This document shows, in pieces, positions 1 to 64,000 of a stretch of DNA of 64,000 nucleotides. The stretch spans positions 2,560,001-2,624,000 of the forward strand of contig CP166615.1 of the NCBI GenBank assembly GCA_041937175.2, given 5' to 3'. Origin of the DNA: Limnothrix sp. BL-A-16. GTDB lineage: Bacteria; Cyanobacteriota; Cyanobacteriia; CACIAM-69d. The notes below the pieces were generated by a model that was not told the origin of the DNA, did not search any database, and saw only the letters and a list, made by a program, of their open reading frames with translations. Both the position numbers and the translations under genes were made by a program. Every line of letters starts with the position of its first letter. Position 1 is the first letter of the stretch.

Positions 1-1
1 A

Positions 2-178
2 CGACTGACCCCGATCGCGCCGGAGGCCTCCAGAGATCCCGAGGCGATCGCCCTGCCCGGCGACTGTGGCTATTGGCTCCATGCCCAAACCCTCGTCTTT
101 CGCCATCCCCGCACCCAAGCCCCGATCGAGGTTTCTTGTCCTGCGCCGTCGCAATTTGGCCAACCCGCCCATCGTTAG
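2..178 (+). CDS. RluA-family pseudouridine synthase, C-terminal fragment (5' end outside window)
   Basis: Frame 2 reads ...LPGDCGYWLHAQTLVFRHPRTQAPIEVSCPAP..., stop TAG at 176-178; LHA..L.F.HP is the RluA C-terminal motif. Confidence 0.75.
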   Translation, partial: RLTPIAPEASRDPEAIALPGDCGYWLHAQTLVFRHPRTQAPIEVSCPAPSQFGQPAHR

Positions 179-245
179 CACCAAATCTTGAGCGCCAGAT
201 CTTGAGCGCCAGATCTTGAGCACCAAATCTTGAGCATCAAATCTA
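177..245. repeat. 14-bp tandem repeat (~5 copies, AGCRCCARATCTTG)
   Basis: agcaccaaatcttg agcgccagatcttg agcgccagatcttg agcaccaaatcttg agcatcaaatct between convergent genes. Confidence 0.85.
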
Positions 246-1193
246 GGGAGCTTTGGAACCCGCCGCCGAACCGCCGATTTGCACATTGGGCGTTTGGATG
301 GTTGGGGCTTGCTGACCGTTCCATTTTTCAATGCGAGTCCGTTCCACCCGCAACCGTTCCAGCTCCAATAATTGCGGGGTAATGGAACCCGCCCGCAGGC
401 GATTGGACTCCGCCTCTGCCCGGGCCTGCTCGATCGTCACCAACGCTTCTCCCTTGGCCCTCGCCACATTGGAAGCCGCCTCCGCTTCCACTTTGCGACG
501 ATTGGCCTCGGCCGTTTGGGCCGCCTGTTGGGCCGCAAACTGTTCGTTAATACTTTTTTGAATGTCCGGGGGCAGCCGCAACGGCCCCAACAGGGACACA
601 TCTTGAACAGTGATGAACTGAAAGCGCCGCTGCACACAGGCCCGCACCGTTGCCACCAATCGCTGCTGACTGGTGGGCACTTGCACAGGGGTCAGGGCTA
701 AGGTTTCCGCCGCTTCCGAAAAACAATTTCTCAGCCCATTTCTCAACTCATTTGCCCGAAACTGATCGGGGGTTTTGCGATAGGTTTCATAGAACTCATG
801 CAGTCTAGTTCTGGTGGTGTTGGGAATCGCTTCCGTAGAAAAACCAAACGATAGGCCCACATCCGCCGAAACGGGACTACCGGCTACGGAAAACACGATC
901 GACTCATCAACGGGTGAGCCTTCCGTTGTTTCTTTGGTGAAAGGATAGGTATTGACAAAGGTTGGAAAAACAACAATTTCTTCCGTGTAGCCATTAAACC
1001 AAACACGCCCCGAAACCAATTCAGCTTTATCAATTCCTTTGCTGCCACCATAGAGTTGAATTTTGAGGCCGGCATACCCTGGCTCAACGGTGGTGATGCT
1101 GGTTCCGGGAATGATGCCACAGGCGTTAAGGGCTGAGGTAAGCAGGGCAAGAGCTGAAGTTTGGATGATTACTCGTTTTGGAAGTTTTGTCAT
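243..1193 (-). CDS. SPFH/Band 7/prohibitin-domain protein, probable lipoprotein
   Basis: N-terminal signal ending LNAC (lipobox-like), VEPGYAG motif, C-terminal AQQ/AEAEA coiled coil, IEKWNG ending. Confidence 0.8.
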   Translation of the reverse strand: MTKLPKRVIIQTSALALLTSALNACGIIPGTSITTVEPGYAGLKIQLYGGSKGIDKAELVSGRVWFNGYTEEIVVFPTFVNTYPFTKETTEGSPVDESIVFSVAGSPVSADVGLSFGFSTEAIPNTTRTRLHEFYETYRKTPDQFRANELRNGLRNCFSEAAETLALTPVQVPTSQQRLVATVRACVQRRFQFITVQDVSLLGPLRLPPDIQKSINEQFAAQQAAQTAEANRRKVEAEAASNVARAKGEALVTIEQARAEAESNRLRAGSITPQLLELERLRVERTRIEKWNGQQAPTIQTPNVQIGGSAAGSKAP

Positions 1194-1355
1194 GGTTGAT
1201 TCTCACACCTTCAATCAAAAAACAGTTAAAAGGATGACTAGCGAGCATTAATCATGAATTGAACCAGCAATTGAGCAAAATACGAATCGAGACACCTATT
1301 AAAAATCAATTAATTTACTAACTTTAAATAAAGCTCGAATTGAGTCATGTTTTCA

Positions 1356-1486
1356 GAGGATGTCTGAAAAGTGTCTTTTGGCACGGGCAATGCACCAATA
1401 GTCTTGGGGGCAAGGGGCTTAAGCCCCTTGTCTTCGTCGATCGATGGGGCGTGCAGAGTATCGATTTTGGCTTTTCAGACATCCTC
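1356..1486. mobile_element. MITE with 16-bp TIRs and TCA target duplication (IS5/IS1031-like ends)
   Basis: GAGGATGTCTGAAAAG (1356-1371) and CTTTTCAGACATCCTC (1471-1486) are perfect inverted repeats; TCA at 1353-1355 and 1487-1489. Confidence 0.8.
1411..1430. repeat. REP-like palindrome CAAGGGGCTTAAGCCCCTTG
   Basis: Perfect 20-bp palindrome; related copies at 3463, 17930, 22474, 52610, 52681. Confidence 0.85.
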
Positions 1487-2065
1487 TCAGGGCGATCGGT
1501 GGGTGGATTGGATGGATTGTGACGGATCAGCAGCATCGGCAATAGGCCATTGATGATCAGTTGCCAGGTCAGGAGAATGCTGCAACAAATCCAAGGGCGA
1601 TCGATTCAAGGCGCGATAGGTTTCGTCCTGGTTGAGCAGTTGCAAGGTTTCGATCGCCTCCTCCACCGCTCGCGAAGAAATCGTCAGTAACTGCACAATT
1701 CGTAGTCGTCGATAGACCGGATCGTATTGCGCCAACAGGGTTCGGGCCCGTCGAGCATCTAGCCACCGCCACAGGCCATAACCCAGCGATCCAATCCAGG
1801 CGATCGGCACACCCAACACAATTGCAAACCCCAAGAGGGGCCAAGGGGAATTGAGAAAGAACGGTGCGATCGCAAAGAGAATCAAACCCAGCAAGATTTC
1901 TCCCAGGGCCGTGAGTAACCAACGTTGCCAGGTTTGAAGCGGCCAGCGCCGCCAGCGTCGTTTCATGGCTACCTTGCCCATCGCCTGTGCAATGGCATGT
2001 TGAATCGCCGGTTTCGATGTGCTGAGAAGTTGGGTGATTGCTCGATCGTAGCCAGCGATGCCCAC
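1487..2065 (-). CDS. hypothetical membrane protein (start uncertain)
   Basis: ORF with two hydrophobic segments (LGEILLGLILFAIAPFFL; LLGFAIVLGVPIAWIGSLGYGLW). Confidence 0.55.
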   Translation of the reverse strand: MGIAGYDRAITQLLSTSKPAIQHAIAQAMGKVAMKRRWRRWPLQTWQRWLLTALGEILLGLILFAIAPFFLNSPWPLLGFAIVLGVPIAWIGSLGYGLWRWLDARRARTLLAQYDPVYRRLRIVQLLTISSRAVEEAIETLQLLNQDETYRALNRSPLDLLQHSPDLATDHQWPIADAADPSQSIQSTHRSP

Positions 2066-2230
2066 GATTGCCCAGCGTTTGATCGATCGACCTATTGATC
2101 GACCGATCGATCGGCCTTGGGATTTACATCACCGGGGCCACGAAGCCGATCGACCTTGGCAAAATGAAATGAGCTGCCCCAGTTTCCGGGCCAGTAGCCG
2201 CATCGATCCACCCTCACCCCCCGATCGCCC

Positions 2231-3403
2231 TTGAACTCCCTGCTCACCGACCTGACCAAACTTCGCCCCCACTTGCGATCGCGCCTGTTGCTATCTCACC
2301 TGCTGGTGGTTTTCCTCAGCATCGGTAGCTTTGCGTTGGTGGGTTGGTTTTCGTCCCCCAAAACCTTTGTTTGGAAGCTGGATGAGCTGGAGGTGCGGGG
2401 GTTTCGGTTGCGCTATGCCCGCACGCAACTGGTGAACAGTTTTGGGTTTGTGTTGCAGCAAAGCACTCTTTGGTCAGCGCTGGTGGGGGCCACGGCGGCA
2501 GGGGCCTTTAGCTATTGGGCGGCTTTGCGGATTGCACGGCCCCTGAAGCATATGGAAGAGGTGACTGTACGGTTTGCCTCGGGGGAACTGGATGCCCGCA
2601 TCCAAGCCAGTGATATTCCAGAACTAAATCAGTTGGGCAGTAGTTTCAACCGTTTGGCCACGAGCTTGGAGGGCACGGAGCAGCGCCGCCGGGATTTGAT
2701 CAGCGACCTGACCCATGAACTGCGCACACCGCTGACGGTGGTGAGGGGCTATCTCGAAGAACTGAGTGAAGGGCGGATTGATCCCACGCCGGATTTGTTC
2801 GATCGCCTGATTCGCGAAACCAAACGGCTGGAGCGACTGGTGAGCGACACTCAAGAGCTATCGCGGGCAGAAACGGGCTATTTACCGATTCATGTGCAGT
2901 CGATCGACCTGCGGCCACTGTTGGAATCAATCATCAACCGCATTGCCGATCAGGTGTTTGATGATGAACCGAGGTTAATTCTCGACTGCCCGGCGGTCCT
3001 GCCGCTGGTGGCCGCCGATCCCGATCGGGTGGAACAGGTGTTGCTGAATCTGATGGGCAATGCCTTACGCCACACCACCTGTGGCTCAATTCGCCTTTGG
3101 GCCAGTCCCAAGGATGAACGCGCCCTTTGGGTGGGGGTCACGGATACGGGGGAAGGCATTTCTGAGGAAGATTTGCCCCATGTGTTTGAGCGATTTTGGC
3201 GTGCCGATCGCAGTCGTTGCCGCCATGAGGGCCGCCAATCCGCTGGCGTGGGGATTGGGCTATCCATTTCCCGGCGATTGGTGGAGCTTCAGGGGGGTGA
3301 AATGGAGGTGACCAGCGAGCTAGGCAAGGGCAGCACGTTTCAATTCAGCCTCCCGATCGCGATCGGGAGCGAGAAACTTCAGAAAAACATCGAAACAAAT
3401 TAG
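2231..3403 (+). CDS. membrane sensor histidine kinase (HAMP-HisKA-HATPase)
   Basis: Two TM segments, HAMP, H-box HELRTPL, N-box NLMGNA, DTGEG, G2 GIGL. Confidence 0.95.
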   Translation: MNSLLTDLTKLRPHLRSRLLLSHLLVVFLSIGSFALVGWFSSPKTFVWKLDELEVRGFRLRYARTQLVNSFGFVLQQSTLWSALVGATAAGAFSYWAALRIARPLKHMEEVTVRFASGELDARIQASDIPELNQLGSSFNRLATSLEGTEQRRRDLISDLTHELRTPLTVVRGYLEELSEGRIDPTPDLFDRLIRETKRLERLVSDTQELSRAETGYLPIHVQSIDLRPLLESIINRIADQVFDDEPRLILDCPAVLPLVAADPDRVEQVLLNLMGNALRHTTCGSIRLWASPKDERALWVGVTDTGEGISEEDLPHVFERFWRADRSRCRHEGRQSAGVGIGLSISRRLVELQGGEMEVTSELGKGSTFQFSLPIAIGSEKLQKNIETN

Positions 3404-3462
3404 CAGTAGTAGCATGACAGGCTTAATACATTGGGTCGAAGTTGCGGAGCCAGTCGTGGTAA

Positions 3463-3482
3463 CAAGGGGCTTGAGCATCTTG
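3463..3482. repeat. degenerate REP-like palindrome copy
   Basis: caaggggcttgagcatcttg with shared flanking sequence on the minus strand. Confidence 0.55.
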
Positions 3483-3665
3483 CTGCCTAACGATTTGGTG
3501 ACGGTAACAGCCATGTAATTTAACCCAGTGAATTAGGGCAGCCACGCTAGTAGAAACATCCAGAAAACTTGAACCCCTCTCCCCAGCCCGAGCGATCGCC
3601 CAGGTAATCACACCAGTCATCGCCCAAATAATTGCCCAAATAATTGCCCCAGCAATGATCAGAAA

Positions 3666-4292
3666 CTATTCCACCTCGCGCCGACCTTCGAGGGCCTTCG
3701 CCAAGGTAACCTCATCGGCATATTCCAACTCACCCCCCACGGGCAACCCAAATGCAATTCTGGTCACCTTGGTAAAGGGCTTCAGGAGTTGAGACAGATA
3801 AAGGGTGGTGGTTTCCCCTTCAATGCTGGGCCCGATCGCCAAAATTACCTCATGGGTCTTTTCGCGATGCACCCGCTGCACCAGGGGCTGAATCGTCAGG
3901 CTTTCGGGGCCAATGCCATCCATAGGGGAAATGACTCCGCCCAAGACGTGGTAGCGCCCACGATATTCACGAGTGCGCTCGATCGCAATCAGATCCCGCG
4001 AGTCCGCCACCACACAGATCGTCTGTTGATCGCGGTTCGGGTTGCTGCAAACCTCGCAAACCGGCTCCGCCGAGAGGTGATAGCAAACCTGACAATGGCC
4101 CACCTGTTGCTTGGCATCCAGCAGCGCTTGGGCAAGGGTTTGAATTTCCGCCTCCGGGCGATTCAACAGATACAGCGCCAACCGCTGGGCAGATTTAGGG
4201 CCAATGCCCGGTAGCCGTTGCAATTGCTCAATTAATCGAGCCAAAGGACGAGTATAAACAGCACACCTCCTGCGCTGCGCCGCGTAAGGCAC
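3666..4292 (-). CDS. recR: recombination mediator RecR (start at GTG 4292 or non-canonical GTT 4259)
   Basis: [14 protein letters not shown]4 zinc finger [36 protein letters not shown]. Confidence 0.97.
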
Positions 4293-4369
4293 CAGTTTGT
4301 TTCGCAGCCGCGTATTCTAGCACTTCCCTTTCGGGCAAGCGGAGCCTACAATCGTGCTGATTTTTCGCA

Positions 4370-5062
4370 ATGGCTGGAACTATGACCGAGGCTCCGATCG
4401 ATCGCGCTCCCGAGCCTAACTTGGTCTCCCCTCAACTGTCCGGTGACCTCTTAGCGCTCTATCAAAACCTGCCCCCGATCGCCCTGGGCGTATTAGCCTC
4501 GGGAAGTGGCAGTAATTTTGAAACCATCATGGAGGCGATCGCCGATGGCCGCTTACGGGCAGAGGTGAAAGTGCTGATTTACAACAACCCCGGGGCCAAA
4601 GTCGCCGCCCGGGCAGCCCGCTGGGGCGTGACCGCCGTTCTCCTCGACCATCGCCAATACCCCGATCGAAACCAGTTTGACGCGGCCGTTGTCCAAGCGC
4701 TCCAAGCCGCTGGAGTGGAATGGGTTGCCATGGCCGGTTGGATGCGGCGGGCCACCGAAACCCTCGTCAATGCCTTTCCCCAACGGGCCATCAACATTCA
4801 CCCCAGCCTGTTGCCCAGCTTTCCCGGCATTCGGGCCGTTGAACAAGCCCTCGCCGCCCAAGTCAGAATCACCGGCTGCACAGTGCATTTCGTAGAACTA
4901 GAGGTGGACAGCGGCCCCATCCTGATGCAGGCTGCTGTTCCCGTTTACCCCACCGACAACGCCGAAACGCTCCACGCCAGAATTCAAACCCAAGAGCATT
5001 TGATTTTTCCCCAGGCGATCGCCCTGGCCATCGCCCAAGCCAATCAAGCCACTCAGCCCTAG
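4370..5062 (+). CDS. purN: phosphoribosylglycinamide formyltransferase
   Basis: LASGSGSNFE, INIHPSLLPSFPG, TGCTVHFV..VDSGPI. Confidence 0.95.
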   Translation: MAGTMTEAPIDRAPEPNLVSPQLSGDLLALYQNLPPIALGVLASGSGSNFETIMEAIADGRLRAEVKVLIYNNPGAKVAARAARWGVTAVLLDHRQYPDRNQFDAAVVQALQAAGVEWVAMAGWMRRATETLVNAFPQRAINIHPSLLPSFPGIRAVEQALAAQVRITGCTVHFVELEVDSGPILMQAAVPVYPTDNAETLHARIQTQEHLIFPQAIALAIAQANQATQP

Positions 5063-5280
5063 TCGTTTCAAGATCAATCCAAAATCAATCCAAAATGCCC
5101 AAGAGTTACATGAACTCTCGGGCACTAAAGCATTAGCTTGAGTAACCAAATCCCCAACTGGGCAATTCAACCAGCACAGCTTTGAACTACTGGTAACTTT
5201 TTTAATTACTGGTAATTGCTGGCAATTACTGATTGAAATTGTTAGGGATAACTGGCGATCAACCGCCCTACTTAAAATCT

Positions 5281-5598
5281 CTAGAGCTTCACTTCAATAT
5301 CCACACCAGCCGGCAAATCGAGCTTCATCAAAGCATCGATCGTTTTCGACGACGGCTGATAGATATCAACCACGCGGCGGTGAGTGCGCGTTTCAAAATG
5401 CTCACGCGAATCCTTGTCCACGTGGGGAGAACGCAGCACGCAATAGATCTTGCGCTTCGTCGGCAGCGGAATCGGGCCCACCGCCGTCGCGCTCGTGCGG
5501 TTCGCCGTATCCACAATCTTTTCGCAGGAAGCATCCAACAGCTTTCGATCGAAAGCTTGCAAGCGGATCCGGATTTTCTGTTGCTGAATCGTCGCCAT
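5281..5598 (-). CDS. rpsJ: 30S ribosomal protein S10
   Basis: [30 protein letters not shown]. Confidence 0.98.
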
Positions 5599-5716
5599 AC
5601 TCAAGGACTCAGGGGGTGTAAAGACTCAATTTTCAAGGTTCAGGGTTTGACTGAAGACAGCCGTAGGAACGCTGAATCCAGCGCTCCTACAGTGTCTAGC
5701 TCAGATGAACCAACAA

Positions 5717-6946
5717 CTACTTAACGATCTTGGCAACCACACCAGCACCAATCGTCCGGCCGCCTTCGCGAATAGCGAAGCGCATCCCCTGTTCGATTGC
5801 TACCGGGCAGATCAGCTCAACCGTCATCTTGATCCGGTCACCGGGCATCACCATTTCCACGGTCGAGCCGTCGTCAGCGGTGTAAGCCGTGATTTGACCG
5901 GTCACATCCGTAGTCCGCACATAGAACTGAGGACGATAGCCAGCGAAGAACGGGGTGTGGCGGCCGCCTTCTTCCTTGGTCAACACGTACACTTCAGCCT
6001 CGAATTGCGTATGGGGGCTGATCGACTTCGGCTTCGCCAGCACCATACCGCGCTCGATATCTTCCTTTTGGATACCGCGCAACAGCAAACCAGCATTGTC
6101 CCCAGCCATCCCTTGATCCAGGGACTTCTTGAACATTTCCACACCGGTCACAGTGGTGCTGCGAGTGTCCTTCAGACCCACGATTTCCACCGTGTCGCCC
6201 ACCTTGACGATACCGCGCTCGATCCGGCCGGTGGCAACCGTACCACGACCCGTAATCGAGAACACGTCTTCCACTGCCATCAGGAAGTCACGATCCACAT
6301 CGCGCTCAGGAGTGGGCACATAGCCATCCACTTCATCCATCAGCTTCAGGATCTTGTCAACCCACTCGTTTTCGCCGCGAGCGATCTTGGGGTTAGCGGT
6401 CAGGGCTTCCACAGCCTTCACAGCCGAACCGATCACGATCGGGATGTCGTCGCCGGGGAAGTCATAGCTGCTCAGCAGTTCACGGACTTCCAGTTCAACC
6501 AGCTCCAGCAGTTCAGCATCATCCACCAAGTCTTCCTTGTTCAGGAAAACCACCAGGTTGGGCACGCCCACCTGACGAGCCAGCAGGATGTGCTCACGGG
6601 TTTGGGGCATGGGGCCGTCAGCCGCCGACACCACCAGGATGCCGCCGTCCATTTGAGCAGCACCGGTGATCATGTTCTTCACGTAGTCCGCGTGACCGGG
6701 GCAGTCCACGTGGGCATAGTGGCGCTCTTCGGTCTCGTATTCCACGTGAGCCGTGTTGATCGTGATCCCACGGGCTTTTTCTTCCGGTGCGGAGTCGATG
6801 TCGGCGTAGTTACGAGCCTTGGCCTTCCCTTGGGCTGCCAACGACATGGTGATTGCAGCAGTCAGGGTCGTTTTGCCGTGGTCAACGTGCCCGATCGTCC
6901 CGATGTTGACGTGAGGTTTAGTCCGTTCAAACTTTTCGCGTGCCAT
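5717..6946 (-). CDS. tuf: elongation factor Tu
   Basis: [21 protein letters not shown]. Confidence 0.99.
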
Positions 6947-6971
6947 GAGTCTTGTGCGTTCCTTTTCCTTG

Positions 6972-9047
6972 CTATGCGTTCCCCTTACTCTTCGCGATGA
7001 TCGCCTCAGCGACGTTGCGAGGAACTTCGCTGTATTGGCTGAACTCCATCGAGAAGATACCGCGGCCTTGCGTCATCGAGCGAATGTCGGTGGCATAACC
7101 AAACATTTCTGCCAGAGGTACTTTAGCAGCAACCTTGGCCGTTCCGCTCTCGGAACCCATCCCTTCGATTTGACCGCGACGGGAGTTGAGGTTCCCCATC
7201 ACGTCACCGAGAAACTCTTCAGGAGCTTCAACCTCAACCTTCATCAAAGGTTCGAGGAGGACGGGTGCTGCTTTCATGACCGCCTCGCGGACAGCCATGG
7301 AGCCAGCAATTTTGAATGCCATTTCCGACGAGTCCACATCGTGGTAAGACCCATCGACCATGGTGACCTTCACATCGATCAGTGGGTAGCCTGCTAGGAT
7401 ACCGGATTCGCAAGCTTCGCGCATCCCCTGTTCCGCAGGGCCGATGTATTCCTTCGGCACCACACCACCGACGATCTTCGAGACGAACTCAAAGCCCGTC
7501 CCCGGTTCGCCCGGCTCAATTTCAACCACCACGTGGCCGTATTGACCCTTACCACCGCTCTGGCGGACAAATTTGCCTTCTGCCTTGGCAGCCTTACCGA
7601 TGGTTTCGCGATACGCCACCTGCGGCGCACCCACGTTGGCTTCCACGCGGAATTCCCGCATCATGCGATCTACGAGGATTTCGAGGTGCAGCTCACCCAT
7701 CCCAGCGATCACGGTTTGGTTGGTTTCCGAGTCAATGCTGACGCGGAAGGTCGGATCTTCTTCCGAGAGAGATTGCAGGGCCTTGGACAGTTTTTCCATG
7801 TCCTGCTTGGTCTTCGGCTCAACGGCCACCGAGATCACCGGCTCAGGAATGAACAGGGATTCCAGAATGACCGGATCGCTTTCGCTGCAAATCGTGTCGC
7901 CGGTAATGGTGTCTTTCAGACCCAGGGCTGCGCCAAGGTCGCCAGCACGCATTTCGTCTACTTCGATTCGTTCGTCAGCTTTGAGCACGATCAAGCGCGA
8001 AATCCGCTCTTTCTTGCCCTTGGTGGCGTTGTAGACGTAGCTACCCTTGGTGATCACGCCGGAGTAGACCCGGATGAAGGTCAAGCGACCATAGGGGTCA
8101 GCCATGATCTTGAAGGCCAGGGCTGCTGGGGGTGCGTTGTCGTCGGCCGGACGGGTCACTTCCGAACCGTCGGGCAGCAGACCCTTAATCGGGGGCACGT
8201 CGATCGGGGCGGGCAGGTAGTCCACCACGGCATCGAGCAGCAGTTGAACCCCTTTGTTTTTGAAGGCAGAGCCGCAGAGCATGGGGACGATCGTGCCGTC
8301 GATTGTGCCCTTGCGCAGCGCACCCTTGATTTCCTCTTGGGTCAGCTCTTCGCCTTCAAGATACTTTTCGGTCAAGGCATCGTCGGTTTCGGCAACCGCT
8401 TCCACCAACTTCAGGCGATATTCATCAGCCAGGTCAACCAGATCTTCAGGAATATCGGTTTCTTGGATGTCGGTGCCCAGATCGTTGGCGTAGATGTAGG
8501 CGCGCATCTTCACCAGGTCAACAATGCCGCGCAACTCAGATTCAGCCCCGATCGGGATTTGAACCGGCACCGCATTGGCCTTTAGGCGATCGCGCACCTG
8601 ACCATAGACCTTGTAGAAGTTCGCACCCGTCCGGTCCATCTTGTTCACGAACACAATCCGGGGGACTTTGTAACGGTCAGCTTGCCGCCACACCGTTTCC
8701 GACTGGGGCTGCACGCCACCCACCGAACAGAACACCGCGATCACACCATCGAGCACCCGCATGGAGCGCTCCACCTCGATCGTGAAGTCCACGTGACCAG
8801 GCGTATCAATGATGTTGATCTTGTGATCGTTCCAGCTCGTACTGATGGCCGCAGCGGTGATCGTGATTCCACGCTCACGCTCTTGCTCCATCCAGTCCGT
8901 GACGGCAGTTCCCTCGTGAACTTCACCGATCTTGTGAACCACGCCCGAGTAATACAGAATCCGCTCGGTCGTCGTTGTTTTGCCCGCATCAATGTGGGCG
9001 GCAATTCCAATATTTCGCACTCGTTCGAGCGGAATCGATCTGGCCAC
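6972..9047 (-). CDS. fusA: elongation factor G
   Basis: [29 protein letters not shown]. Confidence 0.99.
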
Positions 9048-9276
9048 TTTAACCTCCTGGGACTCCTATCGCAGATACCATGTTACATCCTTGTTAAGTA
9101 ATCGAAACAAAGACAGAACGCTGGGGAAACAGATTGGGCTGACCGCTATTTAAGAATGCGATCAAACCCCACTGCCACCAAAACGCTTGTCTCAGTTTCC
9201 AACTTACGAGGACTGAAGCACTGAGCCATTTGTCAGCCGATGAATCGTCGTGACAAACGCTCGAAACTCTCGAAAC

Positions 9277-9747
9277 CTAGTAGCGATAGTGAGCAAAGGC
9301 CTTGTTCGCTTCCGCCATCCGGTGCGTTTCTTCGCGCTTCCGGATTGCGCTACCCGTTTCGTTGGCCGCATCCATCACTTCATTCGCAAAGCGGCTCACC
9401 ATGCTGCGGCCACCGCGTTGGCGAGCAAATTGGATCAACCAGCGCAGGGCCAGGGCAATGCCCCGATCGCTCCGCACTTCCATGGGCACTTGGTAAGTTG
9501 CACCACCCACCCGGCGAGCTTTTACCTCCACCAGGGGCGTTGCGTTCTTCACGGCCCGCTCAAAGATATCCAGGGGTTCCGAGCCAGTGCGCTCTTGGAT
9601 GAGCTTGAAGGCATCGTAAACAATCCGGGAAGCGACCGACTTCTTGCCAGATTTCATGATCCGGCGAACAGTCATGCTGACCAGGCGGCTGTTGTAAACA
9701 GGGTCAGGGGGAACAGGGCGTTTGTTGACAGTTGTACGACGAGACAT
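9277..9747 (-). CDS. rpsG: 30S ribosomal protein S7
   Basis: [26 protein letters not shown]. Confidence 0.99.
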
Positions 9748-10036
9748 ATAACAGTAGCCGTTAGGTCACAATCAGAGCGTGAACAAGCAAACTAAAACTT
9801 TGGTGTCGCAAAGTCCATGAATATCTGCCACCCAGTCAGCACTCAGTCAGGGGGCTGCATGGGTGCTTGCTGGGAGCCTGAAATGGCTAACCGCGATTTT
9901 CTAATTCCTTTGCGTACCAAGCACCCGAGCAGTCACCGACAACTGCGTCATGAGCAATTTCAATTGTTGAAAATTGTTGAATTGGCCATGCTGAAGTTGC
10001 GGTTAACAGTGCCGGCCCGGGACTACGGAACCACCA

Positions 10037-10417
10037 TTATTTTTGGGGCTTCGGGCGCTTCGCACCGTACTTGGATCGCCCTTGCTTACGATCTTTAACG
10101 CCGGCAGTGTCAAGGGTTCCGCGAATGATGTGGTAGCGCACGCCGGGCAGGTCTTTTACCCGACCACCGCGAATCATGACCACTGAGTGTTCTTGCAGAT
10201 TGTGCCCAATGCCCGGAATGTAGGCTGTCACTTCAAAGCCGGAGGTTAGGCGAACACGTGCCACCTTACGCAGGGCAGAGTTGGGCTTTTTGGGTGTGGT
10301 GGTGTACACGCGCGTGCAAACGCCGCGGCGCTGAGGACAGCTTTTGAGCGCTGGCGATTTGGTTTTGCTCTTAGCTTTGGCGCGCTCAGATCGGATGAGT
10401 TGCTGAATCGTGGGCAT
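10037..10417 (-). CDS. rpsL: 30S ribosomal protein S12
   Basis: [29 protein letters not shown]. Confidence 0.99.
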
Positions 10418-10649
10418 GGGCTTACTGCACCGGCAGATTCTAGATATTCGATGGGGTCATAAAATGTCACGGTCTATAACTATACGGATGTGCTGTTACC
10501 TTTGTCAATGAAGCGTAGCTAGGTTGACAGCTTTCTGGGAATGGCTTCGCTAGGTGGGCTTTTCGTCAAAGTTCGCCGTCCCTTGGCCGGTGCGGTGGTC
10601 ATGGTTTCGAGACGATCGCCCTCAACCCTCAACCAAACGAATCGATCGG

Positions 10650-10991
10650 CTACGATTCGCCATGATCGAAGGAGTGCCCACAACTGCAATTGTTGCGAGC
10701 ATTGGGGTTTTGGAACCGAAAATTACCACCCACCAGATCTTCGGAATAGTCGATCGTCAAGCCTCGTAGGTAGGGCAAATCATGGTCGCGCACGATCGCC
10801 CGCCAGCCATCTCCTTCAAGGGCCTGTTCATCAGGGGCGATCGCCTGGCTCGGTGGGTGGAACTGCAAGACATAGGTCAGGGAGCGACATCCTCCCGATC
10901 GCACCTCCAGCCGAAACCAGCCTTGTTCCAGTCCCCATTGTTGAGCAAGGCGGTGAACTTCAGCTTGGGCCGCAGCAGACAGAACCAACAT
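10650..10991 (-). CDS. HesB/IscA-family Fe-S cluster assembly accessory protein
   Basis: SGGC and NPNA..CSCGHSF motifs. Confidence 0.9.
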   Translation of the reverse strand: MLVLSAAAQAEVHRLAQQWGLEQGWFRLEVRSGGCRSLTYVLQFHPPSQAIAPDEQALEGDGWRAIVRDHDLPYLRGLTIDYSEDLVGGNFRFQNPNARNNCSCGHSFDHGES

Positions 10992-11212
10992 GGATAGTCA
11001 ACAGAATTTTTGAGAAATGGTTTAAAAAATGCGATCAACGAAGTGTGATTTGGCTCGCCAAACGCCTTAGCCAGCCCTGAAACCATTGCCATCGCAGCAA
11101 CATTCACGATCTCAGGCAGACCCAAGCGAACGGACTCAATTCAAGAGCAGAGCAAGCCAAAATCAGGGCAAGCCAAATCAAAACAAATCAAAATCGAATC
11201 GAAGCAATGGCC

Positions 11213-11635
11213 CTACTTAGCAGCAGGAGTCCGGGCGTAATCATCCTGAAAACGAACAATATCGTCTTCGCCCAAATATTCCCCATTCTGCACTTCAATC
11301 AACACCAGGGGAATAGTGCCGGGGTTCTCCAGCCGGTGGGCAGTGCATTGGGGAACGTAGGTGGACTGATTGGGCGTGAGCATAATCTCGTTGTCGCCAC
11401 AAACCACACGCGCCGTGCCTGAGACAACGATCCAGTGCTCGCTGCGGTGGTGATGCATCTGTAGGCTCAGGCGATGGCCAGGGCTAACCTCAATGCGCTT
11501 GATTTTGTAGCCGCGTCCCTCTTCTAGCACCGTGAAAGATCCCCAGGGCCGTGCCTCGGTTTGGTTCGTGCTGAGGCCATTTTTTGGAACAACGCCGTTC
11601 TCGGTCTCGGGGGTTTGAGTTTTTGTTGCAGCCAC
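11213..11635 (-). CDS. cupin protein (mannose-6-phosphate isomerase type II C-terminal domain)
   Basis: RPWGSF, LSLQMHHHRSEHW, IEVQNGEYLGEDDIVRF. Confidence 0.92.
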   Translation of the reverse strand: MAATKTQTPETENGVVPKNGLSTNQTEARPWGSFTVLEEGRGYKIKRIEVSPGHRLSLQMHHHRSEHWIVVSGTARVVCGDNEIMLTPNQSTYVPQCTAHRLENPGTIPLVLIEVQNGEYLGEDDIVRFQDDYARTPAAK

Positions 11636-12195
11636 CGTACTGTCCTCGTTGAGTGTGGGTGTTCAGTTGCCTAAGTTGACGCAGCTAAGTTGACGCAGTG
11701 TTGATGCAGTTCAGCTTCCTTTGCCGCTGAACCCCCTGACCATCCCTCTGTTTCGAGTATAGGCGAGGAATTTTGAGGCGAAAATAGTCCCCCTACTCAG
11801 CACTAACCCTCTCCAAACCCGTCAGCACCCGCGCGATCGCCCCAGATCTATCCCCCAGCGGCATCGCCCTGTTGAGTCGCCCTGTTGCGCCGCCCAGTGG
11901 TAGCCAATTCGTAAAACCAGAGCGTCCCGATCGCCCGATTATTTCCCAGCTCCTCGATCCCCAACCTCGGGATTCGATCGCCCCCCAGGGATTCACAGTG
12001 ACCTGTGGCGCATCGGTGATAATCTGATACTTGGCAAAAATACCGATGAAGGCGCGCTGGCGTACCTTCAGTGCGGTTCGCCCCGTTAACACCGAGTTTG
12101 AAAAACCGCTCGCACCCCAATCAGCGATCGTCCGGTGCCTCCCACCAAGACAGCGCGATCACTGGATTTGCGAGCAAGCCAACCCAGATCATTGA

Positions 12196-13671
<1,476 letters not shown>

Positions 13672-13778
13672 TTTTTAAATCGCGCTGCGGAATGCGGGGG
13701 CTGGGTTAACCGGTCTCCGCTGCCGCTGGTGTTGTTTGTTCACGGTGTTGCAATTCCGCTCGATCGAGCCAAGAGGTT

Positions 13779-14180
13779 ATGAGCTTAACAGTTCGTGTTA
13801 TTTCCCCAGACAAGACCGTTTGGGATAACCAGGCAGAGGAAGTGATCCTGCCGAGTACCACAGGACAGTTAGGCATCCTGCCCGGTCACGCGCCGCTGTT
13901 GACGGCGTTGGGCACGGGGGTGATGCGTGTTCGGGTCAGTAAGGATTGGTTACCGATCGCCCTGATGGGTGGCTTTGCCGAAATTGAAGATAACGAAGTG
14001 ACGGTGCTGGTGAATGGAGCCGAACGGGGTGACTCGATCGACCGTTCCGCCGCCCAAGCGGAATATACCGACGCAGAAGCTCGGGTCGCTGCCGCTAACA
14101 GTCCTCAAGAGAAAATTAAGGCAACCCAAGCCCTCAAACGCGCCCGTGCTCGGGTGCAGGCGGCTGGTGGCACGGTTTAG
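13779..14180 (+). CDS. atpC: F1 ATP synthase epsilon subunit
   Basis: [17 protein letters not shown], directly after atpD. Confidence 0.98.
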
Positions 14181-14277
14181 ACCGCCAACCAATTTTCATA
14201 TTTTCTCGATCTCAATATCTATTTGTTGATGATCTTGATTATTCAGATCAACGAAACGATTGGATTGACTCATCCAG

Positions 14278-14312
14278 AGCGGGGTAGGGCTAAGCCTATC
14301 CCGCTTTTCTTT
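14278..14312 (+). terminator. intrinsic terminator after atpC
   Basis: agcggggtagg-gctaag-cctatcccgct followed by a T tract. Confidence 0.75.
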
Positions 14313-14440
14313 ATCCTGTTCCGATCTCGCTTCTATCCATCTCGCTTTTAATGAGAAGAGGCAACTTTGCTCACCAGTCGCGGGGATCCCGTCGGTCTTC
14401 GCGTCAGGGTTTTGGTAATCTCCTCCGAACGATCAAAATC

Positions 14441-14917
14441 ATGCAAATTTCAGGTTTATTGCGGACGATCGGGCAGCAACTGAGCAAACGGCTGGGGCAA
14501 TGGGGCGCGATCGGCCTGTTGGGCCTGTTGATGTGGCTGATGGTTCCCACGGGCGCGGCCCAAGCCCTCACCAATATCAAGCTGTCGGATTTGAACTATC
14601 GAGAATGCCCGGCTGAAGTGGCCGCTGGGGCCGTCACCTCTGGCGGGGCAACGTTGCCGGCCAAGTGCTTCATTGTCTATGGCAAAGCAAACAACACCAC
14701 AGGCAAAACGGTGTTTGATGCGGATATCTTTGGGCGAATTTATGACGCGACGGACAATTCCATCATGGAAAATCGCACCCGTTTAGGCGCGATCGAACAG
14801 ATTCCGCCCGGCGTGAGCGAATTTGAGTTTCGGATTTCTGTGCCCGTCAGCCAACCGGAACCGCTCCAGCTCAAGCAATTTAAGGCAGCAGGGTTCACCG
14901 CTCGTGTGCGCCGTTAG
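14441..14917 (+). CDS. conserved cyanobacterial exported hypothetical protein
   Basis: Signal peptide ending AQA; DADIFGRIYDA..NRTRLG; ATG 14441 in frame with the listed ORF. Confidence 0.7.
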   Translation: MQISGLLRTIGQQLSKRLGQWGAIGLLGLLMWLMVPTGAAQALTNIKLSDLNYRECPAEVAAGAVTSGGATLPAKCFIVYGKANNTTGKTVFDADIFGRIYDATDNSIMENRTRLGAIEQIPPGVSEFEFRISVPVSQPEPLQLKQFKAAGFTARVRR

Positions 14918-15163
14918 TATGGTTACCCACCCTTGGGATGAATCTTGGGATCAAGTTGAAAGATGACTGTCTAGTCGCCACAACAAGTCCTAAATAACAG
15001 CAAAAACGACAGCAAAGGAGGGGCCAGTTCTGAAACTTGCCCCTCCTCGATGACATGGGTTAATTGAGCTAGCCAGCTCGATCCATCAAACTAATCCAAT
15101 CAATCAAGCCAGTCGAACTAATTCACTCAGCCGAAGCGATCAAGCAAGCCAATCAAGCAGTTG

Positions 15164-15694
15164 TTACGACTGCACCGACTTCAAGTAAGCCAGCATCGTA
15201 TCAGCATCAGAAACTTCAAAAGGATCGCTGGGAGCATTGTCCCCATAGCCAGGTTCAATGAACATTTTTTCGATCGCGCCGTCATTTACCACCATGGAAT
15301 AGCGCCAAGAACGCATCCCAAACCCCAGATTGGACTTGTCCACCAACATGCCCATCTTGCGAGTAAATTCCCCATTACCATCGGGCAACAGGAAGACATT
15401 CTGGGCGTTTTGTTGCTTGCCCCACTGGAACATCACAAAAGCATCATTCACCGACAAACAAATCACCGCATCCACACCCAGGCTCTTGATTTCCTCATAG
15501 AGTTCTTCATAGCGCGGCAGATGGCTGGTGGAACAGGTGGGCGTGAAAGCACCCGGCAGGGAGAACAACACAACGCGCTTGCCACCGAAGAGGTCTTGGG
15601 TGCTGAGATCTTGCCAACGGAAGGGGTTAGGGCCCGGCACGGACTCATCGCGGACACGGGTTTTGAACACAACATCGGGGACACGATCGAGCAT
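15164..15694 (-). CDS. type II peroxiredoxin (PrxII/Prx5 family)
   Basis: [28 protein letters not shown]. Confidence 0.95.
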
Positions 15695-15736
15695 GGTGGT
15701 GACTTCCTTATACGTAGAACGGCACTTCGCCTAAAC

Positions 15737-15751
15737 TCATAATGATTATGA
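15737..15751. promoter_or_regulatory. PerR/Fur-type 7-1-7 operator upstream of prxII
   Basis: Palindrome TCATAAT-G-ATTATGA with ATAATnATTAT core, 43 bp upstream of the start. Confidence 0.7.
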
Positions 15752-15987
15752 CTTACAAGAAAGAATTTGACAAGGGACAGGCCCTGGTTAATGGCCAATG
15801 CGCCCCCGACCGATGCAAGGGATGTTAGTCGCTACAATCAAACAATCAATGCAGCGCCCTGAAAGCGTTGCTGATTTAGCCGTTGCAATCGTAGGCATTG
15901 CGATCCTGGGCCAGGACGCGGGGACTAAATTTCGTTGAAATTGTTGCAATTGTTGAAATTAGGGCACATGACATTGGGGCACAAGTA

Positions 15988-16410
15988 ATGAATTTTTTGG
16001 ATTCGGATGATGATCCGCCTCTCCAAATTAACGTCACGCCCATGGTAGATGTGATTTTTGCAATTCTGGCGTTTTTTGTGGTGGCGACGGCTTTTTTGAC
16101 CCGATCGCGTGGTTTGCCGGTGAACTTGCCCAGCGCTGCCACGGGCCAAGCCCAAACCCAGTCAATGCCGGTGGTGACGGTGGATGCGGCGGGGAATTTG
16201 GCAGTCGATCGACAGCCGATCCCGATCGAGCAATTACCCACCCTGGTGCAGACAAAGTTGGGGCCGAGCAACCCAGAACAGCCCATGCGCACTGTAGCCA
16301 TTGAGGCCGATCGAGCCGTGAGCCACGGGCGCGTGGTGGAAGTGATGGATCGGTTGCGTCAAATCCCCAACCTGCAATTGGCGATCGCGACGCGATCGGG
16401 CAACCCCTAG
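15988..16410 (+). CDS. exbD: ExbD/TolR biopolymer transport protein
   Basis: INVTPMVDVIFAILAFF, LPVNLP, ADRAVSHGRVVEVMD. Confidence 0.9.
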   Translation: MNFLDSDDDPPLQINVTPMVDVIFAILAFFVVATAFLTRSRGLPVNLPSAATGQAQTQSMPVVTVDAAGNLAVDRQPIPIEQLPTLVQTKLGPSNPEQPMRTVAIEADRAVSHGRVVEVMDRLRQIPNLQLAIATRSGNP

Positions 16411-16569
16411 CCCCAAGAGTCCGAACCCCAAGATTCCGAGCCATGGCGATCCAAGCCCCAACAGTTCGCGCTATGGCATTAATGGCATTATTTGGGAAGA
16501 ATCGCGGCAGACCACTGCGCTGATTCTGATTAGATCTCCTCTCTTCATCATCGTTTAGGCTCACCTGCC

Positions 16570-17115
16570 ATGCGCGATCGCCTTGAACCTGCTCCCTACC
16601 TTCCCCGTGTGCCCCTGTGGCGACGTGGTGCGGCCACGGCGATCGATGCGGTCATTGCGGGATTGTTCAGCAGCCTGTTGGGGGCCGGGTTTGAACTGCC
16701 GGTTTTTGTGATCCTGTGGCTCTTGGTACGAGTGGTGATGGTGGCCAATAATCGCGGCCAAAGCATCGGGCGATTGGCCATGGATATCAAACTGGTGAAT
16801 CCCCGCACCCGCCGCCTGCCGACGATGGTGGAGCTGACCCAACGGGAGGGCATCGTGGGCATTGAAGCTTGGTTAGCCTTGCAGGGATTGTCCCTGTTGT
16901 CACAGGTGAACCCGGTGGCGCTGCTTTGTTTGGCTCCAGCCATTGTGGATGGCATTGTGACGGCTACGGATGAAAGCCGCCAACAACAGTCTTTTCACGA
17001 TCGCCTGATTGGGTCGATTGTGGTGCAAACATCTCGGGGGTTTTCCCTCGATTTGAAGGTGCAACGGTGGTATCGTCTCCTGCGCGATCGAACTGAGCGT
17101 TTTATGCGAAGATAG
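16570..17115 (+). CDS. RDD-family membrane protein
   Basis: WRRGAATAID, GQSIGR, Q.FHDRL; upstream of rpmG-rpsR. Confidence 0.85.
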   Translation: MRDRLEPAPYLPRVPLWRRGAATAIDAVIAGLFSSLLGAGFELPVFVILWLLVRVVMVANNRGQSIGRLAMDIKLVNPRTRRLPTMVELTQREGIVGIEAWLALQGLSLLSQVNPVALLCLAPAIVDGIVTATDESRQQQSFHDRLIGSIVVQTSRGFSLDLKVQRWYRLLRDRTERFMRR

Positions 17116-17274
17116 AGTGCTGCAAAACTGCCCGAATCCGTTTGCGGACAAAATCAGCAGTTCTGCTCGATCGGCGATCGCCCCCCGCCTGTTTTGCCCA
17201 GTGCCAATGCGGCGGCGCACGATCGTCCAATCGCAAACCCTTTGCACCGATCGAACCATTAGGAGTCTCCCACC

Positions 17275-17469
17275 GTGGCTAAAGGTAAAGACGTACGGCT
17301 CGTGATCACCTTGGAGTGCACCGAGTGCCGCACCAACACCGACAAGCGCTCGCCCGGCGTGTCGCGCTACACCACCCAGAAAAACCGCCGCAACACCACC
17401 GCGCGCCTGGAACTGAAGAAGTTCTGCACCCACTGCAACAAGCACACGGTGCACCGCGAAATTAAGTAA
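17275..17469 (+). CDS. rpmG: 50S ribosomal protein L33
   Basis: [22 protein letters not shown]. Confidence 0.98.
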
Positions 17470-17621
17470 TTTTTCGCCCTTAACCCAATCCCGGCCCGGA
17501 GCGCTCGATCGCCCCGGCCGTGAATTGTGCAGTCTCGTTATACGAACTCGGTGCGATCGGCTGTTTCCAAGCCGAGCCGCCCGATTCTTCTGAATCACTC
17601 CTGAATCATTAGCGAATCACC

Positions 17622-17837
17622 ATGGCTTACTATCGTCGTCGCGTTTCTCCCCTCAAACCCGAAGAGCCGATCGACTACAAAGATGTTGATCTGCTGCGTC
17701 GCTTCATCACCGAGCGCGGCAAAATCCTGCCCCGCCGTGTCACCGGCCTGACGGCTAAGCAACAACGCGATTTGGCTGTGGCCATCAAGCGCGCCCGCAT
17801 CCTGGCCCTGCTGCCGTTCATCAACAAAGAAGCCTAG
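17622..17837 (+). CDS. rpsR: 30S ribosomal protein S18
   Basis: [23 protein letters not shown]. Confidence 0.98.
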
Positions 17838-17929
17838 ACCACCATTGGGCGCTGAGCACCGAGTACCTAGGGTCTACCGCCAACAATTGTCCAAAACCCC
17901 AATCCCACCGTTACCAGCTCACGGGAGAT

Positions 17930-17948
17930 CAGGGGCTTAAGTCCCTTG
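17930..17948. repeat. REP-like palindrome copy
   Basis: caggggcttaagtcccttg. Confidence 0.7.
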
Positions 17949-17994
17949 TTATGACTATTGGGGTGCAGGAAGTCAATTTGGCTTAAACAGGCTC

Positions 17995-18029
17995 AAAAGG
18001 GGCGATCGACTAGTTCGATCGCCCCTTTG
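17995..18029. terminator. probable bidirectional terminator built on HIP1-like cores
   Basis: aaaaggggcgatcga-ctagt-tcgatcgcccctttg between convergent rpsR and the ArsA-like gene. Confidence 0.7.
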
Positions 18030-18069
18030 CTGTATCCAAAATCCGTGAGGCCAGGGGTGAATTCTGGGC

Positions 18070-19176
18070 TTAAAAGGAGATGATCAAGTAGCGATCGCTG
18101 AACTTTGCGCCCTTAACCGATCGCCCGGCTAGGGACGGCGGCAAGAAGATATTGCGGCGTTGTTCGCCCGCTTCGATCGTCACTTCCGGCCCCGATTGGG
18201 TCAGGTGGATTTGCTCCTTGGTGAATCCTGGCAGGAACAGCTTCACCTGTTGGGTGGCCAAGTCGATCTCGATCGGGCGGGGAGCCTGCTGGGCCAAAGT
18301 GGCAAAATCCGGCATCAACGGGATCAATGCATCCCAATTGGGGGTGGCGGTTTGCTCAGGAATCGCCGTCACGGTCAGGGGATCGAAATCTGAGCCGATC
18401 GCCCCTGGATCGCTCGATCGATTCAAAAACAAACCGCCCACCGTCAAACCCGCCTGTTGAGCGCTGCCCCAGAGGTATTGAGCCAAGGCCTGCGAGACCG
18501 AATCGCCATTGGCCACCAGCCAGCCCGCTACCCGACGCGGATCGGCCAACAAATTCCGCCCCCGATCGAGCAAGTCTTGAAACTCACCCAAGGGGCCTTC
18601 CCACGGTGTGCTCGACATGCCGCCACCGCTCAACACCGCCATGGAAATCGGTTGCACAAAGGGCGAAATTGCCTTGGCAAAATCCGACTCCGCCACCACC
18701 TTTTGGAACCGGCGCACATACCAGGACAAAACCTCCGGCGCGCCGATGGTTAGCAGGGTGGCTCGATCACTGTTGCCGTCATAGACGATCGCGTCGTAAT
18801 TTCCCGACGCTTCGTATTGCCGTAGGGTGTTCAACGTCAGCGCCCGATCCATCCCCGGCAGCACGGCCAGCTCTTCGCCATAGACATTGCGGAAAAAGGG
18901 TTGGCGCAAATATTCCGACTCGAGGCGCTTAATTTCATCCCAGCCCCGTTCCAGCAGGGTGGTGGCGGCCGGTTGCACGGCCCAAAGGTTGGAGCCGATC
19001 GCCTGGGGATCCGAACCGATCGCCCCCGTTCCTAACATCATGCCCAGGGTGGGCCCCGCGTCTTGCCCAAACAGCAGCACCCGCTTGCCTTGGTTGGCCA
19101 GGGCCATCGCCGCCGCGATCGCCAGGGTCGATCGCCCCGATCCCCCTTTTCCCAACAGCGTCAGCGTGAAAGCCAC
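18070..19176 (-). CDS. ArsA/Get3-family ATPase with C-terminal alpha-crystallin-like domain
   Basis: LGKGGSGRST, LAVLPGMD, LFLPGF..QSGPEVTIEAGEQRRNIFLP. Confidence 0.88.
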   Translation of the reverse strand: MAFTLTLLGKGGSGRSTLAIAAAMALANQGKRVLLFGQDAGPTLGMMLGTGAIGSDPQAIGSNLWAVQPAATTLLERGWDEIKRLESEYLRQPFFRNVYGEELAVLPGMDRALTLNTLRQYEASGNYDAIVYDGNSDRATLLTIGAPEVLSWYVRRFQKVVAESDFAKAISPFVQPISMAVLSGGGMSSTPWEGPLGEFQDLLDRGRNLLADPRRVAGWLVANGDSVSQALAQYLWGSAQQAGLTVGGLFLNRSSDPGAIGSDFDPLTVTAIPEQTATPNWDALIPLMPDFATLAQQAPRPIEIDLATQQVKLFLPGFTKEQIHLTQSGPEVTIEAGEQRRNIFLPPSLAGRSVKGAKFSDRYLIISF

Positions 19177-19237
19177 GATCGCACTCCTCTAGCGTTGTCG
19201 CCCCCCATTGTGCCAACGATTGCCGGCCGGCGTGTAT

Positions 19238-19699
19238 TTACTGCCGCATCTCGCCCAAAATTTCGATCACCCGCTGAATTTCTGTTTTCAGGCCTGTGAC
19301 ATCTGTTTTTAGGCCCGTGACATCTGCTTTCAGACCCGTGACATCTGCTTTGAGGGCGGTGATGTCACTTTGCATCTGATCCATGCGGGCAAAGGTTTGG
19401 TCAAATAGGCCCAGAAACGTATCGGTGCGATCGTCTACGACCTGCTCCAATTGGGCGATTCGGTTATTTAACCCTTCGGTGGCCTGTTGCAGACTGCTAA
19501 TCGCCAAGCGCAATTCCCCGATCGCCTGTGTGTTGGTGGCGATCGCCTGGGTATTCGCGGCGGTCAGGTCGGCGAGGTGGCTAAACCGCTGATTCCAATC
19601 AAAGGACTGCTGCGTGGTAACGCTGGCCAGGGTGGTGACGTTGATCGTCAGTTGCTGGAGCTGAGCTTCGAGAGTGTTGAGGCGGGTTTCGGTGGTCAT
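19238..19699 (-). CDS. hypothetical coiled-coil protein with heptad tandem repeat
   Basis: LKADVTG-LKADVTG-LKTDVTG encoded by 21-bp repeats at 19281-19364. Confidence 0.7.
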   Translation of the reverse strand: MTTETRLNTLEAQLQQLTINVTTLASVTTQQSFDWNQRFSHLADLTAANTQAIATNTQAIGELRLAISSLQQATEGLNNRIAQLEQVVDDRTDTFLGLFDQTFARMDQMQSDITALKADVTGLKADVTGLKTDVTGLKTEIQRVIEILGEMRQ

Positions 19700-19922
19700 G
19701 GGGCGATCGGGGGCTGAGGCGAGGCCGCTACCCCCAGCCTAGCAAGTTCTTGTGGGACGGCGCGGGGTCGATCGATCTCTGGAATCGGCGGTCGTGCTCC
19801 AAGGAGTTGAGCAACAGAATTTTGGGCCCAATCATTTTGGGGCGAATACTGGGGTCAAATAAAAACGCCAGTAAAAACGCCAGCGGAATAACTCCCACTG
19901 GCGTAATTTATTCACTCGTTGC

Positions 19923-20126
19923 TTAGACCGCTTCGAGTTCGTCTTCAAAAAACCAAGTTGCCAAACCACCCGTAAACTCAACGACAACGCCGATGCCGCT
20001 GCCGTCAACCATTTTGTATTCCTTAACCGTACCGACCGGATTTTGTTTAATTTTTTCAACCATCGCGGTGGACATGCGATCGCGAATCCGGCGCACTTTG
20101 ACGCGCTGACCTAGCTCAATCACCAC
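19923..20126 (-). CDS. petP: cytochrome b6f subunit PetP (DUF2862)
   Basis: GQRVKVRRIRDR, KMVDGSGIGVVVEF..ATWFFEDEL. Confidence 0.9.
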   Translation of the reverse strand: MVIELGQRVKVRRIRDRMSTAMVEKIKQNPVGTVKEYKMVDGSGIGVVVEFTGGLATWFFEDELEAV

Positions 20127-20254
20127 TGGAACCGTCTCTAGTAAACTGAATCCACAGCTAATAAGACTACTGCATTTTGACCCGATCGCCGCGCTTGAGA
20201 GATTTGGAGAGAAATCAGCGATCGGGCGATCGGGTTTTGCCTCTTCACAACGGC

Positions 20255-20794
20255 TTAGTCAACCAGCTCAGGACTGGCGGCATGGCGATAGCGCTCCATG
20301 ATCCGCTTTTCGGGGTCAATGCCCTCAAAGGTGGGCGGTAACCAAACCCGCGCCAACAGAATCAGGGTCAAAACCAACAGAAATACACCCGTGGCCAAAA
20401 GTTGCTGCCAGGGCACTTCCAACACGCCTCGCACGATCGACTCTCGGAGCACGGAAACGATCGCCACTTCCACGGCCACCCCGATCGACACACGCTGTTC
20501 TTGCAAGTAAATGATCAGCAGCCGGAACATTTCCACCAAAATCAGCACCGATAGGATATCCGCCGTAATTAGGTGAAAATTTGGGGGTTCCAGCAGGGAG
20601 ATGAAAATGACGCGCAGTTGCACCACCATCACGCCAAATAACCCCAAACAAAGGGACACGGCGATCGCATCTTGCACCCGTTCCAACATCCAGACCAGGC
20701 GCGATCGAAACCTGCCGGTTTCCGTGGCGCGATTACTGGCGGGCAACAACTGGACGGGGGGCAATCGACGGGAGGGGGCTGAGGACAGGTTCAT
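20255..20794 (-). CDS. phosphate-starvation-inducible PsiE-family membrane protein
   Basis: LILVEMFRLLIIYL..VAVEVAIVSVLRE. Confidence 0.8.
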   Translation of the reverse strand: MNLSSAPSRRLPPVQLLPASNRATETGRFRSRLVWMLERVQDAIAVSLCLGLFGVMVVQLRVIFISLLEPPNFHLITADILSVLILVEMFRLLIIYLQEQRVSIGVAVEVAIVSVLRESIVRGVLEVPWQQLLATGVFLLVLTLILLARVWLPPTFEGIDPEKRIMERYRHAASPELVD

Positions 20795-20980
20795 GGCGAT
20801 TTCTCCGGCTTGCTGCGGGCTGTTCTTATTTTGATTATGGGAATCTTATAAATCAACCTCCAATTTATTTGTATTATTTATATTGACGCATCTGCTCAGA
20901 CCACCGGGGCCAAGGTTCATCGCGATCGCGTAGTTTGATCTGTGGCTATTCACGGCTGTTCACCTTCACTCCTCCACCCT

Positions 20981-21781
20981 ATGCTCGCCAAACGGATCGT
21001 TCCCTGCCTCGATGTCAAAGCCGGTCGCGTCGTCAAGGGCGTGAACTTTGTGAATCTGCAAGATGCGGGCGATCCGGTGGAGCTGGCCAGGGCCTACGAT
21101 CGCGCCGGGGCCGATGAGCTGGTGTTTTTGGACATCACGGCCACCCACGAAGATCGCGGGATTATTTTTGATGTGGTCTATGAAACCGCCGAGCAGGTGT
21201 TCATTCCCCTGACCGTGGGCGGCGGCATCAGTGACTTAGAAACGATTAAAAAACTGTTACGGGCCGGAGCCGATAAAATTAGCATCAACTCCTCGGCGGT
21301 GCGGGATCCGGACTTGATCGATCGCGCCAGTGCCCGGTTTGGCAATCAATGCATTGTGGTGGCGATCGATGCCCGCCGCCGCCCCGGAACCGGCGAAAAT
21401 GGTGTGCCCAGCGCCTGGGATGTCTATGTGCGTGGTGGTCGGGAAAATACAGGTTTGGATGCGATCGCCTGGGCCGAAGAAGTGGTGCGGCGCGGCGCGG
21501 GGGAATTACTGGTGACCAGCATGGATGCGGACGGAACCCAGGCGGGCTATGACCTGGAGCTGACCCGAACAATCGCCGATCGCGTGGCCGTGCCGGTGAT
21601 TGCCTCCGGGGGCGCGGGCAACTGTCAACATATCCGCGAAGCTCTGACCGAAGGCAAGGCCGAGGCCGCCCTGCTAGCTTCTTTGTTACATTACGGTCAA
21701 CTCAGCATTGACGAGATTAAGACCGATTTGCAGCAAGCGGGCTTGCCAGTGCGTCACACGGGGGCGATCGCGACTCTGTAG
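20981..21781 (+). CDS. hisF: imidazole glycerol phosphate synthase cyclase subunit
   Basis: [33 protein letters not shown]. Confidence 0.97.
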
Positions 21782-21876
21782 AAAACCTTAGGAAACGATA
21801 AATTGCTGGCAGATTGTCAAGATTTCCTTTACAATACGTAAAAACACACTCATAAATCTTGATCTGCACTCTGTCC

Positions 21877-22176
21877 ATGGTTGTCGTTCTGCTGCTGGCG
21901 ATCGCCCTAGTAGCTTGGTCATTGCACCTGATGCAACAGGCCCTCAGCAACAGGGAGTTTTCGCTGATGCTGGCCGGAACCCTCGTTGCTTCAGCAGCGG
22001 CAGCCCTGGTGGTGGTCTACTTCCTGGGCAACAGTTCGCTGCGCTACTTGCTCTCGGTCGATCGCAATGCCTATGCCACCTATAACGTGCCCGTCACCGC
22101 TAGCGATCCTTTAGCCGGGATGCGCCAATCCGCCATCCTCGCCGATTGGGATCGATTGGTGGAGCCTCTGCAATAG
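21877..22176 (+). CDS. small hypothetical membrane protein
   Basis: Two TM helices, EFSLMLAGTLVA. Confidence 0.65.
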   Translation: MVVVLLLAIALVAWSLHLMQQALSNREFSLMLAGTLVASAAAALVVVYFLGNSSLRYLLSVDRNAYATYNVPVTASDPLAGMRQSAILADWDRLVEPLQ

Positions 22177-22260
22177 CAGGATGGTTCCGCCGGTTCCCTG
22201 TTTTTTGCACCCCCAGTGATTGATCATCAAAACCGACCCGCAATTCAGTTGCATTCAAAC

Positions 22261-22313
22261 AAACGAAATCGGCTAGACCTAAGGCAATACAACCGGTCTA
22301 GCCGATTTTGTTT
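22261..22313. terminator. long hairpin / terminator
   Basis: aaatcggctagacc (22266-22279) pairs with ggtctagccgattt (22295-22308), A/T flanks. Confidence 0.65.
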
Positions 22314-22473
22314 CGAGTTTTTTGGGTTTCGCGCTTCCCGAGGTAGAACTTCAGTTCCGTTGTTTGCGGATCGGGGGCACTGACCAGGCGATCGCCTAAG
22401 GAAAGGATATGTTCCTAGGGTATGTCTCAAATTGCCTGAAACCCTGATTCCACAGTGGGCAGATCGTGGGGGG

Positions 22474-22493
22474 CAAGGGGCTTAAGCCCCTTG
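22474..22493. repeat. REP-like palindrome copy
   Basis: caaggggcttaagccccttg, perfect copy. Confidence 0.85.
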
Positions 22494-22558
22494 TCTGGGA
22501 TGGTTAGCGTATGGCAGATCAACCGTTTTTACTGGATCCCAGGAAATGACGACAGACC

Positions 22559-24820
22559 CTAGGGCACGCCCATTTGAATCAAATCCTCGCCGGGTAACAC
22601 TTCGCTAAATTTACCTCGATGGGCCACAAACAGGGCCAAACGCAGCCCCCAATCTGGCTCGACGGGCAAATCATCCCAAGGAACCGCCAGCTCCAAACAG
22701 CTATCCACGGCGAAGCGGGCGCGGCTGGGTCGGGCCCGCCAGGTATCGAATTCCGCCGCTTCCGAGAACCAAAGGGTTTTGGTGGGCAACTTCAGACCAA
22801 TGTGATGGCGGTAGTGGTAGTTGGCCGGGGCCAAATCGGGCAATTGCTCCAGGGGCACAGGACTGTTGTGGGCGGGGCGATCGGGATAGAACCAGCACAG
22901 GTGAATTTCATCGGGCTGTTTGCCGGTTTGGAAATCCAGCCGGACATAAAAGTGATGGTGATCCACTCCGTACCAAATGGTTTGAATCGGGCTGGATTGG
23001 TGCATCGTGCCCCGGGAACCACCCACCGCAATCCGGCCCGCTTGGTTCCAGTCTTGATCATCGCCACAGCCGTCAATGATCGGGTGAATAAAGTTTTGGG
23101 GGGTGCGATCGCCCGTGGCTTCATGAACTTCCACCGGCTCCAATAATTCCGGGGGAATGGGTTCGTTCAGGGCTTGGTAAATGGCGCACAGGTGCTCCCG
23201 AAACAGGCGATCGAAAATGGCATCTTGATTCGACGAGTGGCCAAACCCAAACCACCAAAACCAATCGGAACCCTCCGCCGCATAGAGCGCTTCCCAGGCG
23301 GCCGGATTGGTGGTTTCGGTGGCTTCCGGGTGGCGAGCCAGGGTTTCGCGGGCCGCCGTCAGCAAATCCCAGGCGCGGTTTTTGGCCGGATCGCCAATCC
23401 AGGTGGAAAAGGAGCCATCCACCCAAGAGCCACTGTGCAGGCGATCGACCGGCAGGGTTTCGCGGGGCGGGAACCGATCGAGATAATCACCCACGGTTAC
23501 CAGCTCAATTTCAGGATGCTGGCTGAGGCGGCTGTAGAGCGCGTCCAAGAAGGGCATCCCGTCGCGATCGTAATATTCCCAGCAGTTTTCTCCATCCAGG
23601 GCAATGGTCACCAACCAAGGCTGCTCTAGGCTGGTGCGATCGTCCCCTTGGCGTTGCTTCAGTTGCCGAGTAATCGCTTCCAAATGGCCAATCAAGTCTT
23701 GGGCAGCATGTTGGGGTTCCATGCCCGCATAGCTAAAGCCAATCAGATCCGAAAGGCGGTGGTCACGGAACGCGATCGCCAAGTCTCCCTGATCCGTGGC
23801 TAGGCGATAGGGCTGGTAAAGGTACTGTGGCTCCAGAACGTTGCCGGATCCGTCGCGGTGGAAGAAATGCTCGATCGTCCAGCCCAACACCGCCTCATCG
23901 GAAATTAACCATTGGAAACCGGCCGCCGCCACATCGGGCAAAATCGCCGGACTCACGGACTGCTCCGAAGGCCACAGCCCCCGAGGCAAACAGCCAAAGC
24001 GCTCGTGATACATGGCTTTGGCCCGTTCCAGATGCCGGGGAATATCTTCCGCCCACTGGAACCGGCTCGCGGGCAGTTGCATTTGGGGAATGGCCACCCG
24101 GCCCGCATCCGTATCGGCCAACAGGGGCAAAATGGGATGGGTGTAGGGCGTGGTGGTCACTTCCAACTGGCCCGACTCCTGCATCGATCGGTGCTTGGGA
24201 ATAATTTGCGCCAAAATTTCCCGTTGCTTATCCCAAATTTCTTGGCGATCGGTGAGCGAAAAATCCTTGCCCCGTTCTAACCAACCGGCAATTTTTGGAT
24301 CATCCCAAAACAACGGATCAATCCAAGCCAGGTTATGCCAAGCCAACAGATCTCCAAAATCCTCGGGTTTCCAATGGTCTAAACACCAAGGAATTCCCAA
24401 ATCATTTCGTTGTTCAAACAATTGGCAATAGCGAGGATGGGGATCCACCAAGGTGCGGTGGTTTCCATCAAAAAAATGCTCCAGCACAAAGCGCTTTTGT
24501 GTCGGTTGCAGTTGTTCAGCAGGGGTGAGCGCCAAGGCCAAGTAGGGGTCGATCGCCCGGCCCGCCACATAATCTTCAATTTGCAAGATCAGAGAAGGAA
24601 CCAAGTTCACGGTTTGACGCAACCGGGGGAACCGTTCCAACATCAAAATCAAATCGAGATAGTCCTTGGTGCCATGCAATCGCACCCAAGGCAATCGATA
24701 TTGCGCTTCTTCTGACTGTTGGGGCACGTCTGCCAAGGCTATTTCGGCCAGGTTGCCACGGCTTTTGTAGAGGGGCTGGTGTTGATGCCAAACAAAGGCA
24801 ACGTGCAGCGGGTAAGGCAT
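22559..24820 (-). CDS. glycoside hydrolase family 57 (amylopullulanase-like)
   Basis: WHQHQP, HPILPL, WPSEQ, DGEN, AEGSDWFWW. Confidence 0.93.
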   Translation of the reverse strand: MPYPLHVAFVWHQHQPLYKSRGNLAEIALADVPQQSEEAQYRLPWVRLHGTKDYLDLILMLERFPRLRQTVNLVPSLILQIEDYVAGRAIDPYLALALTPAEQLQPTQKRFVLEHFFDGNHRTLVDPHPRYCQLFEQRNDLGIPWCLDHWKPEDFGDLLAWHNLAWIDPLFWDDPKIAGWLERGKDFSLTDRQEIWDKQREILAQIIPKHRSMQESGQLEVTTTPYTHPILPLLADTDAGRVAIPQMQLPASRFQWAEDIPRHLERAKAMYHERFGCLPRGLWPSEQSVSPAILPDVAAAGFQWLISDEAVLGWTIEHFFHRDGSGNVLEPQYLYQPYRLATDQGDLAIAFRDHRLSDLIGFSYAGMEPQHAAQDLIGHLEAITRQLKQRQGDDRTSLEQPWLVTIALDGENCWEYYDRDGMPFLDALYSRLSQHPEIELVTVGDYLDRFPPRETLPVDRLHSGSWVDGSFSTWIGDPAKNRAWDLLTAARETLARHPEATETTNPAAWEALYAAEGSDWFWWFGFGHSSNQDAIFDRLFREHLCAIYQALNEPIPPELLEPVEVHEATGDRTPQNFIHPIIDGCGDDQDWNQAGRIAVGGSRGTMHQSSPIQTIWYGVDHHHFYVRLDFQTGKQPDEIHLCWFYPDRPAHNSPVPLEQLPDLAPANYHYRHHIGLKLPTKTLWFSEAAEFDTWRARPSRARFAVDSCLELAVPWDDLPVEPDWGLRLALFVAHRGKFSEVLPGEDLIQMGVP

Positions 24821-25133
24821 AGGGGGCGATCGAACCAATCTTTCTCCCATTCTAGGCGCGAGGTCAATTCCCGGAGCAATGGTTGAGGGCCCTTGTACTG
24901 AATTCCTGATGCGATTCACGACAAAAAAGCGGGCGAAAAAATTCCACCCGCATTGTTAGCCAATGGTCTACTAATTGCTAGTAATTGCTAGTCAATCGTT
25001 GGTCATGAACCAACCAATTATCAGCAAGCGATTAGCAAGGGGTCAGCCAATTTCAAGTAATGCGCTGGCAATTACTGCCAAATGACTGATAACCGGCATC
25101 AACAAGGAATCATCAGACGGAAGTTTACCTGAT

Positions 25134-25790
25134 TTATCCTTGCAATTTCAGATTAGAAAACGTCATCGTGGTGACGATTTCTTGGTCTCCTTCCTTGACC
25201 CGAATGGTTTGAGAACTCATCAAAACGTAGTTGCCAACCCGTTCATGGGTGTCTTCATAGCGCACCTGCTTCACCAGTTGGTTTTCCGGCAGCTTATAGA
25301 AGTTGGCATCGGTCAAGGTGGGCAAATAGCCTTCACCGGTATCCATCGTTGTTTGGGTGTCAATGATGAATTTCATGGGGCCCACGGGACGCTCCACATG
25401 GCAAATTTCCCGATCGCGCACTTTGTAGCTGGATCCCATGGATTTCCCAGCAACCAACACTTCCACTGCGCCCGTTTCGTCAGTGGCTCCTAAGGTAAAT
25501 TCGTTTTGACCGTGGGCCTTGTCGAAGCTGCTGCGCTGACGATGGGTGACAATATCGCGCAGTTGATGTTCCAACGTTTTCAACACTTCGGGATGGTCAA
25601 TGCCGGTGACGCTGACGCTGAAATCGGCCGCGATCGCCACGGATCCCCGATAGCTTTCTTCCCCTTGACGCAATTCCACATCGGCGGTGTAACCCGGAAA
25701 GTTAGCATCCCAGGTATAGCGATTTTCGTAGGCGGCCCGGAACAAGTCCCGAGCGTTGGTTTCTTGGGCGCGATCTTGAGCGAGGGTCAT
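25134..25790 (-). CDS. DUF3386-family protein
   Basis: ARDLFRAAYENRYTWDANFPGY. Confidence 0.85.
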   Translation of the reverse strand: MTLAQDRAQETNARDLFRAAYENRYTWDANFPGYTADVELRQGEESYRGSVAIAADFSVSVTGIDHPEVLKTLEHQLRDIVTHRQRSSFDKAHGQNEFTLGATDETGAVEVLVAGKSMGSSYKVRDREICHVERPVGPMKFIIDTQTTMDTGEGYLPTLTDANFYKLPENQLVKQVRYEDTHERVGNYVLMSSQTIRVKEGDQEIVTTMTFSNLKLQG

Positions 25791-26165
25791 AGCGATCCAG
25801 AGTTAGGGTGTTTGGAAGGTGGTGATCGGAAACCGATCGAGAACCAACCACAAATCAATTACCAAACCATTGATCAGTCGCCAATTAGTGGCTAACCAAT
25901 TGATGATGAATTGATCCTGGGTTGATCATGATTGCGTTGATCGTGATCTTGATCATGAACGAATTGCAAACCAATTGCAAATTAACTGCAAATTAACTGC
26001 AAACCAACAGCTAAATAATTGGCCATAAGCTGCCGATTGTTCATGAATGAATCAAGCACGATCAACTCATGGATGAATTGATCATCGATACATCGCACAT
26101 CAATCATGAGTTGCGCATGAATCCATGATCCATTAATCGGGAATGGGGCGATCGCCCTGGGCAAT

Positions 26166-27539
26166 CTATCGCAAGGTCACGAACTCTTCAGCGGTGGAAG
26201 GATGAATGGCCATGGTGCGATCGAAGTCGGCCTTCGTTGCCCCCATCACCACAGGAATAGCCATGCCTTGGATAATTTCCGCCGCATCTTTGCCCACCAT
26301 ATGCACCCCTAAAATTCGCTCGTCTTCACCTTCCACCACCAGTTTGACCAACACCTTTTCGGTGCAGTCGGTCAGGCTGTAGATCATTGGGCGGAAGCGG
26401 GCCCGGTAGATTTTCACCCGATCGCCATAAACGGCCCGGGCTTCCTCTTCGGTCATGCCCACGGTGGCGGCTTCCGGTTGCGAAAACACGGCGGAGGGAA
26501 TATTGCGATGGCTGATAGTGCGGGGCTGGTGACCAAATACCGTGTCCGCAAAGGCACGCCCTTCCGCGATCGCCACGGGGGTGAGATTAACCCGATCGGT
26601 GCAGTCGCCCACGGCGTAGATGTGGGGCTGGTTGGTGCAGTGGTCGGCCGTCACGGCGATCGCCCCATTCACCACTGCCACCCCGGCACGATCGAGGTTC
26701 AGCGGCTCAATTTGAGGCTTGGGTTTGCGGCCCGTGGCGCTCAGGATGGCATCGGCCATCAACTCATGGGCCACGCCGTCAGTTGTTTTGAACTGCATCC
26801 GCAGGCCGGCATCGGTTTTTTCAATTTGGAGGGTGGCGATATCGGCATGGGTATGTACAGCAATGCCTCGATCGACCATGGCTTGCTGGATTTGATCCCG
26901 AATATCACTATCAAAGCCGCGCAGGATTCGATCGCCCCGCAACACTTGCGTCACCTCAGAGCCTAAGCCCTTCAGGATTCCAGCAAATTCCACGCCGATA
27001 TAGCCCCCACCTAAGACCACAAACCGTTGGGGTCGCTCCTTCAGCAGGAACATCTCCCGAGAGGTGATCGTATGTTCAATGCCGGGCACATCTGGGCGCA
27101 CGGCTTCGCCACCCACGGCAATCAGGATGTAGCGGGCGGTCACTTCGCGAGTGCCGCTGGGGCTAACGATTTCAATCCGGTGCTCATCCACAAATCGCCC
27201 CAGACCCGAAATCAGCTCTACGCCCGCTTTTTCCAGAAAACTGATGTGTAGTTTGTTAAGGCGCATCACTTCCGTCTGCACCGCGTTGATCAGCTTAGGC
27301 CAGTCGTGCTCTGGCTCCACTGCTGACCAACCGTAGCCCGTGGCATCCTCGTACCAGTGGGCAAACTGGGATGCATAGACCATGAGCTTTTTGGGCACGC
27401 AACCGCGAATTACGCAAGTGCCACCCACGAGGTCGCTTTCTGCGATCGCCACTTTTGCGCCATAGCTGGCGGCTCGCTTGGAAGCGGCCAGCCCGCCGGA
27501 GCCTGCACCAATAACGAAGAGGTCGTAGTCAAATGTCAT
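26166..27539 (-). CDS. gor: glutathione-disulfide reductase
   Basis: GAGSGG, GGTCVIRGCVPKK, IHPSTAEEFVT. Confidence 0.96.
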   Translation of the reverse strand: MTFDYDLFVIGAGSGGLAASKRAASYGAKVAIAESDLVGGTCVIRGCVPKKLMVYASQFAHWYEDATGYGWSAVEPEHDWPKLINAVQTEVMRLNKLHISFLEKAGVELISGLGRFVDEHRIEIVSPSGTREVTARYILIAVGGEAVRPDVPGIEHTITSREMFLLKERPQRFVVLGGGYIGVEFAGILKGLGSEVTQVLRGDRILRGFDSDIRDQIQQAMVDRGIAVHTHADIATLQIEKTDAGLRMQFKTTDGVAHELMADAILSATGRKPKPQIEPLNLDRAGVAVVNGAIAVTADHCTNQPHIYAVGDCTDRVNLTPVAIAEGRAFADTVFGHQPRTISHRNIPSAVFSQPEAATVGMTEEEARAVYGDRVKIYRARFRPMIYSLTDCTEKVLVKLVVEGEDERILGVHMVGKDAAEIIQGMAIPVVMGATKADFDRTMAIHPSTAEEFVTLR

Positions 27540-27784
27540 GATGTTGCCTTCTGATCCAGCCGGAGCAATCGAGCTTGCCCCGCCCTTCGATCGTAGCAAC
27601 CGACCTTGCAAACGGGCGCAATGGATTGCGATCGAGCTAGCAGCCCAGAAGGAGCAAGGCGATCAAAAGGCGATCAAAGCACGATCATAAAAATGCCCTG
27701 ACCCGTGCCCCCTGGCCGATTAAGCATGAGTCGGGCGATCAGCTTTGGGCAGATTCTTTTGCGCAGATCCCTTTGGGCGAATCC

Positions 27785-28573
27785 TTAAGCCCCGATCGCC
27801 TCAGAACTGTCGGCCATCCGAGGAGCCGCGTAGCCCGTGCCGCGCACCGTCAAGATAATCTCTGGGTTACGCGGATCGTCTTCCAGTTTCGATCGCAGCC
27901 GCGCCACATGCACATCCACCACCCGCATGTCCGCTTGGATCCGAGGGGCATAACCCCAGAGAGTTTGCAGAATTTCGCCCCGGGGCACGGCTTCCCCATT
28001 GCGGCTAAACAGCAATTCCAACAGGCTGAATTCCGTATGGGTCAGACGAATTCGTCGATCGCTGCGATAAACCTGGCGCTTCCGGGTATCGACTCGCAGG
28101 GAACCAATTTGAATCGTGCCATTCCCGATCGGGGGCGGCGTGGTTTTGTCCTTCACCCGACGCAGCACACAGGCAATTCGCGCCTCTAATTCTTTAGGGG
28201 AAAAAGGTTTAGCTAAATAATCATCGGCTCCCATTTGTAAGCCAGTGATGCGATCGCCCACATCGCCCAAGGCCGTCAACATAATGATCGGCACATCGGA
28301 GTTTTGGCGCAGGGTTTGGCAAACGCCATAGCCGTCAATTTTCGGCATCATCACATCCAACACCACCAGATCGGGATCCTCGCGGTCAAATACCTCGAGG
28401 GCCTCCTCTCCATCCGCCGCCGACACGACTTCATACCCCGCCAGCGAAAGGCGCGTAGTCAGGATCATCCGCAATGCCGATTCATCATCGACAATCAGGA
28501 TTTTGCCGCGCGATCGCCCTGATTCTGTGATCGTCTGCAAGGAATTTTCTGCCAACATTTTTGTTGATTTCAT
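27785..28573 (-). CDS. OmpR-family response regulator, RpaB paralog (SrrA-like)
   Basis: REC domain LDVMMPKIDGYGVC..KPFSPKELEARI; wHTH RVVDVHVARLRSKLEDDP; RpaB-like but divergent. Confidence 0.85.
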   Translation of the reverse strand: MKSTKMLAENSLQTITESGRSRGKILIVDDESALRMILTTRLSLAGYEVVSAADGEEALEVFDREDPDLVVLDVMMPKIDGYGVCQTLRQNSDVPIIMLTALGDVGDRITGLQMGADDYLAKPFSPKELEARIACVLRRVKDKTTPPPIGNGTIQIGSLRVDTRKRQVYRSDRRIRLTHTEFSLLELLFSRNGEAVPRGEILQTLWGYAPRIQADMRVVDVHVARLRSKLEDDPRNPEIILTVRGTGYAAPRMADSSEAIGA

Positions 28574-29112
28574 TTAAAAAGCTTGCAGTTATTCATCAAC
28601 GTTGGCTACTGATTGAGCTAGTTATTTTGATTCATGAATTGTTTCAGAACAATTCGAGCAAAATCAGCCGATCGCAGCCGATTGATGAACACTTCAGCAA
28701 TCAACGGAGAAGGGGTTTCGACGGTTGAATGGTGTCATTCAGTCGCCAAAGGGAAATTAAGAAACGTGAATGCACGTCTGTCAAATGCGGTGCGGTCTGA
28801 ACGCAATCGCCCTTCAACCCAATGGATTGACAAGTCACCAGGAACCGACGGTTTAGGGAATGGATCGCAACTAATTGAGATCAATTCCAGTCGGTTGTGT
28901 TGGCCAATAATGGGCCAAGGTGTTGATGGGCTAAGGATTCTCGCTCATCTAAATATTACCAGATGTAACGTTTTCGCCGCAAATCTTAAAGAAATCTGAG
29001 GATTAACCATAACGGTTGATTAATTGCCCCCCTTGATCGTGAGCCGTGAGCTTGGCTCGTCATCTTGGCTCGTGGCGGTAGCCAGCGCGATCGGCTTTCC
29101 GACCCATTCTGA

Positions 29113-29637
<525 letters not shown>

Positions 29638-29712
29638 TGGACTGCTAGACACCTCCCGATTGGGGCCCAAATCCTTTCAACGGGCCCCGCGCTCCGCCTG
29701 AACCACCCACAC

Positions 29713-30141
29713 TTAAGAAGCCGCCGTTGCTAGGGATGGAGATGGGGCAGCATCCTGGTTTTTGAGTTGAATGAGTTCCACCTTGTAGCCGTCTGGATCC
29801 TCCACGAAGGCAATCACCGTCGAGCCATGTTTCATGGGGCCGGGGGCGCGGGTCACTCGCCCGCCCCGCGTCGTGATTTCCTCGCAGGTGGCATAGATAT
29901 CATCTACCCCCAGAGCGATGTGACCGTAGGCCGTCCCGAGTTCGTAGGACTCCACGCCCCAGTTGTGGGTTAGCTCAATGACGGCCGTTTCTGACTCGTC
30001 CCCATAGCCCACAAAGGCCAGCGTGAACTTGCCATCGGGATAATCCTTTTGGCGCAAGAGTTTCATCCCCAACACATTGCAATAGAAATCGAGCGATCGC
30101 TGCAAGTCGCCCACCCGCAGCATGGTGTGAAGTAGTCGCAT
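29713..30141 (-). CDS. gloA: lactoylglutathione lyase (glyoxalase I)
   Basis: [33 protein letters not shown]. Confidence 0.96.
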
Positions 30142-30461
30142 GGTTCTCTCCCGCAAACGGTTCGATCTAACAAAGGCACTAACAAACAAAGTCACTCGCA
30201 AGCAAAGTCACTCGCAAGGTCAGCCTGATGCATGGCCCATTAGGAACAATGCTTTTAAGTTTAAACTCGAAAACTTCAACCGGTTCCCCAGAGGCATCTC
30301 CAGAGAGACCCACCCCAAACACCCCAAACACCCAAAATTAATTGCCAACTAAAAAATGCCAATAAAAATGCCCACTAAAAAACCCATGCCGGATGCAGCG
30401 ATCGCGTCCAGCACAGGTTTAGTTTAGGGGAACCTAAGCAGGGATTGGAGCGTCAGTTGAC

Positions 30462-32510
30462 CTAACGAGCCGCCCGTAGTCCACCGCTCGGCAAGAAGGC
30501 CATCGGGTTCACTGCGCCTTTGCCCGATGGGCGAATTTCAAAGTGCAGGTGGGGGCCAGTGCTGCGACCAGTGCTGCCCATTTCTGCAATCAGTTGACCT
30601 TGGCGGACGGTTTGACCAGCCCGTACCAAAAGACGGCTGTTGTGGGCATAGCGAGTGAGGCTGCCATCCGGGTGGCGAATATCCACCTTGTTACCGTAGC
30701 CACCGCTGTCCCAACCGGAAGTTGCCACCACGCCGTCAGCCGCAGCCACAACCGGTGTACCCACAGGGGCTGCAATATCAATGCCTCGGTGCATCCGGCC
30801 CCAGCGCCAGCCATAGCCGGAAGTCAGAATGCCTTGGCTCGGCCAGATGTAGCCGCGCATGGTCTGGGGTTGTGCGCCCGGTAGGTAAGCTGAAGGATCC
30901 GACAGGGGCGGCAGTTGCGGCGAAACACTGGCATTGAGCAGCGTTTGCACACGGGGATTACGAGCATTCAGCGGTTCGGAGGCGGCTGCAATCAGTTGGC
31001 TGCGGCGCGGATCCGCCTCCGGCATCGGTTGGCTCAGGGCTAGCGGACGATCGCTCAGGGGCGCAGAGGGCGGTTGCACAGCCACGGTTGCCGCTTGATT
31101 AGCCACGGTGTTGGCTTGGCTGGCGGCCACGGCGGTGGCAGCGGCCGGAGCCAACAGGCTGATGGCACCGCTGCGGCTTGATTCGCCGGTTTGGTTTTGG
31201 TAGCGAGCTTGCAGGGCCTGAATTTCAGCTCGCAGACCGTCAATGTAGGGGCTATAGCGTGGGCTGGCTAGGTCGCTGTTTGCTGTTCCCTGTTGAAGGC
31301 GGCTGCTGGCGGTGGGCACGTCGGCAGCGCCGGCCAGGGATTGAGCGGTGGCCGCATGGCTCAGAAGATTGACAGCGCCACCGCCGGCTTCTTCCGTTGC
31401 AACCGTGCGGGCGGCCGCGGCACTCACGGGGACAGCCGGGCGATCGAGCCGCTGCGTGGGAACTGCAACGGCCGTGAGTCGATAATCAGCGGCGGTGGGG
31501 ATGCTAACCACCAGGTCGTTGGCAGTGGGAGTGACCGCATCTACAGAAGCACGCTCGGCCGTAGTCGCCGATTGCAGTGCAACGGTTTCTTCGGTGCGAT
31601 CGGTCGTGGGAACCTCTGCTGATTCAGTGGTTGGTTGCGGCTCCAGGGCCAGCAGTTCGATCGCCTCAGTGGTGGAACCCAGCAGGTTTCCGGTATTCGC
31701 CGCCAGAGACTCCAAGGCTTGGCTCAATCGTTGGCTTTGGGCCTGCAAGCGATCAATGCTCCGGATGGCAGCAGCATCGGCCAGCAGGTCGATCGTGTTG
31801 GGCGAAGAAGGGGCTTCTGCGGCGGGAATTTCAGTCACAGCAGGACTGTTGGCGCTAGCCGACTCGGCAACAGTGGCCGAAGCGTCAATCACAACGGACG
31901 CTTCCGGTGCAACCGCAGCCACTTCAACCTGGTTGTCCGGGAGGGCTGGAATCCGGCTGCGATCGAGGGTGATTGCTGTGGTCTGGCTGTCGGCTTCGCT
32001 TTCGCCATGGGCCAGGGAGGCGGAAAATTGCTCGGAATTCGCTTCAGCCGTTGTTTGACTCGTTTCGACGGTGGGCGCGCTCAAGGTCGCCGTTTCCACT
32101 TCGGCGGTGATTGGCTCGATCGCGCTAACAACGGTGCGTTGGGGAATGCTGCGGGCTGGAATGGTGAGTTGTTGACCAGCGCTCAGGACAGCATCAATCG
32201 ACAGGTGGTTCGCCGCCGCCAGGGCTTCAGGCGCAACATCGTATTGACGGGCGATGGTCGCGATCGTGTCGTTGGCTTGAACCGTGTGGGTCTTGCTGGT
32301 GGCCGCCGCCACGGCTTGGCTACTGAGGGACGGAGCCTGGTTGGGTTCTGCCGCAATCGCGTGGTCGCCTTGGCGGGGCAACAGCAACCCTGTTGCACCC
32401 ATTGAGATTGCCAACCCTAGCGTCGCGATCGAGGCGCGGGTCTTCCGACTAGTCTCCGTGGGAGCTTGTTGGTACTGTTCGGTCATCGCACGATGTGGAT
32501 TGTTGGTCAT
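30462..32510 (-). CDS. LysM + M23 peptidoglycan DD-metalloendopeptidase (NlpD-like)
   Basis: N-terminal LysM (HTVQANDTIATIARQY), C-terminal HRGID...YAH...GPHLHFE. Confidence 0.92.
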   Translation of the reverse strand: MTNNPHRAMTEQYQQAPTETSRKTRASIATLGLAISMGATGLLLPRQGDHAIAAEPNQAPSLSSQAVAAATSKTHTVQANDTIATIARQYDVAPEALAAANHLSIDAVLSAGQQLTIPARSIPQRTVVSAIEPITAEVETATLSAPTVETSQTTAEANSEQFSASLAHGESEADSQTTAITLDRSRIPALPDNQVEVAAVAPEASVVIDASATVAESASANSPAVTEIPAAEAPSSPNTIDLLADAAAIRSIDRLQAQSQRLSQALESLAANTGNLLGSTTEAIELLALEPQPTTESAEVPTTDRTEETVALQSATTAERASVDAVTPTANDLVVSIPTAADYRLTAVAVPTQRLDRPAVPVSAAAARTVATEEAGGGAVNLLSHAATAQSLAGAADVPTASSRLQQGTANSDLASPRYSPYIDGLRAEIQALQARYQNQTGESSRSGAISLLAPAAATAVAASQANTVANQAATVAVQPPSAPLSDRPLALSQPMPEADPRRSQLIAAASEPLNARNPRVQTLLNASVSPQLPPLSDPSAYLPGAQPQTMRGYIWPSQGILTSGYGWRWGRMHRGIDIAAPVGTPVVAAADGVVATSGWDSGGYGNKVDIRHPDGSLTRYAHNSRLLVRAGQTVRQGQLIAEMGSTGRSTGPHLHFEIRPSGKGAVNPMAFLPSGGLRAAR

Positions 32511-33576
32511 TGGGGCGCTGGCAACTCAGCAGTCAGCAAGCCTTGGGCTGGTAAACCACAGAACTCGCCTCGACTCTGGTCGTGGGTGGGGTGCTCAATC
32601 GTTGATTGCCCATTGGACTGCGATTGAATCAGCCTTGCCGTCCCAAGCGCCTTGGATGGCTAGATCACCGCTCAGGTGCGACGCGGCGGCCAGCGATAAG
32701 CTCGGTTAGACCGGGGTCTTAATACGAGTTAAGGCTTAGGCAAGACTACCCTGCTTTTGTGGTTTAGGCAAGTTTAACCAGATTGGCAACTGATTTGTGA
32801 CAGTTTCGGTATTTGTTTTCTTGATGAATATTGCGCCTTTCGGTGATGTTTTGTCGTTCAGGATTGCACTCCTTACTTGATCATCGTTTTTCCAAAATTC
32901 TTTCTCCAAAAGACTTTCAGGCGTTCAAGTCATTGACAACGAGTATCGGATTACCTCCCTTTCAAGACTTAGCCGACAGGTCAGGATCACCGTAATTCTA
33001 CGCTGTGTCTTGGATTGCCTAGTCAAGATTTCCAAGGGGGGAATATGTCGTTTTAGAGCCTGATGAATTAAAAAAAATGTAAAATTCGCTGCAAAATTCG
33101 GACGATTGATTGATAGGATTTTCTTATTAATCAATCGTCCAATCGCCCCCTGTGGGGCACGAAAGCCCCGTTACGCCGATCGCCCCTGAGGTTTAGAGGG
33201 CTGATTAGACCTGAGCAATCACGGCTCAGCAATTGCCAGGTGGCGATCACTGGGCGATCGGGAGCCAAAACACGCCCTCAGCAACTCCATCGGCCCCTGA
33301 CGGGCAATCACCACCGATTCCAGCTCCCCCAGACCGCTGAATCCAGCAACAGGCTACCCATCGGTTGCGATCGGCCCTGTCAAAATGGACAGCATGGGCA
33401 AATTCCAGGAGATCGCTATTCCGTTACTCCGTTGATGCTCAGGTGCTGATGCGACCTCAACGGATTCAGCCTCGCCCCATTCAAATTTGGTCTTTTGGTC
33501 GATTACCTGGTCTATTGATTTGGCCCATATGAGACCTCAATCCATGCATTCGCAACGCCTGTACCCACAACAGGAC

Positions 33577-34041
33577 TTACCCCAATAATCCCAACTGCCG
33601 CCGAGCCTCAAACAGCCCGATCGCGGTGCTTGACGATAGATTCAGGCTACGGACACCCGCACAGTCCATGGGAATGCGAGCAATCAGGTCGCAAGTTTCC
33701 AGCACCAAAGTCGGCAACCCCTCCGTTTCGCTGCCAAACAGCAGCCAATCCGTCGGGGCATAGGCGATGTGGTGATAGGACGTGCTGCCACCGCTGGAAA
33801 ATCCAATCAGCCGTCCCCCGATCGGGCGGTGAAATTCGGCAAAGGTCGGCCAATCGGCATGATAGCGAAGCTTGACAAACGGCCAGTAGTCCAGTCCAGC
33901 CCGTTTGAGGTAGCGATCGGTAATTTCAAAGCCCAAAGGGCCCACCAGGTGCAGTTCCGTACCGGTGGCAGCGCAGGTACGGGCAATATTGCCTGTATTG
34001 GGCGGAATTTGAGGATTAACCAGCACAATTTGGGGTTGCAT
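33577..34041 (-). CDS. trmL: tRNA (cytidine/uridine-34 2'-O)-methyltransferase
   Basis: PQIPPNTGNIARTC, LKRAGLDYW, FGSETEGL, RSLNLS. Confidence 0.94.
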   Translation of the reverse strand: MQPQIVLVNPQIPPNTGNIARTCAATGTELHLVGPLGFEITDRYLKRAGLDYWPFVKLRYHADWPTFAEFHRPIGGRLIGFSSGGSTSYHHIAYAPTDWLLFGSETEGLPTLVLETCDLIARIPMDCAGVRSLNLSSSTAIGLFEARRQLGLLG

Positions 34042-34606
34042 GGAATTTTTTGGCAACTAAGGAACTGAGACAACGGTATTTCAGGGAAATTCACCCCAAA
34101 CCGCTCAATTGAGATCGTCAAACGAACCAAGATTTTTCACCCTGATTCGCCTGCTCCGGGAGGCTGACAACTATAGATTTTTTTAATCACTGACCGGGAA
34201 TCTCGATTGATTATCAAAAATAATTTAAAATCCGTCAAACATCATAATTACCAATCATTAATCGCGATTGAAAAACATAATCAATCGTGAATCGATCGCG
34301 ATCGCTCCTCAGCAGGCCCCAAGGGAACCTCCCCAGGCAAACAGCGGCCCGGCCACCCCTATGATTCCCATCCAACCCCGATTGGATCAGGCCCCCAGTC
34401 CACTACTGCGAACTTCGATCAGCGATCGGGCGGCCGATCAGGCCCAACAGTTGTGTTCAACAATACATATATATGGATGTGTACAGAGATGCCGACAAAC
34501 AAGCCGCACTGTCCCACAGCGATCCACAGCGCCTGGCATGATTCGGTATCATGAAAGATTGGGCTTTGATCAGTGGGGCGCACTTTGATCGCCGCCGCCA
34601 ATTTGC

Positions 34607-37090
34607 CTAGGTCAAAATCATACCCCCCAACAGCTTGCGATACCGATAGCCCAGTTCGGCGGCAATTCGAGGATGGTTTGCCAAATCTGGGTCGGTGTGG
34701 ATCAAATCCTCAGCGGCCGATCGAGCCAGGTTCAACACATCGCGATCGTCCACCAAGCTGGCCAGGGCAAAATCCGGCAACCCCGATTGGCGCGTGCCCA
34801 ACACTTCACCGGGGCCACGAAACCGCATATCCATCTCTGAAATAAAAAAGCCATCCTGAGATTGGGCCAACACCTCCAGCCGCTGGCTGGCTTCCGGGCT
34901 TTTGCTGGTGTTCATCAACAAACAAAAGGACTGGGCCGCCCCCCGCCCCACCCGACCGCGCAACTGGTGTAACTGAGACAAACCGAAGCGTTCCGCATGT
35001 TCAATCACCATCACCGTGGCGTTGGGCACATCCACCCCCACTTCAATCACCGTGGTGGACACCAAAATCTGGGTTTGGTTTTGCCGAAATTGCTCGATCG
35101 CCCGGTCTTTATCCGCCGAACTCATGCGCCCATGGAGCAAACCCACCTGAAACTCCGGAAACACCACCTCAGAGAGGTATTGATATTCCTCGATCGCGGA
35201 TTTCAAATCGAGCTTTTCTGACTCCTCCACCAGCGGCAACACCACATAAACCTGGCGACCTTGGGCAATTTCTCGGCGGATCAGGTCATGGGCCGCCGGG
35301 CGATCGCCCGATCGCAACACCGTGGTTTGAATCGCCTGCCGACCGGGCGGCAACTCGTCAATTTGGCTCACATCCAAGTCCCCATGGATCGTCAGCGCCA
35401 AGGTGCGCGGAATCGGCGTAGCGGTCATGGTCAACACATGGGGCTGAAGTCCCTTTTGTTGCAGCTTGGCCCGCTGTTGCACCCCGAATCGGTGCTGCTC
35501 ATCAATCACCGCCAAGCCCAAACGGGAAAATTCCACCTTGTCTTGGATCAGGGCATGGGTTCCCACCAACAGGGGCAACTCTCCCGTTTGCAATTGGGCA
35601 TGGATGGCGCGCCGTTTTTTGGCCCCCGTGGAACCCGTCAGCAATTCCACGGGCAAGTGCAACAGGTTAAACCAACCCACAATTTTTCGGTAATGTTGCT
35701 CCGCCAGCACTTCCGTGGGAGCCATCAGGGCCGCTTGGTAGCCCGCTTGGATGGCCGCCAGGATGGTGATCACGGCCACGACAGTTTTTCCAGATCCCAC
35801 ATCCCCTTGCACCAGACGGTTCATGGGGGTAGGCCGTTGTAAGTCTTCCAGAATTTCGCCCACCACGCGCTTTTGGGCCCCGGTCAGCTCAAAGGGCAAC
35901 ACCTGATGAAATTGGTCAATCAGAGGGCCGGTGGTGGCCAAGACCACACTGGTTTCCTGGCGCTTTTGTTGCGATCGCCGCTGGAGCAATCCCAACTGGA
36001 GGTAGAAAAATTCATCGAAAATCAACCGTCGCCGGGCTGCCGCCAACTGATCATCGTCGGCGGGAAAATGCACTTGGGCGATCGCGTCGGCAATTTTGAT
36101 CAGGTTGTAGCGTTCACGAAAGTCGCGGGGCAGGGCTTCTGGCACTTGGCTGGCGGCGGGCAACACGGCCAAGACCGATCGCCGCACCAAATCCGCCGTC
36201 ACTCCTTCGGTCAGGGAATAGACCGGCACGACCCGCCCCACCGTCAAGGAGGCGATCGTCCCGTCGGCGCTGTCGATTACTTCCAGATCAGGATTGTCGA
36301 GCGTAATGCCATATTTATCCTGCTTCACCAGGCCGGACGCGGCCACCAGCGTGCCTGAGGAATAGAGACTTTGTTGGCTCTTTTGCCAGGCGATCGAACT
36401 AAAGCGGGTTCCTGCAAAAAACTTGCTAATTCGCACTTGGCCCGTGCGATCGCGCAGAATCAGTTCAAAAATCGTCAGTTTCGAGTTTTTGGGACTGGTG
36501 AAGCAGTTACAACGCTTGACCGTTCCCACAATTGTCACCGTTTCGCCCCCTTCCAAGTCGCGGATATTCACCTGGCGAGCGTAATCGATATAGTCACGAG
36601 GGTAATGGCACAGCAAATCCTGCACCGTCAACAGCCCCAACTTGGCCAGCCGCCCCCCCGATCGCGTCCCGATCGATCGCACCTGCGACAGGGGTAGATC
36701 CAACGTCAGCGATCGCGTGCTGACCGCCGGTTGAAGCTGGTTCAAATCCTTGGTTTTTGGGCGCTTGGGCGATCGGGGGGCCGCCTCTGGAGCCGCAGCC
36801 TCGGCGATCGCCCCCTCACAGGCCCGCTGCACCTGATGCAAAAACTGCCGCGTATTCACCACAATTCGCTTGCGTTGGGCCAAGTCCAAATTGGGATAGT
36901 CCGCAAACTGGGCCGCCGTTTCCCGCCATCGCCGTCGATCGCTCGCGGACAGTCCCTGGGGCGGCCGGCCAAATTGCAAACACAAAAATTCACTGAATCG
37001 ATATTCCCGCCCAGCCAAATCCCCAAAGCCCCGTTCCGCTTCCACGGCCAGGGCCTTCTGCAAACGAATCCAGTCGGGTAGCTCAGACAA
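34607..37090 (-). CDS. recG: ATP-dependent DNA helicase RecG
   Basis: QGDVGSGKT, DEQHRFGV, MTATPIPR, QLRGRVGRG. Confidence 0.98.
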   Translation of the reverse strand: MSELPDWIRLQKALAVEAERGFGDLAGREYRFSEFLCLQFGRPPQGLSASDRRRWRETAAQFADYPNLDLAQRKRIVVNTRQFLHQVQRACEGAIAEAAAPEAAPRSPKRPKTKDLNQLQPAVSTRSLTLDLPLSQVRSIGTRSGGRLAKLGLLTVQDLLCHYPRDYIDYARQVNIRDLEGGETVTIVGTVKRCNCFTSPKNSKLTIFELILRDRTGQVRISKFFAGTRFSSIAWQKSQQSLYSSGTLVAASGLVKQDKYGITLDNPDLEVIDSADGTIASLTVGRVVPVYSLTEGVTADLVRRSVLAVLPAASQVPEALPRDFRERYNLIKIADAIAQVHFPADDDQLAAARRRLIFDEFFYLQLGLLQRRSQQKRQETSVVLATTGPLIDQFHQVLPFELTGAQKRVVGEILEDLQRPTPMNRLVQGDVGSGKTVVAVITILAAIQAGYQAALMAPTEVLAEQHYRKIVGWFNLLHLPVELLTGSTGAKKRRAIHAQLQTGELPLLVGTHALIQDKVEFSRLGLAVIDEQHRFGVQQRAKLQQKGLQPHVLTMTATPIPRTLALTIHGDLDVSQIDELPPGRQAIQTTVLRSGDRPAAHDLIRREIAQGRQVYVVLPLVEESEKLDLKSAIEEYQYLSEVVFPEFQVGLLHGRMSSADKDRAIEQFRQNQTQILVSTTVIEVGVDVPNATVMVIEHAERFGLSQLHQLRGRVGRGAAQSFCLLMNTSKSPEASQRLEVLAQSQDGFFISEMDMRFRGPGEVLGTRQSGLPDFALASLVDDRDVLNLARSAAEDLIHTDPDLANHPRIAAELGYRYRKLLGGMILT

Positions 37091-37166
37091 AATGACGGCT
37101 AGGGCGATCGAATATCTGTTGGCCGTCGTGCCAACGGTAGTTCCAACGAACGTATTTTGCGGGAAA

Positions 37167-37730
37167 TTATTGGGGTTGAGAAGCGGGATACCAAATTTCC
37201 AGAGTCCCGGGAGGCTCCTTATCTAACAACTTGAGTAGAGGGATGAGTTGGATATCACTCCATGCACCTTGGTTGACCAAACTCTTAATGCGTTTTGCTT
37301 TCACCATATCTTCTTCATAAAAAAATCGTACCTGAATTTCTGATTTGGGAAAATAATTCTGAACTTTCTCTGGCGGAACAACTCGATCTACAACCAAATT
37401 GCTCACCCGAGGAACCGATGCCCCATCATCCCTTAATTTACTCATGAGTGCCGTTGCATCATTGCGCTGCTTCTCTGAGGAAATGTGAATATAGATTGTG
37501 CTATTAATCAACGACTCTTTGGATCCATGATTGATCGTAGCGATCGCAGGAGCTGGTGTTACGTCAACGCTGGCTTTCACTGAGGGTGTGGGAGATGGCG
37601 TGGCAGCACTTCGATCTCCAAAGAGCTTATCCCAATTGCCTACAATCGAAGTAATGACGATGCCCAGGAATGTGATCATTGCTAAAACAACCTGAGTTAG
37701 CAATCCCCATTTTTCATTGCTGCTACTCAT
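37167..37730 (-). CDS. hypothetical membrane-anchored protein, AT-rich
   Basis: GGAGG before ATG 37730, N-terminal TM, Pro/Thr linker, C-terminal globular domain. Confidence 0.65.
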   Translation of the reverse strand: MSSSNEKWGLLTQVVLAMITFLGIVITSIVGNWDKLFGDRSAATPSPTPSVKASVDVTPAPAIATINHGSKESLINSTIYIHISSEKQRNDATALMSKLRDDGASVPRVSNLVVDRVVPPEKVQNYFPKSEIQVRFFYEEDMVKAKRIKSLVNQGAWSDIQLIPLLKLLDKEPPGTLEIWYPASQPQ

Positions 37731-38164
37731 AACACCTCCATCCAGAAATTGAATGATTTCCATGAATTGGGCATTTTTAAAACCAAATTAAGCGAGATTT
37801 TTAAAATAAAATCATGTTTTTCTCAATTCATTCAACTAAGTTTTGATCGAAAACAAGTATCATCCTTATCTTGAATTAATTTCATTTGAGAATTATTTAT
37901 CATTATAGCCTTGACCAACAGTACAGGCATTGCTGTTTAACAAAAATATCTGAAAGTCAATTGATTTTATTTGATTTCTGAAAATTGATTTTTGAAATTT
38001 GATCGGAACTTTCAAAACCAAGCAATCTATCCGATAGTTGCCACTCCCTTTCAAGAATATGCCGATCGCTCTCTGATCGAAAATTTGGTCTTTCTTGATG
38101 GATTTGGTACGGTTGAAATTGTTGGCCAATCCACTAATCGTCTGTTTACTCGCTTGAGCTGCCT

Positions 38165-39232
38165 ATGTCTCCTGAAACTGCCACCCCCACGACTGTTCAA
38201 CCGGCCAAGACAGTGCATCTGCGCGAAACCGGCATCAACCCTAACCATTGGTATGTGGTGGCGAGCGATCGGGAAGTGACTCGCCAGCCGCTGGGCGTGG
38301 AGCTTTGGGGGCGGGCAATTGTCCTTTACCGCGATACCCAAGGGCAAGTGCAAGCGATGGAGGATTGCTGTCCCCATCGGCTGGTGAAGTTGTCGGATGG
38401 GCGTGTGGTGGGCGATCACATCGAGTGCATGTACCACGGTTGGCAGTTCGACAGCGCTGGAGCCTGTGTGGATGTGCCTTACCTGGGAGATCACCAAAAG
38501 CTGCCCAGTTGCCGAATCCATACCTACCCAGTGCGAGAACTGGATGGGTTCATTTGGTTGTGGCCAGGGGAATTGCAACCGGGACAGGTGTTGCCAGAAC
38601 CGATGGGGCTGCCGGAATGGAGCCACTTAAACTACATCGCTTCCGTGGCCACGATCGACTGTCGGGGCCATTTTTCCTTCCTGATTGAAAACCTGATGGA
38701 CATGTACCACGGGCATTTGCATCAGGACTACCAGGCTTGGGCTTCCGCGAAGTTGGAGAAGCTCACCGAATCGCCCGATCGGGTCGATGCTCTCTACGAA
38801 GCCCAAAGCTACTACCGAATTGACAAAATTTGGGCGGTGGCGCAACTGTTTATCCCCGCCATGCGCCAACTGCACCCGGAGCCGCTCTCGGTGAGCTATG
38901 TCTATCCCCACTGGGCCTCTAGCTTGGGCCAAGAATTCAAAATTTATTGCCTGTTTTGTCCCGTTAGCGCCACCCGCACTCGGGCCTATTTGGTGCATTT
39001 CACCTCCCTTCATGCCTTTGGCCGGCTGCATCAGTTGCCGGTGGTGATCCGCCAGTGGGTGAAAGATCGGATGTTTAATGCGGCGGCCAAGTTGCTGGAA
39101 GGGTTGGTGGAGCAGGATGTGTTGATGATTGAGCAGGAGCAGCGATCGTTTGAGGCGGATCCCCACCGCAAGGGGCCAGAGCTGAATCCCGCGATCGCGG
39201 CCGTGCAGCGCCTCATTCGATCGCGGGGCTAA
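38165..39232 (+). CDS. Rieske non-heme oxygenase alpha subunit
   Basis: CPHR..CMYHGW Rieske motif, ENLMDMYHGHLH mononuclear Fe motif. Confidence 0.93.
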   Translation: MSPETATPTTVQPAKTVHLRETGINPNHWYVVASDREVTRQPLGVELWGRAIVLYRDTQGQVQAMEDCCPHRLVKLSDGRVVGDHIECMYHGWQFDSAGACVDVPYLGDHQKLPSCRIHTYPVRELDGFIWLWPGELQPGQVLPEPMGLPEWSHLNYIASVATIDCRGHFSFLIENLMDMYHGHLHQDYQAWASAKLEKLTESPDRVDALYEAQSYYRIDKIWAVAQLFIPAMRQLHPEPLSVSYVYPHWASSLGQEFKIYCLFCPVSATRTRAYLVHFTSLHAFGRLHQLPVVIRQWVKDRMFNAAAKLLEGLVEQDVLMIEQEQRSFEADPHRKGPELNPAIAAVQRLIRSRG

Positions 39233-39483
39233 TCAACAACCGCTGGGCTGGCCCATGAGTCATGAGAAGTGATTAGGAGTGATTAGGGGTAATTAACCGA
39301 CCGTTGATGAACCCATCATTCAAAAACAGCATGGGCCGGAGTCGCGCAATGTTCAGGGCGATCGCGCAAGGAAACGGGGAACTATGGCAAAGTTTCCTGG
39401 CTTAGGCCGCGATCGGGCTTTGATGCGGATTGTTTTCCCAACCTCCCCGATCGCGCCCTTGGGTTCCTTGCTTGCCCCAGCCC

Positions 39484-40410
39484 ATGCGACTCGAACAGTT
39501 ACAGGCCTTCCTTGCGATCGCGGATACCGGTGGTTTCCAGGCCGCCGCTAAGCGTTGCGGAGTCACCCAATCCACCATCAGCCGCCAACTTCAGAGCCTG
39601 GAGTCTACCCTGGGGCTAAGCCTGATTCGCCGCAGCACCCCCATCCAACTCACCCTCGCCGGTAACCAACTATTGCCTCACGCCCGGCGCATGGTGCAGG
39701 AGTGGGACTTGGCGAATCGGGCGATCGCCAACCTGCGCGAAGGTCAACAACCGGAACTCTGCATCGCCGCCATTCACTCCGTTTGCGCCTACCGACTGCC
39801 CGCCATTTTGCAGGACTTTATCCAAACCTATCCCCAGGTGCAATTGCGGGTGACGGCCTTGGGCAGCGATCGATCGCTCAAGGTATTGCGTGATGGGTTG
39901 GTGGATGTGGCCGTGGTCATGAATAACCGGTTTTTGACCAATAACGCCGATTGGGTGGTGGATTCCCTTTATAAGGAACCCGTGGTGGCCCTCGTCAGCG
40001 CCTCCCATCCCCTCGCCAACCACGGGCCCGTTTCCTGGCTGGATCTGGGGGAATATCCCCACGTGGTGTTCAAGGATGGCTACGGAATGCAGCGGTTGGT
40101 GCAGGAACAGTTTGCCCGCGAGGGAATTACCCTGCGGGTTGCCTTGGAACTGAACACCCTCGATGCCTTTCGGGGGGTTGTCCGCCAGGGAAAATGTGTG
40201 GCCCTTTTGCCAGAGTCAGCCGTGCTGGAGGCAAAGGAAGATCCAGGCTTGCGAGTATTACCGCTGGCGGATCCGGCGATCGAGCGGGAAGTGGTATTGG
40301 TGACAACGCGCGATCGACTGCAATTACAACCGATCAGCTATTTCCGACAGTTGGTGCAAGCCACCCTCCATCAACAGGCCTTGCTCCCCAACCGCCCGTT
40401 GGCCAAGTGA
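39484..40410 (+). CDS. ntcB: LysR-family nitrogen assimilation regulator NtcB
   Basis: MRLEQLQAFLA..CGVTQSTISRQ, QPELCIAAIHS, VVFKDGYGMQRLV, LNTLDAFRGVVRQG. Confidence 0.88.
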   Translation: MRLEQLQAFLAIADTGGFQAAAKRCGVTQSTISRQLQSLESTLGLSLIRRSTPIQLTLAGNQLLPHARRMVQEWDLANRAIANLREGQQPELCIAAIHSVCAYRLPAILQDFIQTYPQVQLRVTALGSDRSLKVLRDGLVDVAVVMNNRFLTNNADWVVDSLYKEPVVALVSASHPLANHGPVSWLDLGEYPHVVFKDGYGMQRLVQEQFAREGITLRVALELNTLDAFRGVVRQGKCVALLPESAVLEAKEDPGLRVLPLADPAIEREVVLVTTRDRLQLQPISYFRQLVQATLHQQALLPNRPLAK

Positions 40411-40456
40411 CCCGTGCTAGCCTACGGGAAACTGCTGTTTTCTGTCCCGATCGCCC

Positions 40457-40849
40457 TTGGCCACCATGGTTTTGTTCCCTTTCCAGCCTGTTGTGGGCGC
40501 AGTGTCTTCGGTTCCCAACGCGATCGGCCTGTGGATGGTCGTGGGCATTGATGGCCTCCTCTCGATCGGCCTGCTGTGGCTGGCTTGGCAACTGTGGCAA
40601 CTACGGCGCACCCTGCGGAACACCGCCCAGGGCCTGGAATCCGCCGCCCGCAGCACCCATACCGTCCTGGGCAATGCGCCGCAAAACATCGCGATCGGCC
40701 AGCGCGGCATCTATGGATTTCGCCAGACCTACCGCACCTTTGAGCCGGCCCTCGAAGCGAATCTTCAGAAAATCACCTGGGTGCTCTCCCTAATTCAACA
40801 ATTCACAAAACTCCAATCTCGCATTAAGCGATCCGCCCCCAAGCAATAG
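40457..40849 (+). CDS. hypothetical membrane protein
   Basis: TM segment, then LGNAPQNIAIGQRG. Confidence 0.6.
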   Translation: MATMVLFPFQPVVGAVSSVPNAIGLWMVVGIDGLLSIGLLWLAWQLWQLRRTLRNTAQGLESAARSTHTVLGNAPQNIAIGQRGIYGFRQTYRTFEPALEANLQKITWVLSLIQQFTKLQSRIKRSAPKQ

Positions 40850-41014
40850 CCAACTCATGGTTTATCCGCGAACCTTCGCCGATCCGAGTTAAACCACCGG
40901 GGCGATCGGTCAATGTGACCGGTGATGTGACCAAAAATACCCAAGATTGGACATTAACATTACCCAATCATAGGCTCCTCAGTTTCTCTAGAGGTGCTAA
41001 TTTTGCTGACTCAA

Positions 41015-41189
41015 TAGACCTCTTGCATCAATCAAAACCCTCACCCTAAATCCCTCTCCCAAGTCAGGAGAGGGACTTGACAACCAACAGCGAAATCGCC
41101 GTTATTCTCGATTTCTGGCTCCCCTTCGCCCTCCTTGGGAGAAGGGGTTGGGGGATGAGGGCTGTTAGCTGATTCGCGCAAGAGGTCTA
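41015..41189. mobile_element. MITE with TA-flanked TIRs (IS630-like ends) and nested inverted repeats
   Basis: TAGACCTCTTGC (41015-41026) / GCAAGAGGTCTA (41178-41189); internal ccctcaccctaaatccctctcccaa vs ttgggagaaggggttgggggatgaggg. Confidence 0.8.
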
Positions 41190-41483
41190 GTGCCGCAAAA
41201 CCCATTCTGAGACTAGAATTTTCAGCCTTTGCCTCAGCCCCTGCCGGTGACCTCGCAAAGCCTGTCGCAAGACCCAGGCTCGATCGGTCTTTAAGCCACC
41301 AAACAGCACAGGATTATCTTTATCGATCGCCTCATGCCAAATTTGTGCAATTTTGACTTTGACTTATTTAATCCAGTTTTTGATCCCGACAGTTTTTGTT
41401 TATAAGTCTTGTGATTTAACTTTTTGATCACTTAAGTTGATTGCAGTTGGGTCGCACGTCTACTCTTGCTCGGTGGCATCATC

Positions 41484-44400
41484 ATGTCGGACTCTATCTT
41501 TGGCTTGCCTGAATTTGTAGAACCCACTCCTTTGGGCGTTGTACCCACTTCACAGCCAACGATCGACCTCAGCCGACTGTTGCCACCTGTCCTGGCCAAT
41601 GGCCTTTCCACCAGCGAGCGGTTGGAACAAATCCAGCAATTACAAACCGGTAGCCTCACGGATCCCATCCTAGGTTCCAACCCACAAGCCACGGTTCCAG
41701 CAGGCCGCACCCAAAATGTGCGCCGTAACCCCGCGTTGGGCAACGGCACATCCACGCCAACCGGCGATGGCGGACTGGGCGGAACAGCTTCACCGATCGA
41801 CCCCTTGACCGGTGACTCACTGGATGACTCATCCACCACAGCGGATGGCAGCACTGGGGCGATCGAGCCAAAGCCCGCCCTGACCAGCCTGTCCACCGCC
41901 CCCACGTCCCCCGACATTCAGTTCACCTCCGGCGCTTTCACGGCCCTGAGCGCAACAGCCAGCGTTGAATTTCAATGGGATGGTGGCGGCTATAGCAATA
42001 CTCAGTTAGGCATTTTTTCCCTGGAAGGCATGGAGCAATTCACGGGCGATGCCTTCCACCGAGAAGCCGCCCGCCGCGCCACCACCAACTCCCCCACCGG
42101 CCACCTGCTGATTGACGATCGCACCGAAGGCGCAAAGTTCAGCGGCAAACTGAATCACGAAGACAACTTCAACCAAGGCCCCTTCAACGGAGTCAAAACC
42201 TTCAGCATCACTCCCGGGGCCAAATATGGCTTGATCCTGATTCCCGATGGAAAACTGGCGGACATCGCCACGGGCGCAGCCCAGGCGGAGGGGTCGCGCC
42301 GTCCGCTCTATTCCATGGCCACCGCCAACCCGGATCAGCTTTTCCAAGCTGGGCAGTTGGTGGAAGTGGGTTCAGACCCAACCCGGGGCAACACCTACGT
42401 TTTTGAAGATTTACGCCTCGATCAAGGAAGCGATCGGGACTACAACGATATCGTCGTGCGGTTGCGTGGGTTTAGTGGCTCTGTCCCCTCGATCGACCAA
42501 TACATCGACTCCAACAAAGATTGGCGCAAGGAAGAAGCTGGCAAGCTGTTGTTAGCCGATGCCTTGCCCTACGTCACCGTTGAGCCATCGCAACCAGCCC
42601 CCAGCGCTCCCACCCCTAGTCCTAGTCCCGCTCCTGGCAACGATCCATCCAGCAGCACAACCACCCCACCAACCCCAGCCCCCGGCCCAACGCCGCCCAA
42701 CACGGAACCCCCAGCCCCCAGCACTCCAGTGCCCAGCACTACGCCTGTTATTTCACCGCTGGGCACTTTCCCCTGGACTTACCCAACGCCTGAGGATCTG
42801 GCAGCCGCAGCCATCACACCCGCCAGCAAATTCCCGATCGTTGGGGTGATCGACACGGGGTTTGCCCGCAGCAACCCGGATTTGGACTACAGCAAAATCG
42901 TTTGGGGCAAGGACTACATCGACAACGATGCCGATCCGCTGCTGAATCCCGGCGAGGGCAACGAACATGGCACCCACATTCTGGGTCTGATCTCCGCCCT
43001 CCGCAACAATGGTGTGGGGATTGATGGCCTCGCACCCGATGCGCCAATTTGGGCGGCGCGGGCCGTGGGTTCGGGCAACTGGGCCAAAGCCTTGGTTGAT
43101 TACGTGGATTACATCAAGAGCAAGGGTCAAACCCGTGGGTTGGTGAACCTGAGCTTTGACCTGACCCAAAAGAACGCCGACGGGACGATTTCGACGCGCT
43201 ACGAGTTCACCCCAGAAGAGCGGGTGGCGATCGAGACAGCTCGCCAAGCGGGCGTCATCTTAGTTGTGGCGGCGGGCAACAGTGGCACGGGGGATATGTC
43301 CGTGTTGGCTCAGGCGGCTCAGGAGTTTGACAACATCATTTCGGTGGCGGCGGCGGAACAGATCGATCGCTCGGTGGCGATCGCTGATGGAGCGGCCAAA
43401 ACCGACTATTCCAGCAGTGGCAAAAAGCTAACCCTCAGTGCGATCGGCGGGACGATCGAGCAGGGGATTCCATCGCTGCTGGCAGAAGGGCTAGGCACGA
43501 TGGCGGGCACGTCGGTTGCCACAGCGAAGGTGACGGCGAATGCGGCTCTGGCGTGGGCGGCGAATCCCAGCCTGAACTATCTGCAAGTCAAGGATGTTCT
43601 GACCAAAACAGCGACCGACATCGAAGCCCCTGGCTACGACGAGCTGACGGGGTATGGGATCGTCAATGGCGCAGCGGCAATTTCTTTGGCCAAAATGACG
43701 AAGGGCGAAACCTACAACCCTGAGCCTTGGTTTGCGCCGGATAGTTGGAGCGGCGAAGGATTTGCAACCCCTTGGGAACGCGAAGTAGCAGCCCTAGATT
43801 CCTACGCGATCAGGTCTAACCCAAGTAGCTCTGGATACATGGGGCTGTTTTTGTACGATGCCCGATGGTATCAAATGTCTGCTGAAGCTATTGAGCGTGA
43901 TGACGTAAGGCGCAATTTCCTAGGCTACTCCCATGCCACTTTTCGTACTTTTGTAGATTTCGTACCGCCTAGGATTAGCAATGATATTAGGTTAGTGCCT
44001 GTTGCTTACCATGCAGGAGTTCCCTACAAGTGGACAACCAAGAGTACAAGTACCCTAAAAGCCGAGTTAGGACGTGACCCCACTTTTGATGATCTCGTAC
44101 GGATTGCTAGACCGGATTTAGTTCCCGGGGATCCAGCCTATGCTGCGTTCGAGCTTTTCCTAGTACGACAGCACAAGGCACGTCCCGTAAGTACAACAGG
44201 AACGGGTCGGACAGGGGTTTTATCATCATCCCCGCTGGTCTATATTCCTCAGCCCTGGACGGAGCTAGCTAACTTTGCCACGCTAGTTCCTGACACTATC
44301 AGCCTCGCGAACAGCGCCTATGCTAAAAACGGTGGCTCTAGCACTTTAGGATCACCAGTATCCGGTCAAGGTTTAGGTAAATTCGACTCGCAAATCTACT

Positions 44401-47400
44401 CATCCTTGACAGTCAAGTCTCAAGTGTTGACTGGTGGTTCAGAAGGGGCAGGTGCACTGGTTTTAAACAGAGCCGAGAGTGAGGCCTTCTGGCTCAGAGG
44501 AGATTTCTTCATCGGTCAGTATATGATTGGTGCAGCCAACTTTGGACTGCCCACTTCGGATCGATACAAGTTTGGAAGTGGTGAGCGACAAGACTTTGAG
44601 ACAGGCGCTGTTTTTTATACAGGCTCTTCTTTCACTACCTTGCTTGGTCAGGCAGGAAGTTATTATCAAAAAACGCTGACGAACGCCCAGCGTAACCAAC
44701 TGGGTATGCTGACTGGATCAGCAGTTTTCTCCAATGGGCAATTTACTTACCCCTTCGCTGGTGGCAGCCTAAAGTACAGCTCGTCGGGCGTATTCTCCAT
44801 CGAGTTTAACTGGACAAATTATCCTTCCGTAGCTGCTGGTAACTGGACGGGTACAGGATCAGTACGTCTGCAAAATCCGCCTCAACCTGGGACGATGGCT
44901 GGTTTACCCAATACAGCAGGTGCTTATCAATACAGCACTAGAAGTGCCAACGGTGCGATCGCCCACTATTACGCGAATGGCAACCTTCAGCAACAACCCA
45001 ACAGCGCCAAGATCTACTGGTATCAAATACCGGGCACTACCCAGTTGTCATCAACCAACCCCATTACTACACCAACATCAACCAAACTCACTCCTGCTTC
45101 AGTACTCTTCGATCAGCCTGTCATCAGCTATGAGAGTAACGCGCCAGCATCACTCAATCTTTATTCAAGTCTCAAGCAAGGAAGTTTGAGCAGCACCAAC
45201 CCTGACGACCTGTTCTATTTTGATGTTACGAAGCCTGGCGAGTATATTCAGTGGAACGCCAAAACATTGTCTGGCAATCTCAGGATGCAAATTATTCGGG
45301 ATGCCAACAATAACAACCTTTTGGATGCTAACGAAACAGTCAAGACAATTTCTCTAGGCTCCAATAGCAGCCAATCGATGACTTTTGAGGACAAGGGACG
45401 TTACTATATTCGTCTTTTGCCTGAATCTGGAAGTTCAGCAAGCTACCAGTTGAGTGCGATCGGCTCGCCTTACCGCCCCCTTCATCACGGCGCTGACTTC
45501 AACCGTGACGGGCTAACCGATTTTGCGTACCAAGGAAAAGGAGCTGGCAACAATAGTGCAAGCGTATTTACCTATGGTGCTGCTGGGATCGGCAAATTCA
45601 CTGATCTTCGTAATGATCTTGAGGGTAGTCGTGTCAACTTGATTTGGGGTGACTTTAATGGCGATCGTCGCCCAGACTACATCCGGCAGGAAAAAGCAGA
45701 TTGGGCAACTTGGAACAATAGCAACAATACAAGCAACATTAATGGAAACAACACTACTGAAAACAACACTGAATTGTGGCTAGCTGGTGCTGATGGCAAG
45801 AGTTTTTACGAGGAGCGGGATCTAGAGGCAGCGACTGGTAGTAGCTTCAATGGCAATTTTGTAAACCTCATCCCTGGCGATTTCAATGGCGATGGGAAAA
45901 CAGACTTCATCCGCCAAGAAAAAAGTGACTGGGATAACCATGGCAGTCGCGATGCCGAAGTGTGGCTCAATACGGGTGCTGTTGACTTCAAAATGGTTCA
46001 CAGCCTGACTTTCAATGGCGATGGATTTAAGGGTGATTACGTCAACCTCATCCCTGGCGACTTTGATGGTGACGGCCGGACAGATTTTATCCGACAGGAG
46101 AAAAATAACTGGGATGACGATGGAAGCAACACAGCCGTTGTGTTTCTGTCTAATGGCAATGGCCAGTTTCGTCAGGGAGCCGTTCTCAATAACTCCGAAA
46201 ATGATCTGCGGGGAGATTTTACGAATCTAATCCCCGGTGACTTCAATGGTGATGGAAAAACAGACTTCATTCGTCAGGAAAAGAATACCTGGGATGACGA
46301 TGAAGGTCGTACCGCCGAAGTCTGGCTATCCAATGGAGGTATGAGTCAATTCACTCGTGTTTCAACTCCTCTCCGCCATGATGGTGATGACTTCAAGGGT
46401 AGTTTCGTCAATATTATTCCCGGTGACTTCAATGGCGACGGGCGCACTGATATCCTGCGCCAGAAGTTTGGCCCACGAGATCAGGACAACCATCGAACAG
46501 CAGAAATTTTTCTGTCAAATGGAGATGGGACGTTCAGCAAAAATCCCCAATTGATTCAGTATGGGAATAACTATTTCAAAGGAACCTCCACCAACATTTT
46601 GACGGGCGCACTGGGCGGTACTGCTCCATTTTACGAACATACAGACAGCAGGAGTGGCTGGGTTGTTGAGTATCATGGCTGGCCTAGCAATCGTCCCAAA
46701 CCTGTGGATTTAGGGTGGGATCGTGATGATGTTCTTGGATCGACGCGGCTTGATTCCAATATCCGTTCAGATGGTAAGCGTGGCTTCCAGATGGATTGGG
46801 GACATGATGCGCCGGATGCGCGAGTTCCTAATGATCAGTTTGCGATGCGTGCCTATACTCAATACAGCTTTGAGGCAGGTAAGACCTATGTGGCAAAGGT
46901 GAAAGCAGATGATGGTTATCGTCTCTTTGCCAAACATATTGGCACGAACAAATGGGAAAACTTCATGGCCGATGGATTCCGTAAAGATGCTTACGGAGCG
47001 CACAAAGAAATTCAGTTTACTGTGCCGCAGTCGGGTACCTATGACTTCCACTTCGAGTTCTATGATGACACCAGCGATGCCTACTTCGATTTAACAATTG
47101 ATGAGGCTTCTCGTGTAGAAAACTACTACCCTAACATCGAGTCAACACTCATCGAGTTCTTTGGAAATCGTGCCAATACAAATGGCGAAGATTGGTCTCA
47201 AAGGAGCATTGACACAATGTGGGATCGTATTTCTGGTGAGAGTGCTCAGTTTGGAACCAGAGCGAGTAGTTTCTATGATTCTGGAGATATTTGGCAGCAG
47301 GATTCGCCTGAGGATATTTTGAGAATTTATGACGATCTTTCTCGGGATATTCTAGGGTCTGTTAAGCCTCTGACCACGGGCTATGCCTATGACAGAGGAT

Positions 47401-48338
47401 ACTACTCAGCGTATGGTGCTCATTCTGGCTTGGATATTGATACCATTCGTGGAGATGTAATTCGATCTGCAACACGAGGAAAGTTCGCTTTTGCCAAGCA
47501 CTATCAGTCTCCTGGGAATCCCAACGGTTGGTGGATTGCAATTGACGAGATAGATGCTAATGATGCAAGAACTGGACGGCGCTGGTGGTACGGACACCTT
47601 GGTAGCTCTCGCTTCTCATCTGTTGGGGAAATCATTGAGCGTGGAACTGTGATTGGAGATGCTGGCGACGAGAGTGGCTATGCAAACCATCTTCATCTTA
47701 TGGTGGTGAATACATACGGAGACCCACCAACTTCTTGGAATGAGGCGGTTAACGGGACAGGACGTGGTTATGCAGGAGATGTACAAAACGTCCTAGAACG
47801 AACCATGAGCCCACTCCAAGCTTACTGGGAGTCTCGCAATGAGAATGGGCAACCTCCTGGTAACAATATTCAAGTGCCTAGTAGTGGAACTGTCAGTCAA
47901 GCAGGTTTAGAGTTCATTGCTCGGCATGAAGGTCTACGATTGGATCTGTACAACGATCCTGCAGGACATTGCACAATTGGTGTTGGTCATCTAGTTCATC
48001 GAGGTAACTGCAACGGCAGTGAATCAACAGAGTTTCGGAACGGAATTACAAGAGACCGTGCCCTTGATCTTCTGAACCAAGATGCTAGTGGCGCAGCCAA
48101 CACCGTCCGCCAGTACGTAACTGTGCCTTTGAATCAGAATCAGTTTGATGCTTTGGTCAGCTTTGTTTTTAATGTGGGATCGGGTAACTTTCAAGCATCC
48201 AATCTCTTAATACGTTTGAACCAAGGAGAGTATAGTGCTGTTCCTTCAGAGCTCAATCGTTGGAATAAGGCTGGTGGTGTGGTACTACCAGGCTTAGTTA
48301 CACGCCGGAAGGAAGAAGGCGATCTCTTTACCAGCTAG
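41484..48338 (+). CDS. giant multidomain protein: DUF4114 - S8 subtilase - LGFP-like - PPC - FG-GAP repeats - PA14 - M23 peptidase - GH24 lysozyme
   Basis: FEDL..DRDYNDIVV; IDTG/HGTH/AAGN/GTS; GDFNGDGKTD repeats; DWG..P..F..R..ADDG; HSGLD..HLH; HEGLRLDLYNDPAGHCTIGVG..NQFDALVSF..GLVTRR. Confidence 0.9.
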   Translation: MSDSIFGLPEFVEPTPLGVVPTSQPTIDLSRLLPPVLANGLSTSERLEQIQQLQTGSLTDPILGSNPQATVPAGRTQNVRRNPALGNGTSTPTGDGGLGGTASPIDPLTGDSLDDSSTTADGSTGAIEPKPALTSLSTAPTSPDIQFTSGAFTALSATASVEFQWDGGGYSNTQLGIFSLEGMEQFTGDAFHREAARRATTNSPTGHLLIDDRTEGAKFSGKLNHEDNFNQGPFNGVKTFSITPGAKYGLILIPDGKLADIATGAAQAEGSRRPLYSMATANPDQLFQAGQLVEVGSDPTRGNTYVFEDLRLDQGSDRDYNDIVVRLRGFSGSVPSIDQYIDSNKDWRKEEAGKLLLADALPYVTVEPSQPAPSAPTPSPSPAPGNDPSSSTTTPPTPAPGPTPPNTEPPAPSTPVPSTTPVISPLGTFPWTYPTPEDLAAAAITPASKFPIVGVIDTGFARSNPDLDYSKIVWGKDYIDNDADPLLNPGEGNEHGTHILGLISALRNNGVGIDGLAPDAPIWAARAVGSGNWAKALVDYVDYIKSKGQTRGLVNLSFDLTQKNADGTISTRYEFTPEERVAIETARQAGVILVVAAGNSGTGDMSVLAQAAQEFDNIISVAAAEQIDRSVAIADGAAKTDYSSSGKKLTLSAIGGTIEQGIPSLLAEGLGTMAGTSVATAKVTANAALAWAANPSLNYLQVKDVLTKTATDIEAPGYDELTGYGIVNGAAAISLAKMTKGETYNPEPWFAPDSWSGEGFATPWEREVAALDSYAIRSNPSSSGYMGLFLYDARWYQMSAEAIERDDVRRNFLGYSHATFRTFVDFVPPRISNDIRLVPVAYHAGVPYKWTTKSTSTLKAELGRDPTFDDLVRIARPDLVPGDPAYAAFELFLVRQHKARPVSTTGTGRTGVLSSSPLVYIPQPWTELANFATLVPDTISLANSAYAKNGGSSTLGSPVSGQGLGKFDSQIYSSLTVKSQVLTGGSEGAGALVLNRAESEAFWLRGDFFIGQYMIGAANFGLPTSDRYKFGSGERQDFETGAVFYTGSSFTTLLGQAGSYYQKTLTNAQRNQLGMLTGSAVFSNGQFTYPFAGGSLKYSSSGVFSIEFNWTNYPSVAAGNWTGTGSVRLQNPPQPGTMAGLPNTAGAYQYSTRSANGAIAHYYANGNLQQQPNSAKIYWYQIPGTTQLSSTNPITTPTSTKLTPASVLFDQPVISYESNAPASLNLYSSLKQGSLSSTNPDDLFYFDVTKPGEYIQWNAKTLSGNLRMQIIRDANNNNLLDANETVKTISLGSNSSQSMTFEDKGRYYIRLLPESGSSASYQLSAIGSPYRPLHHGADFNRDGLTDFAYQGKGAGNNSASVFTYGAAGIGKFTDLRNDLEGSRVNLIWGDFNGDRRPDYIRQEKADWATWNNSNNTSNINGNNTTENNTELWLAGADGKSFYEERDLEAATGSSFNGNFVNLIPGDFNGDGKTDFIRQEKSDWDNHGSRDAEVWLNTGAVDFKMVHSLTFNGDGFKGDYVNLIPGDFDGDGRTDFIRQEKNNWDDDGSNTAVVFLSNGNGQFRQGAVLNNSENDLRGDFTNLIPGDFNGDGKTDFIRQEKNTWDDDEGRTAEVWLSNGGMSQFTRVSTPLRHDGDDFKGSFVNIIPGDFNGDGRTDILRQKFGPRDQDNHRTAEIFLSNGDGTFSKNPQLIQYGNNYFKGTSTNILTGALGGTAPFYEHTDSRSGWVVEYHGWPSNRPKPVDLGWDRDDVLGSTRLDSNIRSDGKRGFQMDWGHDAPDARVPNDQFAMRAYTQYSFEAGKTYVAKVKADDGYRLFAKHIGTNKWENFMADGFRKDAYGAHKEIQFTVPQSGTYDFHFEFYDDTSDAYFDLTIDEASRVENYYPNIESTLIEFFGNRANTNGEDWSQRSIDTMWDRISGESAQFGTRASSFYDSGDIWQQDSPEDILRIYDDLSRDILGSVKPLTTGYAYDRGYYSAYGAHSGLDIDTIRGDVIRSATRGKFAFAKHYQSPGNPNGWWIAIDEIDANDARTGRRWWYGHLGSSRFSSVGEIIERGTVIGDAGDESGYANHLHLMVVNTYGDPPTSWNEAVNGTGRGYAGDVQNVLERTMSPLQAYWESRNENGQPPGNNIQVPSSGTVSQAGLEFIARHEGLRLDLYNDPAGHCTIGVGHLVHRGNCNGSESTEFRNGITRDRALDLLNQDASGAANTVRQYVTVPLNQNQFDALVSFVFNVGSGNFQASNLLIRLNQGEYSAVPSELNRWNKAGGVVLPGLVTRRKEEGDLFTS

Positions 48339-48347
48339 ATACGAAGC

Positions 48348-48372
48348 GGGCGATCGCCCTTGCTAGACTGGG
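48348..48372 (+). repeat. 25-bp direct repeat copy 1 (HIP1 + extended -10-like TGCTAGACT)
   Basis: gggcgatcgcccttgctagactggg; 24/25 identical to 49086-49110. Confidence 0.85.
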
Positions 48373-48413
48373 AATCGCCAGCCGATCGCCCCCACGAGAT
48401 CTGAGGCAACCCT

Positions 48414-48647
48414 ATGGCTCTGTTAACGCTGGAAATTTCCCTAGAGATTCTTTTAGAAGCGATCGCCCATTGGGATCGGAGTGATCGACTGCAACTGTGG
48501 CAATTCCTCAGTGACGATCTTTTCAGCGATGTGGAAACAGAGATCGATCGATCGCCCACCGAAGATCTCCGACAATCACTTCAGGAAATGCACTCAGGGC
48601 AAACTTTTCCCATCGAACAAATGTGGCTGGTCGTCGAAGCCAATTAA
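48414..48647 (+). CDS. putative type II antitoxin
   Basis: 77-aa acidic ORF 6 bp upstream of the RelE-like gene; LRQSLQEMHSGQTFPIEQMW. Confidence 0.7.
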   Translation: MALLTLEISLEILLEAIAHWDRSDRLQLWQFLSDDLFSDVETEIDRSPTEDLRQSLQEMHSGQTFPIEQMWLVVEAN

Positions 48648-48653
48648 CCAGCC

Positions 48654-48986
48654 ATGTCAATCGAGGTTACACCCACCTTCACGCGAAAGGTTCGCACCCT
48701 GCTTAAGCGTTATCGAAGTCTGCGCCAAGACTTACAGCCCATACTAGACCAACTCGCGCAGGGCGAACGTCCCGGTGATCGCCTCCAAGGCATGTCGCTT
48801 AACGTCTTCAAAGTACGAATTAAAAACAGTGATATTGGCAAGAGAAAAAGCGCTGGATATCGTCTGATCTATTACGCAGAATTAGCAGAACGAATTGTTC
48901 TATTAACGATTTATAGCAAAAGTGATCGCACAGATATTGGTTCGCAAGAAATTCTTGAAATTCTTCGTGAATTCGATTCGCCCTAA
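48654..48986 (+). CDS. RelE/ParE (HigB-like) type II toxin
   Basis: FKVRIKNSDIGKRKSAGYRLIYY..LLTIYSKSD. Confidence 0.85.
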   Translation: MSIEVTPTFTRKVRTLLKRYRSLRQDLQPILDQLAQGERPGDRLQGMSLNVFKVRIKNSDIGKRKSAGYRLIYYAELAERIVLLTIYSKSDRTDIGSQEILEILREFDSP

Positions 48987-49085
48987 AATAGCATCATGCA
49001 CCTCGATGATCAGCAACCTTAAAGATCATAGCTGCGATCCGAGTTTGATAAGGCGACCGTAGCACTATGATCGTGACCCATCGCA

Positions 49086-49110
49086 GGGTGATCGCCCTTG
49101 CTAGACTGGG
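49086..49110 (+). repeat. 25-bp direct repeat copy 2
   Basis: gggtgatcgcccttgctagactggg, 40 bp before the Uma2 ATG. Confidence 0.85.
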
Positions 49111-49150
49111 GTTCAGTTCCCTTGGCTTGCAGCGTTGCTCACCCTAGCCC

Positions 49151-49768
49151 ATGGTTGCCCTGCCCGATCGCCTCTCCGTCACGGACTACTTTGCCCTAGA
49201 AGCCATCAGCCCCACCAAGCATGAGTATTGGGATGGCTATCTGGTGGCCATGGCCGGGGCGAGCGATGCCCATGTGGCGATCGTGGGCAACCTATTTGCT
49301 GCGCTGTTGGGACACATTGCGCCGCCCTGTCGGATCTATATAACTGATATGCGCCTGCAAATTGCCAATAAAAATCGCTATTTTTATCCCGATCTCCTGG
49401 TGACTTGCGACCCCAGAGATACGATCATTACGCCTGAAAATAATTACGCCAAACAGTTTCCAACCTTAATTGTTGAAGTGCTGTCAGACACCACAGAACT
49501 ACGCGATCGCGGTAGCAAGTTTTTTGACTATCAACAGATCGAAAGTCTCCAGGAATATGCCCTGATTAATACCAATTGTCAGCGCGTTGAATGCTTCCGT
49601 CGTAACCAGGAGGATGATTGGGTACTGACCACCTACACACCCGATCGCGCCGATCGATTCCAACTCAAATCCATCGACTTTACGGGAACCCTGACGCAGC
49701 TTTATCGCAATGCGATCGCCCTGCCCAGTTCCCCAGCCTTTGATTCAGACCCACCCGATCGCCCTTAG
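49151..49768 (+). CDS. Uma2-family (DUF820) PD-(D/E)XK endonuclease
   Basis: KHEYWDG..AMAGAS..H, YPDLLVTC, IVEVLS.TTE.RDRG.KF..Y. Confidence 0.93.
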   Translation: MVALPDRLSVTDYFALEAISPTKHEYWDGYLVAMAGASDAHVAIVGNLFAALLGHIAPPCRIYITDMRLQIANKNRYFYPDLLVTCDPRDTIITPENNYAKQFPTLIVEVLSDTTELRDRGSKFFDYQQIESLQEYALINTNCQRVECFRRNQEDDWVLTTYTPDRADRFQLKSIDFTGTLTQLYRNAIALPSSPAFDSDPPDRP

Positions 49769-50093
49769 TCGCCATCACCGTCACTATCTCCTATGGCAGT
49801 TTTATCCACTTGATGGGAGGAGCGATTGCCCTTGCTCGGCCCGCCAGCCCTCGCTCTTGCAACAATTAAAGGCTTTTATTAAAGATTGAATGAAGGATTG
49901 TCCGAAAAAAGGTTTTTAGTTGCTTAAGTTAAAGATTTTGTGAAAAGTAGACTCAAAAACGACTAATTTGGCGGATATTTTTTAAGTTTTAATTGATACA
50001 TCAAAGCTTATTTATCTCCAGCTCTATCGATATAATCAATGCAGGGTGACAGTCATTGAATTGTCTTCATCTTGATATTCCCCCCATAGATCT

Positions 50094-51014
50094 ATGAAGC
50101 TTCTTAAAACGGCTCTGAGTTTGACTGCGATTGTCACCTCTTCAGTGGCCGCCTGCTTGGCAGGTTCTGCGCCAGCCCAAGCCTATCGAATGTTTTTAGG
50201 CGAAGATTTAAATTCAAACCCTTGGGCTCCAACCTCTAATCGCACCAACTCTCAGGCAGCAGAAGCCGCTTTTTTGTCAAATTTGACCGGTGTGGGTACT
50301 GAGACCTTTGAAAGTCAAATCACCGGCACTAACAATCTTCTAAATGTTTCATTTCCCGGAGCTGGAACGGCAACACTCTCGGGAAATGGTCGAATTTCAA
50401 GCGTGCCCGTGGGCTGGACAAATGGCGTTGGTCGCTATGCCGTTTCTGGGACTCAATTTTGGGAAGTGGACGCTGGGGGACACTTCACAATCAATTTCAG
50501 TCAGCAGGTGGGAGCTTTTGGGTTTTATGGGGTTGATATTGGTGATTTTGGTGGCCAATTAACCCTGACTTTGGCGGGCGCATCCACCACAAAACAGGTG
50601 ACGGTTAATAACACAATCGGCTCGTCGGGCAGCACGGATGGTTCTGTGCTGTTCTTTGGCATTATTGCGGAAACGATGGAGGAGGCGTTCAGTAGTGTTT
50701 CCTTCAGCATGTCAACGGGTCAAGGCGATGTTTTTGCCTTTGACAACATGACGGTGGGCGGTCTGTCTCAGGTCAAAACTCCGGAGCCATCCCCCCAGCC
50801 CAGTCCTGAGCCGACTCCGGAACCCAGTCCTGAACCCACTGTGACTCCGGAACCCGGCCCTAGCCCAACCCCCAGCCCCTCAGCAACTCCTACGCCGCAA
50901 CCCACGCAGCCCACGGATCCGGTGTCAGTGCCGGAGCCGGGATCGATCGGGGCCTTGTTCCTGGTGGGAGCCATGGGAGTCCTGGGTTTGGGTCGTCGTC
51001 GCCGCGCTGACTGA
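50094..51014 (+). CDS. PEP-CTERM sorting-domain surface protein
   Basis: Signal peptide ..AQA, Pro/Glu/Thr linker, VPEPGS-TM-RRRR tail. Confidence 0.92.
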   Translation: MKLLKTALSLTAIVTSSVAACLAGSAPAQAYRMFLGEDLNSNPWAPTSNRTNSQAAEAAFLSNLTGVGTETFESQITGTNNLLNVSFPGAGTATLSGNGRISSVPVGWTNGVGRYAVSGTQFWEVDAGGHFTINFSQQVGAFGFYGVDIGDFGGQLTLTLAGASTTKQVTVNNTIGSSGSTDGSVLFFGIIAETMEEAFSSVSFSMSTGQGDVFAFDNMTVGGLSQVKTPEPSPQPSPEPTPEPSPEPTVTPEPGPSPTPSPSATPTPQPTQPTDPVSVPEPGSIGALFLVGAMGVLGLGRRRRAD

Positions 51015-51181
51015 TAGGTAAGCCAAAGCTGTACAACGGGATCGCTGATCGGGAAGATTGCAGGAAATCTAAAGAAGCACCTGCAAGAGATCGAGAGGCA
51101 TCGGAGACAATGCCAAGCTGGAAAGATTCCCAGCTCGGGTTTCTGCCGCTTGGTTCTCTCTTCCTTCAACGGGTTAAAACC

Positions 51182-52543
51182 ATGACCGATCGACCTGCGC
51201 TGCTGATTCGGAACGCTCGCATCCTGTTGCCCGAAGGGGATTTCCTGCAAGGCGATGTGTGGATCGAAGGCGATCAGATTCGGCAGGTGGCTCCTGAAAT
51301 TTCCCCCGACACGATCGGGCCGATCGACCGTGAAATTGACGCAACGGGTTTGACCCTGTTGCCGGGCGCGATCGACCCTCAAGTTCATTTCCGCGAACCA
51401 GGTTTAGAGCATAAAGAGGATCTCCGAACCGCCAGCCATGCCTGTGCCAAGGGCGGTGTCACCTCCTTTTTGGAGATGCCTAACACCAAGCCCTTAACCA
51501 CCACTCAAGCCACGCTGCAAGACAAGCTCGATCGCGCGGCGAGTAAGTGCGTGGTCAACTATGGCTTTTTCATTGGAGCCACCGCCGATCGGTTGCCGGA
51601 TTTGATCACGGCGAACCCCGTTTGCGGCATCAAGATCTTTATGGGGTCAATGCATGGCCCCTTGTTGGTGGATGAGGAGCCAATCCTTGATCAAATTTTT
51701 GCGATGGGGCAACAGCCGGGACAAACGGGCTATGGGCGCTTAATTGCTGTCCATGCCGAAAACCAAGATCGGATTCGTCAGCGCCGGGAGCAATTTGCGG
51801 GCATTACCGATCCGGCAATCCATTCCCAAATTCAAGACAACCAAGCCGCGCTGGAGGCCACACAACTGGCCCTCAAGTTGGCGCGGAAGCATCGTCGGCG
51901 GCTGCACATCTTGCACATGTCCACGGGTGATGAGGCGAACCTGATGCGTCAGGACAAGCCCGAATGGGTGACCTGTGAAGTTACCCCCCAACATTTGCTG
52001 CTGGATGTGAGTGCCTACGAAACGATCGGCACTTTTGCGCAAATGAATCCCCCCCTGCGATCGCCTGAAGATTGCGCAATTTTGTGGCAGGCCCTGCTAG
52101 ATGGGGTCATTGATTTCATTGCCACTGACCACGCCCCCCACACCTTGGAAGAAAAGGCGCAACCCTATCCCAACAGTCCCAGCGGAATGCCGGGGGTGCA
52201 AACCTCCTTGCCCCTAATGCTGACCCAGGCGGCGGCGGGGCGCTGCACGGTGGCTCAGGTGGCCCGGTGGATGTCAACCAATGTGGCCAAGGGGTTTGGC
52301 ATTCCCAACAAGGGGGCGATCGCTCCCGGATTGGATGCGGATTTGGTGTTGGTGGATCTCAATCACTACCGTCCGGTGCTGCGGGAAGAAATGCTGTCCA
52401 AATGTGGTTGGAGTCCCTTTGAGGGGTGGAATCTCACGGGTTGGCCGGTTTACACGATCGTGGGCGGCCAGGTGGCCTATGAAAACGGCCAGGTTAATGA
52501 GTCGGTGCGTGGTCGGGCCTTGAGGTTTGAACCGGCGGTGTAG
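51182..52543 (+). CDS. pyrC: dihydroorotase (amidohydrolase family)
   Basis: DPQVHFREPG, EMPNT.P, MNPPLR, IATDHAPH. Confidence 0.88.
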   Translation: MTDRPALLIRNARILLPEGDFLQGDVWIEGDQIRQVAPEISPDTIGPIDREIDATGLTLLPGAIDPQVHFREPGLEHKEDLRTASHACAKGGVTSFLEMPNTKPLTTTQATLQDKLDRAASKCVVNYGFFIGATADRLPDLITANPVCGIKIFMGSMHGPLLVDEEPILDQIFAMGQQPGQTGYGRLIAVHAENQDRIRQRREQFAGITDPAIHSQIQDNQAALEATQLALKLARKHRRRLHILHMSTGDEANLMRQDKPEWVTCEVTPQHLLLDVSAYETIGTFAQMNPPLRSPEDCAILWQALLDGVIDFIATDHAPHTLEEKAQPYPNSPSGMPGVQTSLPLMLTQAAAGRCTVAQVARWMSTNVAKGFGIPNKGAIAPGLDADLVLVDLNHYRPVLREEMLSKCGWSPFEGWNLTGWPVYTIVGGQVAYENGQVNESVRGRALRFEPAV

Positions 52544-52609
52544 GGCTGATCGTTAACTCGCCTAGATCCCCCATATCACCGCTGGCAGATCGTGGCAGAT
52601 CGTGAAAGA

Positions 52610-52700
52610 CAAGGGGCTTCAGCCCCTTGTTCTGCATCACATAGGCCCCCACCAACACCGTTACCACAGATCATGAAAGGCAAGGGGCTTAAGCCCCTTG
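52610..52700. repeat. pair of REP-like palindromes
   Basis: caaggggcttcagccccttg (52610-52629) and caaggggcttaagccccttg (52681-52700). Confidence 0.85.
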
Positions 52701-52740
52701 TTCCGGCGATGGGGCTATGGACAATCAGCCGTAGAAGCAC

Positions 52741-53391
52741 CTAGGGCGTGGGGCGGCCCAGAAACCATTCCAGCCGCAGGGCCGTTTGGTCATCGTCGGG
52801 GGCAAATTGGCTCAGGGGTTCTTGGCGACCCAGATTCGATCGCAACTGGGTGGCCGCCCAACTGCTGGGCCGCGTGCGATCGCCCTGGCGACCAAACAGC
52901 CATAGGTTCGATCGCCCGCTGTCTTCGGTGCTGATTCCTTGGGCATAGCGAGCCTGCTGCTCGGTTTTGGCCCCAGCACTCAGCAGCAACACAGACTCCC
53001 CTTCGGGCCCGTAGTAGACTTCCAATCCGTCCCCTGGATCCACGATTGGCGGGATTTCTTCGGGGCCCCCTAGCCCATATTCCACCCATTGCTGGCAAGT
53101 GGCTAGCTCACTGTAGGGCAACTCAAGCTGCGCCAACATGGGCAAAATGGCCGCGTGATCGCACTCCAAATCGCCCGCCGCCGTCAGGTCTTGGGCCTTA
53201 CCTTCGGGGAGCGGTGGCGTTTGGCTGGCCACGCGCTGGGCCAGCACCAGCACCAACAGCCCCGTCAACAAAGCAATAGCACTCGATCGCCGCCAGGCCT
53301 TCCTCAGCCAGGTTCCTGCAATCCCAACTTGCCAAACTCCAACTTTCCAGGTGTTGATCGGCGGCTGGTGTTCCATGATCCGATCCATCAT
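52741..53391 (-). CDS. hypothetical exported protein
   Basis: ORF with a hydrophobic signal-like segment; no recognised motif. Confidence 0.5.
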   Translation of the reverse strand: MMDRIMEHQPPINTWKVGVWQVGIAGTWLRKAWRRSSAIALLTGLLVLVLAQRVASQTPPLPEGKAQDLTAAGDLECDHAAILPMLAQLELPYSELATCQQWVEYGLGGPEEIPPIVDPGDGLEVYYGPEGESVLLLSAGAKTEQQARYAQGISTEDSGRSNLWLFGRQGDRTRPSSWAATQLRSNLGRQEPLSQFAPDDDQTALRLEWFLGRPTP

Positions 53392-53776
53392 CCCTGCCCT
53401 CCTACGAACCTAAGTGGCTCTCGGATGCGGGTTCGATCGCCCGGCCCAGGGCCAAAAGGCGTGAACCCGCAAGCGCGTTGGTCTCTGTGAATGGGGAGGG
53501 GCCGGCTTGGAGGTGTGTGAAGCGATCAACCCGAAACCAACCCCATTCCTTTTGATCCTAAAGATCACTAGGCACGGTGGTTTCGAGTATGACGCGATCG
53601 ATATTGAACGTTATGCAACGCCATCAGTTGCAACGCCATGTAACAATTAACACCCTGCATTGATCGCAGGATTTCAGGTTCGCTTTGACTGGTTTTGCAG
53701 CTTGTTTTTAATGCCTAAAACCAGACTAGAATTCAACCTCTAACCTGGTTCTAATACTCTCCAAGCCAGCGGCTGA

Positions 53777-54322
53777 CTAGGGAACCTGAACCACCGTTTG
53801 GGCTTCCACCCGTTGACCATTGGCATACAAATCCTGATGGTCATTCGTATTCAAGGTCACCTGGATTTGGTTGCTGCCACTCGGCAGAGATTCCAAGTAA
53901 TACCAGTTGCCATAGAGCCGAGTGAGTTTACGCCCGTTGAGGTACAGATGCGCGTGACCTTGGTTCCAAGCACCGGGTTGGTTAATTTGCTCCGGGGCAA
54001 ATCGAAAATTTTGAACCGTGAGTTGCAGGTTCCAGCCCTGTTTGGGATCCGGCAATACGGCGAGGCTGACGGTGGGGATTGGCTGACCGGCAGGAATATC
54101 AAAACGACCGTGCTGATGCTCGCCGCCATGACCACTGCCATCGTGGGGGCTATGCGGGCTGGCTGAAGGGCTAGCCGGGGGGCTGGATGGGTGATGGTGA
54201 TGATTGCCATCGGCCCGGGCTGGCTGGTAAATCGATTGGGCGATCGGGCTGAGGAGCGTCACCGCCAGAGTCAAGCCAACCGATCGCAAGGAAACACGAG
54301 AGCGGGACAACTTCAGTGGCAT
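53777..54322 (-). CDS. His-rich exported putative metal-binding protein
   Basis: Signal peptide, HHHH..H..H..HQH tract, GHAHLYLNG.KLTRLYG..LNTNDH. Confidence 0.75.
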   Translation of the reverse strand: MPLKLSRSRVSLRSVGLTLAVTLLSPIAQSIYQPARADGNHHHHPSSPPASPSASPHSPHDGSGHGGEHQHGRFDIPAGQPIPTVSLAVLPDPKQGWNLQLTVQNFRFAPEQINQPGAWNQGHAHLYLNGRKLTRLYGNWYYLESLPSGSNQIQVTLNTNDHQDLYANGQRVEAQTVVQVP

Positions 54323-54502
54323 AGCAAGCGAAGAGTAGTTTGGGGATTCAGAAGCAATTGTGAACCGGCGACCAACCTTCTTCAGGCGGATGGTGGGGTG
54401 AGGCGCGCGCAACCGAAAAACTCAGCAAACAACCCAACCAACCGCTCAACGCATTAATTCAGCGCATCAATCAAAAGAACACAGACGATCTCACTGGCAG
54501 CT

Positions 54503-55486
54503 TTAGCCGATCGCCATGGAACTGCTCTGCTGGAGTTGGCGCAGGGCCGTTAAAGCCGTCTGGAAAGCCCCCCAATCGCCACAGTCATAGAAACAACGGA
54601 CAGCACATTCCAAGTCATGAATTGCCGCTTGATGACAATGCATTTGTTGGTGAAGCTGACTGCGGGCCATGTAGGACAAACCGTTCATGGGAGCCAGGGC
54701 GATCGCCCGGTCAAAACTGCCGATCGCCTCCGTGGAACGCCCCAAAGCCTGTAACACCAAACCGCGCAGATGAAAGCCATTGGCTTGCTGGGGGCCGTAG
54801 CGCAAACTGCGATCGAGATCGGCTAAGGCTTGGGGCCGATCACCCTGATCCAGCCAGGTAATCGCCCGGTCGTAATACACCTGAGCGAGGCGATCGAGTG
54901 ATTCATGGCCGAATTGCAGAATGGCCCGGTTGAAATCTTTGATCGCCTCGCGCCCCTGCTGTTGTTCAGCCATCACCAGCCCGTGGTTATACCAAGCTCG
55001 CCCATCCAAGGGATGTTGATGCAGCACCGCTTCAAAATCCTGGGTGGCGGCGGCCCGGTTTTGTTGCCCGCGATAGGCCAAACCACGGTTCAGGTATGCA
55101 TCCGCAAGCTGGGGGTTGAGTTCCAGCGCCGTTGTGCAGTCCCCGATCGCGGCCGCCCAGTCAGCGAGCGCCAGCCAGGTCAGGCAACGGTTGTGGTGGG
55201 CCCGGGCTTGCCGATGGGCATCCGAGGTTCGATCGGCAGCGATCGCGAAGGCCGCTAGCGCATCCGCATAATCACCACGGCTAAAAGCTGATGCACCCAG
55301 CGCCATCGGGTCTTGGGGACTAGAAACCGGAACACTAGCCGGAGTCAGTCGGGATGGCCAATAGATAGTGGCTGCGAGGCCCCAAACAACCACGCTCAGC
55401 AGCAGCGCGATCGCCCAGCGCCCGGATCGATCGGGTTCGGACATAGGGTCGGAGGCCTGTTGAATGACCAAAAGGCAATTCAACAC
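54503..55486 (-). CDS. TPR-repeat protein with N-terminal TM
   Basis: Repeated AY.NRG / A..DF..A TPR motifs. Confidence 0.85.
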   Translation of the reverse strand: MLNCLLVIQQASDPMSEPDRSGRWAIALLLSVVVWGLAATIYWPSRLTPASVPVSSPQDPMALGASAFSRGDYADALAAFAIAADRTSDAHRQARAHHNRCLTWLALADWAAAIGDCTTALELNPQLADAYLNRGLAYRGQQNRAAATQDFEAVLHQHPLDGRAWYNHGLVMAEQQQGREAIKDFNRAILQFGHESLDRLAQVYYDRAITWLDQGDRPQALADLDRSLRYGPQQANGFHLRGLVLQALGRSTEAIGSFDRAIALAPMNGLSYMARSQLHQQMHCHQAAIHDLECAVRCFYDCGDWGAFQTALTALRQLQQSSSMAIG

Positions 55487-55547
55487 TCGGGTTCAATTGG
55501 GTGGGTTAGCCATCAGGAACAGCGCCAGGGCTGCCCAGCGCTCAAAA

Positions 55548-55587
55548 CCGGTCAAGGCATCTGTGGAGGAATGTTGCCTTGACCGGC
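55548..55587 (-). terminator. terminator hairpin downstream of petJ
   Basis: ccggtcaaggca...tgccttgaccgg inverted repeat, with aaaa on the + strand (U tract on -). Confidence 0.7.
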
Positions 55588-55596
55588 TTGCATGAC

Positions 55597-55926
55597 TTAC
55601 CAACCGGCTTCTGACTTGGACAGCACGAAGGAGGCCACATCTTGAATATCTTCGTCCGTCAGCTTGCCCTTGAAGGCCGGCATCGCACCTTTACCGTTGG
55701 TGACCTGCTTCACGATCGCCTCGATCGAGTTCATGCCGTATTTTTCCAAGGCATCCTTCTTCAAGGTCTTGTCTGCCATCACCACGTTACGGCCACCCGC
55801 ATGACAAGCGGCGCAGTTGGCGTTAAAGATTTTGGCTCCATTGGCCACATCAGCCGCATGGGCAGCGCCCGCAAAGCTCAACCAAGCAGCAACCAGAGCG
55901 ATCGCCCAAGATACAAACCGTTTCAT
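55597..55926 (-). CDS. petJ: cytochrome c6
   Basis: Signal peptide AHA, CAACH heme motif, GKGAMPAF. Confidence 0.96.
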
Positions 55927-56073
55927 TGTCCTTGATCCTGTCAGTCAGTACTGAAGCGATGAAAAGCTTCAGACCCATTTAGTTCAGATCTGCCCAAGCC
56001 TGTCAAGCCCAGTATTAGTCAAGGTTTGGCAATGGTTTGCAATAATTTTTTAAAATGCTGAACCGAGACACAA

Positions 56074-57027
56074 TCAAGCCGCGTAAAGGCTTTTAATCCA
56101 TTCCCATTCCTGCTCAAGACCCTTGCGAATCGTGACTTGAGGGTCATAGCCCAAAAGATTGCGAGCCTTGGTCACATCGGCGGAGGTGTGACGAGCATCC
56201 CCGATCGCCCGATCCTGATAATCGCGCGCGATCGGGTGGCCCACAATGGCCTCCATTTGATCCAGCACCTCCGTCAGCACCACGCGACTGCCGCCACCGA
56301 TGTTGAAAATTTCCCCGATCGCCGCTGGAACCACCGCCGCCGCCAAATTCGCCGCCACCGCATCGCTGACATAGGTAAAATCGCGGGTCTGTTGCCCATC
56401 CCCATAAATGGGAATTGCCTGATGGGCGATCGCCGCCTTAAAGAACTTGTGAAACGCCATGTCTGGCCGCTGTCGGGGCCCATAAACCGTGAAGTAGCGC
56501 AGGGCCACAAACGGCACCCCAAAATTGTTGCAATAGAGCCGCCCGAGCTGTTCGGCCGCTAATTTCGTAATCCCATAGGGCGACACGGGCTTGGGACAGA
56601 CCAACTCACTGGTGGGAAAGGTCTCCGCATCGCCATAAATAGACGACGTGGATGCATAGACCAACCGTTGCAAATTCGGGGCCTGCTTCGCGGCTTCCAA
56701 GAGGCGCTGGGTCGCCGTGATGTTGCGATCGGTGTAGTCCTGGAACCCAGTTCCCCAACTGGCCCGCACCCCCGCCTGGGCCGCCTGGTGATAAACCACA
56801 TCCGCTTCCGCCAGCAGGGGGGCCCAGTCAATGGCTCGTAAATCCACCTCCAGCAGTTGGAATTGGCCATGATCCAACAGGGGCGCAACGTTTTGCCGCT
56901 TTAGGGCCGGGTCGTAATAGTCATTGAAATGATCAATGCCAATGACCCGATCGCCTCGCAGTAACAGCGTTTCCGCCAGGTGGGAGCCAATGAAGCCGGC
57001 CGCGCCGGTCACGATGCTGGTAGTCAT
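56074..57027 (-). CDS. NAD-dependent epimerase/dehydratase
   Basis: TGAAGFIG, AAQAGVR, YGITK, YGPRQRPDM. Confidence 0.93.
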   Translation of the reverse strand: MTTSIVTGAAGFIGSHLAETLLLRGDRVIGIDHFNDYYDPALKRQNVAPLLDHGQFQLLEVDLRAIDWAPLLAEADVVYHQAAQAGVRASWGTGFQDYTDRNITATQRLLEAAKQAPNLQRLVYASTSSIYGDAETFPTSELVCPKPVSPYGITKLAAEQLGRLYCNNFGVPFVALRYFTVYGPRQRPDMAFHKFFKAAIAHQAIPIYGDGQQTRDFTYVSDAVAANLAAAVVPAAIGEIFNIGGGSRVVLTEVLDQMEAIVGHPIARDYQDRAIGDARHTSADVTKARNLLGYDPQVTIRKGLEQEWEWIKSLYAA

Positions 57028-57333
57028 GGGGAGTTCAGAAATCGCCGTTTTGCAATCGTTGAGGGGAAATTGGCGCGATCGCCCAATCGCTGGTCTAGGT
57101 TTAGCCCAAGTTTTGGCCCTTCGCCTAGCCCAGTCTAGGAAGTTTTGCACCCAAACGTGGAAACAACCAACCCGGAAATGGTCGTTGATGATCGGCGATC
57201 GACCGCGATTGAGTCGAAATTGGACAAGATCCAGCCTCCCAGCGGGGATCGGTGGTGAGAGGAGCGGACGTGCGATATTCTGAGATACTGGCTCCTGGCC
57301 GAGTTCTGTTCACAACTGCGGGTTAAAGATTCT

Positions 57334-58692
57334 GTGAAGGTTTTAGTGGTTGGCAATGGTGGCCGTGAACACACGATCGCCCACATGTTGTTGAAGTCGG
57401 AACAGATGGAGCGGGTCTTTTGTATTCCCGGAAATGGGGGAACGGCCCTGAATCCCCGTTGCCAAAACTTTGCCTTCGCTGCAACTGATTTTGAAGCGAT
57501 CGCTCGCGTTGCCCAAACCCAAGGAGTCTCCCTGGTGGTGGTGGGCCCCGAAGCGCCCTTAGCCGTCGGGATTGTGGACTTTTTGCGCGGGCGACAAATT
57601 CCCGTGTTTGGCCCCACCCAAGCGGGGGCCCAAATCGAAGCAAGCAAGTCCTGGGCCAAAACGCTCATGGCCGAAGCGGGTGTGCCCACGGCCCAGTCCG
57701 CCACCTTCACGGAGCTGGCCCCCGCCCGCGACTATTTGCAGCAAACCGGGGCCCCGATCGTGGTGAAGGCCGATGGTCTGGCGGCGGGCAAAGGTGTAAC
57801 CGTAGCCATGACCCTGGATCAGGCCCTCAAGGCAGTGGAGTCCATCTTTGGCGGCCAATTCGGCTCCGCTGGCTCCAGCGTGGTGATCGAAGAATTTATG
57901 GAAGGGCGGGAAGTATCCGTTCTGGCCCTGACCGATGGCAAAGCCGTGCGCCCTCTGATTCCCGCCCAAGACCATAAACGAATTGGCGAGGGAGACACCG
58001 GCCCCAACACGGGCGGCATGGGAACCTATGCCCCGGCTCCCTTGGTTACGCCGGATCTGATGGCGCGCATTGAAACGGAAGTGTTGCAGCCCACGGTGCG
58101 GGCCCTGGCGGCACGCGGCATTGATTACCGAGGGGTTTTGTATGCGGGGTTGATGATCACGCCTGAGGGGAATCCCAAGGTGGTGGAATTTAACTGCCGT
58201 TTTGGCGACCCGGAAACCCAGGTGGTGTTGCCGCTGCTGGAAACGCCGCTCCATGAGCTGATGCTGGCCTGTGTGGAACAGCGGTTGGCCCAGTTTCCCC
58301 CGATCGCCTGGAAATCGGGCGTGGCCGGCTGTGTGGTGGTGGCCGCCCAAGGCTATCCGGGTAGTTTTGCCAAGGGTACCCCGATCGCGGGTTTGGCAGA
58401 GGCGGAAGCGGTGGGATCCATGGTGTTTCACGCGGGAACGCGCCTGGTGCGATCGAGCGGCAACACTGATCGACTGGTCAGCGATGGAGGGCGAGTCCTA
58501 GGGGTTACGGCGATCGGGGCAGATTTTGACGAAGCCTTCGGAACCGTCTACCGGGCGATCGAGACCATTGACTACGCCGACAAAACCTATCGTCGCGACA
58601 TTGGCTATCAAGTGCGTCAACAACCTTGGGAAACCCTGCCCTCGCCCGGTGTCGTCGCCGCCAGTGACCCTATGCCCACCGAAGCCCCTTAA
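57334..58692 (+). CDS. purD: phosphoribosylamine-glycine ligase
   Basis: GNGGREH, KADGLAAGKGV, QDHKR..GPNTGGMG, RFGDPETQ. Confidence 0.98.
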   Translation: MKVLVVGNGGREHTIAHMLLKSEQMERVFCIPGNGGTALNPRCQNFAFAATDFEAIARVAQTQGVSLVVVGPEAPLAVGIVDFLRGRQIPVFGPTQAGAQIEASKSWAKTLMAEAGVPTAQSATFTELAPARDYLQQTGAPIVVKADGLAAGKGVTVAMTLDQALKAVESIFGGQFGSAGSSVVIEEFMEGREVSVLALTDGKAVRPLIPAQDHKRIGEGDTGPNTGGMGTYAPAPLVTPDLMARIETEVLQPTVRALAARGIDYRGVLYAGLMITPEGNPKVVEFNCRFGDPETQVVLPLLETPLHELMLACVEQRLAQFPPIAWKSGVAGCVVVAAQGYPGSFAKGTPIAGLAEAEAVGSMVFHAGTRLVRSSGNTDRLVSDGGRVLGVTAIGADFDEAFGTVYRAIETIDYADKTYRRDIGYQVRQQPWETLPSPGVVAASDPMPTEAP

Positions 58693-58723
58693 GATCGAAT
58701 CAATCTGCACGCTCCCCGAGACC

Positions 58724-60871
58724 ATGCTTGAGGCGATCGTTACGTTGCGGCAAATCCTGCGTCGCTGGTGGTCAGAATTCACCCTCCAAACCCGATTGAT
58801 GGCGGTGGCAACCCTCGTGGTGTCTCTGCTGACCAGCGGGTTAACCTTTTGGGCCGTCAACACCATCCAGCAGGATGCCCGGCTCAACGACACCCGATTC
58901 GGGCGGGATTTGGGGCTGCTCTTGGCCGCCAACACTGCGCCCCTGGTGGCAGAACAAGACTTGGGCGGCTTGGCTGGCTTCTCGCGCCGGTTTTATAACA
59001 GCACCTCCAGCGTTCGGTATTTGCTCTATGCCGACGTGGACGGGGATATCTTCTACGGCATTCCCTTTTCCGATACGGAGGTGAAGAACTCCCTAACCCT
59101 GCGTCGTCGGATTCAGTTGCCGCCGGACTATGCGGCCGATCTCGATCGCCCCTTGGTGCGTCAACACCTCACCCCTAACGGTCAAGTTACGGATGTGTTT
59201 GTGCCCCTCACCCATGAGGGTCAATACTTGGGGGTGTTGGCTGTGGGCACCAATCCCAATCCGACGGTGGTGGCCTCGTCGGGCCTGACCCGCGACGTGA
59301 CAATCGCCGTGTTTGTATCGATTTGGGTGATGGTGATTTTGGGGGCTGTGTTTAATGCCCTCACCATCACCAAGCCGATTAAGGAATTGCTGATCGGTGT
59401 CAAAAACATCGCCTCTGGGGATTTTAAGCAGCGAATTACCCTGCCGTTTGGCGGCGAACTCGGGGAGCTAATTGCCAGTTTTAACGACATGGCGGAGCGC
59501 CTGGAGCGCTATGAAGAACAGAATATTGAAGAGCTAACGGCCAGCAAGGCCAAGCTCGAAACCCTAATCGCCACGATCGTCGATGGGGCCCTGCTGTTGG
59601 ATACGGATCTGCGCGTGGTGTTGGTGAATCCCACGGCCCGACAGATTTTTGGCTGGGATCGCGAAACGGACGGCCAGCCGATCATTGGCAAAAATGTGCT
59701 CTATGAGTTTCCACCCGAGGTGCAGGTGAAGCTCACGCGCCCGCTCTACCAGTTGGCGGAAGGCAAGGCCGACGAGGGCGAAGAGTTTCGCATTACCCTG
59801 ATGGAACCGGTAAAGCGGACAGTGCGCATTTTGCTGTCGCCAGTGCTGTCCCAACGGGCAATCGGGGATGGGCACCTGTGCGACACTTGCGAGCACCATC
59901 AGCAGGATCAGTGCAGCGATGCCCAACGGCCCCTCGCCAGGGAATGTAATCTCTATGCCGATCAAGACGGTGAGGCCCCGGGCGATCGCTACCGTGAAAG
60001 CATCCGAGGGATTGCCGTCACGGTGCAGGACATTACTCGGGAAGTGGAGCTAAACGAGGCTAAAAGCCAATTCATCAGCAACGTTTCCCACGAACTACGC
60101 ACGCCGTTGTTTAACATCAAGTCCTTCATTGAAACGCTCCATGACTATGGCGATGATCTGTCGCCGGAACAGCAACGGGAGTTTTTGGACACCGCCAATC
60201 GTGAAACCGATCGCCTCACCCGGTTGGTGAATGACGTGTTGGATCTCTCTCGGTTGGAATCCAGCCGCAGTTACACGTTTGACGCGATCGACCTGGTACA
60301 GCCGATCGAACAAACCCTGCGCACCTACCAGCTCAATGCTCGCGACAAGGGAATCGAACTGACCCAAGAGCTGGCCCCCAACCTGCCGCCCGTTTTGGGT
60401 AACTATGATCTGTTGCTGCAAGTGTTCGCCAACTTAGTGGGCAATGCCCTGAAATTTACCCCCAAGGGCGGCCAGGTGGCGATCCGAGCCTATATTCCCC
60501 AAGACCCCGCCGTTCAACCGGCCCTCTGGGATACCTGCCCGGTGAATGCGGCAACCGGCCCAGCCAAATCCCAGTCCGAGGTGGTGAGCGTGGTGCGGGT
60601 GGAAGTGGCCGACACCGGCATTGGCATTGGCCCCGAAGATTGCCATGCCATTTTCGATCGGTTCTATCGGGTCGAAAACCGGGTGCATACCCTCGAAGGC
60701 ACGGGGTTGGGCCTGTCGATCGTCCGTAACATCATTGACAAGCACCAAAGCAGCGTCAAATTGATCAGCGAAGTGGGCGTAGGGACGATTTTTTGGTTTG
60801 ACTTGTTGATTTATCGGGATGGGTTAACCCTGCCGGAACCCATGCCCGTGGTTTCCAGCACCCTGGGTTAG
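58724..60871 (+). CDS. nblS: sensor histidine kinase NblS/Hik33 (TM-HAMP-PAS-HisKA-HATPase)
   Basis: WWSEFTLQTRLMA..NDTRFGRDLGLLLA, ISNVSHELRTPLFNIKSFIE, RVENRVHTLEGTGLGL; follows purD. Confidence 0.95.
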   Translation: MLEAIVTLRQILRRWWSEFTLQTRLMAVATLVVSLLTSGLTFWAVNTIQQDARLNDTRFGRDLGLLLAANTAPLVAEQDLGGLAGFSRRFYNSTSSVRYLLYADVDGDIFYGIPFSDTEVKNSLTLRRRIQLPPDYAADLDRPLVRQHLTPNGQVTDVFVPLTHEGQYLGVLAVGTNPNPTVVASSGLTRDVTIAVFVSIWVMVILGAVFNALTITKPIKELLIGVKNIASGDFKQRITLPFGGELGELIASFNDMAERLERYEEQNIEELTASKAKLETLIATIVDGALLLDTDLRVVLVNPTARQIFGWDRETDGQPIIGKNVLYEFPPEVQVKLTRPLYQLAEGKADEGEEFRITLMEPVKRTVRILLSPVLSQRAIGDGHLCDTCEHHQQDQCSDAQRPLARECNLYADQDGEAPGDRYRESIRGIAVTVQDITREVELNEAKSQFISNVSHELRTPLFNIKSFIETLHDYGDDLSPEQQREFLDTANRETDRLTRLVNDVLDLSRLESSRSYTFDAIDLVQPIEQTLRTYQLNARDKGIELTQELAPNLPPVLGNYDLLLQVFANLVGNALKFTPKGGQVAIRAYIPQDPAVQPALWDTCPVNAATGPAKSQSEVVSVVRVEVADTGIGIGPEDCHAIFDRFYRVENRVHTLEGTGLGLSIVRNIIDKHQSSVKLISEVGVGTIFWFDLLIYRDGLTLPEPMPVVSSTLG

Positions 60872-61037
60872 GCCCTGGGGCAATCTTGGGGCGAGTCGGG
60901 CGGCGATCGCGACTGATCCGCATCCCACAAGGGTCGATCGCCCGTGTTAGCCTAACGATGATTGGCGGGGCTACTCAGTCCGAGCGTCAGCCCGAGCTGT
61001 TGATGAACCCTGGTAGGCATACGGAGTCGATCGTCCG

Positions 61038-61376
61038 ATGGATGGAAATAACTGGCTGCAACAACTGCTGACCATTGGTTTGGGAACAACGGCCATTGTT
61101 GCAGAACGCCTCAAGGAAGCCAGCGATGAATGGGTTCGCAGCGGCCGCTTGGATCCAGAACAGGCCCGCAAGGTGGTGGATGACCTGATGCAGCGTTTGC
61201 AGTCCGGCGGCAATCCCTCCCCCAGCGAAAGTTTTGATTCCCTGATTCAGCAGCAGTTTCGGAAGGTGATGAAGGATTTTGGTGTGCCCGATCGCTCAGA
61301 GGTAGACGAACTGCGCGGCCGGATCGATCGGCTAGAGCGCCAAGTGCGCGACCTGGAAAATCGACTGTGGCGTTAG
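61038..61376 (+). CDS. phasin-family protein
   Basis: GLGTT..., SEVDELRGRIDRLERQVRDLENRLWR. Confidence 0.75.
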   Translation: MDGNNWLQQLLTIGLGTTAIVAERLKEASDEWVRSGRLDPEQARKVVDDLMQRLQSGGNPSPSESFDSLIQQQFRKVMKDFGVPDRSEVDELRGRIDRLERQVRDLENRLWR

Positions 61377-61442
61377 GGCGATCGCTCGTTAGGATCAAGA
61401 ACGACCCACTTTGCTCGCAGATTGATCGAGGAGACTAGACCC

Positions 61443-62039
61443 TTGCGTGATGTGTTAATCAGCTTTGGGGTGATGTTGGTTTGCCTAGTGGCCGTGTTGA
61501 TGGTCACCTTCACGGGCAAAGCCCCCACCGCCGAAGCAAACCCCCTATCCAGTCAACCGGCGGCCGAAGCCACTGCCAACGGTTCCAAACTGGCAGCCCG
61601 TCTCATTAGCGACGCGGCCGCTCAACTGCGATCGCCTGAGATTGCCACCTTGCCCACCGATACCCAGGAGACAACCCTCGTGGCCGACGCGAGCAACCTG
61701 ACCACCACCGATTCCGGCCTGCAATACGAAGACCTGACCGTGGGAACCGGCGCAGCCCCCACGCCCGGCCAGAACGTCACGGTTCACTACACCGGCACGC
61801 TCACGGACGGCAAAAAATTTGATAGCTCGCGCGATCGGGGTCAGCCCTTCAGCTTCCGCATTGGCGTGGGTCAAGTGATCAAGGGTTGGGACGAAGGTGT
61901 CCTGTCCATGCGGGTTGGTGGTCGCCGCAAGCTGGTGATTCCGCCGGACTTGGGCTACGGGGCCCGGGGAGCTGGTGGGGTGATTCCTCCCAACGCCACC
62001 CTGGTGTTTGATGTGGAATTGCTGCGCGTGGGGGGTTAA
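61443..62039 (+). CDS. FKBP-type peptidyl-prolyl isomerase
   Basis: [34 protein letters not shown]. Confidence 0.95.
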
Positions 62040-62305
62040 TCAACAGCTAGTTCCCGCTCAGCATCAGCACTGATGGTTTTTGGACTCTGGGAAAGCATCC
62101 AAGATCTTGGATAGGGGCGATCACTCCGGCGGGGCGATCGCCCCTTGTGCTGGCCACCGATCGCGGGGAGTCGCGAGCGCACCAGCACGATCAAGCAGAT
62201 CCCCCGGTCTGGATTCGGTATCCTGAATGAGGTTGATCAGTCCCTAGGTCAACCGACAATCAAGCGCCGCACCCACTGACGGTGCAAGCGGAATCAGCCA
62301 CGCCC

Positions 62306-63025
62306 ATGTCAACGCAACCCCCAAAGTCCAAGCGGTTGAGAAACGGGCAACCACTGCGCCCCTTTTCCCGCGCCTCAGCATCCGCCACGGCTCCCCAGGG
62401 TAACCAGGGCGGGCGGTGGCATTGGCAACATTGGCTCCCTTCCCTGACGGCAACCCTGCGGCAAGCACCCGTTTGGACTTGGCAACGGCGACATTGGTGG
62501 GGGTCGGGGTTGGTGGTGCTCCTGACCATGGGGGCCATGCGATCGCTCGTCATCGATTCTTATCTGGTGACCCTGCCAACCATGAGGCCCACCCTGCAAC
62601 CGGGCGATCGCCTGCTGATCGACAAAGCAAGCTACCAGTGGCGCAATCCCGATCGAGGCGAGTTAGTGGCCTTCATGCCGCCCGGCGCGCCGAATCAACC
62701 TCGGGGAGTGTTGGTCAATCGGGCCGTTGGTTTACCCGGCGATCGGGTTGAAATCCAAAGCGGCCAACTCTTGGTTAATCAGCGCCCGATCGCCCATGGC
62801 CAGTCCCTGGCGATCGAAATTGGGGATCTTGCCCCCGTGCGAGTTCCCGCCGCCACCTACTTTGTCATGAGCGATGGTTCCGCCTTGGGTCGTGCCCCAG
62901 CGCTAACCTTCACCTACGGTTACGTGCCGCGCCAAGCCCTAGTAGGGCGAGTTATGTGGCGATTTTTCCCCCTCGATCGCTGGGGGGCACCGACCACGGC
63001 CCCGCCTGATCCAGTCCCTCAGTAG
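62306..63025 (+). CDS. signal peptidase I homolog with substituted catalytic residues
   Basis: LepB fold motifs (M.PTL..GDRLLIDK, GLPGDRV, VGR....FPL) but TM instead of SM, NR instead of KR, SDGS instead of GDNR. Confidence 0.75.
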   Translation: MSTQPPKSKRLRNGQPLRPFSRASASATAPQGNQGGRWHWQHWLPSLTATLRQAPVWTWQRRHWWGSGLVVLLTMGAMRSLVIDSYLVTLPTMRPTLQPGDRLLIDKASYQWRNPDRGELVAFMPPGAPNQPRGVLVNRAVGLPGDRVEIQSGQLLVNQRPIAHGQSLAIEIGDLAPVRVPAATYFVMSDGSALGRAPALTFTYGYVPRQALVGRVMWRFFPLDRWGAPTTAPPDPVPQ

Positions 63026-63344
63026 TCAACGGCGATCATTACGCGGTTTTGCGGTATATCTTCTCAACAACAGACCAGCCGGAATTTTCACCGCTGTAAT
63101 AGCCTGTAATAGGAGTTGAGAGTTTCCAGTTTCTGGCTAACGGCGCACGGATTGATTCCAAGTTTCCAAGCAGAATAGTCAATCATGCCGACGCGCCTGC
63201 ATTCCCCAAGTCCCAATCTTGGATCCTGAACCCCGATCGCGCTTCTCCTGGTTTGCATTTCCCGGGCTTGGCCCAAGGTGCTCAGCGCCCAGCGTTTCAA
63301 GAAGCGCCCTCGTCTACTGCTTTAGTGCATTTAGGATTTTTCTC

Positions 63345-64000
63345 GTGACCGATCAACCCGCTTCCTCGCATAAAGAGCCATCCACCAATCCCCCCACCGA
63401 CAGCGCTTGGGTTGAAGTCCTCAAAACCATTGGTCTCAGCATTGTCCTGGCCCTAGGGATTCGTACCTACGTGGCCGAAGCTCGCTGGATTCCCTCTGAA
63501 TCAATGGTGCCGACGCTGCTGGTGAAGGATCGGTTGATTGTCGAAAAACTGCAATACCGATTTGGCGGCAGCCCCAAGCGCGGCGACATCATCGTCTTCA
63601 TGCCGACCGCCGAACTGCGCCGCCACAACCTCAAAGATGCTTTTATTAAGCGTGTGATTGGTCTGCCGGGTGAACTGGTGGAGTTGCGAGATGGCCAGGT
63701 TTACATCAACGGCCAGCGCCTGAACGAACCCTACATTGCCCGCGAGTCCGTCTTAGCAACCGGTCGCCCCAGTCCTGCGAGTGGCTCAGGGGAGCGCCCG
63801 GCCAGCCGTAGCGCGGATGGCAATGCGGTGCAGCGCACGGATACTAATGTTTGCGTAGGGGATCCGCAACCTTTTCTGGCCCGGCCGGTGCGGGTGCCGC
63901 CCAAGTCTTATCTCGTGCTCGGAGACAATCGCAACCGCAGTTACGACAGCCGTTGCTGGGGAGTCGTTCCGCAAGATTTGATTGTTGGTCACGCAGTTTG
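63345..64000 (+). CDS. lepB: signal peptidase I (3' end outside window)
   Basis: GTG 63345; [35 protein letters not shown] translated from the sequence. Confidence 0.93.

What the first reader, a model, noticed from the sequence alone, without database searches (positions are those of the whole stretch)
41484..48338. Giant three-enzyme protein: subtilase + M23 peptidase + phage-type GH24 lysozyme
Seen: DUF4114-like domain (~41960-42480); S8 with full catalytic set IDTG, HGTH, AAGN, GTS (~42830-43695); LGFP-like, PPC, FG-GAP and PA14 modules; M23 with HxxxD and HxH (~47410-47830); terminal lysozyme with exact E-x8-D-x5-T spacing (~47890-48335). Known: M23 cuts peptidoglycan cross-links, GH24 cuts the glycan, and PA14/LGFP bind carbohydrate or cell wall. 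Inference: an extracellular, possibly self-processing bacteriolytic weapon or wall-remodelling machine. No Sec signal, RTX tail or adjacent exporter/immunity gene is visible, so export and self-protection are unexplained.
Basis: partly seen in the sequence, partly recalled or inferred. Interest (0 to 1): 0.9.

Follow-up and report, generated by a model that had tools for sequence, protein, structure and literature searches.

The report
Swappable-warhead cyanobacterial wall-lysing protease fusion
This giant cyanobacterial protein is real and is one version of a widespread gene family in which a constant protease-bearing front end carries interchangeable back ends, mostly enzymes that cut bacterial cell walls, so it is probably a secreted weapon against neighbouring bacteria, although how this copy leaves the cell is unexplained.

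Summary
The 2,284-aa ORF and its three catalytic domains are confirmed, and it is not an assembly chimera. Residues 147-768 (LecB-like DUF4114 module docked on an intact S8 subtilase, ending in a conserved WSGEGxxTPxER motif) form a constant carrier. Everything after is exchangeable cargo: a congener has a wholly different cargo at the same locus, other alleles switch at residue 770 or after PA14, and codon GC drops there. At least 299 relatives exist; the carrier was found in 31 of 401 sampled genomes of the phylum; 70 of the 120 listed carry a peptidoglycan hydrolase, a few carry nuclease toxins. About half of the carriers examined have an N-terminal LEPILTPS leader and often sit beside an M50-protease plus HlyD-adaptor pair, a candidate exporter. 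This copy lacks the leader and the pair was not found in its genome. Best reading (0.55): an exported, self-processed, immunity-free polymorphic bacteriolysin acting on exposed peptidoglycan. Cleavage, export and killing are inferred, not shown. The scan had not reported this family; it had reported the M50/adaptor exporter in other phyla. New variant of a known kind; interest 0.62.

The parts
41484..48338 (+). Whole gene, 2,284 aa (P0001)
41484..41921 (+). Low-complexity N-terminus (aa 1-146); no signal peptide and no LEPILTPS leader
41922..42584 (+). DUF4114 module (aa 147-367), beta-sandwich whose best, weak structural match is the calcium lectin LecB/PA-IIL; predicted to dock on the S8 domain
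42585..42818 (+). Pro/Thr-rich disordered linker (aa 368-445)
42819..43703 (+). S8 subtilase (aa 446-740), D457/H495/S677 and oxyanion N599 intact
43737..43787 (+). Conserved junction motif P.xWSGEGxxTPxER(A)(V/A), aa 752-768: end of the carrier, candidate processing site
43788..44288 (+). First cargo domain (aa 769-935), unidentified; shared with alleles P0003 and P0005 only among those compared
44286..44873 (+). Degenerate LGFP-like region (faint hit only)
45207..45416 (+). PPC-like domain (below Pfam cut-off)
45489..46628 (+). FG-GAP repeats (five stretches)
46629..47138 (+). PA14 domain; a second allele switch point lies at its end (47059)
47181..47843 (+). M23 metallopeptidase module, HxxxD 1980 and HxH 2069
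47889..48335 (+). GH24 phage-type lysozyme tip, E2149-D2158-T2164
48353..48631 (+). Conserved downstream flank (RelN-like antitoxin ORF 48414-48647) where identity to the congener resumes; likely right-hand anchor of cargo exchange

Best explanation
A polymorphic bacteriolysin. A constant carrier (calcium-lectin-like DUF4114 module docked on an active subtilase) is fused to an exchangeable cargo. SHOWN here: the carrier/cargo architecture, cargo exchange at this locus, purifying selection on the carrier, an intact triad, and a cargo pool dominated by peptidoglycan hydrolases and wall-binding domains. INFERRED: (1) the protein leaves the cell without a periplasmic stage; (2) the lectin module holds it on the sheath or biofilm polysaccharide; (3) the subtilase cuts at or near the conserved junction and frees the cargo; (4) M23 and GH24 cut cross-links and glycan of exposed peptidoglycan, i.e. 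of monoderm neighbours or damaged cells; (5) the producer needs no immunity gene because its own wall lies behind an outer membrane; (6) cargo is replaced by homologous recombination between the S8 coding region and the downstream flank. For leader-bearing relatives the likely exporter is the neighbouring M50-protease plus HlyD-adaptor pair; for this leaderless copy the route is unknown (another adaptor system of the genome, vesicles or lysis).
For: Same locus in L006 (titled Limnothrix redekei): flanks 91-93% identical, aa 1-367 93% and 426-768 87% identical, then an unrelated 1,100-aa cargo; DNA identity stops at 43760 and resumes at 48353. Run X3 allele switches at 43792 (aa 770) and 47059; lake runs X1/X2 fall from about 25-30 in flanks to 0-5 in the cargo. 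P0003-P0006 have S8 94-98% identical but four different cargo layouts. In 100 aligned S8 regions D457 and H495 are 100/100, N599 and S677 99/100, W755 97, R766 95, while the commonest residue at 770 is 16/100. 70 of 120 listed relatives carry M23, CHAP, amidase_3, GH24, GH108, GH25 or GH19; AHH and Ntox44 toxin tips also occur. GH24 tip is 67-70% identical to those of distant relatives whose S8 is 55-57% identical. GC3 0.67 in carrier, 0.44 in cargo. dN/dS 0.08 (DUF4114), 0.02 (S8 N-half); dS rises 0.16-0.18, 0.5, saturated towards the junction. DUF4114-S8 docking score 0.84, best control 0.01, interface away from the catalytic residues. Exporter link. Precedent for S8 activation of toxins: 10.1101/2025.07.24.666436.
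Against: No activity, expression or secretion data. This copy has no leader and the M50/adaptor pair was not found in its 100%-complete genome. The AlphaFold model does not place the junction confidently (pLDDT under 50 from aa 758), so the motif may be only the structural end of the carrier; about six of the 100 aligned relatives with an intact triad lack the motif. 50 of 120 relatives show no peptidoglycan-hydrolase hit (some are partial records) and the congener's cargo has none. No orphan cargo cassettes in the genome and no consistent immunity gene, even behind the Ntox44 tip in L089, unlike classical polymorphic toxin loci. Genomes are related, so co-occurrence counts are not independent.
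Confidence: 0.55

Rival explanations
1. Sheath-anchored scavenging exoenzyme: the subtilase is a general protease and, with the hydrolases, digests dead bacterial walls and protein for nitrogen and phosphorus; no killing and no specific self-cleavage.
For: Lectin-like anchor; intact general subtilisin fold; non-lytic cargos such as lipase-family and lectin domains occur; absence of immunity genes.
Against: Rapid allele turnover at one locus and nuclease toxin tips fit conflict better than nutrition; conservation ends abruptly just after a motif that follows the protease.
Confidence: 0.2
2. Self-directed wall or sheath remodelling (filament breakage, separation cells, hormogonium release).
For: Family is concentrated in a few families of the class (16 of 26, 6 of 6) and named hits are mostly filamentous genera; M23, amidase_3 and LysM are ordinary remodelling domains (established knowledge).
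Against: No Sec signal to reach the periplasm; patchy presence (strong match in one of two congeners; 31 of 401); a constant self substrate should not select for swapped enzymes; the genome has ordinary LysM-M23 genes, one at window 30462-32510.
Confidence: 0.15
3. A stranded copy: after loss of leader and exporter the protein stays in the cytoplasm and acts only when cells lyse (released weapon or lysis aid), or is decaying.
For: No leader, no exporter pair in G000; the leaderless clade sits on a long branch (0.53) beside leader-bearing, exporter-linked paralogues of the same family of organisms.
Against: Strong purifying selection; M23-GH24 99-100% identical in P0005 whose N-terminus is 33% identical; leaderless carriers recur in other lineages, 8 of 8 in exporter-negative genomes, which suggests an alternative route.
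Confidence: 0.1

Closest known systems
S8-PTS / proteolytically activated antibacterial proteins of Firmicutes (10.1101/2025.07.24.666436, abstract and passages read; PMC12582261, search listing only)
   Same: S8 peptidase coupled to a variable antibacterial domain; diffusible; proteolytic release is shown there.
   Different: There S8 is a separate Sec-secreted protein, the toxin is fused to BetaH and a cytosolic immunity gene follows. Here S8 is in the same chain, no Sec signal, mostly wall-lytic cargo, no immunity gene, diderm cyanobacterial host.
Polymorphic toxin systems (Zhang et al. 2012, PMC3482391, passages read)
   Same: Constant N-terminal part, embedded peptidase (subtilisin is listed among processing peptidases), variable C-terminus; AHH and Ntox44 tips in some family members.
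   Different: No adjacent immunity genes or orphan cassettes found; cargo is a 500-1,500-aa multi-domain block swapped at several levels; the six passages returned for subtilisin, cyanobacterial, Microcoleus and Lyngbya do not describe this architecture.
M50-peptidase plus HlyD loci with secondary SecA_DEAD (Kamneva et al. 2015, PMC4452313, passages read); daptide leader protease family NF041824
   Same: M50-like membrane protease beside a HlyD adaptor with no ABC pump; neighbours of the family hit NF041824 below cut-off (E 1e-37 to 1e-43).
   Different: That paper's main text has no occurrence of 'cyanobacteri' and the passages read name no substrate; here the pair sits beside S8 carriers and DUF4114-calpain giants. 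The pair was not found in this window's genome.
Giant proteins of predatory Omnitrophota (10.1101/2023.11.21.568195, passages read)
   Same: N-terminal S8 or C39 peptidases proposed to cut a large wall-degrading polyprotein.
   Different: Those are far larger, membrane-rich proteins of predators; DUF4114 does not occur in that text.
DUF4114 / LecB-type calcium lectin modules, e.g. Myxococcus PilY1.1 (PMC9109919, passages read)
   Same: Conserved EDxxxDxxxDxDYND calcium loop; proposed polysaccharide binding.
   Different: Here the module is about 220 aa and docks on a protease; sugar binding untested; some family members lack it (L049, L052, L069, L071, L072).

Membership tests
S8 subtilase (PF00082) | Asp-His-Ser triad, oxyanion Asn, subtilisin fold | tested here: met
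   (Z about 32, rmsd 1.8-2.5 over 255-284 residues)
GH24 phage-type lysozyme (PF00959) | Profile over cut-off and E-x8-D-x5-T | tested here: met
M23 metallopeptidase (PF01551) | Profile over cut-off, HxxxD and HxH | tested here: met
   (31.9-35.5 bits, cut-off 28.7); no PDB sequence match
LecB/PA-IIL-type lectin fold (DUF4114) | LecB beta-sandwich with calcium loop | tested here: inconclusive
   LecB is top hit in both searches but weak: Z 4.5, rmsd 3.5, 108 aligned; Foldseek E 5e-3
Polymorphic toxin system (Zhang 2012) | Constant N-terminal part with variable C-terminal effector at one locus | tested here: met
Polymorphic toxin system (Zhang 2012) | Adjacent cognate immunity gene | tested here: not met
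   window downstream is RelN/RelE/Uma2; no recurring downstream gene in 28 loci; none behind Ntox44 in L089 at 60 aa or more; a 125-aa unknown ORF behind L044 remains possible
Polymorphic toxin system (Zhang 2012) | Orphan toxin cassettes | tested here: not met
   cargo of seven close alleles finds nothing elsewhere in G000 at E 1e-6
Polymorphic toxin system (Zhang 2012) | Autoproteolytic release of the effector | not testable with these tools
   conserved junction but not docked in the model
S8-PTS (Firmicutes) | Separate Sec-secreted S8 gene, three-gene locus | tested here: not met
   S8 fused in cis, no signal peptide
S8-PTS (Firmicutes) | BetaH domain before the toxin | not tested
   no BetaH profile was at hand
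LEPR-XLL-leader giant proteins | N-terminal LEPR-XLL motif | tested here: inconclusive
   P0001 lacks any such motif; three leader-bearing relatives gave no LEPR-XLL hit in NCBIfam at E up to 1; the likeness of LEPILTPS to LEPRxLL is recalled, not shown
RTX / classical type I secretion substrate | GGxGxD repeats and constant C-terminal signal | tested here: not met
   no GGxGxD; C-terminus varies between alleles

The most novel reading that the evidence does not exclude
Filamentous cyanobacteria possess an undescribed, immunity-free polymorphic weapon system: a lectin-tethered subtilase that cuts itself free of interchangeable cell-wall-lytic or nuclease cargos, exported in one step by an ABC-less M50-protease/HlyD machine that reads an N-terminal LEPILTPS leader, with lineages such as this one having moved to a second, leader-independent export route. 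It would let mat, crust and bloom cyanobacteria prune their heterotrophic neighbours.
Probability: 0.35. Interest if true: 0.82.

Novelty: new variant of a known kind. Interest (0 to 1): 0.62.

Why it matters
Protein weapons of free-living cyanobacteria are little studied (own knowledge). This family gives a concrete, testable candidate for how filamentous cyanobacteria shape their bacterial neighbourhood, with a predicted cleavage junction, a natural series of alleles, and named enzymatic substrates for an ABC-less M50/HlyD export machine that has been noted bioinformatically but not tested. It is also a large natural library of wall-lytic domain combinations. The leaderless copy here poses a sharp question: how a signal-less 245-kDa wall hydrolase leaves a diderm cell.

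Tried and rejected
Assembly chimera: rejected. Fixed three-enzyme machine: rejected, M23+GH24 is a rare allele. Downstream small ORFs as immunity genes: they are a RelN/RelE toxin-antitoxin pair. Paralogues or orphan cassettes in G000: none beyond an unrelated S8. Exporter in G000: four ordinary M50 genes and nine HlyD genes exist, none matching the cassette type. DUF4114 module as active-site cap or propeptide: predicted interface avoids the catalytic residues and some members lack the module. Junction docked in the active site: not seen with confidence; this is no evidence against cleavage. Identity of aa 769-935: no Pfam or PHROG hit, no Atlas hit, one 38-residue match to a eukaryote-like repeat protein judged spurious; a resemblance to lytic transglycosylase motifs was noticed by eye and not confirmed. 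LGFP likeness: pairwise test weak. DUF4114 module has no PDB sequence match. Expression: no RNA holder listed. Literature: ten searches listed no paper on this family; the library lacks most subscription papers, and no supplements were read (those of PMC3482391 and of the paper that defined S8-PTS could list these architectures). Scan look-ups found no earlier report of the family.
Full report
OBSERVATION. Window 41484-48338 (+) is one ORF of 2,284 aa. Pfam confirms DUF4114, S8, FG-GAP, M23 and phage lysozyme over cut-off; PA14 passes when scanned alone, PPC is below cut-off and LGFP is faint. The S8 part models at pLDDT about 90 and matches subtilisins; the tip matches solved GH24 enzymes and phage endolysin family phrog_7. 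There is no hydrophobic signal or membrane stretch and no RTX repeat. The host is a cyanobacterium (5,209 HIP1 sites) whose flanking DNA is about 91% identical to a contig titled Limnothrix redekei. It is not a chimera: P0005 from other assemblies aligns over 426-2284 at 90%, and one 24.6-kb contig of run X12, a clearly different strain, carries S8 through lysozyme in order.

CARRIER AND CARGO. At the same locus in L006 the protein is 93% identical over aa 1-367 and 87% over 426-768, then continues with an unrelated cargo; DNA identity ends at 43760 and resumes at 48353. Run X3 holds a third allele that leaves the window sequence at 43792 (aa 770), rejoins, and leaves again at 47059 after PA14; in lake runs X1 and X2 contig depth falls from about 25-30 in the flanks to 0-5 over the cargo, as expected if a population carries several alleles, though contig depth is a coarse measure. 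P0003-P0006 have S8 domains 94-98% identical to the window's yet end in another M23 plus an unassigned tip, a C39-like peptidase, the same M23-GH24, and a C39-like peptidase. Third-position GC is 0.67 over aa 1-768 (median of 1,247 long reading frames 0.66) and 0.44 over the cargo (4% of frames lower; that set includes spurious frames). Against the congener, dN/dS is 0.08 in the DUF4114 module and 0.02 in the first S8 half, while dS climbs from 0.16-0.18 through 0.5 to saturation in aa 651-768, which fits repeated crossovers inside the S8 coding region. The lysozyme tip is 67-70% identical to tips in distant relatives whose S8 is 55-57% identical, so tips also travel between lineages.

THE FAMILY. 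A search with aa 147-775 gave 299 proteins at E up to 1e-30 among 7,997 scored (lengths 1,256-3,997 only); 120 were listed, named ones all cyanobacterial and labelled only generically. The S8-containing alignment ran past residue 806 in only two, P0003 and P0005. In the 99 with one full S8 plus P0001, D457 and H495 are invariant, N599 and S677 are kept in 99, and a tail P.xWSGEGxxTPxER(A)(V/A) is kept (W755 97, G757 95, G759 94, R766 95); at position 770 the commonest residue is 16 of 100. Of the 120, 70 carry M23, CHAP, amidase_3, GH24, GH108, GH25 or GH19 (hand tally; the name for PF01183 is recalled); 50 do not, some being partial. Nuclease toxin tips occur: AHH in L002, Ntox44 in L089, P0061 and P0102. 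In a phylum sample the carrier was found in 31 of 401 genomes, clustered in a few families, up to four matches per genome with only five candidates scored each.

STRUCTURE OF THE CARRIER. The model of aa 140-800 has pTM 0.80 despite a disordered linker. Folded as two chains, DUF4114 module and S8 scored 0.84 against a best control of 0.01; that mark was reached by 116 of 157 solved complexes and 2 of 215 mismatched pairs, the runs agree in at least 87% of contacts and partner pLDDT is at least 79 (own alignment, so counts hold roughly). The interface joins helix 351-365 to S8 residues 630-635, 708-717 and 726-738, none catalytic, so the module looks like a docked accessory domain and not a cap. 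Alone it folds at pLDDT 87 and its top match in two searches is the calcium lectin LecB, weakly (Z 4.5, rmsd 3.5, 108 aligned; E 5e-3), in line with PMC9109919 (passages). The junction residues after aa 758 are not placed confidently, so self-cleavage there is an inference from conservation and position. For it: L002, whose S8 lacks the catalytic serine, also lacks the motif. Against it: about six relatives with intact triads lack the motif.

EXPORT. Many relatives start with a basic stretch and F(I/V)LEPILTPSG. Genes for an M50-like membrane protease with intact HExxH and a HlyD-type adaptor recur beside carriers. In the same 401 genomes the M50 gene was found in 28; comparing the lists, 23 genomes have both, 8 the carrier only (G000 among them), 5 the M50 gene only. 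Of 59 carrier reading frames in fetched loci, 29 have the leader and 20 of these have the M50 or adaptor gene within the fetched stretch (up to 20 kb); none of the 30 without leader does (5 of the 30 are cut by a contig end, several are split frames), and none of 8 carriers from M50-negative genomes has the leader. Kin are not independent, so no p-value is given. The pair also flanks DUF4114-calpain giants. An ABC-less M50/HlyD locus was described by Kamneva et al. (PMC4452313, passages), and the scan has reported it beside LEPR-XLL giants in other phyla. But P0001 has no leader, and the pair was not found in G000, nor the exporter-linked paralogue present in same-genus G002. The leaderless clade (8 rows, support 100, branch 0.53) lies in a group (support 90, internally unresolved) with leader-bearing paralogues from the same family of organisms (quick tree, 154 of 179 rows, midpoint root), compatible with, but not proving, loss of the leader. 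G000 has nine HlyD-family genes, any of which could serve; export of this copy stays unexplained.

SELF-PROTECTION. Downstream lie a RelN-like antitoxin, a RelE-like toxin and Uma2. Across 28 loci the downstream genes are mostly toxin-antitoxin modules, Uma2, transposases and unrelated genes, with no recurring candidate immunity gene, and G000 holds no orphan cargo. A wall hydrolase that bypasses the periplasm of a diderm cell cannot reach its own peptidoglycan (established knowledge), which would explain this for lytic cargos; it does not explain nuclease cargos without immunity.

MECHANISM AND RIVALS. Best (0.55): exported, sheath-tethered, self-processed polymorphic bacteriolysin acting on exposed peptidoglycan. 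Rivals: scavenging exoenzyme (0.20), self-remodelling (0.15), stranded or lysis-released copy (0.10). Shown: architecture, exchange, selection, intact catalytic residues, family-level exporter linkage. Inferred: export, tethering, cleavage, targets.

COMPARISON AND NOVELTY. It works like an S8-activated polymorphic toxin (10.1101/2025.07.24.666436, abstract and passages; PMC12582261, listing only) but fails membership: S8 in cis, no Sec signal, no immunity gene. It meets the variable-tip criterion of Zhang et al. 2012 (PMC3482391, passages) but not immunity or orphan cassettes. S8 domains proposed to cut giant wall-degrading proteins are noted in 10.1101/2023.11.21.568195 (passages); LEPRxLL domains of giants are mentioned in 10.64898/2026.03.19.712371 (one passage). 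Ten literature searches listed no paper on this family; the library is incomplete and supplements were not read.

Noticed in passing
window 41015-41190: 176-bp MITE-like element with terminal inverted repeats upstream of the gene; 16 near-full copies in G000; absent at this place in L006 and in runs X1-X3. Could affect the gene's promoter.
   Followed up: partly
window 48414-48986: RelN-like antitoxin plus RelE/ParE-like toxin; the congener has a PIN-domain module near here instead. Carrier genes in many genomes are followed by such modules or Uma2.
   Followed up: partly
L002:6723-13433 (-), genome G002: Paralogue whose S8 lacks the catalytic serine and the junction motif, carries a HExxH metallopeptidase-like stretch and ends in an AHH nuclease, beside the M50/adaptor pair; not found in G000.
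   Followed up: partly
L092:7506-13742, L100:11300-17935: DUF4114 plus calpain-family (Peptidase_C2) giants beside the M50/adaptor pair, a second substrate class.
   Followed up: no
P0008, P0009, P0011-P0022 and others: Relatives with two or three tandem, partly duplicated S8 blocks.
   Followed up: no
L044, L045, L053, L056 and similar: A leaderless subtype that begins with a PPC domain, never beside the exporter in fetched loci; possible second export signal.
   Followed up: partly
L044:12214-12588: 125-aa ORF without Pfam hit behind a carrier with an SLT domain and unassigned tip; possible immunity protein.
   Followed up: no
window 30462-32510 (-): Ordinary LysM-M23 gene, the likely housekeeping counterpart.
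   Followed up: no
window 50094-51014 (+): Signal-peptide protein with Pro-rich linker and weak PEP-CTERM hit; similar genes lie near carriers in several other loci.
   Followed up: no
L008:6647-8452, L042:1986-3540: Sigma-factor-like gene plus DUF1822 gene divergent from the carrier in two genomes; a related pair exists elsewhere in G000.
   Followed up: no

Follow-up and report, generated by a model that had tools for sequence, protein, structure and literature searches.

The closest analogue of the locus described here is the PeSL regulatory cassettes of T4-type phages. According to Arbiol et al. (2010, PMC2839356), small genes that are not essential lie between short promoter-bearing repeats in a hyperplastic part of the genome, recombination between these repeated promoter cassettes shuffles the genes, and the proposed mechanism is host or phage homologous recombination between the repeats, not an integrase. 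In cyanobacteria, HIP1 has been linked to plasmid recombination (PMC9239245, citing Akiyama 1998), and integration in PCC 7002 increases when the homology arms carry HIP1, an effect called "reminiscent of Chi" in a preprint (Kamoku & Nielsen 2024). Xu et al. (2018, PMC5861425) report no general HIP1-promoter association. In their passage on the Uma2 family (COG4636), Makarova, Wolf & Koonin (2009, PMC2701414) regard it as probably a solo toxin; it is abundant in cyanobacteria, mostly in cassettes of paralogous genes.

The window, the whole 64,000-nt stretch of DNA analysed here, comes from the 4,555,668-base genome of Limnothrix sp. BL-A-16 and contains a stack of modules between a giant exoprotein gene and a PEP-CTERM gene, with short repeats, here called boxes, at the module boundaries (Table 1). 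As in the PeSL account, the repeats mark the ends of segments that have been inserted, deleted or replaced between close relatives. The systems differ in that PeSL cassettes, as described there, are found in phage while the box locus is in a bacterial chromosome; in that the box is about 22 nt long and made up of HIP1 and a -10-like element, with neither a -35 element nor a terminator stem-loop; and in that the box cargo is toxin-antitoxin (TA) pairs and Uma2 nucleases, box promoter activity and mini-circles being putative. The window genome resembles the Uma2 paralogue cassettes in its 57 Uma2 matches, but here TA pairs come between Uma2 genes of unrelated subfamilies, all behind one box, and the passage on Uma2 in PMC2701414 mentions no shared junction or promoter box. 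Full-text literature searches found no paper describing a box common to Uma2 or TA modules.

Table 1. Features of the module stack and its borders (window coordinates)
Feature	Position	Strand	Description
Giant secreted-protein gene, 2290 aa	41466..48338	+	ORF; Pfam: S8 peptidase, DUF4114, FG-GAP repeats, M23 peptidase, phage-lysozyme domain
Box copy 1	48348..48372	+	HIP1 (GCGATCGC), then CCTTGC, TAGACT; extended -10-like TGnTAGACT
Antitoxin-like gene, 77 aa	48414..48647	+	RelN-family antitoxin model NF050107, 30.7 bits, below cut-off (70); no Pfam match
Toxin-like gene, 110 aa	48654..48986	+	RelE PF06296, 24.7 bits (cut-off 27); ParE PF05016, 18.6 bits; both below cut-off
Spacer Y	48987..49085		Homologous to the region 5' of the Uma2a box in G003 and two metagenome loci
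Box copy 2 (GGGTGATCGCCCTTGCTAGACTGGG)	49086..49110	+	Ends 40 nt ahead of the Uma2 ATG
Uma2a, Uma2-family PD-(D/E)XK nuclease gene, 205 aa	49151..49768	+	Uma2 PF05685 match
Flank X (ggcagttttatccacttgatgggaggagc)	49796..49823	+	Conserved; adjoins boxes on their left side in several settings
Half box (GCGATTGCCCTTGCT)	49822..49836	+	Left half only; HIP1 mutated; no -10
PEP-CTERM protein gene	50094..51014	+	ORF, Pfam; conserved right border of the stack

The two 25-nt repeats on which the original prediction was built are real. Copy 1 (GGGCGATCGCCCTTGCTAGACTGGG) starts 9 nt past the stop codon of the giant gene, which is the left border of the stack, and ends 41 nt ahead of the antitoxin ATG; it is identical to copy 2 at 24 of 25 positions. 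With up to three mismatches allowed, the 21-mer shared by the two copies was matched twice in the window and not at all in 100 shuffles. A genome-wide catalogue of the motif contained only these two locus copies. The conserved unit is about 22 nt, gC-GATCGCCCTTGCTAGACT-rG, that is, HIP1 plus the extended -10-like TGnTAGACT. The two ATGs follow TAGACT at 44 and 43 nt, close to the predicted distance (about 40 bp). A partial third copy (GAGCGATTGCCCTTGCT, 49820-49836) was also predicted. By itself this copy is not significant, because its 17-mer has 131 matches at up to two mismatches in a genome with 5235 HIP1 sites. It is kept, however, in the congener G002 as GAGCGATCGCCCTTGCTCGGCC, and its left flank X of about 25 nt (GGTTTTGTCCAYTCGATGGRGGAGC-like) also stands before full boxes in other contexts; judged by sequence and context, it is a genuine truncated box. 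This half box is the right end of the stack, the next gene start coming only after 257 nt. The predicted spacings of 738 and 734 bp were measured correctly, but their similarity is coincidental, the distances between successive boxes in G002 being 782, 298, 339 and 729 bp.

Each interval holds one unrelated module, a TA-like pair and then a Uma2 gene, just as predicted. The TA-like ORFs are separated by 6 nt, with the antitoxin-like ORF first, and their family-model scores fall below the cut-offs. Uma2a scored 113.5 bits against PF05685, above the Pfam gathering cut-off of 27, and is 81% identical in amino acids to its orthologue in the related genome G003. In G003 and two metagenome loci, the counterpart of spacer Y serves as leader to a VapB-like gene on the minus strand. 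The two metagenome loci carry this gene within a stretch of about 274 bp that is absent from the window, where Y may be a relic. Over all loci, the box heads a RelNE-like TA pair, VapBC and three unrelated Uma2 genes, Uma2a, Uma2c and Uma2d, which gave no blastp match to one another at E<=1e-3. For each of the three there is a closer, box-less paralogue in the genome (50, 39 and 50% identity, respectively). The box is the only sequence common to the modules. The idea that it is a general Uma2 promoter was rejected, since it stands at only 1 of the 45 Uma2 genes examined (out of 57) in the window genome and the next best match has 5 mismatches.

In all, 22 full and 2 half boxes were collected from four genomes that belong to a single cyanobacterial family and include a Limnothrix relative, and from six metagenome contigs, where the copies were found by exact match and box identity is therefore by construction. 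In representative genomes of 185,579 species, the exact 18-mer occurred at 4 cyanobacterial loci, all in one family, and at 2 non-cyanobacterial positions. Besides the six metagenome contigs, which are HIP1-rich, seven HIP1-free contigs matched the 18-mer; the latter matches are taken as chance. Viral contigs gave no exact match, and a search of a plasmid collection gave no box match. When one mismatch was allowed in 401 genomes of the class, the 393 genomes outside the family had 18 scattered single matches in 16 genomes, against 3 for a reversed-pattern control; of 8 such loci inspected, 4 were inside long open frames and only one (L065) stands before a gene. At nine loci of more distant Uma2a homologues (L006-L014), the best box-like matches had 5-8 mismatches. 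The phenomenon is narrow, with one family and 0-4 copies per genome.

Boxes are positioned before genes. An ORF of at least 45 aa starts 30-44 nt downstream of 16 of the 22 full boxes; behind three others the homologous ATG is kept and the gene is truncated or degraded, and the remaining three have no gene. TGnTAGACT is retained in all 19 boxes that precede a gene or gene remnant. In two of the three gene-less boxes the key A or the last T is substituted (TCGACT and TAGACC), and the half box, with no gene behind it, lacks the -10 entirely. Further, when G000 and G003 were compared, the genes were 77-83% identical and the leader following the box was about random (0.32 ungapped), while the 18-mer was identical at 18/18 positions in both G003 copies, which had been located via gene homology and without use of the motif. 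The fixed distance of TGnTAGACT from the ATG, and mutation of the -10 only where no gene follows, make it plausible that the box acts as a promoter for its module. Having no -35, the box was not picked up by a scan for consensus promoters. The possibility that TTGCTA is a -35 paired with a -10 farther along was rejected, as no leader has a TAnnnT at the correct spacing. A -10 element requires just about 9 nt, so that a promoter role alone does not account for 22 conserved nt. The box is also dispensable for at least one gene: G003 Uma2d has lost the TTGCTAGACT part, which includes the -10, and its ORF, 98 nt behind a TA pair, is still intact.

The original prediction had the repeats delimit a stack of modules, variable between strains, that follows the giant gene; relatives were to show breakpoints at the repeat. 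The strain comparison agrees. Homology to G002 begins at 48353, within box 1, and resumes at 49090, within box 2. Over 48351-52000, the X5 and X9 contigs match the window at 98% identity; they diverge from it exactly at the box and have two additional box-led pieces upstream. An X1 contig has the same TA module with a different left flank. Of the 276 pairs that the 24 box instances form, 17 have just the left flank in common, 15 just the right one, and 9 both. Flank X is joined variously to Uma2a, Uma2d and a chromosomal flank Z. For flank Y the partners are Uma2a and a remnant of the Uma2d leader, and for flank V they are VapB and a new sequence. The box is the point about which the flanks on its two sides reassort, and modules are gained and lost precisely there between strains. 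The right border is conserved, the PEP-CTERM gene having 94% nucleotide identity in G002. The last 1.3 kb or so of the giant gene (47060-48338) is itself swapped out in relatives: the X5 and X9 contigs have 1384 other letters in place of 47060-48355, and the G002 giant gene has a different C-terminus. This giant-gene break at 47059, the truncation of the G002 antitoxin and the Y deletion are junctions at neither the box nor HIP1.

We think it somewhat probable, and favor the view, that the box is a portable promoter-type element of about 22 nt that doubles as a short-homology crossover point for small modules. A HIP1 octamer plus an extended -10-type element (TGnTAnnnT), 30-44 nt before the first start codon of the module, would travel with the gene, and being the only sequence common to the modules, the box would also be where crossovers occur. 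Modules would be added, deleted and re-ordered by the cell's own homologous or short-homology recombination at the box, probably following natural transformation and possibly favored by the HIP1 site; the outcome would be the strain-variable stack between the two border genes. We infer that host recombination, rather than a dedicated enzyme, joins the modules. About 22 bp is close to the lower limit for RecA-type exchange.

It is unlikely, though the best of the alternatives, that the box is an RNA-level element or an operator, involved in processing, stability or regulator binding on a transcript from upstream, e.g., from the giant gene, with recombination incidental. Such read-through would fit the position of box 1 just past the giant gene and the finding of no terminator-like site in 48200-50200; the conservation of 22 nt suggests recognition of something longer than a -10 element, and G003 Uma2d does without its -10 part. 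In the box regions, however, no secondary structure is conserved or significant, and Rfam gave no match at E<=1. Conservation does not extend to the left half of the HIP1 palindrome, which makes a dimeric operator unlikely; a palindromic operator was rejected on the same ground. Changes at the A and final T of TAnnnT are confined to gene-less copies, and a one-mismatch relative of the box, 33 nt 5' of a Uma2 gene in a distant cyanobacterium, has TATACT and so preserves TGnTAnnnT.

The stack had been predicted to be integron-like. Like integron arrays, it is directional and strain-variable, with small, unrelated, often TA-type modules and a repeated junction. Unlike integrons, the locus has no adjacent or recognisable intI, the 22-nt junction has no attC inverted-repeat hairpin of the kind found at the 3' end of integron cassettes, and the box is promoter-like and sits 5' of the module, its distance from the ATG being fixed. 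Most integron cassettes have no promoter; each module here has its own promoter-like box. The genome has a single PF00589 recombinase match, C1:1647960-1648454, which lies about 960 kb away from the locus, and a scan of 13 neighboring window ORFs turned up none for an integrase, resolvase or transposase. Five 85-nt box regions folded as single-stranded DNA gave no attC-like hairpin (z -1.17, -1.16, +1.55, -0.56, +0.03). With no additional copies in the genome either, the integron-like mechanism is not sustained, while the reading of the locus as a cassette stack with a recombination junction is.

A dedicated site-specific system, which is what the integron-like prediction amounts to, seems improbable. 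The box would then function like an att site whose common core is about 15 bp (GCGATCGCCCTTGCT), cut and joined by a recombinase encoded elsewhere or by a nuclease of the stack, e.g., Uma2 in a homing-like manner, and modules would move as circles. The contigs compared, in which rare forms drop out, showed no back-joint of such a circle. Boundaries at the box are sharp, and the half box, a left half joined to chromosomal flank, and the recurrent left flank X resemble attR-/attP-type hybrids. Further, at least one Uma2 gene or remnant is present in every box-bearing locus, and 22 conserved nt exceed the needs of a promoter and are similar in size to an asymmetric nuclease site. Against this stand the distant PF00589 match, the neighborhood free of recombinase genes in the ORFs scanned and the lack of a hairpin, as above; apart from HIP1 the box also shows no dyad symmetry, its left half-site varies, almost none of the Uma2 genes examined has a box, copies are few in each genome, and the same loci have been rearranged at other HIP1-like and at non-HIP1 sites. 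No more probable, in our opinion, is that the box is the purpose-built exchange site of an integrase-free counterpart of the integron, in which HIP1 as a Chi-like or uptake signal (methylation-dependent), or homing-like cutting by Uma2, would focus crossovers. If so, cyanobacteria could trade self-expressing TA/nuclease modules at a defined chromosomal slot. Finally, that the repeat is functionless, whether a local duplication of recent date or a likeness that HIP1 produced by chance, is hardly credible: HIP1 does make partial matches common, as with the 17-mer and the one-mismatch matches outside the family, but the shuffles gave no match to the 21-mer, the box is conserved at 18/18 positions across genera with saturated flanks, and its position is constant relative to five unrelated gene types.

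A promoter-type crossover box would extend recombination between repeated regulatory cassettes from T4-type phages to a bacterial chromosome, and would provide a concrete mechanism for turnover of the Uma2 and TA "cassettes" abundant in cyanobacteria. The function of HIP1 has been described as an open question for about 30 years. A 22-nt HIP1-anchored box with few identified modules and several strain haplotypes is a compact natural system for this question, and its compactness makes both the crossover-hotspot and the promoter ideas testable with simple constructs. HIP1-promoted excision was reportedly described by Robinson in 1997. As in HIP1-associated recombination, the box junction contains HIP1 and other junctions in these loci are at CGATCG-type microhomologies; the box differs in being conserved for 12-14 nt beyond HIP1, in its low copy number per genome and in being tied to gene starts. 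Junctions lay near CGATCG in 37 of 146 cases against 20.6 expected, a weak indication, the BLAST ends being noisy and non-independent and the count partly circular. Two individual joins were at plain HIP1-like microhomology: a Uma2d::Uma2a hybrid at CGATCGCC, and a fusion of a TA leader to Uma2c at GATCGCCCC.

The original prediction held that direct repeats delimit two gene cassettes. The two longer copies of the repeat, here called the box, were confirmed: a 21-mer common to them occurs twice in the window at ≤3 mismatches vs none in 100 shuffles. The same search of the whole genome (4.56 Mb, 55% G+C, 5235 HIP1 sites or 1.15 per kb) returned only these two copies. The partial third copy is present, but is not significant alone because its 17-mer has 131 genome matches at ≤2 mismatches. 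As originally described, each interval holds one gene module. One is a pair of ORFs (TA), a 77-aa RelN-like antitoxin and a 110-aa RelE/ParE-like toxin, both scoring under the family cut-offs; the other is a Uma2 nuclease gene (Uma2a, 113.5 bits). Upstream of the stack lies the giant gene, whose 2290-aa secreted product carries S8, FG-GAP, M23 and lysozyme domains, and downstream lies a gene for a PEP-CTERM protein.

Box copies in the window and module orders at related loci (B, box; half-B, left half of box only; X, sequence following Uma2a; Y, spacer before box copy 2)
Feature	Position	Sequence or module order
Box copy 1	48348-48372	GGGCGATCGCCCTTGCTAGACTGGG
Box copy 2	49086-49110	GGGTGATCGCCCTTGCTAGACTGGG
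Partial third copy	49820	GAGCGATTGCCCTTGCT
G000 (window's genome)		giant / B-TA-Y / B-Uma2a-X / half-B
G002 (congener)		giant' / Uma2d fragment / B-VapBC / B-antitoxin only / B-Uma2c remnant / B-Uma2a-X / half-B
G003 (other genus, same family)		B-TA / Uma2d; and vapCB(-) / Y / B-Uma2a
G001 (congener)		giant / B-Uma2d
Metagenome loci		further orders including B-VapBC / B-TA / B'
Metagenome loci		B-TA / Uma2c / B-Uma2d
Metagenome loci		B-(Uma2d::Uma2a hybrid) / B-TA / B''

A 3.1-kb segment around the locus was searched against 40 related genomes, and the matching loci were then read. Between the same two flanking genes, G002 carries four full boxes plus a half box; the full boxes head a VapB-like/PIN pair (PIN member, 59.5 bits), a copy of the window's antitoxin that lacks its toxin, a degraded Uma2c and a Uma2a orthologue. 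The TA pair and Uma2a of G003 are on separate contigs, each preceded by the exact 18-mer GATCGCCCTTGCTAGACT, and G001 has a box between the giant-gene homologue and a third Uma2 gene, Uma2d. Among the 276 pairs of 24 box instances, 9 shared both flanks, 17 only the left and 15 only the right; a given left flank could precede different modules, and a given module could follow different left flanks. The sequencing runs X5 and X9 yielded contigs that match 48351-52000 at 98% identity, with divergence beginning exactly at the box. Their upstream order is a box with 119 nt of a diverged antitoxin, 24 nt, a box, about 395 unaligned nt and a different, 1384-nt giant-gene end. A contig from run X1 carries another left flank on the same TA module, joined at 48353. 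Because breakpoints in all three runs fall at the box, the original prediction is not refuted on this count. These comparisons support reading the locus as a cassette stack with the box as its junction.

In X5 and X9 the 1384 unrelated letters replace the giant-gene 3' end (47060-48338, about 1.3 kb, with M23 peptidase and phage-lysozyme domains), and the C-terminus of the giant protein differs in G002 as well. No HIP1 site is present at the left breakpoint (47059). The replaced end resembles a polymorphic C-terminal effector domain, whose swapping may drive turnover of the locus. Spacer Y (48987-49085), which follows the toxin gene, shares homology with the leader of a VapB-like gene on the minus strand (MTFAELREATL...; compare the related loci L047 2202-2500 and L051 3642-4073); in G003 that gene, with a PIN gene, is divergent from Uma2a, and in two metagenome loci it lies within a stretch of about 274 bp missing from the window.

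The 22 full boxes share a span from about -2 to +20, gC-GATCGCCCTTGCTAGACT-rG, with both flanks otherwise unrelated; for copies found by motif this identity is partly by construction, while those of G002 and G003 came from gene-homology searches. Conservation does not extend to the left half of the GGGCGATCGCCC palindrome. Sixteen full boxes are followed, 30-44 nt downstream, by the start of an ORF of ≥45 aa; 3 more keep the homologous ATG before a truncated gene, and 3 have no gene behind. The box's TGnTAGACT fits an extended -10 (TGnTAnnnT). TAGACT is kept in 19/19 gene-associated copies, two of the three gene-less copies have TCGACT or TAGACC, and the half box has neither a -10 nor a gene behind it. 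A comparison of G000 with G003 gives 77-83% identity for the genes and about random similarity for the leader after the box, but 18/18 matching positions for the box. A promoter role for the box is plausible. Against this, the -10 part of the G003 Uma2d box is lost and the gene is still intact, and 22 conserved nt are more than a promoter needs. No -35 element was found at the box, and a consensus promoter scan does not call the site; no significant single-strand fold was found around the box, and Rfam gave no match to it.

The box is not inherited with one gene family. Blastp among Uma2a, Uma2c and Uma2d gave no hit to one another, and the window's genome holds a closer paralogue of each at another site (50%, 39% and 50% identity, respectively). 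The genome has 57 Uma2 (PF05685) matches, several as adjacent pairs (e.g., 1610990/1611568, 1338214/1338832, 3410380/3411171). Among the 45 with complete N-termini examined, only the window's gene has a box, the next best match having 5 mismatches.

The integron-like mechanism originally proposed is not supported: the sole PF00589 match in the genome is 960 kb from the locus, no attC-like structure was found at the boxes, genomes carry only 0-4 boxes, and a scan of 13 neighbouring window ORFs gave housekeeping types (M23/LysM peptidase, RecG, Rieske protein, LysR regulator, amidohydrolase, TPR protein, epimerase, PurD and histidine kinase). We suggest instead that the box would be a portable promoter-type cassette doubling as a short-homology crossover point used by the host recombination system, plausibly after natural transformation and plausibly aided by HIP1. 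The closest precedent is recombination between repeated regulatory cassettes, the PeSLs of T4-type phages (Arbiol et al. 2010, PMC2839356). Full-text literature searches found no published description of a box-bounded TA/Uma2 module stack. Other sources report HIP1-dependent, Chi-like stimulation of integration (Kamoku & Nielsen 2024 preprint), implicate HIP1 in site-specific recombination between plasmids (2022 paper, PMC9239245), and characterize Uma2 as a probable solo toxin that occurs in cassettes of paralogues (Makarova et al. 2009, PMC2701414).

Junctions also occur away from the box. A Uma2d::Uma2a hybrid gene is joined at a shared CGATCGCC, a natural deletion between paralogues at HIP1-like microhomology; it was seen at L056 3367-3420 and L062 (reverse strand) 3355-3420, with the first ~320 nt from Uma2d and the last ~55-65 nt from Uma2a. 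In G002, GATCGCCCC marks the point where the Uma2c remnant joins the TA leader. HIP1 is absent at the antitoxin truncation, the Y deletion and the giant-gene break. In a crude count, 37 of 146 BLAST-defined junction clusters lay ≤10 nt from CGATCG vs 20.6 ± 4.3 at random, with ends that are noisy, non-independent and partly circular. The near-identical loci L046 3135-3232 and L055 (reverse strand) 3635-4462 differ by the whole Uma2c gene; in the copy without it the Uma2d box has also lost TTGCTAGACT, so that AATCGCCCCGAGTCTCC directly abuts the ATG. On one metagenome contig a 209-aa ORF (L051 856-1485, minus), transposase-like in sequence, splits the Uma2d 5' end beside the stack.

As counter-evidence, the box phenomenon is confined to one family. 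Among representatives of 185,579 species, the exact 18-mer occurs at 4 family loci, in no other cyanobacterial genome, and in 2 non-cyanobacterial matches; it is absent from the viral contigs searched. Of 13 metagenome contigs with it, 6 are HIP1-rich and together hold 13 boxes at ≤3 mismatches, and 7 have zero HIP1 sites and unrelated contexts. When 401 class-level genomes were searched at ≤1 mismatch, every multi-copy or exact case fell in two genera of the family, and elsewhere 18 single-mismatch hits were spread over 16 genomes. Eight of these loci were inspected, and only at one does a gene follow: a cyanobacterium of a distant family (L065, G139:C16, reverse strand ~1501-2120) has GGGCGATCGCCCTTGCTATACT 33 nt ahead of a Uma2 gene (Pfam E=1.8e-13) sharing 30% identity with Uma2c. 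This pairing in another cyanobacterial family would reflect either an older, wider link or transfer. A 2-mismatch variant, GATCGCCCTTGGTGGACT, occurs once per congener (G000:C1:3388507, G001:C46:146835, G002:C47:275968), probably as one orthologous site.
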